In this document: piece after piece, positions 1 to 64,000 of the stretch
How the letters are laid out: every line of letters starts with the position of its first letter
Numbering within the stretch: position 1 is the stretch's first letter
Assembly (NCBI GenBank): GCA_000165425.1
Contig: CT868023.1
Span: 1-64,000 of the forward strand
Source: Paramecium tetraurelia
Lineage: Eukaryota
Direction: 5' to 3'
Length of the DNA stretch: 64,000 bases
Translations under genes and position numbers: made by a program
Notes under the pieces: model-generated
The model's database searches: none
Told to the model about the DNA's origin: nothing
Seen by the model: only the letters and a program-made list of their open reading frames with translations

Positions 1-1080
1 TTGTTATTTCATTTGTTATTTTAGCAATCCTTGTTTAAATTCTTGGATTAATTTATGGATTAATGATTCATGTTTGTTCAATATTTCATAAAATAAGGAA
101 TCATTTCATCATAATTTATAAAGATAATAATTCAATAAAAAAATAATTAGATAATTTAAATGATGATGACATATCATAACCTTAAGGACAAATCTAATTA
201 GACTAATCTGATAATATGTAAATGAAAGAAAAGTAATAAACGAAGAATCAAACGTAATTAGAAAAAATATTTGAATTATGAATATATTGATTTATAAATA
301 TTTAGATATATAACAATGATGAAATCTTATGAATCTTTGAGAAATTAATTAATGGAGTCCATCATAATGAATTTAATTAACTTAACTGAGGGCTATAAAT
401 TTTAATAAGATTTGAAAATAAATATATTCTCAATCATAAATAAAATTTTGATATCTTTAATTTACAAATTCTTAATAAATAGAAAAATAAATCCTATTCT
501 ATATCTATATTTATCGAGGAAATATAGCTGAATCTAGAATGTACAGACAGTGAATTTAAGTTAAGGCTTAAATTAGATATTTCAGGAAATGTAATAAACA
601 GAGCTTTTGATTATGTAATGAATTTTGTAATTAAAAAAAATTGAAGTTTCTTACAATTTCACAGCAATTATAAAAATATTATTTCATGATTAAATTATAA
701 TATAAATGCACATTATGGAAATATTCAAATGGCATCCTTAGTTTAGATGTTGGAAAAAAAGTTGTGAATAAACAATTGAATGCTAAAGGTAGTCACATTG
801 AATTTAATCAATTAGGGAAATTACATAGAGAAATTTCAACTAAATTATAAGACCACCATTACTTTTTAGAAAAAATTGATTAGAAATGTAAAGCGAATAT
901 TAAAAACAACAAGGGGATCAAATTCTATATCTGATTCAAATTATCAAAGCTACTATTTTATCAAATTGGATATTTAAATAATTAAAAAAAAAGATAGATC
1001 TAAATATACTATTTAATTTAAATAATAGGATAAAATAGATTGATAAAGAAAGAGATGATATCTATATTTAACAATTATTA

Positions 1081-1270
1081 AGATTCCTTAAACATTTATT
1101 GTATGATTATCTTCATTAAATAGCAATATTTAATAATTATTAGATTTCATTTAAAAAATTTGAATAATAATCATTAATTAACAATATTTGATTTCATTTA
1201 AATTATTGAATGATTATACTCATTAAATAATAAGAATTGATTTCATTTAAAATTATTGGATGATTATATA
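1081..1270 (+). repeat. Degenerate AT-rich tandem minisatellite (core ~GATTTCATTTAAAATTATTGAATGATTATA, spacing ~45-60 bp)
   Basis: About four diverged copies at ~1081, 1143, 1189 and 1238; the same core recurs at 2570-2790. Confidence 0.6.
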
Positions 1271-1293
1271 TTATTTTTTAAAATAATTAAATC

Positions 1294-2560
1294 ATGGCCA
1301 AAAGATAGAGTCCAAGGAACCCAGGAATAAACCTCTCGAGGGTTAAATATAAATCAACATCGCCCTTAGAGAGTCATTTCAGAAAGTCCAGAGTCCGTGA
1401 TGAGGACAAGAAAGCGGAGGGAATGTGCAAAAGAATGACAGAGTGCTGGATGGATGCGAAGGCCAAGTGTAGGCCAAGGAAAGGCTTAGAAGAATTCATA
1501 AAACAATTAAATATTAGACCAAATGATGATTGGAAATGGGCCACATGAAAGGTTCTAGGAGGCCCAACTATTATCAACCCTAAAGTTAATGTTACCAAAT
1601 GGAACTAGTGGAAATATTTTTAAATCTATTTTCTAATAAACATTTAATAAATCATCACAAAGATCAGAATGCATAGTCGGATTTCAATAGTGTACCAGTT
1701 TATAATTAGAAATATAAACATTAACGAATGGATTAATTGTGCAGTAGTAATCCACTGCTGGGAGGAGTTCCCAACAAAAGGAAACTATAATTCATAAATA
1801 TAGATAGGATGATAAAGAATAAACCTATTTATCATGTGATAGCTGATGATGATAATCTATTACATCAGGTTTGGTTAAATGGAAGCTAGATTGAACTACT
1901 CAATAGGATCTATCAAGAGGATGAAGAGGACATATTAATTAAGAGGAGTGAATAGAAAGAAATATATCACTAAATCAAGAAGGAAAACCTAGAAGTAAGA
2001 GGAGGAAAGGAGTCCTATCTCCAAAGATATAGGCGAGTTTGGGCTAAACCAATCAGAAGTGTAATTGCTAGGATTTACTGATAAAAGAGTAAAAGGAACG
2101 AAACAAGAGCTGTTATAATTTGTCCAGCAAATGGAAGAGCAAGAAGAGAGAAAACAACTAGCGGAGCTGAAACGTCTAATAGTTTCTAAAAATGCGCTAC
2201 TCAAGTCCCAATCGAACCTTCTCCCATTCCATGTTGGTAATATTAATCTATATGAGAATGATGGGACTGTGTCTTAATTCAAAATTTCGATGAAGATAGA
2301 ATTCTAGCACAACAGAAATTTGCAGAAAATATTTTATAGATTAGGTTTAATGGGTATATTTTGCCATGGCCTAGTTTTATGTAGTTGTATGTCTCCTATG
2401 CTGTAGACTCTTTTAGCATTCTACAGATGCAATCAAGCATCTGTGCTAGATGATAGAACTTAGATTTACCAATAAGCTTATGAGGGTGGAACCCACGTCA
2501 CATACAAGTTTATGATTTAACATAAAGTAATGTTAATATTCTTTAAATAATAATATTGAA
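1294..2560 (+). pseudogene. Relatively GC-rich degenerate coding-like segment (decayed gene or element)
   Basis: ATG 1294 opens MAKRQSPRNPGINLSRVKY..., interrupted by in-frame TGA at 1546 and 1810; protein-like sequence continues in shifted frames to ~2560; no domain recognised. Confidence 0.4.
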
Positions 2561-2569
2561 AACTTTTTA

Positions 2570-2790
2570 CTTTCATTTAAAATTATTGTTTGATTAAATT
2601 CAATAAATAGCAATAGTGCAAAATACTTGATTTCATATTAAAATTTTTGAATGATTTAATTCATTACAATAAAAATATATAATAATACTTAAGGTCTCTT
2701 TTAAAATTATTCATTAGTTATTATGATTTAATTTCTAATATTCTTATTATATTTCATTTTGAATTTTACGATTTCATTTTTGATTATTCA
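2570..2790 (+). repeat. Second block of the same degenerate minisatellite
   Basis: TTTCATTTAAAATTATTG / GATTTCATATTAAAATTTTTGAATGATT copies in the same orientation as 1081-1270. Confidence 0.5.
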
Positions 2791-2913
2791 ACTATCATTT
2801 TACTACCTATATTAATTCCTATTATTTTTCCATTTATTAATTTAAAAATTTTTCAATCACTATATTTATAATACATTAAAATTAATAGGTCAATTTTTTT
2901 AATATTTTTATTC

Positions 2914-3063
2914 NNNNNNNNNNNNNNNNNNNNNNNNNNNNNNNNNNNNNNNNNNNNNNNNNNNNNNNNNNNNNNNNNNNNNNNNNNNNNNNNNNNNNNN
3001 NNNNNNNNNNNNNNNNNNNNNNNNNNNNNNNNNNNNNNNNNNNNNNNNNNNNNNNNNNNNNNN
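2914..3063. other. Assembly gap (150 N)
   Basis: Run of n characters. Confidence 0.99.
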
Positions 3064-3077
3064 CGGCCTCAACCTCC

Positions 3078-3141
3078 TCCCAACCCCAACCCCAACCCCA
3101 ACCCCAACCCCAACCCCAACACCAAACCCAACCCCAAACCC
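3078..3141 (+). repeat. Telomeric repeat tract (CCCCAA mixed with CCCAAA), left end of a macronuclear chromosome form
   Basis: Tandem CCCCAA with CCCAAA/CCAAA variants; a G4T2/G3T3 mixture is the Paramecium telomere; the C-rich + strand means the chromosome extends rightwards. Confidence 0.92.
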
Positions 3142-3698
3142 TGGAACGATATATTCTAGCACTCCTGTCGCTTGAGTTTGGCCCTCGATCTACCAAAAGG
3201 TGGGTCAAAATGACACAATGATTTAACATCTTATTATTATTATTCTGATTTAGTAAAGGAATATTTTAAATAAAAAAAAAAGAAATCTACCATATCTAAC
3301 TTTTAACATTTATTACAAGATGAAGAAGGACACACAAAAATGATAAGAATTATAAGTTTTCGCTGAGTTAACTTGATATGATAAATAAGAAACTATTTCA
3401 GGTTGCAGAACATCAATTTTATTTAAAATATCGAGGTGTGTTTACCTGACCACAGCACAATCACTTTGCATAAGCATTAATGGAACCTAAATTTAGTGCA
3501 TATCTTCTTAGATCGACTGCTCTATAACTTAATAGAGAATGTAAATTAATTGAGACTATTATTATATTATATATAATTTTCTAAACTATATCTGAAAATA
3601 CTAAAGAATTTGATGGCTGAAATTTAACATACCAAACCAGAAATTATTGTGTATTATTGAAATTAAAATTAGTGTATCTCTTAACCTAATTAATAATT

Positions 3699-5313
3699 TC
3701 ATTTAGATCTTCTTCCTCTTCGTTTCAGGTAATTGATTTATTCTTTTCTCAATTGGTATCTTCTTACAATAGATATAATTGAAACCACCAAGATTGTGAC
3801 AATCACACTAGCTCCTATACATAAATATATAAATATTCTTTCTTAAAATTCATTCATTAAAGCCCCCCTAACATCAAATATATATTCAAGATTTGATGAA
3901 CAATAATTCAATAAGTTCTATTAATTCTTATTAGGGCATTCAGTACTAATCATTTACATCTTAATATTAAAATAATCTGATACTTGTACTTTACTCATCT
4001 ATGGAGTTTGGGCGTAGCAAACTATGGAGCTTGGCAACTCTATAGTATAATATAAAGCCACTCCATATTTAAAGATTCCGACTAAATAATTTGTGTCTAT
4101 GCTTTCTATTCCAAGAAAATCCATTTAATAAAAATCGTTACTATTATTCAAAATATTGTATACCCTTCCAACATCATTTTATTTGCTATAGAGTCTATCA
4201 TATATTTTCGATGAATATTATTGATTGGATTACTTAGTAGTATTGCATAATCTCTCAATTATTTAACATTTTTGATTGACTTTTTCATTGTTTATTTAGT
4301 TTACAATAGAATCCAGCTATTGCCATTGATTATTCCTTCAAAGATTATAGATCTTTATTGGTTATGCTATACTAAAATAATTGATTCTTTTTCAATAGAA
4401 ATTATTGAACAACCTGGTTAATTAATATAGAAATCCACATCTATTTCAATCTCATTTAAACGCAATCTCTTGACTCCATTTTCATGATCAAGGATATACA
4501 GATAATCTTCGTAAATGTTAATATCAATCAAATTCATCTTCTTTTCTACTGCATAAATATCCTTTTTATTTAATAAAAATCATACATTTGCAAATAATTA
4601 TTTTGTTAATACTAGGGTGTGTTAAACTATCTCATATATAGTCAAGTATTATTATCCATTAATAAGATAAATATAATTATTTCAGAACAAGAACTTTAAA
4701 TTGATCGTTTTGTTAGACCCAATTTAAAATTTCAAATTAATATAAGGTGTTATTTTAAATAATGAACTTACTAAACTATTCGTTATTGATATAATAATAA
4801 GCATCTTGATCATTTAATAATTGCTAATGTTATTTAGTATTGCTATAAATTGATAAATTAAATTTTGAATAATTGAATAACTTGGAATTTTAATCAAAAC
4901 TCAAATAATGAATAACTTAATTCCTTTCTAATAACAATAAATTCAAATCACTTTTTGTATATGAGATTATTTAATCAGAAAATCCCTATTCTATCTCACT
5001 AGTTTCTAATTCATCAATCTCAATTAATTGCAATTCTTTAATAAAAGAGTTAAAAGAGTTTTCGATTTTATTAAATATTAAGTATTGATATTCAAAGCTG
5101 CAAATATCCTCAAATTACAAAGAATCGTATTAAATTGAAAAATTCCTATTAATCCTATATTATTAAATACAATATTTATCCAAACTCCTCAAAGCTTCTA
5201 GCAAAATTTGTTTATTGGGCTACTAAATTAATGAATTCTGGACTTGAAAAAGAATAATTCGACCATGTGATATTTTGAGAAAGTGCAATTCCAATTAAAG
5301 CAAATATTAACAT
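3699..5313 (-). CDS. Hypothetical type I membrane protein (signal peptide, single C-terminal TM, basic tail)
   Basis: Code-6 ORF MLIFALIGIALSQNITWSNY...IFIYLCIGASVIVTILVVSIISIVRRYQLRKEQINYLKRRGRRSK*; 25-nt GT..AG intron near 4562-4586. Confidence 0.7.
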
Positions 5314-5782
5314 ATTATTTATTATTATAAAATGCAAAATTTTAAATCCATATGCATATATCTAAAATTTACTTATTTCCCTGAAAATTCTTAATTTTGA
5401 ATTCTTTCATGAATAAATATGGCTAACGCATTTATTTAGATTAAATGATAATCATTGAATCAAATTTTCTTCATCGATAAGTAGATGAAGATCATTTCTT
5501 GTAGAACTGATTACTACTCTTTATAACTCAAAGGTATAAAGCTCAATATTATTTATTTTAAATATATCTATGTTTACTAAAGGCCTACACTATAAATTAA
5601 AATAAATCATAAAAGTGAATGAAATAGAATTCAGACTTATTCTTTTCTATTTGTTAAACTTCTTTTCTTTGAATCATTTCTTAAAGGTTTATGAATTAAT
5701 AAGAATAATATTAGATAATTTAGAGTACATTATCTTAAAGAATGATAAATATGTGTTAAATAACTTATTATTTATTTAATGA

Positions 5783-6555
5783 TCACAATCTGAATAATGG
5801 ATAACGAACCTTGTCGTTTTTTCTAGATCCGCAAGGGATTCCACCATAAATATCACAAGGACATCTTTATGGTTAATATTATTCATTGACACAAAATGAA
5901 ACACTTATCAATAATAATTTATTATTTGAATCTTTAGAGCATAATAACTAAGCTGTTGATCCAATTTTATTTTCAATGGCATCTAATATACTGTCTGTAT
6001 CGTATAATTTATTGTCGTCTGGTTTAATACCAGCAGCAGATAAAATATCATAGATATTGTATGATTTCCATAATTATAATGTTGTTTAAAAGTATTCTTC
6101 TTAGACATTCATTCCAGGAACTTAAGGTACTAAATCATCCTTTTCATCCCAGCAAGTACCATGCTTATTCCATTCATGTCTATCAATAAATCATATAAAT
6201 TACGCTCTAAATGATCCTGATGGATTGAAAAAACCGACCCATGCTTAATCCAAATTAGTCATGGTTGTCTTCGAAAGGTTTGATTCTTTGAATTTATTAT
6301 TGGTACAGGCTTCGAGTTCTTCGCAATCCCCACTATCATTTGTAGCTCCTGGCCATAATCCATGGATGGCCCACGATTAACCCTTATAATTTCCAACATT
6401 ATCCTTATAACATTGTTTAGTTAAACAAATGCTACCAGGCCATTATTGCTATTCTAATATGCATTTTAGTTTACTTAAAAGGTATAGAACATATTTGGCA
6501 CTTCATATGAAAAACCAATTGTAATTAAAAGAACAATTATCAAATTTTTGGACAT
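5783..6555 (-). CDS. Ribonuclease T2 family, secreted/lysosomal
   Basis: Signal peptide MSKNLIIVLLITIGFS; CAS I WAIHGLWP and CAS II HEWNKHGTCW; short introns. Confidence 0.95.
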
Positions 6556-7385
6556 TAAATAAAATATTAACATTATTTAAAACGATAACAAAAAATATAT
6601 AATTAAAATACCTTTTGAAAAAATTATAAAGTTCCTCTTAATTTTACTATCATTCTTAACAAATTTAAAAAACCCTCAAGAAATGATTGATTTTACTAAT
6701 TTGTGCAGTATAAAAATTATATTGAAATATTTTATATATTATGATGAAAATATATTTCAATAGTGACCAATTTTGGTTTAACCATAAGTTTGACCAATTA
6801 TTGTTTCTATTAATAAAATTCTATTTCGTATGGTATAGTTTAGATGATAAATAAAGTAGAACTGACTCATCAATTATATTATTTTTTGACTCTTGTTGAC
6901 CTAAATTGAAACTAAATTATAATGGCAGACAATATCATTTAATACATAATTATACCTTTTTAACTGATTCAGATGAAATTCTAATTCGCTATTTTCAAGA
7001 TAGTCGATTCATTTTAATCATAAATAAAATACAATTGTTGAAAAAATGATTAATTAAGTATTAAATATAATATTTAATTTATGTATCAACTTTAAAGTCA
7101 TGAAATTATAATTAAATTTGCACCTAATTCAAATAATATCATAGTATCTCCACACCTATTGATTTCTGCGAGATGAATTATTTTCAATTAATCATTTTTT
7201 AAAAATAAAATTTTTTTAGCTGAGAGCAATAATACACTGTAAGGTAGTATAAAATTTTCTTATTAATCAAGATGTACGATTTGATCTATTATTTCAGCTT
7301 TAGATTGTTAATAAAATAAAAGATATTATCTTAAACTCAATTATATAAACATCTTTTAAAATATCTCTGGATAAATAATTAAAAT

Positions 7386-7883
7386 ATGAATTTCAAGACC
7401 TTTCCAAAATTTCCTTAACCTCAGGAATAAATTAGGAATCGAAAACTGCGTTCTCATACTATTGAAACAATTTCTTAATCCTTTAGTAATGCTGAATTTT
7501 TTAACAGACAAAAATTATATGATGAGCTATATAACACCAATCTATTCTAAATTAATTATGCTAATTGTTTAAGAAATGAACAAACAAATAAATAAAGTAA
7601 ATTTAAGGAGATTGTAGAATCTGTATAATTAAAATTTACTGCATCCCCTTGCAATCATAAAAACAACAGCATAAACCTATAAAAAAGTTCAATTTAAGAA
7701 ATAGTTGAATAACTGAGAAAATAGAAGAGAGCGAGCAATGCTAAACTTAAAAATAATGATACTACTTCAAAGAAATAAACTTAATTAAATCTAAATTTCA
7801 ATTTGGTTATTACAATAATAATCATCTGTTATTTAGTATTACTTAACGAAATGATTAAACCAACTGATCCCAATTCGAAATGA
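7386..7883 (+). CDS. Hypothetical 165-aa protein with C-terminal hydrophobic anchor
   Basis: Uninterrupted code-6 ORF MNFKTFPKFPQPQE...LNFNLVITIIIICYLVLLNEMIKPTDPNSK*. Confidence 0.6.
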
Positions 7884-8246
7884 CCATATATATTTAATCA
7901 AGTATAATACTGGAAATTTTTTGTTTAAATTAATATAGTATATTTTAAGAAATAATTAAAAAGAAAGCTTTGTAATTTTTTGTAGGAGTTGATTTAAAAC
8001 TCACAATTTAAGTATAAATTATTATTATTCTTATTTTATCTTAAGGATACTATCTAATTAAAATTGAATGATAATACGGGATAAAAAAATAATACTCTTA
8101 ACGTTATTACAAAGCTTAAAGCTATGAAAATTATCTAAATTAAATGAATAATATGTATTTTAATCATTAAAATCTAAATAAAAAATAACCATAATTTAAA
8201 ATCTAATAAACTTTGGTGGAACACAAGTTCAAATTTTAATATTATT

Positions 8247-10459
8247 ATGTATCAGCAATAAAGCTTAAGAAATTTATTTCTTCGAACAAATGGATTAATA
8301 AGAATTAGACCAAAAGTGAGAGTAACAGATAATTACACCCTATCTCTTGTGTATACTCCAGGGGTTGGCCATATTTGCAAAGTAATTTAAAGTGATCCAG
8401 ATCAATTATATGATTTGACAATTACCAATAATTCTATTGCCTTATTAGCAGATGGATCAAGTAAATTTGTTATATATGTAGAATTTAACCTTGCAAAACC
8501 TTAGAAAATGATTCCAAACTTAGAAGCTACAAGTGCACTCTATAAAGCTTTTTATGATGTTGATGCATACCCAATTGTCCTAAATAGAAATATAATGCAA
8601 AATGTCTCTGATTACTTGCTTGTGATTGATAATTTGTCTCCAACATACAAAGTAAAGATTGCGTAATTGAAATTAGACAATTGTTTTGATAGATATTGAG
8701 AGTAGTCTGGCATGCTAAATATTATAAGCAGTCGAGAAAACAAAATTAGACTGCAGTGTTATAATCACGAATTCGGAAAATCTTAGAGAATAATTATATG
8801 ATGCTGCATTGATAAAGGCTACCTTAGATTGCAGATCTATCTTAAAACCTTCTTAATTAGAAGTGGTGAGAAAAGCAATAACTTCAATCGATTTTAAAGG
8901 ATTACCAAACAATTTAACTAATATTTTAATTTCTGCTTATGCTTAAGGATTATAAGAAATTCACAAAAACAAATGGTATCATCACACAGTACGAAATGTT
9001 GAACCTGATTAATTTGTAAAAAAACTAAATGATCTGTACATTTATGGAGATATAGCATAGTATAATAAATGGTCGGATGGGCATTTGCTTTAAAAAAATG
9101 ATTTTTATCAAAATGCTTTGGAATTGCATAGAAGATATAATGGAATGATTACAATAGAGTTAAAGTTTAGTCCTAGATCATTAGAAGACTTATTCAAGAT
9201 TTACGAGTCATCTTATAAAAAGGATGAACTCGGTTAATTAAGATAGATGCTCATTGATGATCCAAATAAATTAAGAGAGATCACATTTTAAAAAAACTAC
9301 GCTGCAATAATTACAAATGGGACAGCTATTTTAGGATTAGGAAATATAGGGCCAGCTGCAGGATCACCAGTTATGGAAGGAAAGTCGGTTTTATTTAATG
9401 CTTTGGGAGGCATTGATCTAATGCCAATATGTTTAAAGGAGAAAGACCCTCAAAAATTAGTTAAGATTATAAGATGGTAATAATAGTAGTGATAGTTTAG
9501 TATTGCTCCAATATTTTCAGCAATTAACCTAGAAGATCTTAGAGCACCTGATTGTTTCCCTATTGAAGAAGAAGCTGTGCATAATCTTCATATCCCATTA
9601 ATGCATGATGATCAACATGGCACTGCTGTTGTCAGTTTAGCAGCTGTTATTAATTATATAAAATTGACAAAGAAGAACATCAAAGACCTGAAGTTGGTAA
9701 TCAATGGTGCAGGGTATCAAATATTATCTATATATTATATAGTGCAGCTGGAGTTGCTATTTGCAAATTGCTACATGGACATGGTATTTAAGACATCATT
9801 ATTTGTGACACTACTGGTATCATATATGAAGGAAGGCCTTAGAACATGAACGAATTCAAAAATGAATTAGCTTCTTTTACAAATCAAAATAAAATTAAAG
9901 GAGTTTTGAAAGATGCAGTGAAGGGAAGAGATTTATTTGTAGGAGTGTCAACTGCTGTAATTGAATATCTAAGTGTTATAGGGATCTCTGACTAAAGAAA
10001 TGATTAAGAGTATGAATAAGAATCCATTTATTCTTGCTTTGGCTAATCCAGAACCTGAAATTATGCCTGATGATGCCATTGAAGCTGGGGCCTTTATCAT
10101 AGCAACTGGAAGATCTGATTTCAATAATCAAGTAAACAATTCCCTTGCATTTCCTGGTATCTTTAGAGGAGCCATCGATACGAGAGCAAGAGAAATCAAT
10201 TTAGAAATGAAAGTAATTCTATAGGGTAAATGATTAGATTGCTGCTGCTTATGCCATTGCTAATAGTATTAAAGATTCAGATCTTTGTCCTACTAGGATA
10301 TTACCAGGTGCATTAACTGCAGATATTCCAGCCAATGTTGCCAGAGCAGTTGCGATTGCTGCTATGTAGACTGGAGTGGCAAAAATAAATATTGATCCAG
10401 ATAAGGTCTTCGATTAGGCTAGGAAACTAATTATGGAAGGAAATATGCCCTCTTTGTGA
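8247..10459 (+). CDS. NAD(P)-dependent malic enzyme, prokaryotic small-subunit type, with a tandem degenerate N-terminal copy
   Basis: Motifs [92 protein letters not shown]; several ~21-28 nt introns. Confidence 0.95.
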
Positions 10460-10484
10460 ATATTTATAATAAGTATATTTTAAT

Positions 10485-12211
10485 ATGCAATAAATTGACA
10501 TTGATAATCATCATTTAAACTTCTAGTTAGAACTACAATATGCCAGAGCAAGATAACGATAGAGGAGAAGGAATATAATCCTAATCGTATTTGCTATAAT
10601 GTCCATCTTCTATGTATTCATTCAACCAAATCAATATGGCAATAAATAAAATCAGATTCAATATTCTTAAACTAATGGCACTAATGGAGCCATCAACATT
10701 ACAGAGACCAATTCAACTTTACTCTAAATCTAAAAACATTTTGAAATATTAGAGAAATTACTCATCTCCCAATTTCAAGGAAAATGGACTGATACATAAT
10801 TAACATCAAATGAGTTGGCAGAAGCCAATTTCTATAAAACTTCTTATTAAAATCGCTTTCAAATACAACTACATTTGAAGCTAATAGAAGGATAGTTCCT
10901 AGAGGATTATTATAACCAATTCTCATTTTATTTGAATTCGTCATAACTAGTGTTACCCCTTGAAGACAACAACTTTGTATTCGAAAATGTCAGAGGGTCT
11001 TATAGAAGATCTAGTGTTTATGAAAATGATCAGTCCAGCTTAGAAATCTTTGCTAACTTGACCATGAGATTAAATAACATCAACATGGATAGTGATACCC
11101 AAGATGATATTGGAATCGAATTAGATGTTCGTTATACTTTAGATTCAGAAACATTCTCCTTCAATTGCAATCTTAATATCATAAATGTAAAACATAATCA
11201 TAAATTAAGATAGATAGCAAAGCGATTATCTATTCCACAATAGTCTCAGTACTAGGTGTGATTTAATTTATTAGTTGTCTTAAATTGATGAAGGACTTCA
11301 TAAATGAAAACAGGATGGCTTCCTAATTCAGTCTCATTATATTTGTATTCCTTATGATCTATGATGGCTATTTAGGAATAGTTCATTTCTTTCTTGCACT
11401 GCAAAGCGAAGTAATTACCTATTATTAATTAGTATTTCTTAACACCTGCCTTCCTTGAATTAGTGTTGTTTTTCTTCTTAGAATTGAAATTAGCTAAACA
11501 CATTTGGCAAGAAAGGTTCATCAACCTACAGGACAACCTGAATTTAAGAAGAGAACTCTATAGATTTCATCTTAAGTTTTACTTGCTGGCTATTGTCGTT
11601 GTACTTCTACTTTATTACCTTATTTACTATAATGTTTTCTTGATTGCCATGAATCTATATTTACTACCTTAGATAATACATGTAGCATATAAAGGACAGT
11701 ATGTAGAATTTGATAAAATCTTTGTTTTCGGTTTATTGTCAACTAGATTATTCATACCTGTATTAGATACATTCTTAATTTAGATTTACTATAGAGGCTG
11801 TCCTTACAATATACTACATGCTTAGGTGTCCTATTTAACAGTAACAATTATAATTCTCTTATTTGCTGCTCAAGTAGTCCTCTATTATTATCAATGTAAA
11901 ATTGGACCGAGATTTTTCCTTCCCAAGTGGCTAAGACCTAAATCACATGAATATTTTATAGAATAACCCATAGATGGAGAATGTGCAATTTGCATCAGTT
12001 AATTAACTGAAATGCCAACGGAATCATAATTAGATAATAAGTTTATTGCGAAAATAATTAGTTAGAATTAGAATAAATTAATGGAAACACCTTGTGTATT
12101 AATTATGGAGTATCTTAGGGTCATCATTTTCATTCCATTTGTTTAACTAAATGGATGAATGTCAAATTAAACTGTCCAACTTGTCGTTCCGTACTTCCAC
12201 CATTAATTTGA
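10485..12211 (+). CDS. Multi-pass transmembrane RING-H2 E3 ubiquitin ligase, Tul1/FLY1-like
   Basis: Multiple TM segments, GPRFFLPKW, then CAIC...METPC-HHFHSICLTKWMNVKLNCPTCRSVLPPLI*. Confidence 0.85.
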
Positions 12212-12291
12212 CTCAAATAAATATAAAAGAGCTTATTAATTATTTTCACTTAAGAATTTAATAACAAATTTACAAAATCAATCCAAAAAAC

Positions 12292-14176
12292 TCAAATTTT
12301 CGATTTTCTCATCCCCTTTCTTAATGATATCCTTGATTGTCTTTGCTTATGTCTTTACGATGTTTAAATTTCCTATGGCAGATTCTCAGTCTCATCCACC
12401 AAAACAATATACTTGCTTACCAATCTCTAAAAGTACTTCTCAACATCGACATGCATAAACAATTGATTCTTCATATGCATCGCATAGATTTCATTTGTGA
12501 TATGATGAATTTCTTGTCTGTAAGAAATAGCTTCAGATGGATCTCTGCATATTCGTAATTTCTATTTGTAGTATTTTAAATCAAATTTGAATTTCTTGAT
12601 TATTTATTAATCCTAAAGATGAATTCTAATTCTATCTCTCATTAATTCAAAAATGAAACAATTTCTCATTTATTAAGCAAAGTCTTTATCTTTCATCACT
12701 TGAAACCACATTACTATAGCTTTATTTCGTTATACAGGTTACTTCTCTTTAATTTCTTACTCCCTAATCTTCTCATTTGTTTTTTCCCATTTTGTTATCA
12801 TTTCCTTCTTATATTGAAAATAGTTAGCTTCAAATAACAAGACATATTTTTTAATGATCAAAATCTTATTAGCTTTTTCAAGCATCCTAACCTTCATGTC
12901 GTAGATTATAGCTCTTTGTCTAAAATATGGGAGTAAGAACTGTCCTTACTTGATTCTTACCAACTTACCAACAATTTTGGCTCTCATCTTCAAAGCAATG
13001 ATAGCATCAACTGTAATTCTTGTGTTTAGGGTTAAGCCTTTAGTTTCAGCTAATTATTTTCTTAAGAATATCAATATAAACTTAATTTTGAAGGCAGCCA
13101 ATCGATATTTTTTAATTACTCGTTTTTTATGGTAATAAATATTTGCTATCATCTGCCCCATTTTAATTATCTAGAGAAGGATTGCCCATTGGTGTTCAAA
13201 AAAGAACTTCTATCTCAAAACGAGGTTTAGTTTCCTTTGTAGTATTTTTTCTTGGTTGGACAATTATTTTGCCTTAATATCAAACTTTTTTTAAACAATT
13301 GCTTAATTTTGAGAGTACTTTTAAAAATTTCTAGTGGACAATACTTTTAGAAATCTATCAGATCTTGAAATTTCATCATAGTATTTATTTTTTTTAATTC
13401 TTGCTTATTCTTTATTAGTGTTGATAATATATTAAAAGGATCGAGAATTAGCAGAGTGGAGATTGTCATTAGTTGGATTGTCTTATAAAGTTTTCAGTCT
13501 ATAATTTTCTTCTTTTTAGATTTTAGATTGAATGTTGAAGGTGACTTCGGAGTCTTTTCTGGAGATAAAAGAAATATAAATAAATTCACCTGTGGTTACT
13601 GACATTTGAAATCCTCTATTATTAATGACTTATTCGCAATTATGATTGGTTGGGAAAGGGTGAACTTAGGAGATCAATACTTAAAATTCACTTGAACATT
13701 AAATGAAACATCGCAATGGACCAACAATATTTAGACAGGAAATTTTCAAATATCTATGTTCCATGGCTTTTGTTAAATAAGTTTTTCCAGAAATAATCAG
13801 GTTATTTTCTTCTTTCTGAATGTAATAATCAGGTTTCGGTAAGATTAGAGTATGTGAATAGGGAACTTAGACTTGATTATAACTATTTCGAAGGAATATT
13901 GATTGTTTAAAAGACATTTTTTAATCCTCAAGAAAGATGCTAGATTGACCTAATTATTGTAAAGAGTAGGTCTCTTATCTTTTAGTAAAGGTTTCGCTAA
14001 TTTCTGTTTTAAAATTCTCTCTCATATAATTAGTAATATTTATTATCACTATCAGATTTTGGAGATTTATTTATCCATACATTTGGTTCTATGATCTTCT
14101 CATTTATTAATGTACATAAAATAACTTAATATACATTTACGACTACTGAACACTCCAATTTTTTAAGGGAATTCAT
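12292..14176 (-). CDS. Hypothetical protein (exon structure uncertain)
   Basis: Long code-6 reading frames from MNSLKKLECSVV to ...RISLRKGMRKSKI*; no domain recognised. Confidence 0.55.
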
Positions 14177-14267
14177 TATGATTATTGGTTAATAAGATGA
14201 TTATAGTATTTTAAAAATAATAAATTCAATGAAGTTTGTATATATTTATTAATTTAATAAACTTCAA

Positions 14268-16601
14268 ATGGAAGAATAACTCATTAATGTCATATTCGAT
14301 CCTAATTTCTAATCTTTTGATTAAGAATTGGCCAATCTAAGTATGGATAAAATGATGAGCATCTAATTCTCAGAAGAATTATTACAAAAGAATTTTGCAG
14401 TTTTGATATCTATATTAAAATAATTGCACAAGGGAATGGTACTCTTAAATTCTAAAGTATCAGATAATTCTGATTGGGTCTAAGTATAAAATGTAGTTAA
14501 AATTAGAAATTGAAAGAAGTTAGTGAAACTCCAGAATCAAAACAGTAGAACAAAGACACAATTGATCAAATCACTGCTAAATTATAGGAAATATAAGAAG
14601 TGTCTCAAAAGGATTATGTAACCAAAGAAGAACTGGATTAAACTAATCAAAAATTTAGTAAATACTATTAACTCATTCAATTTAGATAGAATTGTAAAGT
14701 AGTAAGAACAGGCTTTGCAAGATCTAGAAGGAGAATAAACTGTCTAAGCTAAGAAGATAGAAGACTTAAATAATAATTAAACACAATAATCTGAGTAGTT
14801 AAACAAACTAAGTCAAGAAATTGAAAACATTATGAAATAAATGAGTGGTTTCTAAAATGAGTTGCATGAAGTGGAAGACCGTAAACCAGAACAGATTATA
14901 ATAGAAAAGGAAATAATCAAAGAAGCCCCCACTTAGCCAATTGCTCTACCTATTTAATATGCAGGGAATGATGATGAAATAAAACGATTAAACTAAACAA
15001 CCCTAGAATTAAGTAAATATGTACATTAGAGCTAGAGTAAAAACAAGAATAGTTGTCATAAGAATTAGCCAATTTAAGGGAGGGACTAAATAATATAAAG
15101 GTTCCTGAGGAAAATCAACCAGTAGACTTATCTGATATCAATAAGAAATTGGATGGCCATGAAAGTGAGATTTAATCTTTATTTGAAATTGTTGATAGCG
15201 TGAGATAGAAATTAAAAGATTAAAATAATAATTAACAATCTGATGTCTCAAGTGAAGAATTAATCTAAATTAAAAATGATATAAAGAAATTGCAATCATA
15301 AATTGAGGCTTTGTAGACATAATTAAACTTAGCCACTTTTGGATAGGGTTAAGACATGCAAGAGAATTAGGTTGCATTAATTTTGGCAGAAATAAATAAA
15401 TTAAGAGATCAATTATAAAATTATTGTACAACTACAGACTTTTAGAATGAGAATGCTAAGAGGGAACTGAGGATCAAGTTTGTATAAGACCATGCTGATG
15501 AAGAGTTAGAAAAGGCAAGAAGAGAATTCAAAAGCAAAGTAGACAAGAAGGTTGAATAAACAGAAATTGCTAAAGTAGAGAAAGACATAATTTAATTGAG
15601 AGAACAATTAGGAAAATCACAATAGAGAAAATCTTAACCTAATATTGAAACACCATTGAGACAATCAAATGTAGAGAAAGAATTACAAAATTAAATTAAA
15701 GAATTGTAACAATCAATAAAAGAAATTGAGGGGTATATAAGATTTAATAATTGTTTAGTGATTTATTAATACACAAAACCTAAATGAATTAGAATAATCA
15801 ATTAACTCATGTGAAATTAACTGAATTGGAGAAAAAGATTCAAGGAATTCAAACAGATAAAATTTATATTGAATTATAGAATTAAAGAGAATAGATGGAT
15901 TTAATTAAACGTGATTAAGATTAAAATAAAATTAAGATAAACAATTTTGGAAAGAAGATTGAATCAATTGTAACTAAAGATGAACTATTCTAAACTTTTG
16001 ATCCTAAAATTAAATAGGTAAGAGATGAAATTCAAAAAGTTGGAGATGAAACTTAACTAAGCATTGACAGAAAAGCTGATGCCTAAGAAGTCAAAGATTT
16101 GAATCAAGCATTTTTGGATTAATTGCAAAAGGTTGTCACAGAACTAATCAAAACATTAGCCAATAAATAAGAAACCAAGAAAGCTTTGATATATCTGGAA
16201 TAAAAGGTATATTAGAATTACTAGATAGATTAATTAAATATTCATGATACTTGAAGGAGATGGATCAAAAGATCAGGATTCCTTATTTGCCAAAAAACCT
16301 CTCTCTTGGAGTTGTGCCTCATGTGACAAGGACTTAGATAAATATAAAGGACAATTAGGCGACTTCAAAAACTGGGCTGTATTCCCACCTAAGGAAACAT
16401 CCCCTGAGAGAATGGGCAAAGTACATTTTGAGCAATAATCACTAGTTTGGAATTGGGTATAAGAATATGCAAGAAAAATTGAGATCTCACAGGGAAAAAT
16501 TAGATAAGGATAGAAGTTAAAATGAGAAAGATTCCAGTTAATAATAATAAAGCATGACATTAAGTCAAAGTTAAACTCAATTACCAAAAATTAAATAATG
16601 A
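14268..16601 (+). CDS. Coiled-coil protein with a C-terminal CxSC motif
   Basis: MEEQLINVIFDPNF..., long E/K/Q-rich heptads, AKKPLSWSCASCDKDL motif, several short introns. Confidence 0.75.
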
Positions 16602-16672
16602 TGAGGTCTTTATTTCAATATAATTATAAAACCAAAATTTATCATATTAAAAGAGATAACTATTTCTTAATT

Positions 16673-18979
16673 ATGAACACAAACAGGTCCTCCTCAACCA
16701 AAAGATTTGTAATGAATTCCCCTTATAAATATCCTTACATATCAGAACCAACACCTGATGTCTCAATCAATTAAGGGTTTGATTTACTCTGGAGATAACA
16801 TTCTTTAAAAATATTTTGTGCCATCACTAAATTTATTTTGAAACTAAAAACAGCTGCTGAACGCTATCGATTTAAAACTGTTACATATAGAATACACGAA
16901 ATTATTGGAGACTAATCATCCAATTATGATTTTTATTAAGACAAAAACTTAGTCTTTTCAAAAATTTCATTATCTCAATCAATAATTAAATACTTCAATT
17001 CTATAATGCCACAAATTTAAATTGGAGTTATTTAACCTGACAGTAAACTTAAGTTACTATTGGATTGCTGCATTTTAGTTTTTGTAATTATCAACATATT
17101 TTATATTCCTATGGAATTATCATTTAAAATCGATTACAACTAAGAGGTAGATTTTTTTTTTAGTACTTTACCTAGTTACATATTCCTATTGGAAATATTA
17201 CTTAATTTTAATACAGCTTACTATTCAGAGGGCATGATACATGAAAGTAGAAAAATGATATTTAAGCATTATATTAAAGGAGATTTCATTAAGGATATAA
17301 TAGTTGTCATACCCTTTCTCATATCATAGTATAATATTCCATATATCAATTTTGTCCTCCTACTAAGAGTGACGAGAGTGACTAAGATGGTTGAGCAAAT
17401 TGAGGAAATCACATTAATAAGAGAAAAATTTGCTGCTCCTTTAGATATAATAAAACTCATGTTTTTTATGATCTTTGTGTCCCATATTTTTGGGTGTGCT
17501 TGGCATTATGTTGGTCAGTATGAAATTACATAAGAAATAGATAATTGTTGGTTAATTAAGTATAATTTAGATAATTCTGATTGGGCCACCAGGTACGTAG
17601 CATCTCTATATCTTGCTACTGTTACAGCCTTTACTGTAGGTTATGGTGACATAGTACCATAGACAACATATGAGCAAGCATTTTTGATATTTATGGTACT
17701 TGTTACATCTTTAATTTTTGGATATACGATATCATCGATCTAAACTATATTTGGGTAATTAAGAGAGAAAACAGATTTGCATAGGAATAATATGGCAAAA
17801 GTAAATTCATATATGAAAAAGCATAAATTGAATCCTTTATTGTAAATGAAAGTAAGAAAATATTTAGACTACTTTATTGATGTGGATGACAGCCCAGAGC
17901 AATTATTAGATAAATTGAATGATGACTTGAAATTAGAACTAAAGTCAAATATATATGTTTAAGTGATGAAGACCTGCTCAATTTTTTCTAGATTTTCTGA
18001 TTAAACATTAAAATAGTTAAGTAAGGTAGTGAAATCTCAAACTTATATACCTGGTTCAATAATTTTCTCATAAGGAGAGTTTATCAATACTGCATGCTTT
18101 ATCATAAAAGGTGTTGTTGAGTTCAATATCAACAAAGTCTCAATTGCAACCTAATACAAAGGATCATTAGGATCAAAAGAATTTATTTCATCAGAACAAG
18201 CACACTACCATGCCAAAGCTACTCAATTTACAGAAGTGGCATATATAACTTAGTAAGAATTTTTCAATGTTCTCAAATCAGATCAAAGCAGTTATGAACA
18301 ATATTGCAGTTTAAGGGATGATATAATATTTAATCTGATACCAATTTAATGTTTGATTTGTAGACGCACTCATGAACTAATGAATTGTCCTATTGTGTTT
18401 TATAAGCCTCCATAATTAAAGATAGCATAGGACAAGAGTTTAAATGTGATTTTGGATAGATTTCCTCAATCTAGGAAAAAGCAATTGAAATCTAAGGCTA
18501 TTACTAGGATTTAAGAAACAATTGAGTATGCTTTAGAAGCTGCTTTTGACTATGGAATTATTCAGGAAGAAGTGAACGAGGATTTCCTAATGAGGTGTGG
18601 ATATAAAGAGAAAAAATAGGGACAAGTCAATCCTAGTCATAGTTCTCAGATTGAGACTGGGAAACAATAGATGGATTTGTTGAAGCCTCCGAAGATGTAT
18701 AAGAAGATATTTCAGTCGAGTGAATATAATTAATCAGAATATGCTTAAAATGATGATGAGAAATAATTGGAGTAGATTCATAAGGAATTTTTAACATTCA
18801 AAAAGGAGGATATTGAAGGGATTGACAAAAATGAGGAGTTGGTATGTTATAGAAAAAAGGAGAATTTGAGTAACATCCTTAACTGTTTAAAAGGGAATAA
18901 ATACAAATTAGAAAATACTAGAATAACTCGAATGAAAACTTATAAGTTTAAATCATTTCTCAAGTTTGGGGTTAAGTGA
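16673..18979 (+). CDS. Cyclic-nucleotide-binding-domain K+ channel (KCNH/CNG-like)
   Basis: Intronless 2307-nt ORF; six TM segments, pore signature TAFTVGYGDIVP, C-linker and CNBD. Confidence 0.93.
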
Positions 18980-18998
18980 ATAATTAAATATATACTAA

Positions 18999-19348
18999 TC
19001 AATCTTCTTTTACTATCCAACATTTTTCACATACATCATAATCACATTCTTAGCATCTATATGCTCCTCCAGAAATCGAGCCTCTGCAAACATCGCAAGA
19101 ATGATATTTCAAAGTAGGAACATATTTCAATCTATTATTGATAAAATATACTCATGTCCGCCCCCACATATATCTCCCATTACAGGAGGCTATCTGCATT
19201 TTACACAATAATAGAGATTGCATTAGACACATCCATACCTGCACATTGTGTCAACTGGACCGCATTGAGCACATTTCTAGATATGCTTCTTCACCCATTG
19301 TAGCTTATGATTATTTTGACACATATCATTTGCTGCCCAATTAATCAT
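18999..19348 (-). CDS. Small Cys/His-rich protein with two C1-like/ZZ-like zinc-finger modules
   Basis: CQNNHKL..CAQC..YGCVQCNLYYCVKC and CGGGH.LKY..SCDVC..YRCQECDYDVCEKC; one 20-nt intron. Confidence 0.8.
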
Positions 19349-19391
19349 TATTTTTACTATATTATCAATATTAAAATTATCACATAAATCA

Positions 19392-19796
19392 ATGAATAAT
19401 CAAGAATCTCTTGATAAAGTCTTACAGCTAGGATAACAATATGAAGAATAGTATTAAATCTATTTCAAAGTAGGATCTAACAAAGAAAATAAATATAAAA
19501 TGCAATTGAAATTGTAAATCAAACTGAATAGCAGATTTTAAAAGACAGAAAAGAAGTTGAAAAATACCTATAACCGAAATGATAAATTTGATTAAATTAT
19601 ACATTTGATGAATCAATTCAAAGATTTATCACTATATGCATTTCGACAATCTGCGTCTATTTTACCTTATTAAGTTTATTTTATTTAGAAAGAAGATAAA
19701 GCTTCTTTAATTTAAGTTTATTTCAGCAAAAAAGAATACATCTTCATCTTTTTTTGCTGTGGTTTATATAATGCATATAGTGTTTCTCTACAATGA
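19392..19796 (+). CDS. Hypothetical 134-aa protein
   Basis: Code-6 ORF MNNQESLDKVLQLGQQYEEQ...; no homology recognised. Confidence 0.35.
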
Positions 19797-20089
19797 TTTC
19801 AATAATTTAATCAATTAAAATTTAGTTGATTTCGATGTTTAGGATGATAACTTAAAACTATATTAGAATTTCATTAGTTATCTTATTCAAATTTAACTTT
19901 ATATAAATTAAATAAAAATTATGCCTTTTGATTTTTTTTATTTACAACAGAATAATAGATAGTTATTAATTAACTTAATTAAAGTATCAATAATAGAATT
20001 ACTCTTTGATCTTAAATTCTGATTTTGTATTAAAAAATCCTAAATTTATATTATATCATATTATCAAATTAAAGGTAATATTAATTTTA

Positions 20090-21118
20090 ATGCAAGCTTA
20101 ATCAATAGGAGAAGTATTTAGTTTAAATAATTTAGGATTGCATGGAACTGTTTGATGCAAATACTTATGGTGATGGTCAAGAAAGAAACTGTGGATTATG
20201 TTATAAGCCTCCAACTTATGAAGAAATCGAATAAGAAAGTAGAATAAACAATAAAAAATTGATTCCCAATGATAAAGAAAAATTCATTGAGCTTATACTA
20301 AAGGAACAAGTAATAAATAATATTAATATGATTAGTAAGTGAGATTGGATAAGAACGTTTAAGATTTGTATGGATAACTTAATTATTCAGGAGTAGTCGA
20401 GGAATTAATCCATGCCGAAATATTTAAACATTTTGGCTATGATGATTGCCCATTAAATCATAAATTGTACTATGCCTTGACTAGGAAATACATTAAAGAT
20501 CCTGAATTGAAGAAGTAAGTATTTTTTTGGAGAAATAATGTAATGCATGGATCCAAACTTGGATTGAATGAATAACCACCTGAAATCCAATTGTTGAATT
20601 TAGAATAGTAGAAGGTTGCTTTATAAGAATTAATGCTTAAAAGCCATAAGGAAAATAGATTGCTTGTTGCTTTTGCTGGCAGCATAACATGACCTCCTTA
20701 TCGTGAGGCCATGGCTGATTATATTGCATTTGCGTAGAAGTATAAGGAGATTTGCAAATGCATCATCGTCTACATAAAGGAAGCTCATTTCGTTGAAAGA
20801 GATTAGGAAGGGAAGTTTGTAGATGGATGGCCAATTGGCTTTTACGATTATGAATATCCATAACACAAAAGTCAGGAAGATAGATTAAAGATGGCTAAGA
20901 CGCTCAAGGAGGAGTACTCGATTCCTGATGAGTTTGAGATTTATTTGGATATATTCCCTTAAAATTAATTTGATGAGACATTTGGAATTTGGCCAGATAA
21001 CATGGTTGTTTTCAAGGAGCTTAAGTTTATCTGGAGGGGAATTGTAAACTTAGATGGATCAAGAGATAAATATCATTCTAAGTTATTGGAGGATCACTTA
21101 AAGTAACTTAAATATTGA
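20090..21118 (+). CDS. Iodothyronine deiodinase-like selenoprotein (UGA-Sec at 20690-20692)
   Basis: After two short introns the frame reads ...LLVAFAGSIT(TGA)PPYREAM...VYIKEAHF..DGWPIG..HKSQEDRLKMA..FGIWPD, matching the deiodinase motifs FGSCTUPPF, YIxEAH..DGW and HxxxEDR; the frame stays open for ~140 codons past the TGA. Confidence 0.9.
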
Positions 21119-21131
21119 GTTGATTAACATT

Positions 21132-21201
21132 AGTAATCATTCACATGACTTCTATTGGTAGAAATTGGAATATTAATAGAATGAAATATATGATGATTAT
21201 T
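21132..21201 (+). promoter_or_regulatory. Eukaryotic SECIS element in the 3' UTR
   Basis: Helix I AGTAATCAT/ATGATTATT; core ATGAC (21145-21149) / TGAA (21182-21185); 11-bp helix II TTCTATTGGTA/TATTAATAGAA; apical loop GAAATTGGAA with unpaired AAA. Confidence 0.88.
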
Positions 21202-21225
21202 TTACTTAATAATTCAATATGAATT

Positions 21226-23034
21226 TCAAACTGAAATGGATGCTACTTGGGATTTCAGATCTGAAATTTGGGAAGCAGCTTTGTTATTTTACATCACAAT
21301 TTCTTTGTTCACCTTTCTTAGTTCTCTAATTTCAAGTGCTAGTAATTTAATGTTTTTTCCATAACTGAATAACAGTTACTTTGTCTCTGTTAACTCTTAC
21401 TTTATCTTAGCCTTTTCAGATTGTTCATTTTCCGTCTCGATTTTATGAGCCTTGATACTAGCTTGCAATGTCTTAATCAAGTCTTACAAACCTTTAGTTT
21501 ACTCACTAAAATTATAGGAATGCTTACTTCAAACCCTTGATCTCATTGTTGTTATTCTGAATTCTCGACTATCTATCTTGGATCATTTGTTCAAGAATAG
21601 TTTATTTCTGAATTAATTGCCAATGTTATTCGACTAGGTAATATATTAAGGAAGATTGAGATCTACATTCAATGTTAATGTAACTTCCAAATACATATAG
21701 CGAAGCAAATATCCTTTGCATTGTTGCCAAATATAATCCAAAGAGACCTACATCTGCAGCAACAACAGTGCCTAAATTAAAGATCTTCTCTTAAACATCT
21801 GATTAACTTGTTTTTAATTTCTTTAATTGATTCTATCTTTCTTTTTAAAATGCTTCTCTTTCATTTGCATTTACAATCAAATTGGCCGTAAATTGACTCA
21901 AATTAAATGGATCTGATTTTAATAGATTAGCCGTCTGTTAGGAACGAGAAGCCATTGACTACACAAAGGTCTTTAGACCATCTGTGGAATCTGGATTTTC
22001 TATATGTTCTAGTCTTCCCAAGAATTATGTTCCTTTAACAAAATTGTTAGCCTCAACGATGATTGGATCCAACCATTCATTTGGATTCAAAAAGGCATCA
22101 AAATACTTAATGATTTGAGTCTTTACTACTTACTCAGGACAATCATTTGACAATTTCTTGAATAAATCAACTTGTTTTGTTAACAACTTCATTTATGATT
22201 GATATTAAATAGTTGAACATCTTATGACTTGTGGAATTACCAATTTGAATTAACACAATGCAAAATATATAGATTTTTTTGACAGACAGAGATTCACAAT
22301 GTCTTTAGAACTCAAAAATGAAATTAATTGGGTTTTAATCTTAGTTGCTATGATTAATTCGAAGGTGGAAAAGGGAAAATCAGATTTCTCATTGAGATTC
22401 AAAAAGTTTGATGTTTTTATTTTTTTAATGGCATTTGTCTCCTTTTACAATTTAACTAAATCTACTTGAGAATTCTTCAATTTATCAGATAATTGAAGTT
22501 CATTATTCTTTATACATATTATCTCTTATTCCTTTAGTGTTAACAACTCTTACTTTTATGCTAATTATTCTTTATACAGACAAGCCTACTTTTCGAACTC
22601 TTATGCTTATTGAGCGAGTTATTGATGCAATGCTTATGATTCATTAGTGAGCTAATCAAATAGAATGCCTATTATACTTCTTGAATTTATTTTTCATAGG
22701 CTGTCTCTAAACTCGTCACGAATTACTCATGATTGATTGTTTTATGCTTTAAATCTTCGTATGCTTTTTTTAATATATTAAATATCTAGTGCTCCTTCTA
22801 CAAGACTGAAGCGTATTTCTTTAACTTCTTTAAGTTATGATTTGCGTCGGAAATCACTTCAAGAATTTTATCTCGATTCCTTAGCAATGCCTGATACATC
22901 ATCTCTACCCTTTCATCTTTTGATTTCTGTTGATCCAACTCAAACAAAAATGGGTTCAAATCAGAATCATCAGACTCAACAAACGACTCGTCATCTTCAG
23001 GATATTCGATACTTTCAAACTAAAAATTACTCAT
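21226..23034 (-). CDS. Hypothetical coiled-coil protein
   Basis: MSNFQFESIEYPEDDESFVESDD... to ...SDLKSQVASISV*; heptad-rich. Confidence 0.7.
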
Positions 23035-23115
23035 TAAATAAGATTATAATAAATTGGAGAGAGTATTATTGGAATAAAAAACCAACATACTCATTTTAAA
23101 ACTGAATACTCATAA

Positions 23116-23628
23116 TCACTCCTATTCTTCTTTAACAGGCTTACCAAACTATTATTACGTAGCAAAACACAAGTATTAGCTAATTTATCTATATATATAT
23201 AAATATACTTAAATCCAATCTTAGGTAACCTCTTTCTTATTTCCATCATTAAATCTACCCTCCCATTCCCAATTTTCCTTTTTGTTCCTGCCTTTCTTTA
23301 TCTGCATTACTTTTTCCCTACTCTCCCTGAAGTTTTAAATACTTTCAGTATTGCTTTGGCCGTTGACAGTTTTATAGAACACTTTTCAGAAGCATTTTTG
23401 ATAGATATTCCATCCTCAGTTATCATCTTGATTAATGAGTTTCTTTATTCATCTGTTATGACATTGTATTTCTTAGATGGAACTATTAATCTCTAAATCA
23501 TGTGTACTTTTGTATTGCTTTATGTTTTCTTTCTTCGTATTGACGTCATTTACATAGCTCTAAGATGTGCCGAGTTTAGGAAATGGACAATAACTTTTAT
23601 CAATTAAATCCGAATAAAATGCGAACAT
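23116..23628 (-). CDS. Small helix-turn-helix (homeodomain-like) putative DNA-binding protein
   Basis: KKYNVITDEQRNSLIKMITEDGISIKNASEKCSIKLSTAKAILKVFKTSGRVGKK; two short introns; paralog at 50090-50612. Confidence 0.75.
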
Positions 23629-24533
23629 ATTATAAATAGATATGTTTGTTTTAAAAAGTTTTCAATATTTAATATATAACAGAAGCAAAGAAATTGTTCC
23701 CATACTTAAAGAATCCAATTAAATCTATTTCTAAAGGTTCATTTTTGAAACTTAGAATATTCCATTTTTTACATACAGCTATTTTGTCAACAATCTCAGT
23801 TACTCTGCAATAATCAAATTTTTATCAATTTTTGAAACGATTTAAATTCAAACATAAAATTAATTTCATATTCTAGTCATCATGTATAATATTTGTGATT
23901 AAATAAATATTATAGATATTGTTGTTTATTTATTTGATATTTTACACTGACATATTTGCACCATTTTTGAATAATATGCAATCTTGACTTTTTTTTATTT
24001 ATACTTGATCTTACAAAATAAGCTTTTATTCCTTTATAAAACAATTCTGATTGCGTAGCATAGAATTTCAGATACTTTCACCCATCTGTTTCAAAATATG
24101 TAACAAAAATTGATTGAATTACGGATTTTAAAATATTATTCATTCGAATTAGATGAAGCAATTAGAAACTTTTAGTAAGATTGGGTTATTGAATAATTTG
24201 TGGTGAATGTTAGTAATTATTAATTAATAATTAATCATAAAAATTAATACTTATAATATAAATAGCAAATAACATAATTAGTGATTTATTTTTTTTTACA
24301 TTTCAATTAATAATTAGTCAATTTCTCATTTTATTCATAAGCTAATCAAAGAATATTGGAAAAAATATACAAATACATTTGATCTATATTTTATGATTAA
24401 TGTAATATTGATAAATTTTGAATTCTAAGTTATAGAATAATGAAAAAAACTAAGAATTTATGATTCTCTATTTCTTTTTGATAATTCGATTATATATTCT
24501 TTAAATAAAAATTTATGAACTAATAATTTATTA

Positions 24534-27192
24534 TCAAACATTTTAATTACTCCTATTTGATATAATACTGTCTTGATATTGTTTATAAGAGAGGAGAGCC
24601 TTATAATAGTATAAAAAAATACCAAATCTATATTATTTCTAGGATAATACTCATTATAGCTACAATTTTTATCCATAGATTAATTCATATCATATGATGG
24701 CATATCTAAAGGGTTACTCAAAAACTATTTTGCTGTTTCATTTGTAAATTTAGATGATTGTATACCATATCTTGAAAATTATCTATGATCAGAGCCTGGT
24801 AATAATCCATTACCGTGATCTTCACTTATAATTGATCTTGATTTTTAACTCTTTTTATCTTAAATTGTAGCATATTTAATTATCGATGGACTTAGGTCTA
24901 AGATATTTGAATTTCTAACCTCTTTCAATTTTGGTCACATGAGATTATCTCTTCTCTTGTTATCTTTTTTAATGAACCATGACACTATCTTTAGGCGATT
25001 TTATTTGTTGTGGCTGTTTTAATTCTTTTAAGACATAAGAACTCGCACTGCTTCCAACTTAGTTTACATATTAGACAGGACTCAAATTTTATACATACTA
25101 AGACATCTTATTGTGTTCTTCATCAGATTATTCAGAATGTTATTACTCTGATTACATTCCTATGCTTGTAATGGTCTTGGGAGGCTTGAAAGTGTCAGAT
25201 TACTGTAGCAATTGATGTCTAAAATCACAGACAATTTATTCTATCATGCTGTTATTTTTCATACATTTAAACTTTCTTGTATGATTTTTCTATATTTAAT
25301 ACAAATATATTTACTCTTTAATACTTTTTGCGTTTGTTGATTTCATCAAAATAAATAAAGTCCATCAATATTTATCTTGAAGGGACATAATGAGCATTCT
25401 TACAATTGTTGATTAGATGATTTCCTTTGCAAACTTGACATGTAACAGCAATTAATTGAAATTCCTGATTGAATTACACTCTATCTAAACCCATCTTTAT
25501 TTTTTCAAGTTCAGTAATACTTCTTTTGACCTCTTTCCAAAAATACTCTGAATTGATTTCTAATATCTTACAACAAGTAACACATTTAACACCAACTTCA
25601 GCCTATTATTCTAAAAAGAAGCCTTGCTGATTATAAATTCCATTATCATTAACATCAACTGGGAATTGCGTGTTTTCTCTTTGTTAATAACATTTGACTT
25701 TTCCAGATAGAATGAAATATAGAAATTTATTTTCTTAATTTACTTAAATTAGAATTTCATTGGGCTCCAAAATTCTTTCTTTGGAGGCATTCATTAATAT
25801 GTTTGAGATAGTTGTTTAAGTTAAACACTTTTCAAGCAAAGGTATTTTGTTTAAAACATTGGAATATTACGCATTTAATAATTTATTTGATAATTGATTA
25901 GGAAGTCTGTCATAATCTATAAGATTCCTTGTTTCCAATCTTGATAAAATCTATTTATTTGATATTGATAAACTTTCGTATCTAAGATGAAATGGCAATT
26001 AATGGATAATTCTAGAGAGTTCAATTAATCCTTGGGTCAATGTGTTTTAATTTCTATATAAATAATTAACATATTCTCCAATAAGAGTGAACTAATAGAT
26101 TATGAATATGATGACTGTAATTTTAATTGGATATATTAGATTAGATTGGTTATTAGTTATAATTAGAATATTGATCAAACTGCAATAGTTTTGATAAAAT
26201 TCATCCAAATTCAATTGTTATTAATTGGCTTGAGTAGTAACTAGCAGGAATCCAAATATGGTTTAAAAGAAATGAATTTGTGATATCCTTACAGTAAAGA
26301 AATATAGTGAGTATATCCTTAAACATATAGCAATTGAGAGCAGTTGTTTGAATATGGAATAGAACTTGTAGATTGTAACGAGGTGGATGATTTGCATGAA
26401 AATAACTTATTAACTAAGATGATAGATAAGATTACTTGATATCGATTAATGCGCAAATAAAGGGAATAAAAGTAGTCAAAGGCAGGTAATCAAAAAACTA
26501 AACAGTGCCTTAGGTGTTCAAAATAAACAATATGAAGTTTATAAACAATAGTGGAAGTTGTGTTTGTAATTGATATGCTTATTTATAATCAGAGCCAGCA
26601 ATTCCACATAGGAGGAGTGGAAATTAATACAAATAATAGATGTATAGGATAATTTAAACAACAATAATAGCAGGTTTGATATTTACTTTGATATCCTATT
26701 TATTGTCTACTTCAGTATAAGCTTTGTCCCCCAAGTACATCCCAAATTTGTTACATTAATCATCATCTCTCGATGTACCTGGATGTGTAAAGATCCAACT
26801 CCAATGAACTGGTTCTCTGATGATGATGTCATTGATATCTGGGGGTTTCTCTTTTATTAAACTCTCAAAAGCCTTATGATCTGATTATTCATTCACACTC
26901 GATTCTTCATTAATTAGATTCAATTGAGTTGCTCTGCCATCCAATACTCCTGGTGTACAAAGTGGTGATTTCTACAGATTATGAGTGCCTATTCTAATTT
27001 AATGGAAGTTCTAATACTAAGTGGAGAGTCGATTGGATTGAGAGAACTATTTAAATCAGTAGGTCTTCGAACTTACATGATTGGTTAAGAATTCAGGGAG
27101 TTGATTTGTTGAAGTACAGGTACATTAATATTGTTGGAAGTGTCATTCACAGAGATTTCTGATTTTGAACAATTTTTACGGTACGAACTCAT
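24534..27192 (-). CDS. Divergent CNBD-channel-like protein lacking a recognisable GYG pore
   Basis: TM segments followed by C-linker/CNBD (ILEPNEILIQ..LYFILSGKVKC), CQVCKGNHLINNC motif and a DKNCSYNEYYPRNNID tail resembling the channel at 16673; several short introns. Confidence 0.75.
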
Positions 27193-28154
27193 TATTATTT
27201 AATTATATTAGTCAATGTCATTAGAACAATACCATGTAGCTATTTCAATTGAGATTAGACATCATTTTCTTCATTATCTTCGAACATGAAAGGCATAGGT
27301 TCAGTTTCATACATCTGTTTTCCACTTGCAAAATTATTTCTATGATTAAATTTCTTTTTCAAAGAATTCCAATATTTTCATTTGTTTATTCAACTTAGAA
27401 CTCCCACCCAACACTAATATTAGTTTCATCCTCTCTTCTTTTAAAGAACCTATTCTGGTTAATATCGTTTGCAATCTCTTTTGTTATTATTCGTCTTTCG
27501 CATATAACTTTCTAGTTTATTATCTTCCTTCCATAAATTTATCAAGATTTAAATAGATAACTAAATTGCATTCAAGTTATCTCGCTCTTCAATTCTAATG
27601 TTAACTAATGAATTTTTATTCTTCAAATCTTTCGAAAATAAAGTCTGTAATACGATGAAAAGGTAATCCTTAAAAAATTATAAACATCTATAAAATGTGT
27701 TAATCAATAAGTATGAAAAAGAACATAGAGAATTGAATAAGAATTGTCTGACAGCTTAGGAACTTTAAATTTCATATTTATATTTAGATTAATTAAGTAA
27801 ATATTTTTCAAAAATCTTACAATTATATAAAATTGAAACTATACCAATTTTAGTAGTCTTGACATAAGAAATGATAGATCAATGATTCAGAATGCAAAAA
27901 AATTAATTTCATAATTTAAGTACCGAAAGATATAATGATGAGATTAAATATCCTAACATTTTATTATGATTATTTTCATACTTTGATTTAAATAATAGGG
28001 ATTTTTATTTTAAAAAAATTTTTTAATGAAGACAACATAAAGAAGGATAATAAGATGAGTGATGGAATAGAGTGCTTAATTGGGGAAATATCTAAAGAGC
28101 ATTAATTTTTGAACATATTGATTTATGAATTGATTGCATCAATTATGTCAGAGA

Positions 28155-31141
28155 TCATGTGAAGCTTTTTTCAGGAATATAATATGCTTTTTATGTGACT
28201 TTGGTTTTCAAATTCTCATCACACAAATAATTTAATGGGAAAGTTACGGCATGACCTTTAATATACTACTTTAATTTTTCGTATTCTTCTAAGCGTTTTG
28301 TTGCTCTGAACTAAAAATAATAAAATAATTTCGTACCGTTTCAATATCCTTTTACTTCTTAATATCGTCGTCTGGAATACAAGCAAATATTTCTTTATAA
28401 ACTCTTGTATTAATGCTAGCTTATGCAGTTGATTCTTTTTCGAATTATAAACTCAAAGGATCGATGACTTTTTCATAAGGCATATCAAAATGCTCCATAT
28501 AAAGCTCTGTACGTAGAGTGTGCGCAAATTTAGATGTTTTATATGGTTTCCCATCCATGATAGCATTAACTTTTACCTAATCTTCAACAATTATAGCAAG
28601 TTCTGAATCTCTCGTTCCTAATAGACTTCTATCATTAATATTTGCAGATCCAATTAATGCTATATCATCATCAATAATCATTAATTTGGAATGAATATAT
28701 ATCATTTCAGTTACAGGCACTGAATTAGGGTATGGAGATAGTTCATGTTATCTTAAGCTGAAGAATTAAATGTAATTTTCTGGGTTAATCCCATCTGATT
28801 GTAATGATTCAATTATTGATTTACCCCCTCTACATATGGTTTGATATTCAAAATGTAAAATAATATTAACGAGAGCGGTTTCTGATTCCTAAAATCCTGG
28901 TAACAGTGGAAGAAAGACAATAACTTTAAATCTCTATTACTTTTCATGTGCTTCTTTGATCCTAGAAATGAGGGCTTAGGCCACTAAATTTCTCACAGAA
29001 TTGCCAGCCGTATTACTAATAAAGAATTGATTTTCAATATATATGAAATGTTTTGCCTTTTAAATTAATGAGAGATAGGCAGATTAAATAGATCTCTCAG
29101 TTTATATTATGCCATTTGACCAGGTACCAGATGATCTTGTTAACTATGTTATGCAACGTTCTATAATTGTATAAGGAGAAAATACATTAATTTTATTTGA
29201 TTTCAATATGAGGAATGAAATACTTTATCTCAATTTGGCCGTTTACTTCTTCAGGCATTTTTTCAACTTTTGAAGAAGATTTGTTACATTAACTATGGCT
29301 TTTTTTTTCCTTTTTATTATATTCACTTTCTAAAATATATTAATCATCCTCCTCATCTTCAATCTCGTCTTATGTTTCCATGAAAATCTTTTAATTCTTT
29401 TAACAAATTTCGAACTCTTTTTATTACTATTAAATGAATGATTGTTCACAGAATTACTATTCAGATTAAGTGTCATTTAATTAAGCAGTTTAATTCATTT
29501 CTATTTAATCTTAATACGTCTATATTTCATCTACAAAAATATTTTGCTTCATCTGAATATTAGATTCTTCCCTTCCCGCTTAAACAACATTTTAAGTATT
29601 GGAAACTACAAATCCTTCCATCTTCAAATCGTTAGCATGTAATAAATGATACTTCTTATAGTCTTCTTGAGATAAAATTACATGATTCCAATATTCAGCA
29701 AAATGCCTTGATAAGTCTATTACTGAATCTCCTTTAATCTCTATAATAATATAATATTTTTCTTACAAATTGCTATATCATGCCACGGCATTCTTGGTTC
29801 ATTTTCTTTTAGAAGAGTTTATTAATATTTTTTTACTTCATAGAAATCTCTAACTCTAGAATTTGAAAAATCAATTTAAGGCCACAATTATTCAAAAGGA
29901 TGAACTTCAAATAAAGGATGCTTTTAATTATCCCATCTTCCAAAACATAAATCTAAACCACCCATAAATCCAATTTTTTAATCTATTACTACCATTTTTT
30001 CATGATGAGAAGATGATCTTGGCACTTTTGGGTGTTTTAAAACCCTAATATTTGGAGACATACTCTCTAATTAAATTTTCGAATGTTATGGATCATTAGG
30101 TAAGATAAATGTTAAGCAATTGTACAATAATACCAAAATCTAAACTCCTTTATCAGCAGCCATTTTTAATATATTATCAAGCCTAGTATGAAGAAATTCA
30201 CTCTCCTAAGCATATGTTCTTAAATCTACCGGTCTTTTTAGATACAGTTCTGGACTTAACCACCAATCAGTAATGTAGATGGTTTCCTTTGCTTGCAAAA
30301 TAGCATCACAAACATCCTCAAAATATTTATTTCCATCAATATACCATTTGCATTCTGAAGTCCTTATTGGAGAGAAAGATTAGAATCTATGCAATTTTGT
30401 ATATGGACTTTCTTAGATTTATTTAGAAAGAGAATAGGCAAAGTCTAAAAGGTCTGTAATGTGTTCAGAAGTTAAATATAATCGCATCTATGGAAGGGAG
30501 ATTAAGATGATAGTACCAAGCAATATCACGTCTAAAACACAAAATGCCATAAGATAACTAAAACTTAGGCATGCTTCAATTATTAATTTTTTCTTTTCAG
30601 GTCCTTTTACATACAATAGGGATTGCTAAGTTATTATAAAATATTTCTTTTTTGATTGTGTCAATGTTTATATGGGGTTAAACAATCTTTATTTTCCAAA
30701 TAAATTCAATTCCATAAAGCCTTCTTTCGCTTTGAATGGCAAATTGATACAAGAGATCTCTAAAAATGTTAATACACATTATGGAATGATCTCATTGTTA
30801 GTGATCAACTTTAAGAATTTATGGAGTTGAATCAATGTAATTTTTGGATCATTCTTTTCCAAATCAGATGAAATTTACTTTTTTTGAGCAATATCATGCT
30901 CTAATTTTTTAAATTAATTAATGGTTCTTCTTATTTCCCAACTTTAACCATCATATATCACCTTGAATAAATATACTCTCTCCTTTAGTTACTTTTCGTG
31001 GTTTTTTTCAAATGTTGGAGTATATGACGGTTTCTCGAGAGAATCAAATAATTCTTTCATAGTACTATGACTAATGGGTTAAACATCTATTTTATTATAT
31101 TGGATTTCCCTAAATCTAGGTTGATTTTAAGTATCGCTCAT
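28155..31141 (-). CDS. Phospholipase D (PLD1/2-type, two HKD motifs)
   Basis: [96 protein letters not shown]. Confidence 0.96.
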
Positions 31142-31679
31142 TTAATTAAAATTAATGAAATTGTTCTTAGAATATTTCGGATTTCTCATTTATATTCATA
31201 TATAGTATTTCTTTTAATTGCAAAAATCTAATTCGTTATTCAAAATATTATGTTAATCTTTCACAATACAATAATCAGAAACTCTGGAATACTCTCTATT
31301 CTTTTTAGGTGTTGTGTTCAAAAAATAATCTGAAAATCCCTCTCCTTTTTTTGTTTTCCTTTTCATTTCTTTATCATATGGAACAGATAATCAATTCATG
31401 GACTCATAATTGATACCGATTATTAAAAGAATTCTTATAAAAGAGATTTTACTCCTAGAATTGGCTTGATAGAGGTAAAACCTTCTGAGAAATTAATTTT
31501 TTCTAGAAAATTTGGACTTCGACTGTTGAAAGACCTTCCAAGAAAGAGAAATTCTTTAAAAGTCTATCAGTCTATCAGAAATGAGTCTAAAAATTGCTAA
31601 GCGTATAAATAATATTAATGAAAGGATTTATATGAGATAAAAAGTTATATATTAATCATAATTCTAAATTATAAATTGA

Positions 31680-32628
31680 ATGGGCAATCAATAACAAATA
31701 TTGAAATTGACAAAGACCAAATAATTTAAACGTAAGAGATCTACTAATTAAATAGCAAACTCTGTCATTGTAATCACAGGAGCTTCAAGTGGAATTGGAC
31801 GAGAGTTAGCATTACAATATGCCACCAGAGGAGTCAAGTATAGAGAATACTAAATTGATTTAGATTAATGTTGGCTGCGAGATCAGAAGAAGAATTATAG
31901 CAAGTTTGTGCATTATGTGAATAACTGGGATCTAGAGCTCACTATAAGATCACAGATGTATCTAAAGAAGAGGACTGCAAGTATTGAATAATTTAAGAAT
32001 GAGAGATTGTTGATAGAGGAGACAGTGAGAATATACAATAGAATTGATATTGTAGTGCTGAATGCAGGAGTCAATGCTCATTCATTTTTTGAAGAATTCA
32101 AAGACTTATCAGTTTTCAAGAAAATAATGGATGTCAATTTTTATGGATATGTATATTGTACTAAGTGAGCATTATAACACATATACAATTAGATATGCAT
32201 TACCACATATAAGAAAGAGTTCAGGCTAGTTTGTTGTAATGTCTTCGATTTCAGGGGAGATTGGCCTACCTTACAGAGTGCCATATTGCAGCTCAAAATT
32301 TGCTGTAACAGGGTTTTTTGAAGCACTTAGAACAGAATTGGAAGATTTCAATGTAGCAATAACAATAGTGTGTCCTCCAAGTGTACGCACTCCAATGAGG
32401 GATCATGATTTATTAAAGAAGCATTCACCTAAGGATGAGAGTGAGGATAGAATTACGATATCAGAATGTGTGTCTATGATTTTAGATGCAGCAGACAGAA
32501 GGGCTCGCAAAGTATAGATTTATTTTGAGTAGATCTTCTTCCCGTTTAAAGCTTACATGAGTGTGTATGTGAGACCTATCTTTCCTGATTTTGTGGATAA
32601 GAGATTAAAATAGAAGGCTAAGTTGTGA
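31680..32628 (+). CDS. Short-chain dehydrogenase/reductase (DHRS7-like), C-terminal AKL
   Basis: VITGASSGIG, LNAG, YCSSKFA catalytic motif; four short introns; ends QKAKL*. Confidence 0.93.
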
Positions 32629-32658
32629 GAATAAAAACAAATTGTCATTATATAATTA

Positions 32659-33369
32659 TCATAGTCTTTTTTTACCACATGAACCACAGTATTTGTGATT
32701 GTTGGCGAATTTACTGCCACAATTAGTGCAGAAGATACTACGTTGAAATTTATTTCCACTATTCATGCGTATACAAAGATTGATATGCTTTTCATATGCT
32801 TTTTGTTCAAATGTCTTCTAACATTGGGGACACTTAACTATTGGCACTGAACGTGATAATATATTTTCAACTCTTTGTTTTATTTTGGGCAGGAAGGATG
32901 GCTGACTTGAGGATAGTTCTTATATCAGAGTTTCCTCTGCTTCTTCTTCTTCATTTATTTGGGCCACCACTTTATATTTCTCTAGTGCTTTCGTTCTGGT
33001 CTAACAAGTGTGTGTCTTTAGATTTCTATATTTCTTATGACAATTTGGACATGGCAATGAAGTAGGTTGTGTGTGCAAGGTTTAAGTTTTTTATTTCTTG
33101 GATTTCTTTACAAAGGGATGTTCAGCTGTACAACTACGTAAGTGTAATGTTAGACGACCCTCGAAGAATTATCGTTTGCAATAAGGACATTGTTCTTTCG
33201 GAATCATCTCTATCTAAGTATCTACAGGTGTAAATGGTCTCTCAATTTGTTCGTCTAATTGTTCTTTATCAAATGAATTATTGACAGCTTATATTGTGGA
33301 TTTTGATATGGCATCCTCATCAAAGAACTCATTCTTCTCATTATCAGTGGGCAATGTTAATTTGTTCAT
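32659..33369 (-). CDS. C2HC zinc-finger protein with C-terminal zinc ribbon (ZC2HC1-like)
   Basis: CPYCKRQF..LHLRSC; CPNCHKKY; CPQCQKTF..KHINLC; FCTNCGSKF..KYCGSCGKKRL*. Confidence 0.82.
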
Positions 33370-33379
33370 TAATTTATAT

Positions 33380-35216
33380 ATGCTAATCAAGAGATTAAGT
33401 AACGCCATAGCCAAGTATAGATTCTGCAAAGAAATTCTTGATTTTGCCAAACCCAATCCCATCAAACAACAACTCACCTAACATCCTCTCAATTATATGG
33501 TCGTACATCCAATAGGCTCTCAAAACAAAGGTCCTGAATTGGAATTCTATATGGCCGAAGAAGCCATTGGTTTCTCAAAACAATTGAATTGGACTCTTGT
33601 TAAGGGATCTTTTGAGTGGAACAATTAAACTAAAATTAAAGACATGAACACCAGTCAAGAAAAAATTCATTAGGATTAATAAGATAATCAATCACAAAAG
33701 TAAAGGGAATAGTAAGAATTCCAAGAAGATGATCTAGGACAGGAATGGGGAAATTACATTACTGGAAATTCCATTGTCAAATCATCCCTTGTCAAATTGC
33801 CTAGTATTCATTCTACCACATTCTTCACAAAAGCTAAACTTTCTATGTTAGGACAACATATTTAATCAAAAGGAGTTAATGCTGTGTTTATAAATCATGA
33901 ATTAACATCATTGCAAACTAGAAATTTGAAAAAAGTATGGACCTAATATTCAAGAGGAGAAATAGCATCTGCTTTTACAGAAGATGTCATTGATAATGAT
34001 GAGAATAATAAAAATGCAGAAGAGTAAGCAAAATCTGATTCTGAAGGTCTTTCTGTTTAGGTTTATGATCGATTCACTATGCTTTTATTATTATTTGCCA
34101 AAAGATCTACATAAGGTATTTCAAAATTGCAAGTCGAACTAACATTTCTCAAATTCGCTAAGGCAAAATTAGAAACAGGAGATAGTAGCCTTTAAACACT
34201 TGCTTCAATCTTTAAAGAACAATTAATGGTGGCTAAAGAAATTGATTTTGAAATTCTCTCTGCTAAGCAAAAGAAAAATTAAGGAAAAAATAATGAATAC
34301 AGAGAAAATGAACTTTTATTACAAAGAAGAATTATAGATGATAAAATAGAAAAAGTCAAATAACTCATTGAAGAAGATAATTAATCAAGATTAAAAATTA
34401 AACGCAAAATTCATGCTCATACTATTCCCAAGATTGCATTGATTGGATTTACAAATGCTGGTAAGGCTTAGTTATTAAACTGTATATTATAAAAAGATGA
34501 GACTGAGAGTAAAGATTAAATATCTTAAATACTGAGTACTAATCAAAAATCTGTAAGACTAGCCTCAGGATAGAAAGCAATTATACTAAATACTATTGGA
34601 TTCATCACGGATCTACCGCAGGATTTCATAGAAGTATTTAAGTCTACTCTAGGAGAAGTAGAAGATGCTGATATAGTGTTACATATTAGGGACATCTCGC
34701 ATCCGCATAGTGAGAAGTAAAAGCAAGTTGTCTATGGTGTCCTTAAGGATTTAGGATTTAACTAAGATTTCTTCAATTAGAAAATGGTAACTTTGCATAT
34801 TTATCTAGATTGAAGTATGGAATAAAATCGATTTGATGAAACACTCCTTAGATTATGATTAGATTGAATCTTATGATTATCCCATCGTACCTACAAGCGC
34901 ACTTATGAATATTAACATTCAAAAGCTTCTTTAAGTTATGGAGGAAAAATCTAACTATATTATGAATAAGAAGCTATACAGATTAAAATATAATATAGAC
35001 TAACATTTTGAAAGGCTTAGATGGCTATATGATGTTGGTAATATTTCAGGAGTAAAGAATGAAGTGCAAAAGCTTCCTATTAAGAGGGGAGATCCTACAA
35101 TTATAGAGTACGATGTCATCATAGATGAAGTCACTTACAATAGATACATAGCCACCTTTTAACCTGAAATAAGAATTAAAAAGGATTAAGGAATCTCTCC
35201 AAAAGGTTGGAAATGA
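33380..35216 (+). CDS. HflX/GTPBP6-family GTPase with degenerate G motifs, probable mitochondrial presequence
   Basis: QTRNL, VYDRFTMLLLLFAKRS, ISKLQVEL, IALIGFTNAGK, GFITDLP, FKSTLGEVEDADIVLHIRDISHP, VWNKID. Confidence 0.88.
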
Positions 35217-35716
35217 CTTGTGTATATTTTCTTAAATAATATTAAATTATAATTGTATTTTCTGAAGAGACACCATCTAACTTGGTAGCAAAGTACTACT
35301 TTCATAAGTTTTGAATTCAAATCTTCTGGATAATACTTTTTAATTCAAATCTGAAAATAAATAATTAATTAATAATCGATTTTATATTAAAAATTAATTT
35401 TTTTTTAGAAAGAACAAAAATATGTTCATCATTCTTGAAATTAAATCGTAGCAAATTTCACTAGCTTGCTTGAATTCTTAATCTTCATTAAAAATATGGA
35501 GTTATTTTACTAATATTCGTTGAAGGCCGAAAATTAAATTCGTGGTTTAGAGAGAATTAATCTTTGCATGAAGAACTGAAATTTTAAATTCGTTTATCAT
35601 CTATTACTTATTACATAGATCTAATTCGTATTTTGATTTATTAATATATTAATTATTCTAAAGCATTTATTAAACATTAAAATTATAGAAATCTCACTTT
35701 TAGATATATTTATATT

Positions 35717-36082
35717 TCATAATAATTCAGTCAAAATAGTCATTACTTATAAAATTGGAATAATAATCATAATGATTTATAAAAGATTGAATTGTCTCTT
35801 TTTTGGTTATTTTTTATTATTGAGCATGATGGTCTTTGAAGTTGAAATAATCTTTTAAATTTCCCTTTGTTTGAAAAAATACTATTTAATCTCTTTAGCA
35901 GTATTAGAATAGTGGTATTTATCGAGGGTTTTGCGTGTTTATCTAGTATGATAGGGATATTCCTCTAATTTATCATAATCTTTTTGCCTTTTTTAGAATT
36001 CTTCAAAAGTTTCAGAATCTAAATAAGAAACTGCATTATTTTTGAAGCTATTTAGATTATGTATTAAGAATTCGGATTGCAT
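35717..36082 (-). CDS. Hypothetical 121-aa protein with C-terminal hydrophobic segment
   Basis: Uninterrupted ORF MQSEFLIHNLNSFKNN...FNLLQIIMIIIPILQVMTILTELL*. Confidence 0.55.
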
Positions 36083-36349
36083 GTTTATCTAGTTCTAATT
36101 CAAGATGATGTAAAAGTTAGATGTAAATGATATATACAACATAATTTTAGGTATCTTTAGTTATATAGAGATATGGACAAAAATGAAATGGAAATGTTTG
36201 ATTAAGCTGGAAAGAATGATTTATGATGGATTGTTAAATTTTAGAAACAAAAAGAATATCTTTAATTTTTTGGTATGTTTTAAACATTTAAATATATTAA
36301 ATATAATAGATGGATTGAATTTTGTATAATTTTAATGTTGTTCATTCAT

Positions 36350-38342
36350 TCAATCATTCCCAATTGTTTGTAACATTTCGATGATTTCTTCAATTGCTAC
36401 ATCATTGAGATTTTGAACTTTAATTTTTTTACTCTTAATTTCAATAGCGTTCTCGTAAGGTGTGTTACCCCATCGATCTCTTTCGCTAAAGTTGAACTTG
36501 GCAGTAAATCTCAAAAATCGGATAATTTTTGAGTTGGTTGCCATAACAGCCATGTGGCCTATGTTTCTGCTATCCACATTCACGAATTCATTAAGATTCT
36601 TAATACCTCCATGAAATATGAGTTCTAGAATTTATAAATCTCCTTTCAGTCCAGCAGTCAGTATAAGATCCACCATTACCTAATGAGGTGCTTCGATTAC
36701 TCCTCCATTTTGTTAAAAGAAGAGAATCAATTCTTTATCCCTTGATATGAGGATGTCATACATAGGGGAATACCCAAGGTAATCAACAGGATTTATATTA
36801 ACATGGACTTCTTCAATTAAATACTTAATAATTTCTATTTATTTTGAAGCAGCAGCTAAATGAAGAATAGTTCTGCCATCAAAATCTGGAATGTTAAGAT
36901 TTCCTTCGTTTTTTCTAAGATCTTTAATTAAATCCAATTATCCTGTGGTAGCCAAAAAGCAACCTAAATTTGGTATGATATATTTATTCATAATATCCAT
37001 GTTCTGACTAATCTATTCATCTCCTGAAGTCTTTTACAGAGTTTCTAAGATAGTTTAAATGAAATGTTATTTCTGACCCTCAAATTTTTCAAATTGTCTA
37101 ACTGATTCTGTTTCCCCCTATAAATTTTATGGAAATTTCTCAATAATTTCCTAATTCGTAAATCCCTTTCCAAGGAGATATCCAATCTTTGCCAAGGCAC
37201 TCTCAGGAGTGATATCATATTAGACGATGATGCCATTCATTATCTTTTTAAAATTCTTGATTGGTTATCCTTTGATACATTGGGATATTTAAATTAAGAT
37301 GATTCCCTTTGAAGATTGAGCTTGCAATAAGGCATTATATAAATCTTAGTTATGGGGCATTTCACCAAAATGATAGCATTCCAAAATACAGCATCTTAAA
37401 TTAGGTGTACTGAATATATGTTTGATGTGTTCAACACTTGTGAATGGAGTGATCTTTAAAATAATGACATCTGTTATGAATTGAGGTGATAACTCAAGTG
37501 TGCTTTCTTCACTGCTAAACATTTGTTCTCCTCTTCGTAAAACTAAGTGCCATTTGATGTCGATGTTGATTCCAAATTCAACCAGATTGGGAAAATTTGG
37601 ACTTTCAACACAATCAAGGGAATCACATTTCAATTATCGACATCTGTTGGCTCTATAAGCTGTGGTCCATAACGATAAGCACTTCTGGGATGAGAAAGTG
37701 TCCAGCCAAGATCAGAGAGTCAAGGATATTTTGGAAGGCATCATTACGCATAAAGGACAAGGGAATCAAGGAACCTGTGATAACAACTGTTTTTTATAGG
37801 TTTTCAAGCATAAAAGACAGGTTGGTACCAAGATAAGTTATTGTTGCAATTCCGCTTAGAATTACAAATGCACTAAATTTCTCATAGTTTTCCTTTATTA
37901 TCTCAGCAATGTGTCTGATATCTGCATAGGACTAAAGTTAGATGACTTAAACTTACAGTTTATCTTGAGTTTGTAATTTAATCAAGCTCCATCACCTTAT
38001 AAACTGTCCTTCTTCCATATTCAGAAACGGGTGTTGTCAAGCAACCATCTTAGTTGTGATACTATTTATGATATTCACAAATACTTGTGTGTATTCCAGA
38101 TCACAAAGAAAGGATATGTGTTTCATTCGTTATTCTAGTCTTCCTTTGACAACAGTCATGTGTTATTCATTAAGTTCACCTTCTGCTGCTGTTGCTCCTG
38201 AAGCATAGAGCAGGAGGACCTTACGATCATTAAGAACCTATAGGTTTTGGTTGGCTCCAATAGCTCCAGTTATTTGCGAAAGAGTGGAATCTCGTCTAGA
38301 TTCTCTTCTTCGAAATATTGGAGATTCTGTGTCCGAACTCAT
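36350..38342 (-). CDS. L-asparaginase-like protein with C-terminal ankyrin repeats (ASPG/60-kDa lysophospholipase architecture); catalytic motifs degenerate, apparent frameshift near 37660
   Basis: LSFMLENLQKTVVITGSLIPL..RNDA..N, IPEV, SPNFPNLVEFG; ankyrin motifs DFDGRTILHLAAS and DRWGNTP. Confidence 0.85.
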
Positions 38343-38352
38343 TTTATTTTTA

Positions 38353-39702
38353 ATGAAGAAAAAAGCTCCTATCAGAAAAAGAATGAATTATGAAGAGGCG
38401 TTGAAAATAGCTGCAAAAGAAGAAGTAATTGATAATGGATGATCAAAGGTGGCTTTTTTTGGTTAATGTTCGAAGTTCAAGGAAAGACCAACTGATCCAG
38501 CTCCAGTTGATAGAGCAATACATTTCCTCTTTTTGAAGGAGAATGTAATTTACTCATTCTTCCACAACTTAGAATGTAGACAGAAAGACAGCTTTACAAT
38601 TTGGAATGCGAAGACTGTGTAAAATTGATAGCACTCGACACTTTGATGGTCCTGCTGATCACAGAATCATGAAGACTAATAAATTACTCTCTGGAGCAGT
38701 TAATGGATGGCATAATGGAGCTGCTGAGGCTAAGTTTGATCTAGGTTCTGGTTATACTATTGATGTTGGCAAACAACAAGACCATAGTTTTCATTAGAAA
38801 AACAATTATCCTATCGATTTAAGAGTGTAAACTTAGGAAAGAGATAAGATCACTATGTAAAGATTTGAGTTCTCTAAGTTCAACACAGAGAGATTGACGT
38901 AAGAATTATGTAAATTAAAAGAGGAAACTCAATAAAAAAATAATCAGCCCAAATTATACGTTGAAATGGCTGGATAAAAGATATTTCATCTTCTGGATCA
39001 AGACAACCATAAACCCTCTCTTCTATAAGAATTTCAAGCTTTCTCAACAATCGAAGATCTAGTGAGATTGCATCAAGTCAAATCACTTGATAAGATTGAA
39101 CCAACCAGTAATCTTCAAGAATCAAGTACCTCAAGATCCAGATAAAGAGCAATGACTAATTTACAAGATCAAAGACATATGCAGTTTTAAAAAAAGAGGT
39201 TGTCTGCATATACAGGGGAGGACTCTTAAAAAATATACAAAAAATTGTTAAAGCAATTAAGATCGGATGACTAAATTGTTATAAGTTCTGGGAAACATAG
39301 AAGAATACAGTATGGGCGATAAATGAATCCTCCGAATACTTCCAGAAGAAATTCACCGTAGTCTTTCTTCTTCAATCTTACTAATAAATAAACAGTTCCT
39401 TCAAATACCAGCATTAGCAATTCGCAATAAAATTTTGATTCCAGTTATAAAAAACCGCTGATTCAACGTAGTCCATAATTAGAAAAAACAACTGTTTATT
39501 TAGAGTAGAAACTAGAAAACTTTATTTAACAAAGACTTATTATCTAAAATTCTAAGTCACTATCTCCAGAAATAGATTGTACTAATTTACAATTCAAAAA
39601 GGATGTAATTCAATTTGTTTAATATTATGTTAGTTATTCAAGTAATTGAAATAAAAAGAAATTTAAAGAATATCGAAAGTAAGAATAAATTCTTAGAGAT
39701 GA
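38353..39702 (+). CDS. Hypothetical protein
   Basis: MKKKAPIRKRMNYEEALKIAAKEE...FGMRRLCKIDSTRHFDGPADHR...SGAVNGWHNGAAE...; short introns restore the frame. Confidence 0.7.
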
Positions 39703-39713
39703 GTATTAAGTTA

Positions 39714-40244
39714 TCATTAATTAATCTTGAATTTTATTGGCAACAACTTAGATGAGGTTTCTGCGGTTGAACCAGTTAGTAAGTTTGATTTCTGTGATGA
39801 CATAAATTTCTAAAGTCCCTGATTTGAAGCTAGAATTACTAGCTCTATTCTATATTGCTCTCCTTTTTAATTTGCTATGAATTGTTATTATATCTATGTA
39901 ATTTCTGTTTAAATCTTCCAAGTTCGATTTCTTTTGTAGATCCTGTAATTTAATTAGCTCTCAACATATCATGAAAAATAGTATTTTCCTGTTTAGTTTC
40001 TTATTCTCACTCTTCATCTTAAAACACTATTAGAATTAAACATTTGCAACCATTTCTTGCAATTTTTTGAATTCATCCTACAATACTGCAATCTATAGAA
40101 TGTGAGCATTTTTACTTCTTTTTGTCCATCCAATTTAATCTATTTGAACTCCATCTCATGATTCTTCTTCTCAGATTCCAGTTGGCACTTCAGTGCATCA
40201 ATTTTAGATAGCATTTCTTAACAAGTTATACTTTTTAGGTACAT
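39714..40244 (-). CDS. Small hypothetical coiled-coil protein
   Basis: MYLKSITCQEMLSKIDALKCQLESEKK... to ...SKLLPIKFKINQ*. Confidence 0.5.
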
Positions 40245-40277
40245 TATTTGTTTAATTACTTATTAATATCATCATAA

Positions 40278-43118
40278 TCATCTTCTGCCCTGAGAAGAAG
40301 CTGAACGTACAGATGATCTAACAGAGGGAACTCCAACAGAAGACGGTTGTTTACTAGGAACAGTGACATTCTTCTCTTAAAAGACTGCATCTATTATGGC
40401 TTGCATTTCAGGGAATTCTTACACTAAATTACTAAAATAGATTAATAAACATATTACAATATGCAGGTCTTAAGTGTCTTATTTAAATTATTTTAAATGT
40501 CTAATTCTAAGGCAGAAATATGTGCATTTGACTCGTCAAGTACAATTCTCCTCTATTACACTTTTGCCAATTTTGAACCCATTATATTCTCAGCTCTATT
40601 GATCTTCTCTTGCTAATCTTGTAATTCCTTCTCCAACTTTTAGAATTGCATTTCCATTTCCCTCTCTTGATTATCCAGAATTTCAATCTACAATAAATAT
40701 TATTAATACTCTATTTTATATTTCAGTCAACCTTCTCATATCTTCATCTATTTCTTATTAAAGTCGTTGCAACTCCTTTTTCTTTTTAAATAGATTCTCA
40801 GATGCCGCTCTGCATTGTTCTTCCAATCCATCTCTATGAGATACTTCTTTCTAAGAAATCCCCTTATTTAAGAAACTGTCTCTGTACTTACTGTTTCTAT
40901 TCTTAAGATGAGACAACGTATTATCTAATGCCTTCAATTCTTAATCCCTCTTTATGATTTCAGCATTCAATTCGTCACCTTTCCTCTGCAATTCCTCTCT
41001 TTCTTAAGAAGCCTTAATGATGTAATAGGCTTATGAATGTTCCTCAATGTTTTGAGTGTCCTACTCTCCATTCGAGGATTTATTCTTTTAAACCAAGGAT
41101 TCGTATTTGATTCTGAGATTCTTCACTCTATTTTATCTCTCAGCCAATTCAACAGCAATTTTGTGTCTTTCCTCTTCAGCTGCCTTGTGTTCAGCCACCA
41201 ACACATCTTTATGTACTTAAATTTCCTACTCTCTCTCTTGCATAGCCATTTCCAATTGATATTTACGATTCTCTAAGTTAAACACTTTATCAACAGCAGT
41301 TGTCACCACCTTTTAAATCTTTTATATTTCTAGTTTCATAAAATCATGTTAAACCAACACTTCTTCCTTTGACTTTACAATCTTACTTAAGTCTTAATAA
41401 GTCATATCATTTTCTAATGTTAATTCATCAATAGCTTATTTTAATTTAGTTTATGATCCTTTGGTGCCTGTCAATTGTCTATCTGTCCCTCTTAAGTCAT
41501 CATCAAGTCTTTTCAAACTCTGCAACAATGTTTTATATTCCTTCTTTTATAAGTTAACCTTCTCTTCAATTTCTTTAATCTCATTTTCCAAATCCTTTTT
41601 CTCTTCCAATAGTACGTTCTCCTTTGGCCCTTGCAACTCTTCTTTCCATCAGTTATATTTGATATTCTGCATTATACAATAATTCTTATTATCTTTAAAA
41701 TTCTTAAATCAATTTATTGATATGGGCTTAATAATTACGACAAGCACTCACATTTGCTTGTATTTCTCCATATAAATTGGCTTCATTTTCTCTCAATTTA
41801 AATAAATCTTGAGTAGCTTTGAATAAGACTTCCTTTTGTAATTTAATTTCCTTATCCAAATCAATCCTTTACTTCTCCAAATTCTTATATCTATCTGATG
41901 CCATACTCCTCTATTTTTCAAACTCCTAATGTTGGATGTCTTCCAACTTCAATTTCTGTTTCTCACTTGCATATTTCTTTTGAGCATTGTTCAATCTCTA
42001 TTTCTTAATAAGGAGTTCTTATGACATCTAAGCCAATCTATTTCTCTTATTTGATAAATCAGTAGCAAAAGCAGAGAGTTGATTCTTTTAAATTTCAACA
42101 TCAGCCTTGAGATTATCAATGGCCAATTCGATATCCTTATTAGATTACCTCTATTATATGATAGTCCTCTCTAGCTGCTGATTTTGAACTTCGACTGATT
42201 TATTTTCTTGCTTTTCATTCATCAATTGAGACTTTCTATTTTCTAGATCTTATTGATTTGCTTTGATTTATGCTTTGATATCAGCATATCTCTCTGATTC
42301 ATCTCTAATAGCTTGATCTCTTCTGGCTATATTGTCAGTGACTTCTTGCCATTATTGAAATAGTTTGTGACGTTCATCATGTTATCTTCTAAATTCTTCT
42401 GCTGTCTTATCCAATTCAATTTAGGCTGTCTAAGTTTCTGTGATTTCTCTATCCAATTCATTTTGTCTCCTGCTGACTTCGACAGTCAATTTTTCAATTT
42501 GCAGATTGAGTTCTTTAATTTTTGCTTCATCTCCTCTCTTGTATTTCTCCATGGTTAGGGAGTCCTCTTCCTTTTGCCTGGCAGCCAAAACCCACTATTC
42601 CAATTCTTCTTGATTCCAATTCATTTCAATTTTGTATTTATCCAATCTCTCATTTCCTCGATAGATGGAATTTTGAACATCATTCAATCTCTCTTGCTAC
42701 TCGATCATTCTAAAATAGGGTATGGATACTATACATCTTTTATTATTTGGTCATTTCATTTTGAAGACGACCAATTTGTCTTTCTGTTATTTATTTCAAA
42801 TGGTCTTCAGTTTCAATTTCTTTGTTTTTTGTGTCGATCTATAAGTAGTATTGAATTGATACCAAAGCCTAAGTGTGAAGTAATTCTTGTTGGATGTTCT
42901 TCAAGTGTTCTGAAAGCACTTTCAATTTATCACTCTTTTCCTCAATTTTGGAGTTGATGTCTCGAATGATGCGTCGTTTTAATTTGATCTAAATATAATG
43001 AGTAGGGTACCTTCTCATTAAGTTCCTTATTGGCTTCGTTGGCATATTCAGGGAAGTCGTCGTCTTCTTCCTCGTTAAGAAGCTCTGGATTTTCATCATT
43101 CTCATTATTGTTATCCAT
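40278..43118 (-). CDS. CCDC39: Coiled-coil domain-containing protein 39 (axonemal 96-nm ruler, FAP59)
   Basis: FPEYANEANKELN, LSEHLKNIQQELLHTQAL, MNWNQEELEQWVLAARQKEEDSLTMEKYKRGDEAKIKELNLQIEKL; Ser-rich tail PSSVGVPSVRSSVRSASSQGRR*. Confidence 0.85.
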
Positions 43119-43243
43119 TGATTATTAATTATATATATAATTTATTTATTCGAGGGTATGTAAATGGCATTTAGTTGTTGAGATTCATCTAATTCCCTAA
43201 ATATTTACTTCATTTAATAGTATCCCATTATTTTATAAATTTA

Positions 43244-45279
43244 ATGACTGACAAAGACACAAAAATCAAATCGCTTGAGATTGAATTAGACAATAGACAT
43301 CAACAAATCCTCGGTTTGGAGGATAAAATAGCTAAATTGCAACAAAGAATTGATCAGAATGCGGATGTAGTTTTGTTCAATGATGTAGGTTGTGGAATTA
43401 TCAGAGAAGATCAAGATGTTGGAAACTCAGAATGTGAAACTGATAGAGAAAAATCAGAGTGATGTGGTGGAGTGGAAGACGAGGGAACGTGAATTTAAAG
43501 TAAAATCATCACCATTTGATAATAGCAATAACTCAAATTGATGTAAGAAGAGTTATCCTCCGTCAAGGCTCAATTGGATGAGGCCAATGATCAATTGAAG
43601 AATGCTCAACCCCAAAATGAGGAAAGCAAAGTGGCTGGATTGCAATAAACTATTCGAGATCTCCAACATGATCACAATGATTTAAGATCCATTAATGATA
43701 AATTACTTTAGAATGCCAATTAATTGTCTATACAGAATGAAACATTGAAAGGATAACTTCTCAATTCAGAAGATCATAAAAAATAATTGTAACTTCAAAT
43801 TTAAGATTTAAATAACAAACACAATCTTGAGTTAGAACAATTGAGATTACTCAATAAAAAACTAGTCTCTGATCTTGAACATAAAGATACTCTCTAAGAG
43901 TAACAGATGGCCAATCTCTTAAAATTGCAATCTCAATTGGAAGCCAAGGATAGCCAAAAAGACGAGGACTTGAATTCCATAACCAAACAAAAAGAGGAAC
44001 TCCTATTGGAAAATGACAATCTCAAGAAATTAAATGAAAAATAACTGCAAGAGATACAGATTCTTACTTAGTAGATCAAATCTCAGAATCAATAGATCAC
44101 AGATAAAGATAAATTGATTCAAGAATTGCAAACTAAAGTAAACTATGAACATAATTAAATGGTCTAACAATAACAGAATGTCCTTAAATTAGAGGATAAA
44201 TTGAAGGAATAAACTGTTTAATTTGAGAGATCAATTAAGGAAAAGGACAGTCAGGTCTAAGACATTAAGAAAAACTATGAAATCAAAATAGCGTAGATTG
44301 AAAAGTAAATAGTATTACTAAATAGGGACAATGCCATTATTTTAGATTAGTTGTAATAAACGAATGATCAGAATAAGGAATTGCTAAGACAAATCAAACT
44401 GTTAGAAACCTAATGTAAGGAGGCAACTCATAAAGAAATGGAAAAGGATAAAAAGTTGATCGATGCCTTGGAAAGAATGAAAAAATTAGATCAAGAGGTA
44501 TAGAGTGCTACTCTCTACTATAGTTGAAAGCCTTGACAAAGTAAAATTCAGGGAACAGAGAACAAATCATATTCTTAGAAAGTGAGTTGAGTAAGGTCAA
44601 AGAATAGAATCGACTGTTACATAGAGAGAAGGCGGAAATTAAAGAAAAATTGGATTTCTTGATTGCCTAATCAAATCGAAAGGGCAAACTCACTGAAATT
44701 GAAGGTTTGAAGAAATAAGTGACTGAATTGCAAATGGAACTTGGATTAATCAAAGAATCACACAAGGTTGCTCAAACTTCACTCAAATCAACCATGGATT
44801 CGGTTTCGTATTTCAAGGGGAGAGTTAAGAAATTGGATTTTGAAAACCATTCACTACTGGATTCTAAAATAAGATTAGAATCTTTGTTCTAAGAATTACT
44901 GGAATCTACCAAAACAAAGAAGAGTGCCTATAGGAATTTGTCCGAAGTGTCTCTTAAACCCCCTTAATCAAATATGATGACTGAGAATGCCTCATCTATT
45001 TTAGATCCCACTTCTGAGAGATTAACTGCCAAGACCAATACGAATCAAGCCACCAGGTCTGGAGATGTGAGATCATTATTTAAAAGACCTATCTAAGTCA
45101 TGAAAATCAGGTCGACCCCCAAGAGATAGTCTCAGCATGATTTCAAAAAGAGTGAACAGGCAAATGATACCAAATAATAAGCCAATAACAATAGTTTTTA
45201 ATAATAGGAGGAGAGCATCCCTAATGATGAGTCATAAAAAATACATCCCAAAGATGACTCAGAAGTTGAAACATTATGA
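43244..45279 (+). CDS. Long coiled-coil protein
   Basis: MTDKDTKIKSLEIELDNRHQQ..., continuous heptads in code 6, short introns, ends DDSEVETL*. Confidence 0.75.
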
Positions 45280-45399
45280 TTAAATATAATTCAATAAGTC
45301 TGATTATTATACGCATTCCACCACCCCACCTATTTACTCGTATTGGCAATTAATACTTGGATATAATTTTATTTATTTGTTTGATCTTAATATATATTT

Positions 45400-46554
45400 A
45401 TGAATAGCAAAGAGAAAATCGCCAAATATAAAGTCAGAGTCAATGATGTTATCTAAAATATGGTCTATGAATTATTCAAAAAACAACCTGAAAATTATGT
45501 AACTTAAATTATTTAACCTAGATTGATTGGATGATCGAATATTTGGAAGTGCGAAGAGCAAAGCATAATGTTAGAACAACACAAAGTCTACAGATCGAGT
45601 ATCATATTTCTTCTGAAGAAGAGAATGCCGAAGATGTGGATGAGTTGGAAAAGGCAGTAAAAAAAGAACAGCAATTTCGTACTTCCGTAAGTGCTGAAGT
45701 CTACGGACTCTACAACAAAAAAGAGGACTTTCAACCTAGAGTCATTCCCAAATCTTAAGATCAGAGGGAAAGAATAGAAAACAAACTGAGTGGAGTATTC
45801 ATGTTCCAAGCACTCGATCAAAATGAAAGAAACATCATCATTGATGCCATGGAAGAAAAACACTTCAATCCTGGAGATTGGATCATTAATCAAGGTGATG
45901 ATGGCAATGAATTGTATGTGGTGGCTTCAGGTCAACTAGACTGTTACAGAAGATTCTCTAAGGATTAAGAACCAAAATTACTCAAGTAATACTAAAGTGG
46001 AGACATGTTCGGTGAGTTGGCTCTTCTATACAATGCACCAAGGGCAGCCTCCATCTAATCCAATACTGAATCAGTACTCTTTGCACTCGACAGATCTACA
46101 TTCAATGCCATTGTCAAAGAAGCCACTGTTAAAAGAAGAGAACATTACGAAGAAGTCCTATCCAAAGTTGAAATACTCAAATCTATCGACTCCTATGAAA
46201 AGACTCAAATTTGCGACGGTCTCAAAGAATAGCACTTTAAGGCCCAAGAATACATTATTAAAGAAGGAGAAGAGGGACACAAGTTCTACATAGTTGTCAA
46301 AGGAAGTCTAATTGCCCTTAAACAAAATGAAGAAGTTCTTAAATATTAAAGTGGTGACTATTTTGGTGAATTAGCTCTCATTAATAAAGTACCAAGGCAA
46401 GCCACCATTTAAGCTGAAGTAAACTTACATCTTATAATTATAGACTGATTGTGTCGTTGTGTACTTAGATTATCAAGCATTCATAAGACTCTTAGGACCT
46501 ATTGAAAACATATTATTAAGAAATGCAGAGAACTACAAGAAGTTTGTAAATTGA
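45400..46554 (+). CDS. cAMP-dependent protein kinase regulatory subunit
   Basis: Inhibitor site RTSVSAEVYG; two CNBDs with FGELALLYNAPRAAS and FGELALINKVPRQAT. Confidence 0.96.
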
Positions 46555-48079
46555 CAACAATATAAAACATATAGATAAATAATTTCATCGCATTGTTAAT
46601 TTATTTTCATCAAGTGTTTCTTTAAATATTTTTATCTTAACAATATTGTGGATGTTATACTTATAATTCCATAAATGAATCAAACATATCACATCCTGAT
46701 TACTGAAGATATATTCAATAGGCTCCCTACTTAATTAAGATTTAAAAGCTGAAGTTGGAGGTGATGTAAATTTTGAATGTTATTTGATAAACAAAAAAGT
46801 AAGTATAAACTCTTTATTATTGTTAAGATCAATTATTGTATTACTTAGAAGATATAGTTTCCAAATTTGTTTTGATAATTCTGCAATAAAGTAAGTAAGC
46901 AAATTAATAGTATTAGTATATTATTGAATTGCTTTACCTAGTTTTAAGTCTTTTACTTATCAATAAGATTTCTAGATTTATATTACTATATTCATTTTCT
47001 AGAGATAGAAGTGAGACTTATATAGTAATTTTAGTGTTGAGAATATCATCAATGAAGGTTGAAACCTTTCCATGTAAAGATATTTTCAATCTAATTTGTC
47101 CTCATTATTATATTAATTATATGTTTCAAGGAATTAATTTTATAAATAAAAGATTTCTAATTTTGTTTGTACTTTCATTTGGTTTAAGATTAATTAGTAG
47201 ATCTATTTGTTTTGATAGATTACTGATATATTTTATCTTAATTTGCATTCCCTTTGTTTTTCTATAGGATACCGCCTAATATGGCTTAAATAACATTATT
47301 TCTTAAAGGTTTCTTTCCTTACAAAAATAATTTGAATTTAAATTTTATTTCATTACCATACATGTTTTCCATTTAATTTTGAGTATCTCCTTAGAAGTAA
47401 TTAAGAAGAGATAATTAAGCTCAACTTAATTATAAAATATTTATATTAGGCTTTATGTTTAACCATATAAAAAGATCCAGTCTTTCTATATAAAAGACTA
47501 ATGTTATTTAAAAATACCCGATCTCTGTTTCTTTGCTCATAAATAGTCTAATATTAGTAGGTTTACTTTGAAATTCTACTGATTAAATAAAAGAGCATGA
47601 AATGATATTAATACTGCAATTCATTATTTAAACTATTACTATTGATTTTGAATTTATTTAATTAGTACAAAATTTCAAAAGGGATAATTTTTCTGAAATT
47701 AATTATATTTTTTTTATTTATTTATACCCAAATTTAAAAAATTTAAACTAATGAAAAAATATTAACTAAATTATTACAAAAAATAAGCATTTAAAGAAAT
47801 GCTTAAGTTTGATTAAGCACCAGTCTGTAAAATTTACTTAACTTCAGCTCTGTAAGATATAATATATGATTATTAATATTCAACCCATAATTAAAATAAT
47901 TAATGGTTTTACAAAACACATGAGATAAACAAAATGCTCTATTTTACGCGAAACATAGACTGAGAAACTTGTTATTTTGCTTAAAACAATCATTTATTAA
48001 TTCTTTTTATAAGAATCAAAAGAAATTGAATAACATTTAATAGAGGCTATCTTTTATGATATATAAACGAATGACTTTA

Positions 48080-49234
48080 TCACTTTAATACCAACTTGAC
48101 TGCCTCTACAATATTGTGTGCTTTAGGGAAACTGAGTTCTTCTAAATTAAACGCATATGGGGTTGGGATGTCAGCACCTGTGACTCTAACAATAGGAGCG
48201 TCCAAATGGAAGAATGCATTAGCTTAAGTTATGAGATTTCATGTACTTTCATTGATGACACTACATATTTCTGCTCCAATTCCGCATTGTCCCCATCCTT
48301 CTTCAACAGTCACAACTCTGTGAGTCTTCTTGATACTTTCGATAATTGTGGTTCTATCCAAAGGTTTCAAGGTTCTGAGATTGATAACTTCGCATGAAAT
48401 TCCCTCTCTTTCCAATTCTGCAGCTGCTAACAATGAAAATCTCAATTTAATTCATTCTCATACTTGACCATTTTAGAAAATGTCACAATTGTCACATCTT
48501 TTCCTTCCCTCATGATTTTGGCTTTTCCAATTGGGATCACGTAATCCTTATCCATCACATTGTCTGGGACCTCAAAAGCCTCGTTGTACATGATTTCATT
48601 CTCAAGAAAAACTACTGGATTTGGATCTCTGACTGCTGCCTTCAAGAGGCCTCTTGCATCATCACAATCGTAGGGAGATAACACAATTAAGCCTGGCACC
48701 TAACTGTACCAAGCAGCAAAGCATTGCGAATGTTAAGCAGCCACTGATGCTGCTGCTCTAAAATAACAATAGATTCAGATTTCATACCCATTAATTCCTC
48801 TAAACACTATAGATGTTCTCAGACCACCTGCACTCATGTAATGCAGTTTGGCTGCTGAATTGATTACATGATCAATGGCTTACATCGCAAAATTGAATGT
48901 CATAAATTCAACAATGGGTTTTAGTCCATACCTATAAAAAGTATGAGGTAAATATTACATTGCAGCTCCAACACTCAAACCTGTAAATCCAGCCTCAGTA
49001 ATTGGAGTATCCCAGATTCTACTCTTTCCAAAACGATCATAGAGACCCTTAGACACTTTATAAGCACCTTGATATTAACCCACTTCCTCTCCTAAAAGTA
49101 TGTCTTCACACATAAATACCAATCAAAAAGACATTTGAATCTCTTTCAATTTCCTAAGCCATTGCACTATTGATGGCTTCTCTGACGGTCATTTTAGCAA
49201 ACCCACTTCTCAACTTATGAACAATTCTCAACAT
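48080..49234 (-). CDS. PDHB: Pyruvate dehydrogenase E1 beta subunit, mitochondrial
   Basis: [81 protein letters not shown]. Confidence 0.97.
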
Positions 49235-50089
49235 GAATTATTTATATTTATGTATATTTCAATTTATATAAATGTAATACAATTATATAAAAAAAGAAAT
49301 AATTTAGAAATCTATTTCTCTTAATTACTACTGATATTATATTTAAAAACCCAAATTTGCTCGATATATGATCAATAAATATATCAATAAGCTATTCCCA
49401 TCAAACATTGTTCTATTTGTAAGCAATAAGGTTTCCTCTATTATTTCGTTATTAGATTAATAAAAATTTTCTTTTTTTTAAAAACCTCCTTCTTACTCAT
49501 TTTGGCTAATTAATTTCAAAAACAATCTTCCTTTGTGCTCTCCTAACGTAAATAAGATTGAATTTATTAAGAAAGTTGTTGTTTTTTACCTACAAGAATG
49601 GGTGTTTGAAAACGACGAATAAGAAAGTTCTTAAAAATATTGACTACTATAGATCTGCTCCAGGTATGTAGAAAAACAAAAATATGGAGATCTCGTTCCT
49701 TGTTTTCTTATGATTTCTCTAAGGAATTCTTGAGAGATGCGTTAGAATATAGTTTTCTTCTATGAATTTTTTTTCAATGCCAATCAGAGACCAAGAGATC
49801 TGAAATTTTACAAGGGATAGACCTTTGTTCCAAATAAAGAGTAAGTGGATCAAAACTGATTAAAAAGATGTAATAATAAGTATCATTATCAGACAATAAA
49901 TTGAAATTTTCTGAAGATTAATTAATCATTTGACTTTAAAAACAAAAATAGTCTCACGTTCTTACCAAAATGGGAAGACTGAACTCATTTATGCAACGTA
50001 ATAAAGGTCTGGTGACACTAGGAATTCGAATAAGAAAAAATTCTAATATATAAAGAATAAAAGAAATATATTTAAAGTATAATTGTACA

Positions 50090-50612
50090 TCAAATTTCTG
50101 TTTTAACATCATTAGAATGCTCAATTTTATAAAAAAGAGGGGGAGGTTAATAGCTGTAGGGTAAGTAAACGAAACTAATTTAGTTTTAAATCATTACTTT
50201 TGACCAAGTTTGGGCAATTACTTCTTAATTAATGTTGCTTAATCTAATTGTTTTTCAACAGTTTTTCTGTTCAACTTTGGTCGTTTTTAGCGTTCCTTCT
50301 TCTTGCCAATTCTTCCTTGAGTTTTGTAAGTCTTCAAAATTGCTTTGGCCGTCGATAACTTAATTCCATTGGCCTAAGCAGCTAATTTGACTGAAACCCC
50401 TTCCTCTAAAACCTGTTTGATTAGGAGATTCCTCCTGTCATCATTAATAACACTGTATTTCTTATGAGGTTCTACGGCTAAAAATAATAAGTACTATGTT
50501 ATTATTTTGAGATTTCAGGTTCAGTTTAGACATTTCTTGTACTGAGTACTTGCAATGGTGGATGAAAATATAAACTTTAACTTTTTGGCAACATCCCAGA
50601 ATAATTAAACAT
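50090..50612 (-). CDS. Small helix-turn-helix putative DNA-binding protein, paralog of 23116-23628
   Basis: KKYSVINDDRRNLLIKQVLEEGVSVKLAAQANGIKLSTAKAILKTYKTQGRIGKKKER; same two intron positions as the paralog. Confidence 0.75.
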
Positions 50613-53572
50613 GAAGATAATATTTACTTTTTTGAAAAATACTCTTTTAATTGTTTTAATGAATGATAAAATAAAGATCCAAACTAAGGAATTGTATAAA
50701 AACGATAAGCCAGGATGAAGCGACAAAAACATCAGCTTCAACTAGCAAATGATGTATGCTGTATGTCGTTCAAATTTTATAATGGAGTTTCGGCTACTAA
50801 TTTTTTTTAATTAAAATCAAGAGAAATTACACAACAACTCTCTGTATCTGAATTATAAATTCTACTGCACATAATCAAATGCTCGACTTTTTGTTTAATG
50901 TATCTTTCTATTGTACTTTTGTGAAGATCAGTTGGTTCAATTATTCTAAATACACAATCAAATATATATAAGAGTTTATAATTTATTAGTTAAATTCAGC
51001 AAATTTGATCAGAATATTATACATTATTTTTGTTTATATAAAAAGACTTTTTCTTTCAATACAACAAAAAATTAATGTATATTTTTTCATTTCTCTATTA
51101 TTATTTAAAAATATAATTGTTCCCATGAAAAAGTATAAAATTATTGTCGATGATTTATATCGATGAATATATTCATCTTCAATTGTTGTCCTTCTTCTCT
51201 TGATCCTCGTCTATTCAAAAATTATTTAATTTAAATAGGTTTTATAATATTTATTATATTTATTATATTTAGCTATTATTTTTAAATTTGAAATAAAAAA
51301 TTAAATTTATACACTATGATTTTGTATTACAAATAAATTTAAACTTCAAAAAAGAGACCCATCTACCTTATTGATTATATAAATAAGCTAGAACAATTAT
51401 AACAACTAGATTGCTTTTCTAATTGGGAGAAATATTTAATTTAAATTTGTAATTTTTTTATAGTCATAAGATCCCAATTAGAAAATGATGTAAAATTTTA
51501 TTTATACAAGATAGTTATATGGAAAATATGTAGCATAATTAATTTGATGTATTTCCATGAAGTTGTGTTCATCTCTTTTCTATATTATAAAAAGGCAGAC
51601 ATGAAATCTCAAAAGTTATCTAATTCTATGAGATTTACAGAGCGAAATATATATATGACATTTTCACTTACATATTTGAAAATGTGTTTCATTCCTGTTT
51701 TTTCATTTCTAGTTATAGAACATAATGATCTCTATTTTTTACTATCAAATAAAAAATTGATTAAATAAGTTTAATTTTGATTTATATTAATTAAAAATTT
51801 AATAATTATATACTCAATCTAAATTAATATAATGTTGTATATTAACTAAAAGATAAAGTTTTATGTGAAATCCTAAAATATCATTGAAAAGATTAACTCA
51901 GATTTAATGAGATATAAAAATCATATTATATTAAGTATGATCATGAATAATTTAAGATTATTGCAAATAATTATATTTCTGAATTTATAGATATTAAATA
52001 GCAAGTTGGTTAGAATATTAATAAATATTTATCATTAACAAAAGATAATTATGCATTCATTTTTTAAAATAAGCTCTCTTGATATATATAAGTTCACCCT
52101 ATCTTATAATTAATACTAATAATAATAACATAAAATGAAACTAAATAATAGAGGATCTAATAAAAAATGGTAGAGGAGTTATAAATTGGGAAAAAAAGAA
52201 TACCATCAAAATAATTAATAAAATAGAAGGTAGAATGGTGATATAAGGGACAATAAAATTTTCAATATTTTGAAGAATAATATTTAAAATATCTTGAGAA
52301 AATAATAGTTATCATTTGAAACATATATATATATCTTAATGGAGCAAATCATTGATCTTATCGATTAATAAGAGAGAAACATCAATTAATTTACCTTATA
52401 AAAAGAAGCAATAGCAAGAAAAATAGAAAAAATAAATTTACAAGTACCATCTTAAAAGACAACTCTGATTTAATACATTTATTTTTCAATTCTTTACATG
52501 ATCATATTATATCTATCCATATTGTTACATTTTAAAAAAAATCCTACCTGCTAACAGAAAATTTATTTAATTCAATCCCTAAGACTTCAGAATAAATAAA
52601 TTTTAGAATAACTCAAAATATTAATTATTTAGCCCACCAAATTACCAAGAATTATATATTGAAAATTAGATTTTATTAATTATTAATAAAGAAGACTACT
52701 TTTCATTAAAGCTAATTGAATTGGCTTATTATAATCTGTTACAGATCATGATATTTAATGAACCAGCTTATGCAGCTTATTTAATGAGTAGAGATTATGA
52801 ATGGATTTAATGATTATTATTTTGATCACTGATCTGGTAATTATTATGATAATTGAACCATTTCTAGGAATATAATAATAGGGAAATCTGAAAAGAGTAT
52901 TAAAATTTTCAAAGAAAGGATAGAGATAAAATAAAAGTATAAATTATTTTGAAACAATTCGCTTTCAGAATTATGTAGGAATACAAGGTCACAATAAACC
53001 AACCATTTGGTTTAATAGTTTAATCAGAATCCTATAGATGAATAACTAATTGGATAATGAATAAATAAGAGAAAAAAAAAATATCTAAAATTAGTCTTGT
53101 TTAGTAAGGAAAGAATGAACATTTACTAACTTTCATTCTAGGAATTGAAATCTATTCTTAGTTGGAGTTAAATAAACGCCATATTTTTAGATAGCGACGG
53201 AAAGTAGAGTAATTAAAGTTGAAACAGAATTCAAGGATATAAATAAATTAAATCGCTGATTATGAGGAAAGCGATAACTACATAACATAAATTTATCCAC
53301 AAATTTAAATATGACTCAAATTTAGAATGTATATCTTTTGAGGTGGCAGAATTTGAAATATGATTTATCGGATGTTATTATACTGAAACTATCTCAAATA
53401 AACATATTGACATAGAACGAGTATTAAAATGTACAGGTCATATTCTGATTCGAAAAGTATGATAATTATTGATATATGTTACTTAGATTTCCAAGGATTC
53501 ATGTTACTTCTAAAAATTAGATTTGCCGATTAGTTAAGCAATGACTATTTAATTAAGTTATTAATAAATATA

Positions 53573-55520
53573 ATGAATCGACAATTCTAGCAGAACTGTC
53601 CTTTTAGATAGCAATACGCGGGACAGTGCGATTTCATAACAAAGTCTGACAATACTTTGGACAAAGGGAAAGTTAAGCTAATTTAACAATCACCTTCATT
53701 TGCAGAATATGTGAATGGCTTGAAGGAGGGGGGGAAAAAAAAGAATCATCGACATAATACTGAAACGATAAGATGTCCAATTCTTCCTAAGATTGAGGCT
53801 GTTATTCCAGATCTTTAGACTATGAAATCACATTTCGTTTTAAGCCTAAACAAGAGCACTACTATTTCATAACATTCGTAAAGCTATATATAACATTCCA
53901 ATCCAAATACCCCAAGATCCAAAATTGGAATTCCTGCATCGATTACTCGAAGATCTTTGCCACCTTAAAAGTAAGTAAAACTATCTCCAATTACCCCTAA
54001 AAGTTCATTTTGCGTTAAATCGAACTTTGAAGAGGACGATGGAATCTTTCTAACTAAAATAGGTGGCGAGGAGGTCATCAAGGAAATAGCAATATTATTT
54101 CATAAACATTCTCAAATTCATCCCGTAATATAGAGTAATCTATTTGTATATAAATGAGAAATCGATGATCCCGCAATGTATGAATCGAAATTCGGAACAT
54201 TTCTTGAGTATATCATGGGAAAACCAGTATTTTTTAACATTGAAGCTCTCAAATAAAAGCATATCCCCCTAAAAATAGATCATGCATTATACAATCAATT
54301 TAAGAGCTACTTAATTGTAAATAATGAATTATAATAAGGAAGAGTAGTTTTATTCAGAGTAATAAAGGTCCTCCTGAATTGATATTCGAATTCAGTGCAC
54401 TCATAGAATAATATAAATACTGTATTATAACATCAGAATAGACCTTTGCTTAAATTTATAACCAAAGAACTGAGAATAACAAAAATGAAACCCCTAAAAG
54501 TATTGTCCATTTAGCAGATCTTACTTATCAAAAAATATTAGATGACCAAACCCTTTGTGAATATTTTTTAGGCATTTAAATGGATGAATAAGCTAAGAAG
54601 TTAGGGAGTATTTTACATTAAATGATGGGTTGGAATAGTGGCATTGATTACGTGTTGAATTATCTAAGGAAATCCCATTAAAAGATGAAATTGACAAATG
54701 TCCATTTCACTTTGTTCAAATAGTACCTAGTGGAGGCGATGAAAGAACTTGGACTGAAAGAAAGTTAAATAGAATTGATAACCAAAAGGATGGATGGTTA
54801 TAGAAGTTGCATAGTAAATCAGGATTGCTTATTGGACTTTTATTTCTAATCCCCAACTCTCTTTAAGGTTTAAGTAAAGAAATACGAGGTGCTAATATAG
54901 AGAGATCCAAGATTTCGCAATTTTCCGGATATGCCCACTCTTTTAAGACACGCACATTTTCTTTTAAAATACATAACTCATTAACATCAACCACTTCTAA
55001 CAAACACTGATCTGAGAACTCTGCATAAGGGTTGTGCGATTCAAAGTGAATGGATTGATGGGTTCAGAGATAACTTTTTTTTATTAATTAAAAACTATAA
55101 TTTAGACAGACTTATCTTGCAGGATTATGCTGATTTGTGGTTTTAATTAAGGTTCATCGTAAATGAATCAGCGCAGTATAGAAAGCATTGTTGGACCGTA
55201 AGGGCTGGATCAAGTGCAATTCAAAAGTATAGATCAACCTTCAGGACAACGAGATTTATAGTGATCATTTTAGGAATGCAGATTACCAACTAAAATCCCA
55301 TGTGAAGAAGATTGTTGGGTTTATTTTTAGGAATTCCTCAATTTACAAGGCAAATGATTTGAGAGTTATTCATTACCCATTAAAAATAGGAGAATAATCT
55401 TTTAATTTGTTTGTATAATTAATCAAATAAGTTATGCAAGAAGAGAAATTGGGTGCCAATTTGATACTTCTTGCTGAATAGATTTGTTAGTATTATAGAA
55501 GCAGCATTTGCAATTTGTGA
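53573..55520 (+). CDS. Multi-domain truncated (2/2) hemoglobin-like protein, four tandem globin domains
   Basis: Domain 1 begins FLTKIGGEEVIKEI; proximal-His motifs LKQKHIPLKI, LRKSHQKMKLTNVHF, LRTLHKGCAI, LRVIHYPLKI; frame disturbance at ~55160-55226. Confidence 0.8.
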
Positions 55521-55562
55521 TTTTATCTATTAATGTACTAATATGTATATATTATATTTGTC

Positions 55563-55868
55563 TCATTATGCAAATGGTAAAAAACACCTCTTTGTCTAAG
55601 AATAGCCTCCAAAGCTGCAGCACTTTATCCCTTTTATCTCAAATATCCTGCCAAGATGACAGTGTTGTTCTTTTTGTTGTACACTCCGTTCTCATCAACC
55701 TTGAATTAGAAATTGAATCAATACTTATCCGACGTTGATTTAGACACTGGAGTAATCGCTGCTATTGAGGATCATATTTGTATATTGGCATTTTCTTGGT
55801 ACATAAATATCGACAACTTATTTCTCATCATTGATCATTCCTGCGTTTTCTTGAATTCTGTGAGCCAT
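55563..55868 (-). CDS. RPS21: 40S ribosomal protein S21 (eS21)
   Basis: MAHRIQENAGMINDEKQVVDIYVPRKCQYTNMILNSSDYSSVQINVGQVDENGVY...LAGYLRQKGQS; one 25-nt intron; 3' end ambiguous in a T run. Confidence 0.9.
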
Positions 55869-56038
55869 AATATTAAAAAAAGATTTAAATTTTTTTATAT
55901 ATTTAATTAATTCATAATCTCTTCATCTATACACCACATATGCATTCTATACTCAAGCATCTCCAGGAACTAACAAGAGAATCCTTCTCCCCCTTGATCT
56001 ATACATTTATAAATATCAATAAAAAATAATAAGATAAT

Positions 56039-57239
56039 TCAATGGTTCTCACTAGTACACTGTTATTTGAGTACAAAAGTCAGAACTGTGCGTCCCACCT
56101 CAACATAAATAATAGAATTACTTATACAGCCACTTTCTCCTCTTCGATCCTATAAGCTTGGAATAATTTTACGAGTGTTCCAAACTTACTGTTGTTGTCA
56201 AGAATGACGAAGTTACCATCCTAATATTTTATATAAGCGTGTAATCTAGACACGGAAATATCCGAGATTTGGATATCGCATTGATGACCTCTTCCCTAAA
56301 TGATTAAAATCCATATTTACTATCTTTATGGGCTCACCATTTTGAAACTAGATGACATATACAGCTTTCCCTTGCTTCTTCTCCTTCTTGTGTCTTGATT
56401 GCATTATAAGATATGGCGTGGATGGACGCTATATCACATCCAGAGACAGCTCTTTGTCATCCATCCTAATTTTCAAAGGTAATAAGGATTCACAAAGTTC
56501 GCATTGTTACCTCCAATGTTAATGATATTTACTATTTCAATCTATAGGATTGAGCATTATTCAACTGCTTTATTTGGCATCTACTCTCTATCCATTATCT
56601 CATGCAATTAAAATGAACGAATTAGCAACTTCCTTTGCAATTACATGGAGAAATGAAGGGATCCTCAAGGGTCTGAGTGTCCATGAGACAAAATCGACAA
56701 ATCGCTGAACTACTGGTGACATATGAAGCAGTCTGTTCAAATTGATCCTGACTTTTATTCAAGATATACTTTCAGCAATTCGCTTGAGGCTTAGTTTACT
56801 AAGTTATCCTTATCCTTGGTTTCCATAATCACGTATTCCATTCTTCCCAATTTTATTATGTCTCCTGGCTCCATTTTATATCCCTTTCGTTATTAAAACC
56901 AAGTATACTTTCTATCCTCCTTAACTATTTTTTAAACTTCTAACTATTAAAAAGTTTTCATTTTCCTCACATCCCTCAGGATTGATGTAAAACTTATTGC
57001 CCTGTTCTTGAACTGTAGTCAAATATTATTGGCTCTCATCCTATTCGGAGTCTGGAGAATAAGTGCTCACTTCTTAACCTATTTGATAATATTGCATTTA
57101 ACATACCCAATCGATAAACCTTCTGCTATTGTTATATGACATGTTTTTCTATTGTGAGAAGTTAGGTTTCGTAATCAAAAAGCCCATGTGAATCCTTTTG
57201 CCAAGTAACAGCCTTCATTTCAACGCTAAATAAATTCAT
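56039..57239 (-). CDS. RING-variant (C4HC3) plus FHA domain protein, putative E3 ligase
   Basis: TWQKDSHGLFDYE N-terminus; CRFCLMD..PFISPCNCKGSCQFVHFNCMRQW..CELC; GRGHQCDIQISDISVSRLHA..DNNSKFGTLV. Confidence 0.9.
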
Positions 57240-58299
57240 TGGCTTTACAATTATTGCATGTGAAATTATTTATTTTTATTATAAAATTCTATAAACTACT
57301 TTTTATCGAATATATTCGGAACTCTGTGTACAAATATATCTAATTATCAAGGAATTACATATTTAAGTACCCTTTGATAACTGGAACCATACTAGAATTT
57401 CAATTTTACTTATTTATGTCAGTTATTTTTATTGCTCTAAAACCCTTTAAAATTTTGGACTTTTATTTCAATCACTTAATCAATTAATTAAATAATTAGT
57501 TTGAATCTATAGCACTTATTTTAATCAATAATTAAACTATATTCTTAACTATTTCCTTGTTTATAATGATTTTATAAAGTATAAAGATATATAAAGTTTT
57601 ATATTAAATTTCTAGTAAATAGAATTCTTTAGGAACAAATAGTAATTATTTAATATAAAGAATACGAAAACTATTATTTAGATCATTCTGATTTAAGTAT
57701 AATTCGAATATTCCTTTATTCTATGAGAATGAATTCGAAATTTAGAATTTCGGGCACAATTGCTACAAAATATTGAAATGTCAGATTGATAGTAAAATGA
57801 GTAAAATTATAATATAATGATTCAAAAAACAAAGAATGGTTTCTTATAGGAAAATAATAAAAAATGAAGTTGGAAAAGATGCACTTATGATGAAATAAAA
57901 AGATTTAGATTGGATTTCAAAGCAAATGACTTATTTTATTTTATTCTATTGTTTTTCAAATTTCAGTAACAGTTATGAATGTTAAAATAAGAACAGCCAC
58001 TTTTAAACATCAAATATTCAACTTAATTTATCTAACTTGTCAGTTGACAACAACTGTTACATTGATTATTTAACATTCATAAAAGCAACCGAACAATTTT
58101 CAAATGTAAATATTAAATTAAATTGATTCCTTTTATTTGTTTTTATTGTTTTAAAGGTTGAATGTATTATTGAAGAGAATACTAAGTATAAAATGCAATA
58201 ATCTAATGGCAGAAGTAGACGAAGACAGGGAAGTGGGAGGCGGGTTTAATTTTATCATTTGTTTTTGTGATAATTTGGATTTGATCATTATTTAATTAA

Positions 58300-58949
58300 A
58301 TGAATCACAGTCTCTATGCAGTGCATCCAAATTATACTCCAATAAACCTGAGACTTGCAGAAGAGTATTTCAATACACTTCCCCCTGGAGATATCAGCAA
58401 ACAATTCTATGATGGTGTTCAATATCGAGCTGTAAAAGGATTATTTGCTTCTTATGCCCTTAATAGATTTAGCTAATATGGAAAGTTGAACTCACTTTAC
58501 AAGTTCTATCCATATTAGAAGATAGTCAAGGAAACAAAGGAAGAATTATGTGAGGATTGGACTTCAAACATTCGTAATATCGAATTAAATATTATTTTAG
58601 AACTTGCAGCAATTGTGACTGGTGCATCATGGACTTTCCTTTATTAATATGCCAAAAGAGGATAAGTCTTGAGCATTCTGAGAGAATATGGATCAGTTTT
58701 AAAGACCCACAGATTGTTTAGATAATATCTCTACACTCTTGTGCTTCCCTTTGCAATTGCAAACGAGTATACATTTGTTCATTACCATGATCATATTGAA
58801 TAATTATGGTAAGTACATGCAAATAGGTAATAATATGTCTAATGGATCCTAGATTAAATAAGAAGGACTTGTCAGATCCAACTGGCACCTAATACCCCGA
58901 AGAATTAAGAGCCCCAAGAAGAGATGTGTTTATCAATAAATGGCATTGA
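58300..58949 (+). CDS. Hypothetical membrane protein, possibly a ciliate mitochondrial inner-membrane subunit
   Basis: MNHSLYAVHPNYTP...AAIVTGASWTFLYQYAKRG...YLYTLVLPFAIANEY...FINKWH*; two introns; function is a guess from composition. Confidence 0.65.
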
Positions 58950-59773
58950 TCTACACCATAATAAATCTAATAAAAACAATTATTATTTTCATAACTAAAT
59001 ATATCTTATAATTCTATATCACCTCCAGGATTCTCATTTATCCTCCTGGTTGATTTCTGAGAACTTAAAATAAAGAGATTGAATTTAAGTTAAATTTATT
59101 CCTTCCTTTTATTTTTGATTCGATAATCACTCAAATTGATATCATAAATTTTAATTAACTGAAATAACATAATAATAATAAGTCTCTATATTCCTTTAGA
59201 TCATAATTTGTATAAGAATTTAATCAAAAATTATTTAACATAATAATCTTATCTATTTTGGCTGAAGTTTAATTCTCAACAAACAAACTTTTTGATAATA
59301 AAAGAATTATTTATGGTTTACCTCTAAGAATTAGTTTGAAGACTTAAAAATAATAATAGATATAAAATTCTTAAAATTTATTTAATTCATAATAGCAAAG
59401 GAGGAAGCCAACATCATATATAATTCTTTCATAAGATTACTATCTTTTTCATATATTAAGGGTTTAATAAAGTTGGATTAAAGTAAATCAAATTAAAACA
59501 ATAAAAATACTTTAAAAATGTGATGATATAGTATTTAATTTAAATTTATACTTGGCTATGGAAATCAATAGAAGAATTATCTGATCTCTGTTAATAAATC
59601 AAATAATTATGCATATCCTATTTAGTGCGAAGAAAATACATTATTCGAGATGTCAAATATAGAAATAGACTAGTAATATATTTAAGATATAGGATTCTAA
59701 AGACATATTGCAATATGAATCTAACTAATAATGATTATTGGTATATTTATATATTGTTAATATAAATATTATA

Positions 59774-60372
59774 ATGAATAATCCAGAGTTAGAACAGTCA
59801 ACCTAGATAGCTTTCTTTGCTTCGAGTCCTAAAATTATGGTTGAGGAGTTGGAAAAGGTTGAAATCAAATCAGAGGTAAAATGAGAGTATATTGATAGAA
59901 TTTTGATAGTCAGATGGCTTGTTTATAGTATTTTTCATATATTCTTTCATGGGACATTGTGAATGCGAGATTTTTCTATTATAAATATTAAAGGCTTGTG
60001 GAATTAGAGTTGATAGGGAAGGAGATGACGAAATTTTTGAAACTGGTTTTCGAGAACAAGCATTCTGAATTGATCAAGGGATGTGATAAATTATGTGAGA
60101 TACTTAATACCATACCTGTGTATAAGAAATGGTCGAATGAATTGAAAAGTAGAGTTGCTGATCACTTGAAAAATTTGGTTGAGAATAATTTCACTTCTAT
60201 TAGTGCTGCTCGTTTAAGTTAGTATGGGTATGATTTGAGAATATTTAAAAGAGGACAACCCCAAGACAAGGCGTTTGTGAAGATCGAGGAGAGGGAGTAG
60301 GAGAGAACTACAATAGACATCGAGAAATTGAGTTAGATGGCGAGGTTGATACAAAATATGGAGAATAAGTGA
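59774..60372 (+). CDS. COP9 signalosome subunit 8-like (PCI) protein
   Basis: YILSWDIVNARFFY, NLVENNFTSIS and C-terminal IEKLSQMARLIQNMENK* resemble CSN8 motifs (DLxNARFLW, AYxSI, QLxxLTxxVxFLE). Confidence 0.6.
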
Positions 60373-60434
60373 AGTTTATAAAAAGCTATTTAACACATAA
60401 TTCTTTTACACAAATCATATATATAAAATCTAAA

Positions 60435-63423
60435 ATGTAATAGAAAGAGGTTGATGAGACTCTAGAGGAAGTGAAAACCATAAAGGCAATAACACCAAAG
60501 GTATTAAAATTGGTTCATTTTGACAAGGAAATAAAGAAGATCGTGAAACCTCAATTCGAGGCAAATCCAGAACTATTTTATCCAACAAAAGTGTTTGATA
60601 AATTTGGGTTCACTAGATGCAAATGTCCTAAATGTGGAGCCTACTTTTGGAGACACACCGATAAAAAGATTACTTGTGGGGATTCGAAGTAGTTCATGTT
60701 TAAATTTGTTATAGCTGTGAAGGAAAATATTCTTTTATTGGAGTAGGGACTGGAAAGGGAGCCAAAGGCAACAAGATCACATATGCTGATGCTTGGAATG
60801 GATTCAAGAAGTCGTTAACGAGTGCTCGAGTACCATGCACAGCAATAGATAGATATCCCGTCGTAGCTAGATGGAGAAATGATGTTGATTATGTAGCTGC
60901 TGGTATCTATTGTTTCCAACCATTTTGTGTTACTGGAGAGATGGATCCACCTGCAAATCCTTTAATTTGTCCCCAGTTTTGTGTTAGATTCAATGATTTG
61001 GATAATATAGGTTTGACAGGTAGACATTATTCTGGATTCATAATGCTTGGAATATAGACATTCAATTATCCTGAGAAGTATGTTTTCTTTAAGGAGGAAT
61101 GTGTAGAATTCAATTACAGATGGTTGACAGAGGAATTAGAAATAAACCCAGATGATATCACATTTATAGAAGATGTTTGGGCGGGAGGAGGAAACTTGGG
61201 ACCATCAGTAGAATACTTTGTGAATGGATTGGAGGTGGGAAACATGGTGTTCATGTAATACAAATATTTCCATGATGGTTCTTACGAAGAATTACCAATA
61301 AAGATCATAGATACAGGTATTGGATTAGAACGTATTCCTTGGTTAATTAATGGATCACCAACAAGTTACCATGATGTCTTTGCAGGAGCATTTGCCTATT
61401 TATCAGAGAAGTTGCAGGTCCAATATTCAAATGAAGTTTGGAAGGCATTTGGACCTTATAGTTGTTTATTGAATGTTGATGAGATTGAAAATGTGGATAA
61501 GACATGGGAGTACATCTCAACCTAGATTGGATATGATGTTCCAACTATCAAAAAGGAAATAGAATAATTAAAAGATATGTACATCATATTGGATCACACT
61601 CGTACAGTAATGATGGTCGTAACTGATGGATCTCTGCCATCAAATGTAGGTGGTGGTTCCAATATCAGGAACATTATCAGGAGAGTATTCGCTGTATTAA
61701 AGAAGAATAGTTGGTGGGAGAAGTTGGGAATGGATGGACTACTGTAATTGTTTTAGGAACACAAAAATGATTTGGCCAAACTGTATGGTCCATTTGGAGA
61801 GTACAAGAGTTTTGATTTAATAATCAAACAGGAATATGAGCGTTGGGCTAAAACAGATGATGACAAGAAAGTTAAATTAGAAAAACTATTGAAACAAAAG
61901 AATAATCAATTAAGTATCGATGATTGGATATTTGCTATGAGTACACATGGTATACCTGCAGACACTATCAGTCAAATCAGTAAACTACCTATTCCTGGTA
62001 ATCTATATGCTGAGTTGGCTGACAGGGCTGCCAGAATCACAAAAGCACCAGAGGCCATCCTGTACAATACAGTACACTTACCTGAAACTGTCAATCTCTA
62101 TTATTAAACACCAAAAGATGGAAAATTTAATGCAAAAATTGTGACCATTTTCTCCAATGTTCAGTAATAGAATCTACCAAATATTGTGATTTTGAATCAA
62201 TCAGCATTCTATCCATTTGGAGGTGGTTAGGATTATGATTAAGGGTGGTTGACTATTCAAGGCGAGAGACATTTTGTAAACAATGTTCAAAAGGTAGGCA
62301 AAGTTGTATTGCACATTTTGGATAAGCCATTGTCTGACCCTATTGACACATATGTAAATCAAGAGATCTTGGCTGAAATTGATTTGGACAGGAGAACCAT
62401 CTTGCGTAATCATCATACAGCCACTCACATTGTATTTGCAGCTTGTAGAAGAGTCCTTGGTCCTCATGTTTGGTAGAATGGTGCTCATAAGAGTGTTAAT
62501 AATGCTCATCTTGACATCACTCATTTCGCTCCCTTGACCAAGGAATAGGAGCAGAATATTGAAAATGAAGTCAACAAGATAATTCTATCAGCCAGATAAA
62601 TTAATAAAGGGTTCATGAGTAAGTCAGATGCTGAAAAAGAATATGGATTTAGATTATATCAAGGTGGTATTGTACCTGGAAATGAATTGAGAGTTGTTAA
62701 TATCGAGGGTATAGATGTGGAAGCCTGTTGCGGTACTCATTGTGACAGCACTTCAGAAGTAGGATGGGTTAGAATTCTCAAGACTTAAAAGCTTTAAGAT
62801 GGAGTAGTCAGACTTTATTATGTTGCTGGAGTGAAAACAATTGAGGTTCTCAATTCTGAAGGAGAGATGATCAATTAATTGGTTAAGTTGTGGTCCATCT
62901 CCAAAAATCAATTGGTTGAAGAAGGAAGCAAAATATTTTAGGAGAAGAAGCATTATGAAACAGCATACAATGTAAGTTTAAACATTCATATTTTAGTCTA
63001 TTAAAGCTGAACTTATCAAATCTTAAATGAAATATGTGATCGACGGACCCAATCTTAAGACTATCATATAGTCCAATGAAACCAATCCTACTGCTTATTT
63101 CAGTGAAATAGGAAAGTACATTCAACAATTAAAGGATTCCAAAAAAGGACTTATTTTTGTGGCTGATACTTTCCTATATGGGGCTTTTGGCGATGGAAAC
63201 TTCAACGTTGAAGAACTTTCTAAGCAGATTGAGGAGGAAGGAACTCAATTGAAAGTCAACAAATAGAATAAGATTAGTGTTAAGGATGGAAAGGTATATT
63301 AAATTAAGTATAATTTAGAAATGCATTTAAGTTAATGATGTGCTGACATTTTCGGTGTTGGGCAAATTCAATAAGAATAAGGTATTGAAGTATCTTAAAG
63401 ATCTACAATTCGCATTGTTCTGA
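60435..63423 (+). CDS. Alanyl-tRNA synthetase, archaeal type
   Basis: CPKCGAYFW..TCGDS.C..YSFIG; RYPVVARWRNDV; FQPF; PPANPL; GLTGRHYSGF; IDTGIGLER; editing motifs HHTATH and EACCGTHC. Confidence 0.96.
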
Positions 63424-63485
63424 AATATATATATATATAAATAATTTATTATTATTAAAATTAATCGAATAATAATAAAAACATT

Positions 63486-64000
63486 TCATTTATTAAGTGT
63501 TGGTAATTGGACTTTTTGCTTTTTGCTGTAATTAGTTTGTTCAGCCGTATTCAAATCCAGTGACATTATCTTCAAGGCCATTGATTTCTCATAATTTTCT
63601 TAAACTTAATTTGGATTAGGTCTGGTCAACAAATTGTTTAGTCTATTTAATTATGTATAAATGTTACGTGCTCTTTGACCACTTCTCTTAATAGGTGGTT
63701 GTCCAATGTTGTGATGTTCCCAAATCAGATTTACGCATCTTGAATAGTGATAGATAGAATTTACTTTTAATTCATAATCTGTTTAGTTGAGTCTTTGAAT
63801 GAATGATTGATCGTATTTATATTTTAAGTCTCTATTTTATACTGATATCTTAATGAATCCAAAATCTATGTGGAGATCATGTCCGAGTCTGGTTAAATCA
63901 TGAATAGCCTTAATCAATGAAGTGTGAACTGATTGGACAACATCTTTGCCTAGATAACTTAATCACAATTAGTATGTACTAACCTTGATGCTGCGATTGG
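63486..64000 (-). CDS. 3' part of a gene, CCDC81/HU-like domain protein (continues beyond the window)
   Basis: PIAAS.YLGKDVVQSVHTSLIKAIHDLTRLGHDLHIDFGFIKISVQNRDLKYKY...KVQLPTLNK*; three short introns. Confidence 0.55.

Follow-up and report, generated by a model that had tools for sequence, protein, structure and literature searches.

Malic enzymes (MEs) are commonly divided into three kinds: small dimers, large chains that are complete in themselves, and hybrids with PTA. According to passages of PMC7902834, PMC11944484, and bioRxiv 2020.07.07.192161, each chain of a small-ME dimer receives its catalytic Tyr from the other chain, as the original prediction for the present locus had stated, and PMC11944484 describes the two chains as entangled. 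In human ME2, the Tyr of the catalytic segment is Tyr112 (PMC13461788). The original prediction also took large MEs to have been proposed as products of duplication and fusion of such a dimer; no such statement was found by term searches in PMC12704298, PMC7902834, PMC11944484, PMC5958461, and bioRxiv 2020.07.07.192161, and section 3.5 of PMC11944484 proposes Tyr and Lys insertions (two insertions) for the origin of the large type. A set of 27 Acidobacteriota large MEs proved collinear with one small-ME N-domain, with ~17 extra residues, and hhalign detected no trace of a second copy in them, though age could hide one. As for ciliates, ME is among the transfer candidates in rumen ciliates, its build being undescribed in the accessible part of PMC1413528, and a ciliate ME is mentioned in passing in PMC6993867. 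Searches of the open literature turned up no account of a tandem-fused ME or of a two-copy ME in ciliates.

The gene considered here, located at 8247..10459 on the forward strand of a 64,000-nt stretch of Paramecium tetraurelia DNA (contig CT868023.1, positions 1 to 64,000; the window), encodes a fused two-copy ME. The protein is likely a single-chain, one-site enzyme that stems from an old bacterial fusion and in which Tyr36 of copy 1 serves the active site of copy 2. The mechanism proposed in the original prediction is probably right, but the history proposed there is not supported.

Gene structure and anatomy of the two copies

The region has 29% GC, with TAA and TAG codons in frame and tiny GT..AG introns. 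Translation with NCBI code 6 after excision of six introns (21-29 nt each) yields a stop-free frame of 687 aa in seven exons, from ATG to TGA, and the deduced protein is identical at 687/687 positions to the public record P0123 (P. tetraurelia GSPATT00032849001). The introns in this spliced model are located at 8461..8481 (21 nt, in frame and stop-free), 8652..8676 (25 nt), 9477..9500 (24 nt), 9714..9742 (29 nt), 9957..9981 (25 nt), and 10213..10237 (25 nt). All six positions are identical in 3/3 paralogs, the other two of which lie elsewhere in the P. tetraurelia genome (82% and 73% identical) and carry introns of 26 and 23 nt at the position of intron 1. Stranded polyA RNA from 2/2 raw runs covers all bins over 8216-10503 on one strand (depth >0), and loose ends of the reads agree with splicing at introns 3 and 5; the reads are 58 nt long, so that none spans the gene and a full-length transcript lies beyond such reads. 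Logan contigs of run X5 included no piece over the ME gene, and none of the sequencing runs listed as containing the sequence is recorded as RNA.

The junction of the two copies is located inside the 800-nt exon 3, in one open frame. This, together with the identical annotated protein and the introns shared by 3/3 paralogs, led to rejection of two neighbouring genes, or an erroneously joined gene model, as the explanation. A pseudogene was ruled out by expression and by pN far under pS: copy 1 is under purifying selection between the paralogs (pN 0.10-0.30 vs pS 0.71-0.94), and against the oldest paralog 77% of its Tyr arm is kept, compared to 54% of the copy-2 arm. The locus is a single expressed six-intron ciliate gene, in keeping with the one chain that had been predicted. 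Searches of the genome with PF00390 and PF03949, both intron-blind, found no loci beyond the three paralogs, and one large-type ME query, run without a positive control, had no match there. Since these paralogs are the only ME-like genes that such weak searches detected, they may provide the main route from malate to pyruvate and NADPH. The N-terminus lacks an extension of the long-transit-peptide kind, suggesting that the enzyme is probably cytosolic.

Pfam searches on exon pieces gave two PF00390 matches, with E 2.8e-5 and 1.3e-15, together with PF03949, the latter confined to copy 2; this is the domain content expected for the proposed fusion. Of the 399 columns in a profile built from 78 single small MEs, copy 1 matched only 13-164 (E 5e-26; hhalign probability 99.9%) and copy 2 matched 9-398. 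The copy-1 N-domain (aa 1-156; 8247..8760) comprises alpha1, beta1, the Tyr helix, and beta2 onward, and is catalytically eroded. It retains YTPGV, as foreseen, with Tyr36 at 8352..8354 in a ten-residue segment of the spliced frame; this residue, which is invariant in alignment A1 and located in the modelled interface, is the predicted catalytic Tyr given to the copy-2 site. EAT replaces EGK at 8523..8531 (LEAT at 8520), also as foreseen, so that the copy-1 catalytic Lys is lost; orthologs have EAI at this position. HDDQHG and the Rossmann domain are missing from copy 1 through a deletion of ~165 profile columns. Straight after it comes what is left of the C-terminal helices (aa 163-262; 8779..9078), all-helical in the structural model. 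In hhalign comparisons this remnant scored E 0.008 with singles; with tandem copy 1 it scored E 3.5e-4, at a probability of 37% over 89 columns. The two ten-residue motifs that had been compared were located at 8809 and 10159. The claim of C-terminal-like helices has weak to moderate support. Direct BLASTP of copy 1 against copy 2 gave no signal (best E 0.97).

Copy 2 begins with an N-terminal arm (aa 270-329; 9100..9279) that retains alpha1 and beta1, with modelled beta1-beta1' contacts between residues 286-290 and 18-20. In this arm YTPG has decayed to IYESS, and the loss of the motif described in the original prediction needs one correction: Tyr304 (9202..9204) still occupies the catalytic Tyr column. 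Downstream lie MEGK with the catalytic Lys364 (9373..9384; the interval 9376-9384 given earlier for MEGK is that of EGK), the metal ligands Glu406-Asp407 of LED (9532..9537; LEDL at 9529), which correspond to E149/D150 of MaeB as given in the accessible part of PMC7902834, HDDQHG with Asp431 and Asp432 (9604..9621), and the nucleotide-binding motif GAGAAG (9706..9752), interrupted by the intron at 9714-9742. All of these motifs had been read correctly as retained. The ME set is therefore present across the chain, with Tyr36 in copy 1 and Lys364, Glu406, Asp407, Asp431/432, and Gly464/466 in copy 2. Further on, Asp488, Arg497, and Lys505 (9807..9860), invariant in A1 and aligned to 9kru, are spaced like D233/R242/K250 of MaeB, residues tied to NADP+ preference in the accessible part of PMC7902834, suggesting that NADP+ is the probable cofactor.

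Reciprocal motifs and bacterial relatives

The division of motifs between the copies recurs throughout the family. From 331 fetched proteins, 290 distinct two-copy proteins were kept by the position of HDDQHG, comprising 157 of short type (600-800 aa) and 133 tandems (~830-900 aa); counts of HDD in these sets are consequently fixed by the selection. The sets are also redundant, with many nearly identical rows, and thinning left 26 short-type and 26 tandem sequences. The 78 single small MEs, which are the parsable ORFs from 80 single-copy loci, lean to Bacillota and served as outgroup. Among the 120 matches listed in the first search, all have HDDQHG once, in the C-terminal part; one near-N-terminal Y[TS]PG occurs in 114, none in 6 shorter ones, and two in 0. 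In the family sets, Y[TS]PG is present in copy 1 of 157/157 short-type proteins and 133/133 tandems and in copy 2 of 0/157 and 0/133, and the catalytic Lys column of copy 2 holds K in 157/157 and 133/133. As a control, both motifs occur once in 78/78 single MEs. Conservation runs the same way, with the Tyr helix at 86% in copy 1 vs 59% in copy 2 and the Lys region at 63% vs 95%.

The two types differ in how far copy 1 has eroded. Tandem copy 1 keeps the catalytic Lys in 131/133 proteins and has a profile coverage beyond column 160 of 1.0 in all 133, as opposed to near 0 in the 157 short-type proteins, where K is outside the five commonest residues of the Lys column (these cover 152/157 rows). 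The Tyr column of copy 2 retains Tyr in 15/157 short-type proteins and 121/133 tandems. Tyr304 itself is found in 15/15 Paramecium proteins and 0/3 Tetrahymena proteins and is mostly lost in relatives; given its presence in all Paramecium members and in most bacterial tandem copy 2s, it is not plainly dispensable. A TN[KR]xN signature, absent in Paramecium, occurs in 139/157 short-type proteins and in 21/21 minimal forms (see below). Two candidate markers were discarded: a C-terminal 'FxYEG' regex, meant as a shared marker, was noisy, and loss of the copy-1 GK Lys, considered as a sign of common descent, is also seen in the Tyr donor of P0355, a tandem of reversed polarity, so that this loss looks functional.

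Relatives of graded length exist in bacteria. Complete tandems of 830-860 aa were already present in the first search, and 120 were listed by a profile search; the source labels of a few are NC10/Methylomirabilis, Dormibacteraeota, Desulfobacteraceae, Vampirovibrionales, Armatimonadetes, and Nitrospinae. A 50%-identity library contains intermediates with a partial copy-1 Rossmann domain (812, 773, and 699 aa), and bacterial fused forms of 660-710 aa that lack this domain include P0493 (a Planctomycetota-labelled cluster member) and L117. A relative 56% identical to P0335 is intronless and adjoins bacterial sugar-nucleotide genes. A minimal form of ~500 aa (479-545 aa) has also lost the Tyr arm of copy 2, and the copy-1 YTPG is kept in 21/21 parsed full ORFs. 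This form was matched in 26/26 small Cyanobacteriota genomes (1.7-2.5 Mb), picked for two weak matches each; P0335 copy 1, used as query on 351 Cyanobacteriota genomes, gave no match close to P0335 itself but flagged these small genomes. Eukaryotic members with names are Paramecium (5 species) and Tetrahymena (3 species) only, and the remaining short-type proteins come from short contigs, with one fragment labelled as a Clostridia MAG.

Phylogenies of the halves were computed from 124 columns of the N-domain, with long branches, unsettled bootstrap, and no root. In a FastTree of 201 N-domains, all 70 copy-1 rows fall on one side (99). An IQ-TREE analysis (LG+C20) used 64 hand-picked rows, namely both halves of 9/26 short-type, 9/26 tandem, and 6/23 reduced proteins, plus 16 single-type rows including the catalytic half of P0355. 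All 24 copy-1 rows group together (100/92), as do singles (90/95). Ciliate-type copy 1 joins P0335/P0337/P0344 (100/98), copy 2 joins the same three (96/96), and the copy-1 group so formed adjoins Vampirovibrionales- and Armatimonadetes-labelled tandems (99/91). Copy 2 is not one group in the N-domain tree (21% of bootstrap trees), and degenerate copies may attract each other. A copy-2 tree (383 columns) is in agreement, with 16/17 singles separated (SH-aLRT 98), apart from the long-branch single P0376, which lies beside the ciliate group.

The original prediction had described the gene as an independent replay of the fusion in the ciliate lineage, that is, as a single small bacterial ME acquired first and then duplicated and fused, with the same mechanism resulting. 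Separate fusions do occur: P0355 places the catalytic copy first and its catalytic half groups with singles, which indicates that fusion happened at least twice. Moreover, a tree constrained to unite the ciliate halves is worse by 29 log units, for which the AU test (p=0.046) is a borderline rejection of a ciliate-only duplication. However, copy 1 of the ciliates is grouped with the copy 1s of bacteria, three reduced forms recur as the partners of both halves, the ciliate and bacterial fused proteins share polarity as well as the layout of C-terminal helix plus linker, and fused forms devoid of the copy-1 Rossmann domain exist in bacteria (P0493 and L117). An independent ciliate fusion is therefore most improbable, and these comparisons suggest descent from the same fusion as the bacterial tandems, with the gene most likely inherited ready-fused from bacteria. 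Because the longer intermediates are bacterial, transfer probably ran from bacteria to ciliates. The bacterial-type origin and later gain of introns claimed originally are supported. The order of events would have been a full tandem (~850 aa), loss of the copy-1 Rossmann domain (660-710 aa), and transfer to an ancestor of the ciliates, after which introns were gained, with a sister bacterial branch shrinking on to ~500 aa.

Predicted assembly of the active site

An AlphaFold2 model was built for the ortholog P0001 (92% identical) from a 47-row alignment (pLDDT 93.1, pTM 0.92). Against single small MEs it aligns over 271-663 only (5cee Z 35.3, rmsd 1.6 A, 386 aligned), while residues 21-684 align with human ME2 96-562 (1pj4 Z 25.3, rmsd 2.9 A, 390 aligned). 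The latter alignment begins 15 residues before Tyr36 and 16 before Tyr112, and an independent model of a 498-aa bacterial form (pLDDT 93.6) shows the same offset against human ME2 (8 vs 96, Tyr23). Large MEs hold the Tyr in cis, and because their alignment starts at model residue 21, a single rigid superposition accommodates both the Tyr segment of copy 1 and the core of copy 2, as read indirectly from its first and last aligned residues. The model predicts that the two copies pack in the manner of a small-ME dimer, the Tyr segment of copy 1 lying in the place of the Tyr112 segment of human ME2.

When the halves were folded as two chains, the complex scored 0.93 vs 0.00 for the best of 3 controls (partner pLDDT 90), with contact agreement of at least 92% between runs; this mark is reached by 116/157 solved vs 2/215 mismatched pairs (eukaryotes: 71/105 vs 2/126). 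Like dimers (5cee, 3nv9) are among solved structures, so that the pass may reflect those structures and shows likeness, not binding. The modelled interface includes residues 32-48 and 362-367, with 43/44 contacting 356/359, and the beta1-beta1' pair is formed; Tyr36-Lys364 is absent from the 25 best contacts listed for the split-halves model. Overall, the models suggest that the two copies probably build one working active site between them.

The proposed enzyme would convert malate and NAD(P)+ to pyruvate and CO2. In small bacterial MEs, two entangled chains each lend a Tyr helix to the other's site; the ciliate protein would represent two such protomers fused head to tail, with copy 2 as the catalytic protomer (Lys364, Glu406, Asp407, Asp431/432, and the Rossmann domain) and copy 1 reduced to the part that wraps its partner and supplies Tyr36. 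With the second site dead, its Lys, metal ligands, and cofactor domain, along with the copy-2 YTPG, would have decayed. The motif and profile evidence, with the models, thus agrees with the fused asymmetric pseudo-dimer first suggested, having the Tyr in copy 1 and the Lys, metal, and NADP machinery in copy 2.

Two other arrangements of the same parts were weighed. Copy 1 of one chain might wrap copy 2 of another in a swapped dimer or oligomer, as the inter-chain entanglement of the parent architecture (accessible part of PMC11944484) and the scoring of the split halves as a complex without the linker would allow. The single-chain model, however, is compact and confident across the linker (aa 251-280, pLDDT 90-96), and linker length is similar across the fused family, which fits pairing in cis; complementation in trans is thus unlikely. 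Alternatively, copy 1 could be only a structural or regulatory scaffold, with Tyr304 or no Tyr used, or with the chemistry shifted (e.g., to oxaloacetate decarboxylation only). The constancy of Tyr304 in Paramecium is in line with a scaffold, as is the fact that activity reports for such proteins were not found in the literature searched. Against it, the Tyr304 column holds Tyr in 15/157 short-type proteins as opposed to 157/157 for Tyr36, the forms of 490-545 aa dispense with the copy-2 Tyr arm and keep the copy-1 YTPG, and the cofactor and metal sites are fully retained, making a scaffold role quite unlikely. Donation of Tyr36 to the copy-2 site within one chain is the preferred reading.

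A bolder proposal, put forward tentatively and rather doubtful as a whole, is that the Paramecium protein is the eukaryotic member of an unrecognised ME class. In this class an entangled obligate dimer would have been joined into one chain and then whittled down stepwise with all steps surviving (~850, 770-810, 660-730, and ~500 aa), the inter-chain entanglement may have become a backbone knot in the 687-residue enzyme, and the series would end in a Tyr-in-cis monomer with human-type ME topology. According to PMC10598012, end-to-end connection of an intertwined dimer produces the trefoil knots of VirC2 and of the designed HP0242 tandem. Both are, like the fused ME, head-to-tail fusions of an entangled dimer, with a different fold. 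By analogy with this precedent and with the entanglement of small-ME dimers, the fused ME may be knotted, and a knot in its chain would be a further natural instance of knotting through the fusion of a dimer. The fused series preserves stages from a symmetric two-site obligate dimer to an asymmetric one-site chain, and its natural intermediates make the shift from trans to cis residue supply directly testable; if the proposal is true, they offer a living, testable route to how human-type MEs could arise.

Comparison with known malic enzymes

Copy 2 has the same fold as the small-subunit MEs of Ca. Phytoplasma (5CEE), Thermotoga (1VL6/2HAE), Pyrococcus (1WW8), and Entamoeba (3NV9), and matches 5cee in sequence with E 2.6e-111. 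The site of these enzymes is, in the accessible parts of the sources cited above, composite with a Tyr from the second protomer, and the Paramecium model reproduces the beta1-beta1' pairing. A small-subunit ME, however, is one unit of ~380-440 aa with both YTPG and MEGK, assembled from two separate protomers into a symmetric two-site homodimer. In contrast, the Paramecium protein has 687 aa and two units in one chain with the motifs split between them and one intact site; its Tyr donor lacks the Lys, the metal ligands, and the Rossmann domain, so that the second site has no Lys, HDD, or cofactor domain.

The large-subunit MEs (human ME1-3, E. coli MaeA 6AGS, and plant NADP-ME; about 550-600 aa) contribute Tyr and Lys to one site from one chain, as is predicted for the Paramecium protein, and in the case of human ME2 the superposition extends from the Tyr segment as far as residue 684 of the model. 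Tyr and Lys are, nevertheless, 328 residues apart in Paramecium vs 71 in the large MEs inspected, the Tyr motif is YTPG vs YTPT, and large MEs match only the C-terminal part in sequence (E 1e-11 to 1e-18), the best matches being all small-type. The hybrid MaeB/DME/TME enzymes (ME-PTA) likewise carry a small-type ME domain in a longer chain, with a Tyr in trans and NADP-type D/R/K residues, but the extra part of MaeB is a C-terminal PTA sensor and that of the Paramecium protein is an N-terminal second ME copy; no PTA match was found in 6 exon pieces, and the chain ends in the ME C-terminal helix. The bacterial tandem MEs of 830-860 aa resemble the ciliate form in having the Tyr motif in copy 1 only and the complete catalytic set in copy 2 only, and they share ancestry with it in the trees. 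Copy 1 of the tandems still has its Rossmann domain and, in most cases, its Lys, whereas the ciliate form has lost both and has introns. In its predicted working the Paramecium protein resembles a small ME, and in its layout a large one, but it belongs to neither class.

RNA reads across the studied gene and its neighbours

Within the fused two-copy malic enzyme (ME) gene (8247-10459, plus strand), RNA reads show letter differences and loose ends at window positions 9528, 9546, and 9575. The consensus of these loose ends resembles the C81 paralog, a relative of the studied gene, suggesting that the differences are probably due to cross-mapped paralog reads rather than to editing. Downstream, translated frames at about 10540-12210 on the plus strand encode a membrane protein with a RING-like finger (CAIC...CPTCR) at its end, and RNA is found on the same strand. 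Upstream, at about 5783-6540 on the minus strand, translated frames contain HGLWP and HEWNKHG motifs, which we take to indicate an RNase T2-like gene.

N-termini and a taxonomic label among short-type relatives

Among the short-type (two-copy, 600-800 aa) relatives, Tetrahymena proteins and one 730-aa member (P0015, P0145, and P0040) carry a Met-Gly start followed by a basic extension at the N-terminus; this start may be an N-myristoylation signal. P0214, a 421-aa partial sequence in the cluster of P0083, belongs to the 731-aa short-type family and originates from a 2.5-kb contig of a MAG labelled "Clostridia bacterium"; either it comes from a protist and was binned wrongly, or the family has a member in bacteria.

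Intermediate, reversed, and minimal fusions

The copy-1 Rossmann domain is partly eroded in intermediates of 812, 773, and 699 aa, which belong to a set (P0338, P0359, P0371, and P0387) that also includes a 1136-aa form with long additional sequence. In the 848-aa tandem ME P0355, an extra N-terminal segment precedes both copies and the polarity is reversed, with the catalytic copy first and the Tyr donor second. Since its catalytic half groups with single-copy MEs, P0355 is a separate, independent fusion event. Small Cyanobacteriota genomes encode minimal fused MEs of 479-545 aa (loci L111-L115 and L119-L139; proteins P0350, P0358, P0360, P0366, and P0370), in which the copy-1 Tyr arm, the N-terminal segment bearing the predicted catalytic Tyr, is followed by a remnant and then by a copy-2 core whose own Tyr arm is deleted. 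These forms likely represent a monomeric end state with the Tyr supplied in cis.

Follow-up and report, generated by a model that had tools for sequence, protein, structure and literature searches.

Gene structure and transcription across an internal TGA

The forward strand of the window analyzed here, a 64,000-nucleotide stretch of Paramecium tetraurelia DNA, carries a three-exon gene with an in-frame TGA inside its last exon (Table 1). Read through this TGA, the frame gives 326 residues, and the locus most likely encodes a single selenocysteine (Sec) enzyme of that length from the iodothyronine deiodinase family. Translated with code 6, the frame at 20291..20692 finishes in ...NRLLVAFAGSIT immediately before the TGA at 20690-20692. 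It continues at 20693..21118 as 141 codons reading PPYREAMADY...VYIKEAH...DGW...HKSQEDRLKMA..., followed by the TGA at 21116-21118. By itself, an open frame of 141 codons is not significant in a single-stop code; what counts is the profile match and the conservation described below. An earlier note on this DNA had described two introns of ~22-26 nt and a frame that crosses the TGA and includes PPYR, VYIKEAH, DGW, and HKSQEDRLKMA before closing at the TGA at 21116. All of these sequence statements hold, and the introns, 22 and 26 nt in length, are both spliced out in RNA.

Table 1. Features of the locus, in window coordinates.
Feature	Position	Strand	Basis or detail
5' untranslated leader	20053..20089	+	X3 RNA-derived contig starts at 20053; raw-read depth climbs from bin 20028-20084 on; transcript start approximate
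Exon 1, start ATG, MQAQSIGE	20090..20113	+	Sequence and frame; orthologs annotated from MQ[AS]QSIG[EN]D
Intron 1, 22 nt, GTA...TAG	20114..20135	+	Absent from X3 contig; loose ends before 20136
Exon 2, 58 codons	20136..20309	+	Frame (ORF 20010..20342); matches P0004
Intron 2, 26 nt, GTA...TAG	20310..20335	+	Absent from X3 and X8 contigs; loose ends before 20336
Exon 3, 260 codons and stop	20336..21118	+	Translation, Pfam PF00837, AlphaFold2, Foldseek
In-frame TGA, proposed Sec codon, residue 185/326, motif GSIT-U-PPYR	20690..20692	+	Alignment, homolog codons, RNA
Terminating TGA	21116..21118	+	Paralog P0003 and ortholog fragment P0123 finish at identical ...LKY
Candidate SECIS	21132..21201	+	Helix I, 21132-21141 paired with 21192-21201, 10 bp
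Candidate SECIS, upper part	21150-21160 paired with 21171-21181	+	Helix II, 11 bp
Candidate SECIS, core	ATGA 21145-21148; 3' core TGA 21182-21184	+	5' internal loop CAC
Candidate SECIS, apical loop	21161-21170	+	10-nt loop, AAA at 21162-21164

Transcription was assessed from four RNA runs, with raw-read depth calculated in 57-nt bins. Two stranded oligo-dT runs covered the gene's strand at a depth of 35-120 from ~20142 to 21110, unbroken across the TGA. The bin containing this codon had depths of 35 and 76 in the two runs, with equal or greater depth downstream, and no base differences were reported in the RNA reads at the gene, the TGA included. Loose read ends reproduce the last bases of exon 1 before 20136 (X21 and X22, 6 reads apiece) and those of exon 2 before 20336 (X21, 5 reads; X22, 9 reads). 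Raw-read depth at the first base of intron 2 was 0; the X3 contig lacks both introns and the X8 contig also lacks intron 2. The earlier note had considered that the TGA might be spliced out of the transcript. It is not, as reads run through the codon and transcription proceeds beyond it.

A deiodinase domain spanning the TGA

Exon 3 encodes the end of an N-terminal helical domain followed by a deiodinase domain of the thioredoxin/peroxiredoxin-like type. The exon-3 product scored 57.5 bits with the Pfam family T4_deiodinase (PF00837), for which the cut-off is 27 (E = 1.6e-15); the match covers residues 99-236 and crosses the TGA. Using phmmer against the PDB, the best sequence matches were mouse DIO2 (9h48, E = 8.7e-10) and mouse DIO3 (4tr3, E = 6.2e-9), both of which are Sec-to-Cys mutants according to their entry titles. 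The TGA aligned with the catalytic Sec position of these enzymes, with AGSIT-TGA-PPY opposite GSATCPPF in 9h48 and GSCTCPPF in 4tr3, while the Y-I-x-E-A-H, DGW, and PQH-x-S-x-EDR motifs were all present and in register. The DIO3 structure paper is said to assign roles to these motifs and to place PQH-x-S-x-EDR in the segment that separates deiodinases from peroxiredoxins.

AlphaFold2 modeled the exon-3 part with a pLDDT of 94.1 and a pTM of 0.91. The predicted structure is a peroxiredoxin-like thioredoxin fold whose nearest solved neighbors in Foldseek are deiodinase cores, namely DIO2 (9h48, E = 3.5e-12) and DIO3 (4tr3, E = 1.5e-11), with target-normalised TM-scores of 0.76 and 0.79, respectively. 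Pfam, the phmmer alignment, and Foldseek agree on the deiodinase-like identity, with TGA at the catalytic Sec position, that the earlier note had proposed; judged from sequence, the resemblance is far beyond chance.

The likeness to vertebrate DIO1-3 extends to the fold, a GS-x-T-U-PP site with UGA-encoded Sec (proposed in Paramecium), the three motifs above, and a SECIS in the 3' UTR, for which Paramecium offers a candidate. Identity to DIO2 and DIO3, however, is just 21-23% over the core. The segment from EAH to DGW is longer in Paramecium (FVERDQEGKFV), and Ile stands where Cys or Ala precedes T-U in the mouse enzymes. An N-terminal transmembrane anchor is a feature of vertebrate DIO1-3 rather than of the Pfam family as a whole. 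The Paramecium protein lacks such an anchor and has a helical domain of ~75 residues in its place, which matches no Pfam family, opens the modeled exon-3 part, and is also found in environmental relatives. No membrane-like segment was detected, the highest 19-residue Kyte-Doolittle mean being 0.57 in P0004 and 0.86 in P0002.

Conservation of the codon and a candidate SECIS hairpin

Five of the seven near-length database matches are Paramecium proteins of 180-184 residues that finish exactly at GS[IY]T. Among the annotated homologs from three other Paramecium species, five stop at GS[IY]T, one skips the codon, and one is a C-terminal half standing apart. The paralog P0003, which is 67% identical, lacks 10 residues around the codon (a false intron) and then proceeds in frame to the same C-terminus. 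P0123, a ~90%-identical ortholog, is a separately annotated C-terminal half on the same contig as P0005, and the fragments P0014 and P0105 place Trp at the TGA site ahead of in-frame PPYR. The codon and the downstream frame are thus kept in Paramecium orthologs and paralogs, so the conservation beyond the TGA on which the earlier note depended does exist. As that note expected, standard annotation truncates or splits the gene, as seen in P. octaurelia, P. primaurelia, and P. sonneborni.

Ten more distant full-length relatives were aligned, with Trp (6/10) or Cys (4/10) at the Sec column, and three N-terminal fragments among the distant relatives finish just before it. The Trp residues presumably reflect TGA codons translated as Trp by automatic gene callers. 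To this we add 79 metagenome homolog loci gathered with patterns that excluded the Sec site, of which 75 have TGA at the aligned codon, one has TGC, and three have another codon, with zero other in-frame stops within the aligned segments. These relatives are distant (21-34% identity over most matches) and mostly bacterial-like, not DNA of Paramecium or close protists. The 75 TGA-bearing loci, with G+C mostly of 0.55-0.72, probably belong with the bacterial deiodinase-like selenoproteins. Separately, an ESM-Atlas lead pointed to Nucleocytoviricota-labelled clusters; two scans prompted by this lead found no relatives in viral contigs.

A hairpin with SECIS-like features begins 14 nt 3' of the terminating TGA (Table 1). 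The MFE fold recovers helix II, and the isolated 79-nt piece folds with both helices at an energy that is moderately unusual, being reached by 10 of 300 shuffles. Scanning both strands of the window with a SECIS pattern gave two matches, of which 21132-21201 alone has a lower helix. Simulated sequences led us to expect 0.61 matches per window for the bare pattern and 0.04 with a helix I of at least 7 bp; both helices were as long as observed in 0 of 100. The second match (37690-37735), with a lower helix of 2 bp and an antisense position inside a minus-strand gene, was dismissed as background. P0018, whose read-through tail was compared as a single translated fragment and not as DNA, appears to conserve the stretch 21135-21155. 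As in the Tetrahymena thermophila elements given in Table 2 of PMC2612030, which lie in AT-rich 3' UTRs, AAA follows AUGA by 12-13 nt and UGAA lies on the 3' side.

At E up to 10, Rfam SECIS models matched neither 19000-23000 nor the 141-nt slice 21100-21240, where the scans returned only chance miRNA and snoRNA matches. Rfam likewise found no SECIS in six low-G+C metagenome loci, and the SECIS pattern was absent from the plus strand of the 79 metagenome loci, most of which look bacterial and provided no positive control. No tRNA genes, tRNA-Sec included, were found by ARAGORN in the 64-kb window. Raw-read depth falls to ~10 in 21111-21167 and then to 0.02 and 0.37 in 21168-21224 in the two runs. 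A similar decay inside the coding end of the convergent neighboring gene points to a 3' effect of the library. Contigs from X3 and X8 pass through the 3' region and also join the neighboring gene, although a two-gene contig is no proof of a single transcript. The candidate hairpin would lie in the mature mRNA and work as a SECIS.

These observations bear on whether the internal TGA is simply a true stop, leaving a 184-residue protein and a downstream frame that is either untranslated or translated on its own into 135 residues, starting at the ATG of MADYIAF. In the Paramecium code UGA normally means stop, GS[IY]T is where the models from P. octaurelia, P. primaurelia, and P. sonneborni finish (with a separate C-terminal model in P. 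primaurelia), the hairpin goes unrecognised by Rfam, and read depth over part of it is near 0. Truncated annotations, however, are the expected output of automatic callers for any selenoprotein gene. Termination here would sever a single compact domain directly ahead of its catalytic residue, leaving a 184-residue part without a Pfam match at E up to 0.1. It would also sit poorly with the downstream frame kept to the same C-terminus in both the paralog and the ortholog, and with TGA at the aligned codon of nearly all distant homolog loci. We regard a true stop as very improbable.

Slightly less probable still is readthrough without selenium, in which a near-cognate or suppressor tRNA would insert Trp or Cys and the hairpin would be irrelevant. 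UGA encodes Cys or Trp in some ciliates according to PMC4967479, and Cys forms of the family exist, both among the full-length relatives and at the single TGC locus. In Paramecium, however, UGA is the only stop, and the gene itself closes with UGA. The family overwhelmingly carries UGA at this position, with none elsewhere across the aligned segments, which is a Sec signature, and so good a SECIS-like element directly past the stop is not expected by chance. Tetrahymena, a fellow oligohymenophorean, is described in PMC2612030 as having tRNA-Sec and SECIS-bearing selenoprotein genes.

We therefore favor Sec, as the earlier note had proposed, on the strength of the DIO2/DIO3 alignment, the TGA-bearing loci, the Paramecium homologs, the RNA, and the SECIS-like element. 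Our preferred reading, to which we assign a probability of about 0.8, is that a single gene of the P. aurelia complex encodes a soluble 326-residue deiodinase-family selenoprotein with a SECIS-directed Sec185. The UGA at 20690-20692 would be decoded as selenocysteine under the direction of the form-1-like hairpin in the 3' UTR, with selenium inserted at residue 185. The second UGA, merely 14 nt ahead of the hairpin, would end translation. Within this reading, the data above establish the gene structure, transcription through the UGA, membership in the family, UGA conservation, and the existence of the hairpin. The predicted product comprises the N-terminal helical domain and then a peroxiredoxin-like thioredoxin fold bearing the deiodinase catalytic constellation of GS-x-T-U-PP, Y-I-x-E-A-H, DGW, and PQH-x-S-x-EDR.

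Possible chemistry and place in the family

If the enzyme performs deiodinase-type chemistry, its selenolate would attack a halogen on a phenolic substrate, iodinated or otherwise halogenated, giving a selenenyl halide that is then reduced by thiols. The substrate that the earlier note put forward, halogenated aromatics from prey, is speculative. We know of no thyroid hormone system in ciliates. A genuine selenoprotein might instead be a peroxiredoxin-like selenol oxidoreductase or peroxidase acting in redox defence and not a dehalogenase at all. Thiol peroxidases and peroxiredoxins are the next fold matches behind DIO2 and DIO3 (Foldseek E of ~1e-6), weak AhpC-TSA and Redoxin signals accompany T4_deiodinase in Pfam, and a redox role was proposed in PMC1088965 for bacterial deiodinase-like proteins, in which thyroid hormones would be unexpected. 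Against this, the deiodinase-specific motifs are all retained, and the scores of DIO2 and DIO3 exceed those of any peroxiredoxin by six orders of magnitude. A purely redox enzyme is a serious contender, though not the one we would choose; as to the chemistry of the selenolate, we place deiodination and a general selenol redox or peroxidase role at about even odds.

Deiodinase-like selenoproteins outside animals are already known, from Dictyostelium (PMC2375036) and from bacteria (PMC1088965), and the Paramecium gene adds a member; with these reports in print, the earlier note overrated its novelty. In Dictyostelium discoideum, too, a protist homolog of thyroid-hormone deiodinase contains Sec and has a SECIS of the eukaryotic kind. 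It comes from a different supergroup, and our comparison is by description alone. PMC2375036 assigns its SECIS to type II and gives it a very long mini-stem; the Paramecium candidate has a simple apical loop of 10 nt that contains AAA. The bacterial proteins from the Sargasso Sea belong to the same Pfam family and carry UGA at the same position, but their genes have the SECIS immediately past the UGA and no N-terminal helical domain. Tetrahymena thermophila shares the genetic code, and there too UGA serves as both sole stop and Sec codon; the six selenoproteins listed in PMC2612030 (two GPx, three TrxR, and SPS2) do not include a deiodinase homolog.

We found no description of a Paramecium deiodinase homolog or selenoproteome in the literature searched, although a prior mention is possible, for example in the 2009 review by Lobanov, Hatfield, and Gladyshev. 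The same searches returned no paper on the Paramecium Sec machinery. The five annotated P. tetraurelia GPx genes are all listed without Sec in PMC7409322, and for this reason the deiodinase-like proteins are perhaps the main or only Paramecium selenoproteins. That idea forms part of a broader proposal, speculative as a whole and in our estimate unlikely, in which the P. aurelia complex holds at least three UGA-Sec deiodinase-like paralogs from whole-genome duplication. These would form a eukaryotic subfamily not described before, recognizable by the conserved N-terminal helical domain together with a segment FVE[RK]D...GWP[IR]G, may be what keeps the Sec machinery in Paramecium, and may act on iodinated tyrosine derivatives from algal or bacterial prey.

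Recognition of this gene corrects an annotation error that recurs over the sequenced P. aurelia species, in which the catalytic domain is hidden by truncation, a split, or a false intron at the Sec codon. The gene is also a convenient system for position-dependent UGA decoding. The deiodinase family gains a ciliate branch carrying a new N-terminal domain, which bears on the role of its selenoenzymes in organisms lacking thyroid hormones; because Paramecium is easily cultured and amenable to RNAi by feeding, that role can be tested there. Were the prey-iodotyrosine reading true, metabolism or signalling of the iodotyrosine/thyronine type would be older than animals.

Reading frame and protein family

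Translated with the ciliate code (table 6), the gene continues past an in-frame TGA, in the context ...NRLLVAFAGSIT-TGA-PPYREAMADY..., and stays open for a further 141 codons, up to the TGA at 21116–21118. The read-through product has 326 residues (8 + 58 + 260 from the three exons). An earlier note had placed this gene, its introns and its deiodinase-like motifs from inspection of the DNA, and all of its coordinates and motifs proved correct against the sequence and the table 6 translation. Elsewhere in the window, 150 consecutive N (2914–3063) represent an assembly gap or masked stretch.

Features of the deiodinase-like gene, the candidate SECIS hairpin and the convergent neighbor
Feature	Position	Strand	Details
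Exon 1	20090–20113	+	ATG at 20090, MQAQSIGE, 8 residues
Intron 1	20114–20135	+	22 nt, GTA...TAG
Exon 2	20136–20309	+	58 codons
Intron 2	20310–20335	+	26 nt
Exon 3	20336–21118	+	260 codons
N-terminal helical domain	20336–20560	+	residues 1–75 of P0002 (exon-3 product)
In-frame TGA	20690–20692	+	codon 119 of exon 3; residue 185 of whole protein
Lower helix (helix I)	21132–21141 paired with 21192–21201	+	10 bp
Internal loop		+	CAC, between helix I and ATGA
Core ATGA	21145–21148	+	followed by one opposed C/U
Helix II	21150–21160 paired with 21171–21181	+	11 bp
Apical loop		+	10 nt, begins G-AAA
3' core TGA	21182–21184	+	
Convergent neighbor gene	stop 21226–21228; ORFs 21226..21528 and 21503..22693	−	

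With U replaced by C, the exon-3 product matches the Pfam family T4_deiodinase (E = 1.6e-15; 57.5 bits vs a cut-off of 27) on both sides of the TGA, the only other Pfam signals being weak ones to AhpC-TSA and Redoxin. An all-PDB sequence search (E ≤ 1) returned solely the mouse iodothyronine deiodinases DIO2 (9h48, E = 8.7e-10) and DIO3 (4tr3, E = 6.2e-9). The TGA aligns with the C of their GSATCPPF and GSCTCPPF motifs, which is a Sec-to-Cys active site according to the titles of the PDB entries, and Y-I-x-E-A-H, D-G-W, and P-Q-H-x-S-x-E-D-R are kept in both alignments. The AlphaFold2 model, based on 46 aligned relatives, is confident (pLDDT 94.1, pTM 0.91), and Foldseek ranks DIO2 (E = 3.5e-12, target-normalized TM 0.76) and DIO3 (E = 1.5e-11, TM 0.79) ahead of thiol peroxidases and peroxiredoxins at ~1e-6. 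No membrane-anchor-like segment was found, the highest 19-residue Kyte-Doolittle mean being 0.86.

The first ~75 residues of the modeled part are predicted by AlphaFold2 to form a helical bundle, for which Pfam holds no family. This domain is common to environmental relatives from Logan and JGI at 24–41% identity (proteins carrying it: P0012, P0035, P0042, P0044, P0047, P0024, P0055, and P0082), with the recurring motifs E.LR.S..YQ, FG[YF], Y..DPE, and [FY].[RK].N. In an ESM-Atlas feature search, the truncated ortholog fell nearest its own Ciliophora cluster, followed by clusters mostly labeled Nucleocytoviricota, and no relative turned up in two viral-contig scans.

Conservation of the TGA codon

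A near-length database search gave seven hits among 230 candidates. Five are annotated proteins of 180–184 residues, each ending precisely in GS[IY]T (one from P. octaurelia, two from P. primaurelia, and two from P. sonneborni), with the P. octaurelia protein 97% identical across the shared part. The sixth, a P. primaurelia paralog of 308 residues (67% identity), is without exactly ten residues around the TGA codon and resumes in frame to the same ...LKY C-terminus; such a gap is expected if a gene caller bypasses a stop with an invented 30-nt intron. An environmental contig supplied the seventh hit, a C-terminal fragment. Shorter database proteins were also searched, which added P0123, whose 135 residues start with MADYIAF. 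It shares a 411,640-nt P. primaurelia contig with the truncated model P0005, one gene being annotated there as two. Two further database fragments (P0014 and P0105) read W at the Sec site and continue in frame with PPYR. The Sec codon is kept in at least three paralog lineages.

An exhaustive HMMER search of cluster representatives extended the comparison to 108 proteins at E ≤ 1e-3. Approximately 46 of these, counted from the hit table, are short proteins whose match starts within their own first 12 residues and at query positions 124–163, directly after the Sec site, while four are N-terminal pieces stopping just short of it. When the query was aligned with 17 of the hits, ten sequences spanned the site, six with W and four with C. 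The W-bearing sequences are automatic predictions from Logan or JGI contigs, in which W would stand for a TGA decoded as Trp.

Metagenomes were scanned with two peptide patterns that did not include the Sec site, yielding 270 pattern matches, of which 85 were confirmed by tblastn and 80 kept, representing 79 distinct loci. At residue 119, the aligned codon is TGA in 75 loci and TGC, TCG, TTA, or CGA in one each, and the aligned segments hold no other in-frame stop. As these loci show, the family normally carries TGA at this single site. Because TCG (Ser), TTA (Leu), and CGA (Arg) were each scored as one base from TGA, the loci with these codons could be sequencing variants or else inactive forms. 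G+C is 0.55–0.72 in most of the 79 loci, and most are probably bacterial deiodinase-like selenoproteins of the Sargasso Sea type described in PMC1088965.

Transcription and a candidate SECIS hairpin

Four sequencing runs were aligned to the region, two of them stranded oligo-dT RNA with raw 58-nt reads (1328 and 1542 reads placed; 1258 and 1474 at ≥99% identity). Coverage of the gene in the stranded runs lies wholly in the orientation expected of plus-strand RNA, and reads of the convergent neighbor have the opposite orientation. Depth is 35–120 from ~20142 to 21110, with 35 and 76 in the bin of the TGA and 80–125 in the following bins. The earlier note had held that splicing out of the TGA, or an early transcript end, would refute selenocysteine; RNA depth is instead continuous across the codon, and the RNA contains the TGA, as no base differences from the gene were listed in the reads. 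Loose read ends before 20136 spell the end of exon 1, and those before 20336 the end of exon 2. Among the RNA-derived contigs, that from run X3 starts at 20053 and lacks both introns, and that from X8 lacks intron 2.

Raw-read depth falls to ~10 in 21111–21167 and to 0.02 and 0.37 in 21168–21224, short of the complete hairpin. The neighbor's depth decays likewise within its own coding end (24, 16, 8, 2.8, 0), which suggests that the libraries under-sample 3' ends. The stops of the two genes are 107 nt apart; the X3 and X8 contigs span this whole spacer but fuse both genes, with bridging reads assignable to neither. If these joins are real transcripts, the two 3' UTRs overlap or one is unusually long for Paramecium.

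An Rfam scan around the gene gave no SECIS match. A candidate hairpin, found by eye and then by our own pattern scan, lies 14 nt past the stop with every eukaryotic SECIS element. RNAfold recovers helix II when given the 112-nt UTR, and helices I and II when given an isolated 79-nt piece (MFE −14.7 kcal/mol; SECIS-like pairing −14.1, with the G.A quartet uncredited), and 10 of 300 shuffles folded as well as this piece. Across both strands of the whole window, the scan pattern (ATGA, one nt, helix II ≥8 bp, AA 9–14 nt past the core, one nt, GA) has two hits. The other, at 37690–37735 (+), was treated as chance, having a 2-bp lower helix and lying antisense inside a minus-strand ORF (36350..37711, ankyrin-repeat-like by eye). 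In 100 first-order Markov sequences of window composition, the pattern occurred 0.61 times per window, dropping to 0.04 when the lower helix had to reach 7 bp, and no simulated hit had both helices as long as observed. A hit of such quality on the right strand and <100 nt from the stop is therefore very unlikely to arise by chance.

The hairpin resembles the Tetrahymena SECIS elements of Table 2 in PMC2612030 in its AAA 13 nt after AUGA and UGAA on the 3' side. Database fragment P0018 (84% identity across the C-terminus) has W in place of the terminal TGA, followed by ...INHSHDFY, and the window UTR in the corresponding frame (21135–21155) reads ...SNHSHDFY. This stretch runs from the 3' part of helix I through CAC and ATGA into the beginning of helix II, a hint from sequence that the hairpin may be conserved.

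Decoding, function, and known relatives

The gene most likely encodes a soluble deiodinase-family enzyme into which Sec would be inserted at residue 185 under SECIS direction. The terminal UGA precedes the hairpin by 14 nt and its core by 27 nt. In frame, the next UGA belongs to the core itself, within ATGA (21146–21148), and recoding of the terminal codon would add just ten residues (one Sec and nine others). We suggest that termination there may be owed to closeness to the SECIS. Distance alone may not settle stop versus Sec, because there are ciliate thioredoxin reductases with Sec codons near the SECIS (PMC4967479).

The protein retains the whole catalytic constellation of DIO3: Ser and Thr beside Sec; Tyr, Glu, and His of Y-I-x-E-A-H; Trp of DGW; and His of PQH. 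Roles for these residues are reportedly assigned in the paper on the DIO3 structure. Their retention favors deiodinase-type chemistry, in which the selenolate would abstract halogen and regeneration would be thiol-dependent. A serious rival has the selenol acting in general redox or peroxidase reactions in place of dehalogenation, a redox role having been put forward for the bacterial homologs (PMC1088965).

Deiodinase-like selenoproteins are already known beyond animals, with published examples from Dictyostelium (PMC2375036) and bacteria (PMC1088965), and the Paramecium gene adds one more. The list of six Tetrahymena selenoproteins in PMC2612030 has no deiodinase-like member, and all five P. 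tetraurelia GPx genes are listed without Sec in a ciliate survey (PMC7409322). Full-text literature searches brought up neither a Paramecium deiodinase homolog nor a paper on Paramecium Sec machinery, although a 2009 review may list ciliate selenoproteomes. Particular to this gene are its conserved N-terminal helical domain and the recurrence of its Sec codon across at least three paralog lineages. Together, the findings provide an annotation fix, a tractable system in which to study how UGA is decoded as Sec or stop, and a testable entry to what deiodinase homologs do where thyroid hormones are absent.

Follow-up and report, generated by a model that had tools for sequence, protein, structure and literature searches.

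The window, by which we mean the whole 64-kb stretch of DNA analysed here, carries a deiodinase-like gene on the plus strand at 20090-21118. The gene starts with an ATG at 20090 and consists of 326 codons plus a stop, distributed over three exons (20090-20113, 20136-20309 and 20336-21118) that are separated by introns of 22 nt (intron 1, 20114-20135) and 26 nt (intron 2, 20310-20335). Both introns were either absent from RNA-derived contigs or marked by loose read ends. The coding sequence ends at a UGA at 21116-21118 (+) and faces a convergent gene, spliced according to the RNA data and with a 22-nt intron from 21506, whose stop codon lies at 21226-21228 on the minus strand and for which no convincing Pfam family was found. 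The gap between the two genes, 21119-21225, is 107 nt long and holds a hairpin at 21132-21201. Upstream of it, on its own strand, the 326 codons of the deiodinase-like gene include one internal in-frame TGA, located at a Sec/Cys site; translation with table 6 gives ...FAGSIT*PPYRE... around it. This UGA (20690-20692, plus strand) is codon 185, in the context GSIT-U-PPY, and is the predicted selenocysteine (Sec).

The first 184 residues of the protein are identical to GSPATT00032856001 / XP_001430402.1 of Paramecium tetraurelia, the public annotation of which ends at UGA 20690. No Pfam family was matched by this annotated 184-residue piece, which ends at the active site; exon 3 read through the TGA matched PF00837 at 57.5 bits, against a curated cut-off of 27. 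In alignments with mouse Dio2 and Dio3, the UGA of codon 185 falls on the Sec-to-Cys site. The predicted structure (pLDDT 93.7) belongs to the thioredoxin/peroxiredoxin-like fold class, and its best fold matches were mouse Dio2 and Dio3, ahead of peroxiredoxins. Most likely, the enzyme is soluble and acts as a Sec-dependent reductive dehalogenase or peroxidase-like reductase.

The hairpin is built from a 9-bp helix I with one G-U pair (AGTAATCAT, 21132-21140, and ATGATTATT, 21193-21201), a non-Watson-Crick core made up of ATGAC (AUGAC) at 21145-21149 on the 5' side and TGAA (UGAA) at 21182-21185 on the 3' side, a helix II in which 11/11 positions pair, two of them as G-U (TTCTATTGGTA, 21150-21160, and TATTAATAGAA, 21171-21181), and a 10-nt apical loop, GAAATTGGAA (21161-21170), where AAA at 21162-21164 follows after one G; all are on the plus strand. 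A sequence-only reading of the locus had already described helix I, the AUGAC..UGAA core, an 11-bp helix II with two G-U pairs and a loop with AAA, and each of these was recovered at the same positions. It had placed the start of the hairpin 14 nt past the deiodinase stop, in agreement with the 13-nt spacer that separates the stop TGA at 21116-21118 from helix I, which begins at the 14th base, and its gap of ~107 bp to a convergent gene ending at 21226 corresponds to the 107 nt found here.

Folding with ViennaRNA recovered both helices, with helix I present in the MFE as well as the centroid structure. The 10 nt of the apical loop were unpaired in both structures, leaving no room for an apical mini-stem, as expected for a type I rather than a type II element. 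The 70-nt fold had an energy of -14.3 kcal/mol (z -2.3; 4/200 shuffles as good), the core hairpin alone gave z -3.05 (1/200 shuffles as good), and a wider 116-nt stretch gave z -1.7 (11/200). A helix II of ~11 bp above the core is the length rule for SECIS elements. An 11-bp stem is also described in PMC7409322 and fits the length of helix II here. By analogy with the known SECIS core, AUGAC/UGAA would adopt kink-turn geometry. With its AUGA/GA core, ~11-bp helix II, loop adenines and a helix I below the internal loop, 21132-21201 is a real, textbook type I eukaryotic SECIS on the evidence of pattern, folding, shuffles and a covariance model, and the element itself is of a well-known kind.

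The modest folding z-scores (-1.7 to -3) are nevertheless what might be seen if the hairpin had arisen by chance in AT-rich DNA, or served as a 3'-end signal in common with the convergent gene, and were unrelated to the UGA. Rarity was assessed with a scanner that combines pattern and pairing (RUGAN, an 11-bp stem, AA 10-14 nt above the core, GA and a lower helix) and that, having been written with the element already known, measures rarity and not discovery. With no or one mismatch allowed in helix II, the hairpin was the scanner's sole match in the 64 kb, both strands included. Sixty block-wise dinucleotide shuffles of the window yielded 0 matches at the strict setting, which speaks against a chance fold, and 0.17 per window at one mismatch; the four matches that the real window gave with the loosest pattern speak for it. 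The minus strand had no SECIS-like match and folded only 7 bp of helix II, which does not favour a signal serving both genes.

A check by Rfam SECIS models had been proposed in the sequence-only reading. These models gave no match at 21132-21201, and SECIS_1 run on the genome gave none among the 120 of 1771 candidates that were scored. The lack of an Rfam match could be counted in favour of a chance fold, but the models also failed to detect any of the other SECIS candidates behind Sec-type genes of this genome (0/8), and their silence is uninformative for that reason. The missing Rfam match is a detection limit and not a defining biological feature of the SECIS. A covariance model was then built from seven SECIS candidates of SelT-, SelW- and TrxR-like genes, leaving out the deiodinase elements; longer pieces misaligned, and a shorter cut was therefore used for the alignment. 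In the window, this model placed the hairpin first of 33 matches, at 28.2 bits (E 0.021) compared to 20.3 bits for the next, a modest margin over background from a training set chosen by a scanner that rests on the same features. When 26 other loci were searched, the elements of the pseudogene and the paralog described below took the first two places among 22 matches, at 25.5 and 25.0 bits, followed by one at 22.5 bits. In helix II, 95.5% of the cells pair over all 10 elements, a figure that is partly circular because pairing was a selection criterion, and each of the 11 pairs varies on both sides. The type I features and the leave-out covariance model together uphold the eukaryotic SECIS architecture that had been recognised from the letters of the hairpin.

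Besides the window gene, the genome contains a paralog on contig C558 and a remnant on contig C21. The paralog (L002:897-2030, G000:C558, plus strand) is predicted to be a second intact deiodinase-like selenoprotein gene, and is likewise annotated as a 184-residue protein, GSPATT00019328001. It has the same introns as the window gene and retains the TGA, in GSYT-U-PPY. Its SECIS, 32 nt past the stop, shares the core and the AA, while the stem sequence is different and helix II is 10/11 paired; the loop is longer and able to form a short extra stem. After the TGA, 89/136 residues are identical between the window gene and the paralog, with 34/22/68 changes by codon position, compared to 73/118 residues and 41/23/51 changes before it. 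This pattern of substitution indicates that the sequence past the UGA is conserved as protein.

The remnant on C21 (L003:1323-1632, G000:C21, minus strand) is a syntenic pseudogene of the deiodinase gene, which has lost its start and Sec codon by deletion but retains ~200 nt of coding sequence, with frameshifts, and a well-formed SECIS. The C21 region is 74% identical to the window on both sides, and the similarity ends at window position 21226; the hairpin therefore belongs with the deiodinase gene and not with its convergent neighbour. Helix II of the C21 element is 11/11 paired and has three substitutions relative to the window, each one-sided and all still pairing, which is weak evidence because purine transitions opposite U keep pairing. 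The SECIS was kept at 59/69 positions compared to 147/198 for the coding remnant, which is not significantly better (p 0.067), and we therefore make no claim that the C21 SECIS still works. The loss on C21 may be species-specific. Its translation resembles the full-length P. primaurelia / P. pentaurelia records (P0002, P0010). The gap of the window is transcribed and probably common to two 3' ends, as a shared 3'-end signal would have it, but the hairpin stays with the deiodinase remnant on C21, and an equivalent of different sequence stands behind the C558 paralog. We thus consider a chance fold or common 3'-end signal very unlikely.

Transcription of the locus was followed in X24, a stranded oligo-dT run with 1355 reads placed. 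From 20144 onwards the coding region was covered at a depth of 29-110, equal before and after the UGA. Reads at the UGA showed no other letters, no gap and no intron. The depth fell to 6 in 21120-21180 and to 0 in 21181-21241, a bin that also includes the last codons of the convergent gene, and only the first half of the hairpin was reached; the drop is likely a loss of coverage at the 3' end. No poly(A) end was seen in the reads of the locus, and run X20 spans 20834-21088 only, short of the hairpin. Two intron-free contigs (X19, RNA, and X17, RNA by guess), both unstranded, run unbroken through the gap. The two contigs suggest overlapping or abutting 3' UTRs of the convergent genes across the SECIS in 21119-21225.

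The same data bear on a reading in which the gene stops at UGA 20690 after 184 residues, or is decaying, and the SECIS is either a relic or located past the poly(A) site. The public annotation does end at this UGA, the raw reads fade inside the hairpin, and on C21 a well-formed SECIS has survived the decay of its gene; PMC7409322 also describes GPx genes of ciliates that have a SECIS but lack Sec. However, the protein that would result from such a stop matches no Pfam family and breaks off at the active site, the frame past the UGA is open and appears conserved at the protein level, the mRNA depth is equal on its two sides, and two spliced, albeit unstranded, contigs cross the gap unbroken. 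A relic or a SECIS outside the mRNA is thus highly improbable.

The public Paramecium protein records (n=13, from five species) have neither Sec nor Cys at the site in any case (0/13). Ten end exactly at GSIT or GSYT, which would correspond to a UGA, since UGA is the only stop. Two (P0002 and P0010) span the full length but have no GSIT-x-PP stretch, which, from the protein records alone, we read as removed by a false intron, and one is a C-terminal fragment. A metagenome contig has TGA at the site in its DNA and ends before the stop and the 3' UTR; it is the one true metagenome relative, another match (L047) having been rejected as false. A wider homologue search returned 108 relatives; in 30 stored homologues with a readable motif, the site is occupied by C (14) or W (16). 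The W is most likely a UGA translated under another table by gene callers. Two of the distant homologues, P0061 and P0081, have ubiquitin-like domains (and a ZZ finger) before the deiodinase-like domain, and could be real fusions or joined gene calls. That the UGA is read by some other route (Trp or Cys suppression, or leaky termination), with the SECIS incidental, is extremely improbable: W occurs in 16/30 homologues as this would predict, but C occurs in the other 14, W is most simply explained by the wrong table, UGA is the working stop of the genome, and a tRNA-Sec is present.

The genome contains this tRNA-Sec, with anticodon UCA, as well as a SepSecS gene, and two of its contigs match the eEFSec domain. 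Of 30 L7Ae matches, seven loci were translated; none was identified as SBP2, and from their appearance we take all seven to be ribosomal or Snu13-type proteins. One selenophosphate synthetase (SPS) was found (L019, G000:C291:409136-410537, minus strand), in a Cys form (GCGCK) and with no SECIS match; Tetrahymena SPS2 is listed as a putative selenoprotein in PMC2612030.

We scanned 35 loci of selenoprotein families, some of them pieces of one gene and with the in-frame UGA judged on part of the exons; the resulting list, coming from family searches, is partial. A SECIS-like match followed all eight genes in which an in-frame UGA was visible at the Sec position (8/8), namely the C558 paralog, two SelT-like genes, one SelW-like gene and four TrxR genes, compared to one weak scanner match among the 26 remaining loci, with the pseudogene set aside. 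The SelT-like genes (CTS-U) and the SelW-like gene (CGG-U), so named from a reading of their motifs, are L021, L023 and L025 (G000 C690, C6 and C613), and each has a SECIS 25-46 nt past the stop. Matches to GPx (nine matches, six loci read), MsrA (four) and SelO (one) were rejected as Sec forms and had no convincing SECIS, one weak match lying inside an MsrA locus; L009-L012, L052-L055 and L081 from these families have Cys or no Sec, and L016 and L017, although GPx-like, have no catalytic Cys. Genome searches gave no match for Sep15/SelM or AhpC-TSA_2 and a single, spurious one for SelK.

The earlier suggestion that the SECIS independently supports the Sec reading is supported by the UGA and SECIS of the paralog, by conservation, by spliced transcription and by the presence of machinery genes. 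Very probably, the mRNA of a deiodinase-like selenoprotein has its SECIS in this hairpin, and the internal UGA of that mRNA is predicted from sequence to be read as Sec. In the known eukaryotic pathway, the SECIS core is the binding site of SBP2, which in turn recruits eEFSec together with Sec-tRNA (PMC4989117). By the same pathway, the GA/GA core in Paramecium would form a kink-turn bound by SBP2, which would bring eEFSec with Sec-tRNA to the ribosome at UGA 20690. Sec at position 185 in GSIT-U-PPY would yield a thioredoxin-fold enzyme of 326 residues instead of a fragment of 184. The terminal UGA would be too close to the core (26 nt) for recoding, and translation would end there.

With UGA as its sole stop codon, this organism must decode one UGA of every selenoprotein mRNA as Sec and terminate at another. 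In the five intact internal-Sec genes, the core lies 26, 32, 25, 31 and 46 nt past the stop (5/5 in 25-46), whereas in the four TrxR genes, in which Sec is penultimate, it lies 57-126 nt past the stop and 63-132 nt from the Sec codon. A rank test of internal-Sec versus TrxR distances gave p 0.01, but paralogs are not independent and, in so compact a genome, 3' gaps are short by default. The minimum UGA-to-SECIS distance is given as 51-111 nt in PMC3316567 and PMC3737529. UGA 20690, 452 nt from the core, is beyond this minimum, while the terminal UGA should terminate because its 26 nt fall below it. A SECIS placed 26 nt behind the only stop codon of the organism may thus keep the terminal UGA from being recoded. 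The UGA within the core (21146-21148) is also the next in-frame stop and was considered as a backup, but this is so in the window and the C558 paralog only (1/9 other elements) and is probably chance.

A simple distance rule is called into question by the TrxR genes, in which the Sec UGA and the stop UGA are only 6 nt apart, and by a figure legend in PMC4967479, where ciliate TrxR Sec codons are located shortly before the SECIS. Three TrxR genes, which end in GC-UGA-G-UGA, have a strong GC-rich hairpin that begins 6-9 nt after the Sec UGA, directly behind the stop (z -4.1 to -5.9; L031:1914-1943 (+), L032:1917-1946 (+) and L034:1385-1414 (-), on G000 C666, C14 and C24). These hairpins are separate from the SECIS, which is 112-126 nt further on, and their position matches that of the Sec redefinition elements of SelN and SelS (PMC3628699). 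The fourth TrxR gene (L038) has no such post-stop hairpin, and no SRE-like hairpin was found after the Sec UGA of the deiodinase-like gene in the window (z +1.0). Tentatively, and with the balance of probability still against it, Paramecium might tell Sec from stop in two position-based ways: in internal-Sec genes, the core would lie 25-46 nt behind the stop UGA, inside a no-recoding zone, whereas in penultimate-Sec TrxR (4/4) it would lie at 57-126 nt, with a GC-rich hairpin in 3/4 separating UGAs that are 6 nt apart; the same proposal includes an unannotated family of soluble deiodinase-like selenoenzymes.

All 13 public Paramecium records examined carry a truncated or misdrawn model of the gene, which is corrected here, and a ciliate is added to the protists with predicted deiodinase-like selenoenzymes. 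RNAi and transformation can both be used in Paramecium, and UGA is its only stop; a compact gene with a 107-nt gap behind it thus offers a convenient test of how the distance from UGA to SECIS decides between Sec and termination. Large selenoproteome resources include Selenoprofiles, Seblastian and SelenoDB. The literature passages found by keyword contain no Paramecium or ciliate deiodinase-like selenoprotein and no mention of this SECIS, and large selenoproteome surveys may list the gene.

Compared to vertebrate Dio1-3 (PDB 9H48, 4TR3), the predicted Paramecium protein has the same fold (TM 0.77 by target length), the same Sec position, the EAH motif and the later His of PQH(K/R)S. Identity is only 21-24%, however. 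The Cys that Dio3 carries two residues ahead of Sec corresponds to Ile in Paramecium, the later aligned Cys position has no Cys either, and no membrane-spanning stretch is obvious by eye. The deiodinase-like selenoprotein of Dictyostelium discoideum, as described in PMC2375036, is also a PF00837 protein with a 3' SECIS from a protist without known thyroid hormones. Its SECIS is of type II, with a long mini-stem and UGUA before the core, whereas that of Paramecium is of type I and without UGUA, and the long N-terminal part of the Paramecium protein is unlike the Dictyostelium one.

Another comparison is with Tetrahymena thermophila, also a ciliate in which UGA is both the only stop and the Sec codon and in which selenoprotein genes carry SECIS elements (PMC2612030, PMC7409322), of canonical form in PMC2612030. 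The six selenoprotein genes listed in the latter are GPx, TrxR and SPS2, with no deiodinase-like gene among them. Relative to the eukaryotic type I SECIS of PMC4989117, the Paramecium element has the same location in the 3' UTR, the same AUGA and GA core between two stems, the same adenines at the start of the apical loop and no apical mini-stem. It differs in being very AT-rich, in being missed by Rfam, in starting 13 nt past the stop (core 26 nt), and in following a stop codon that is itself necessarily UGA. Proximity to a terminal UGA is shared with the Lokiarchaeal SECIS, for which the authors of PMC4989117 propose that no recoding is possible; that element is archaeal and has a shorter stem, and other stop codons are usable there, whereas in Paramecium the codon next to the SECIS can only be UGA.
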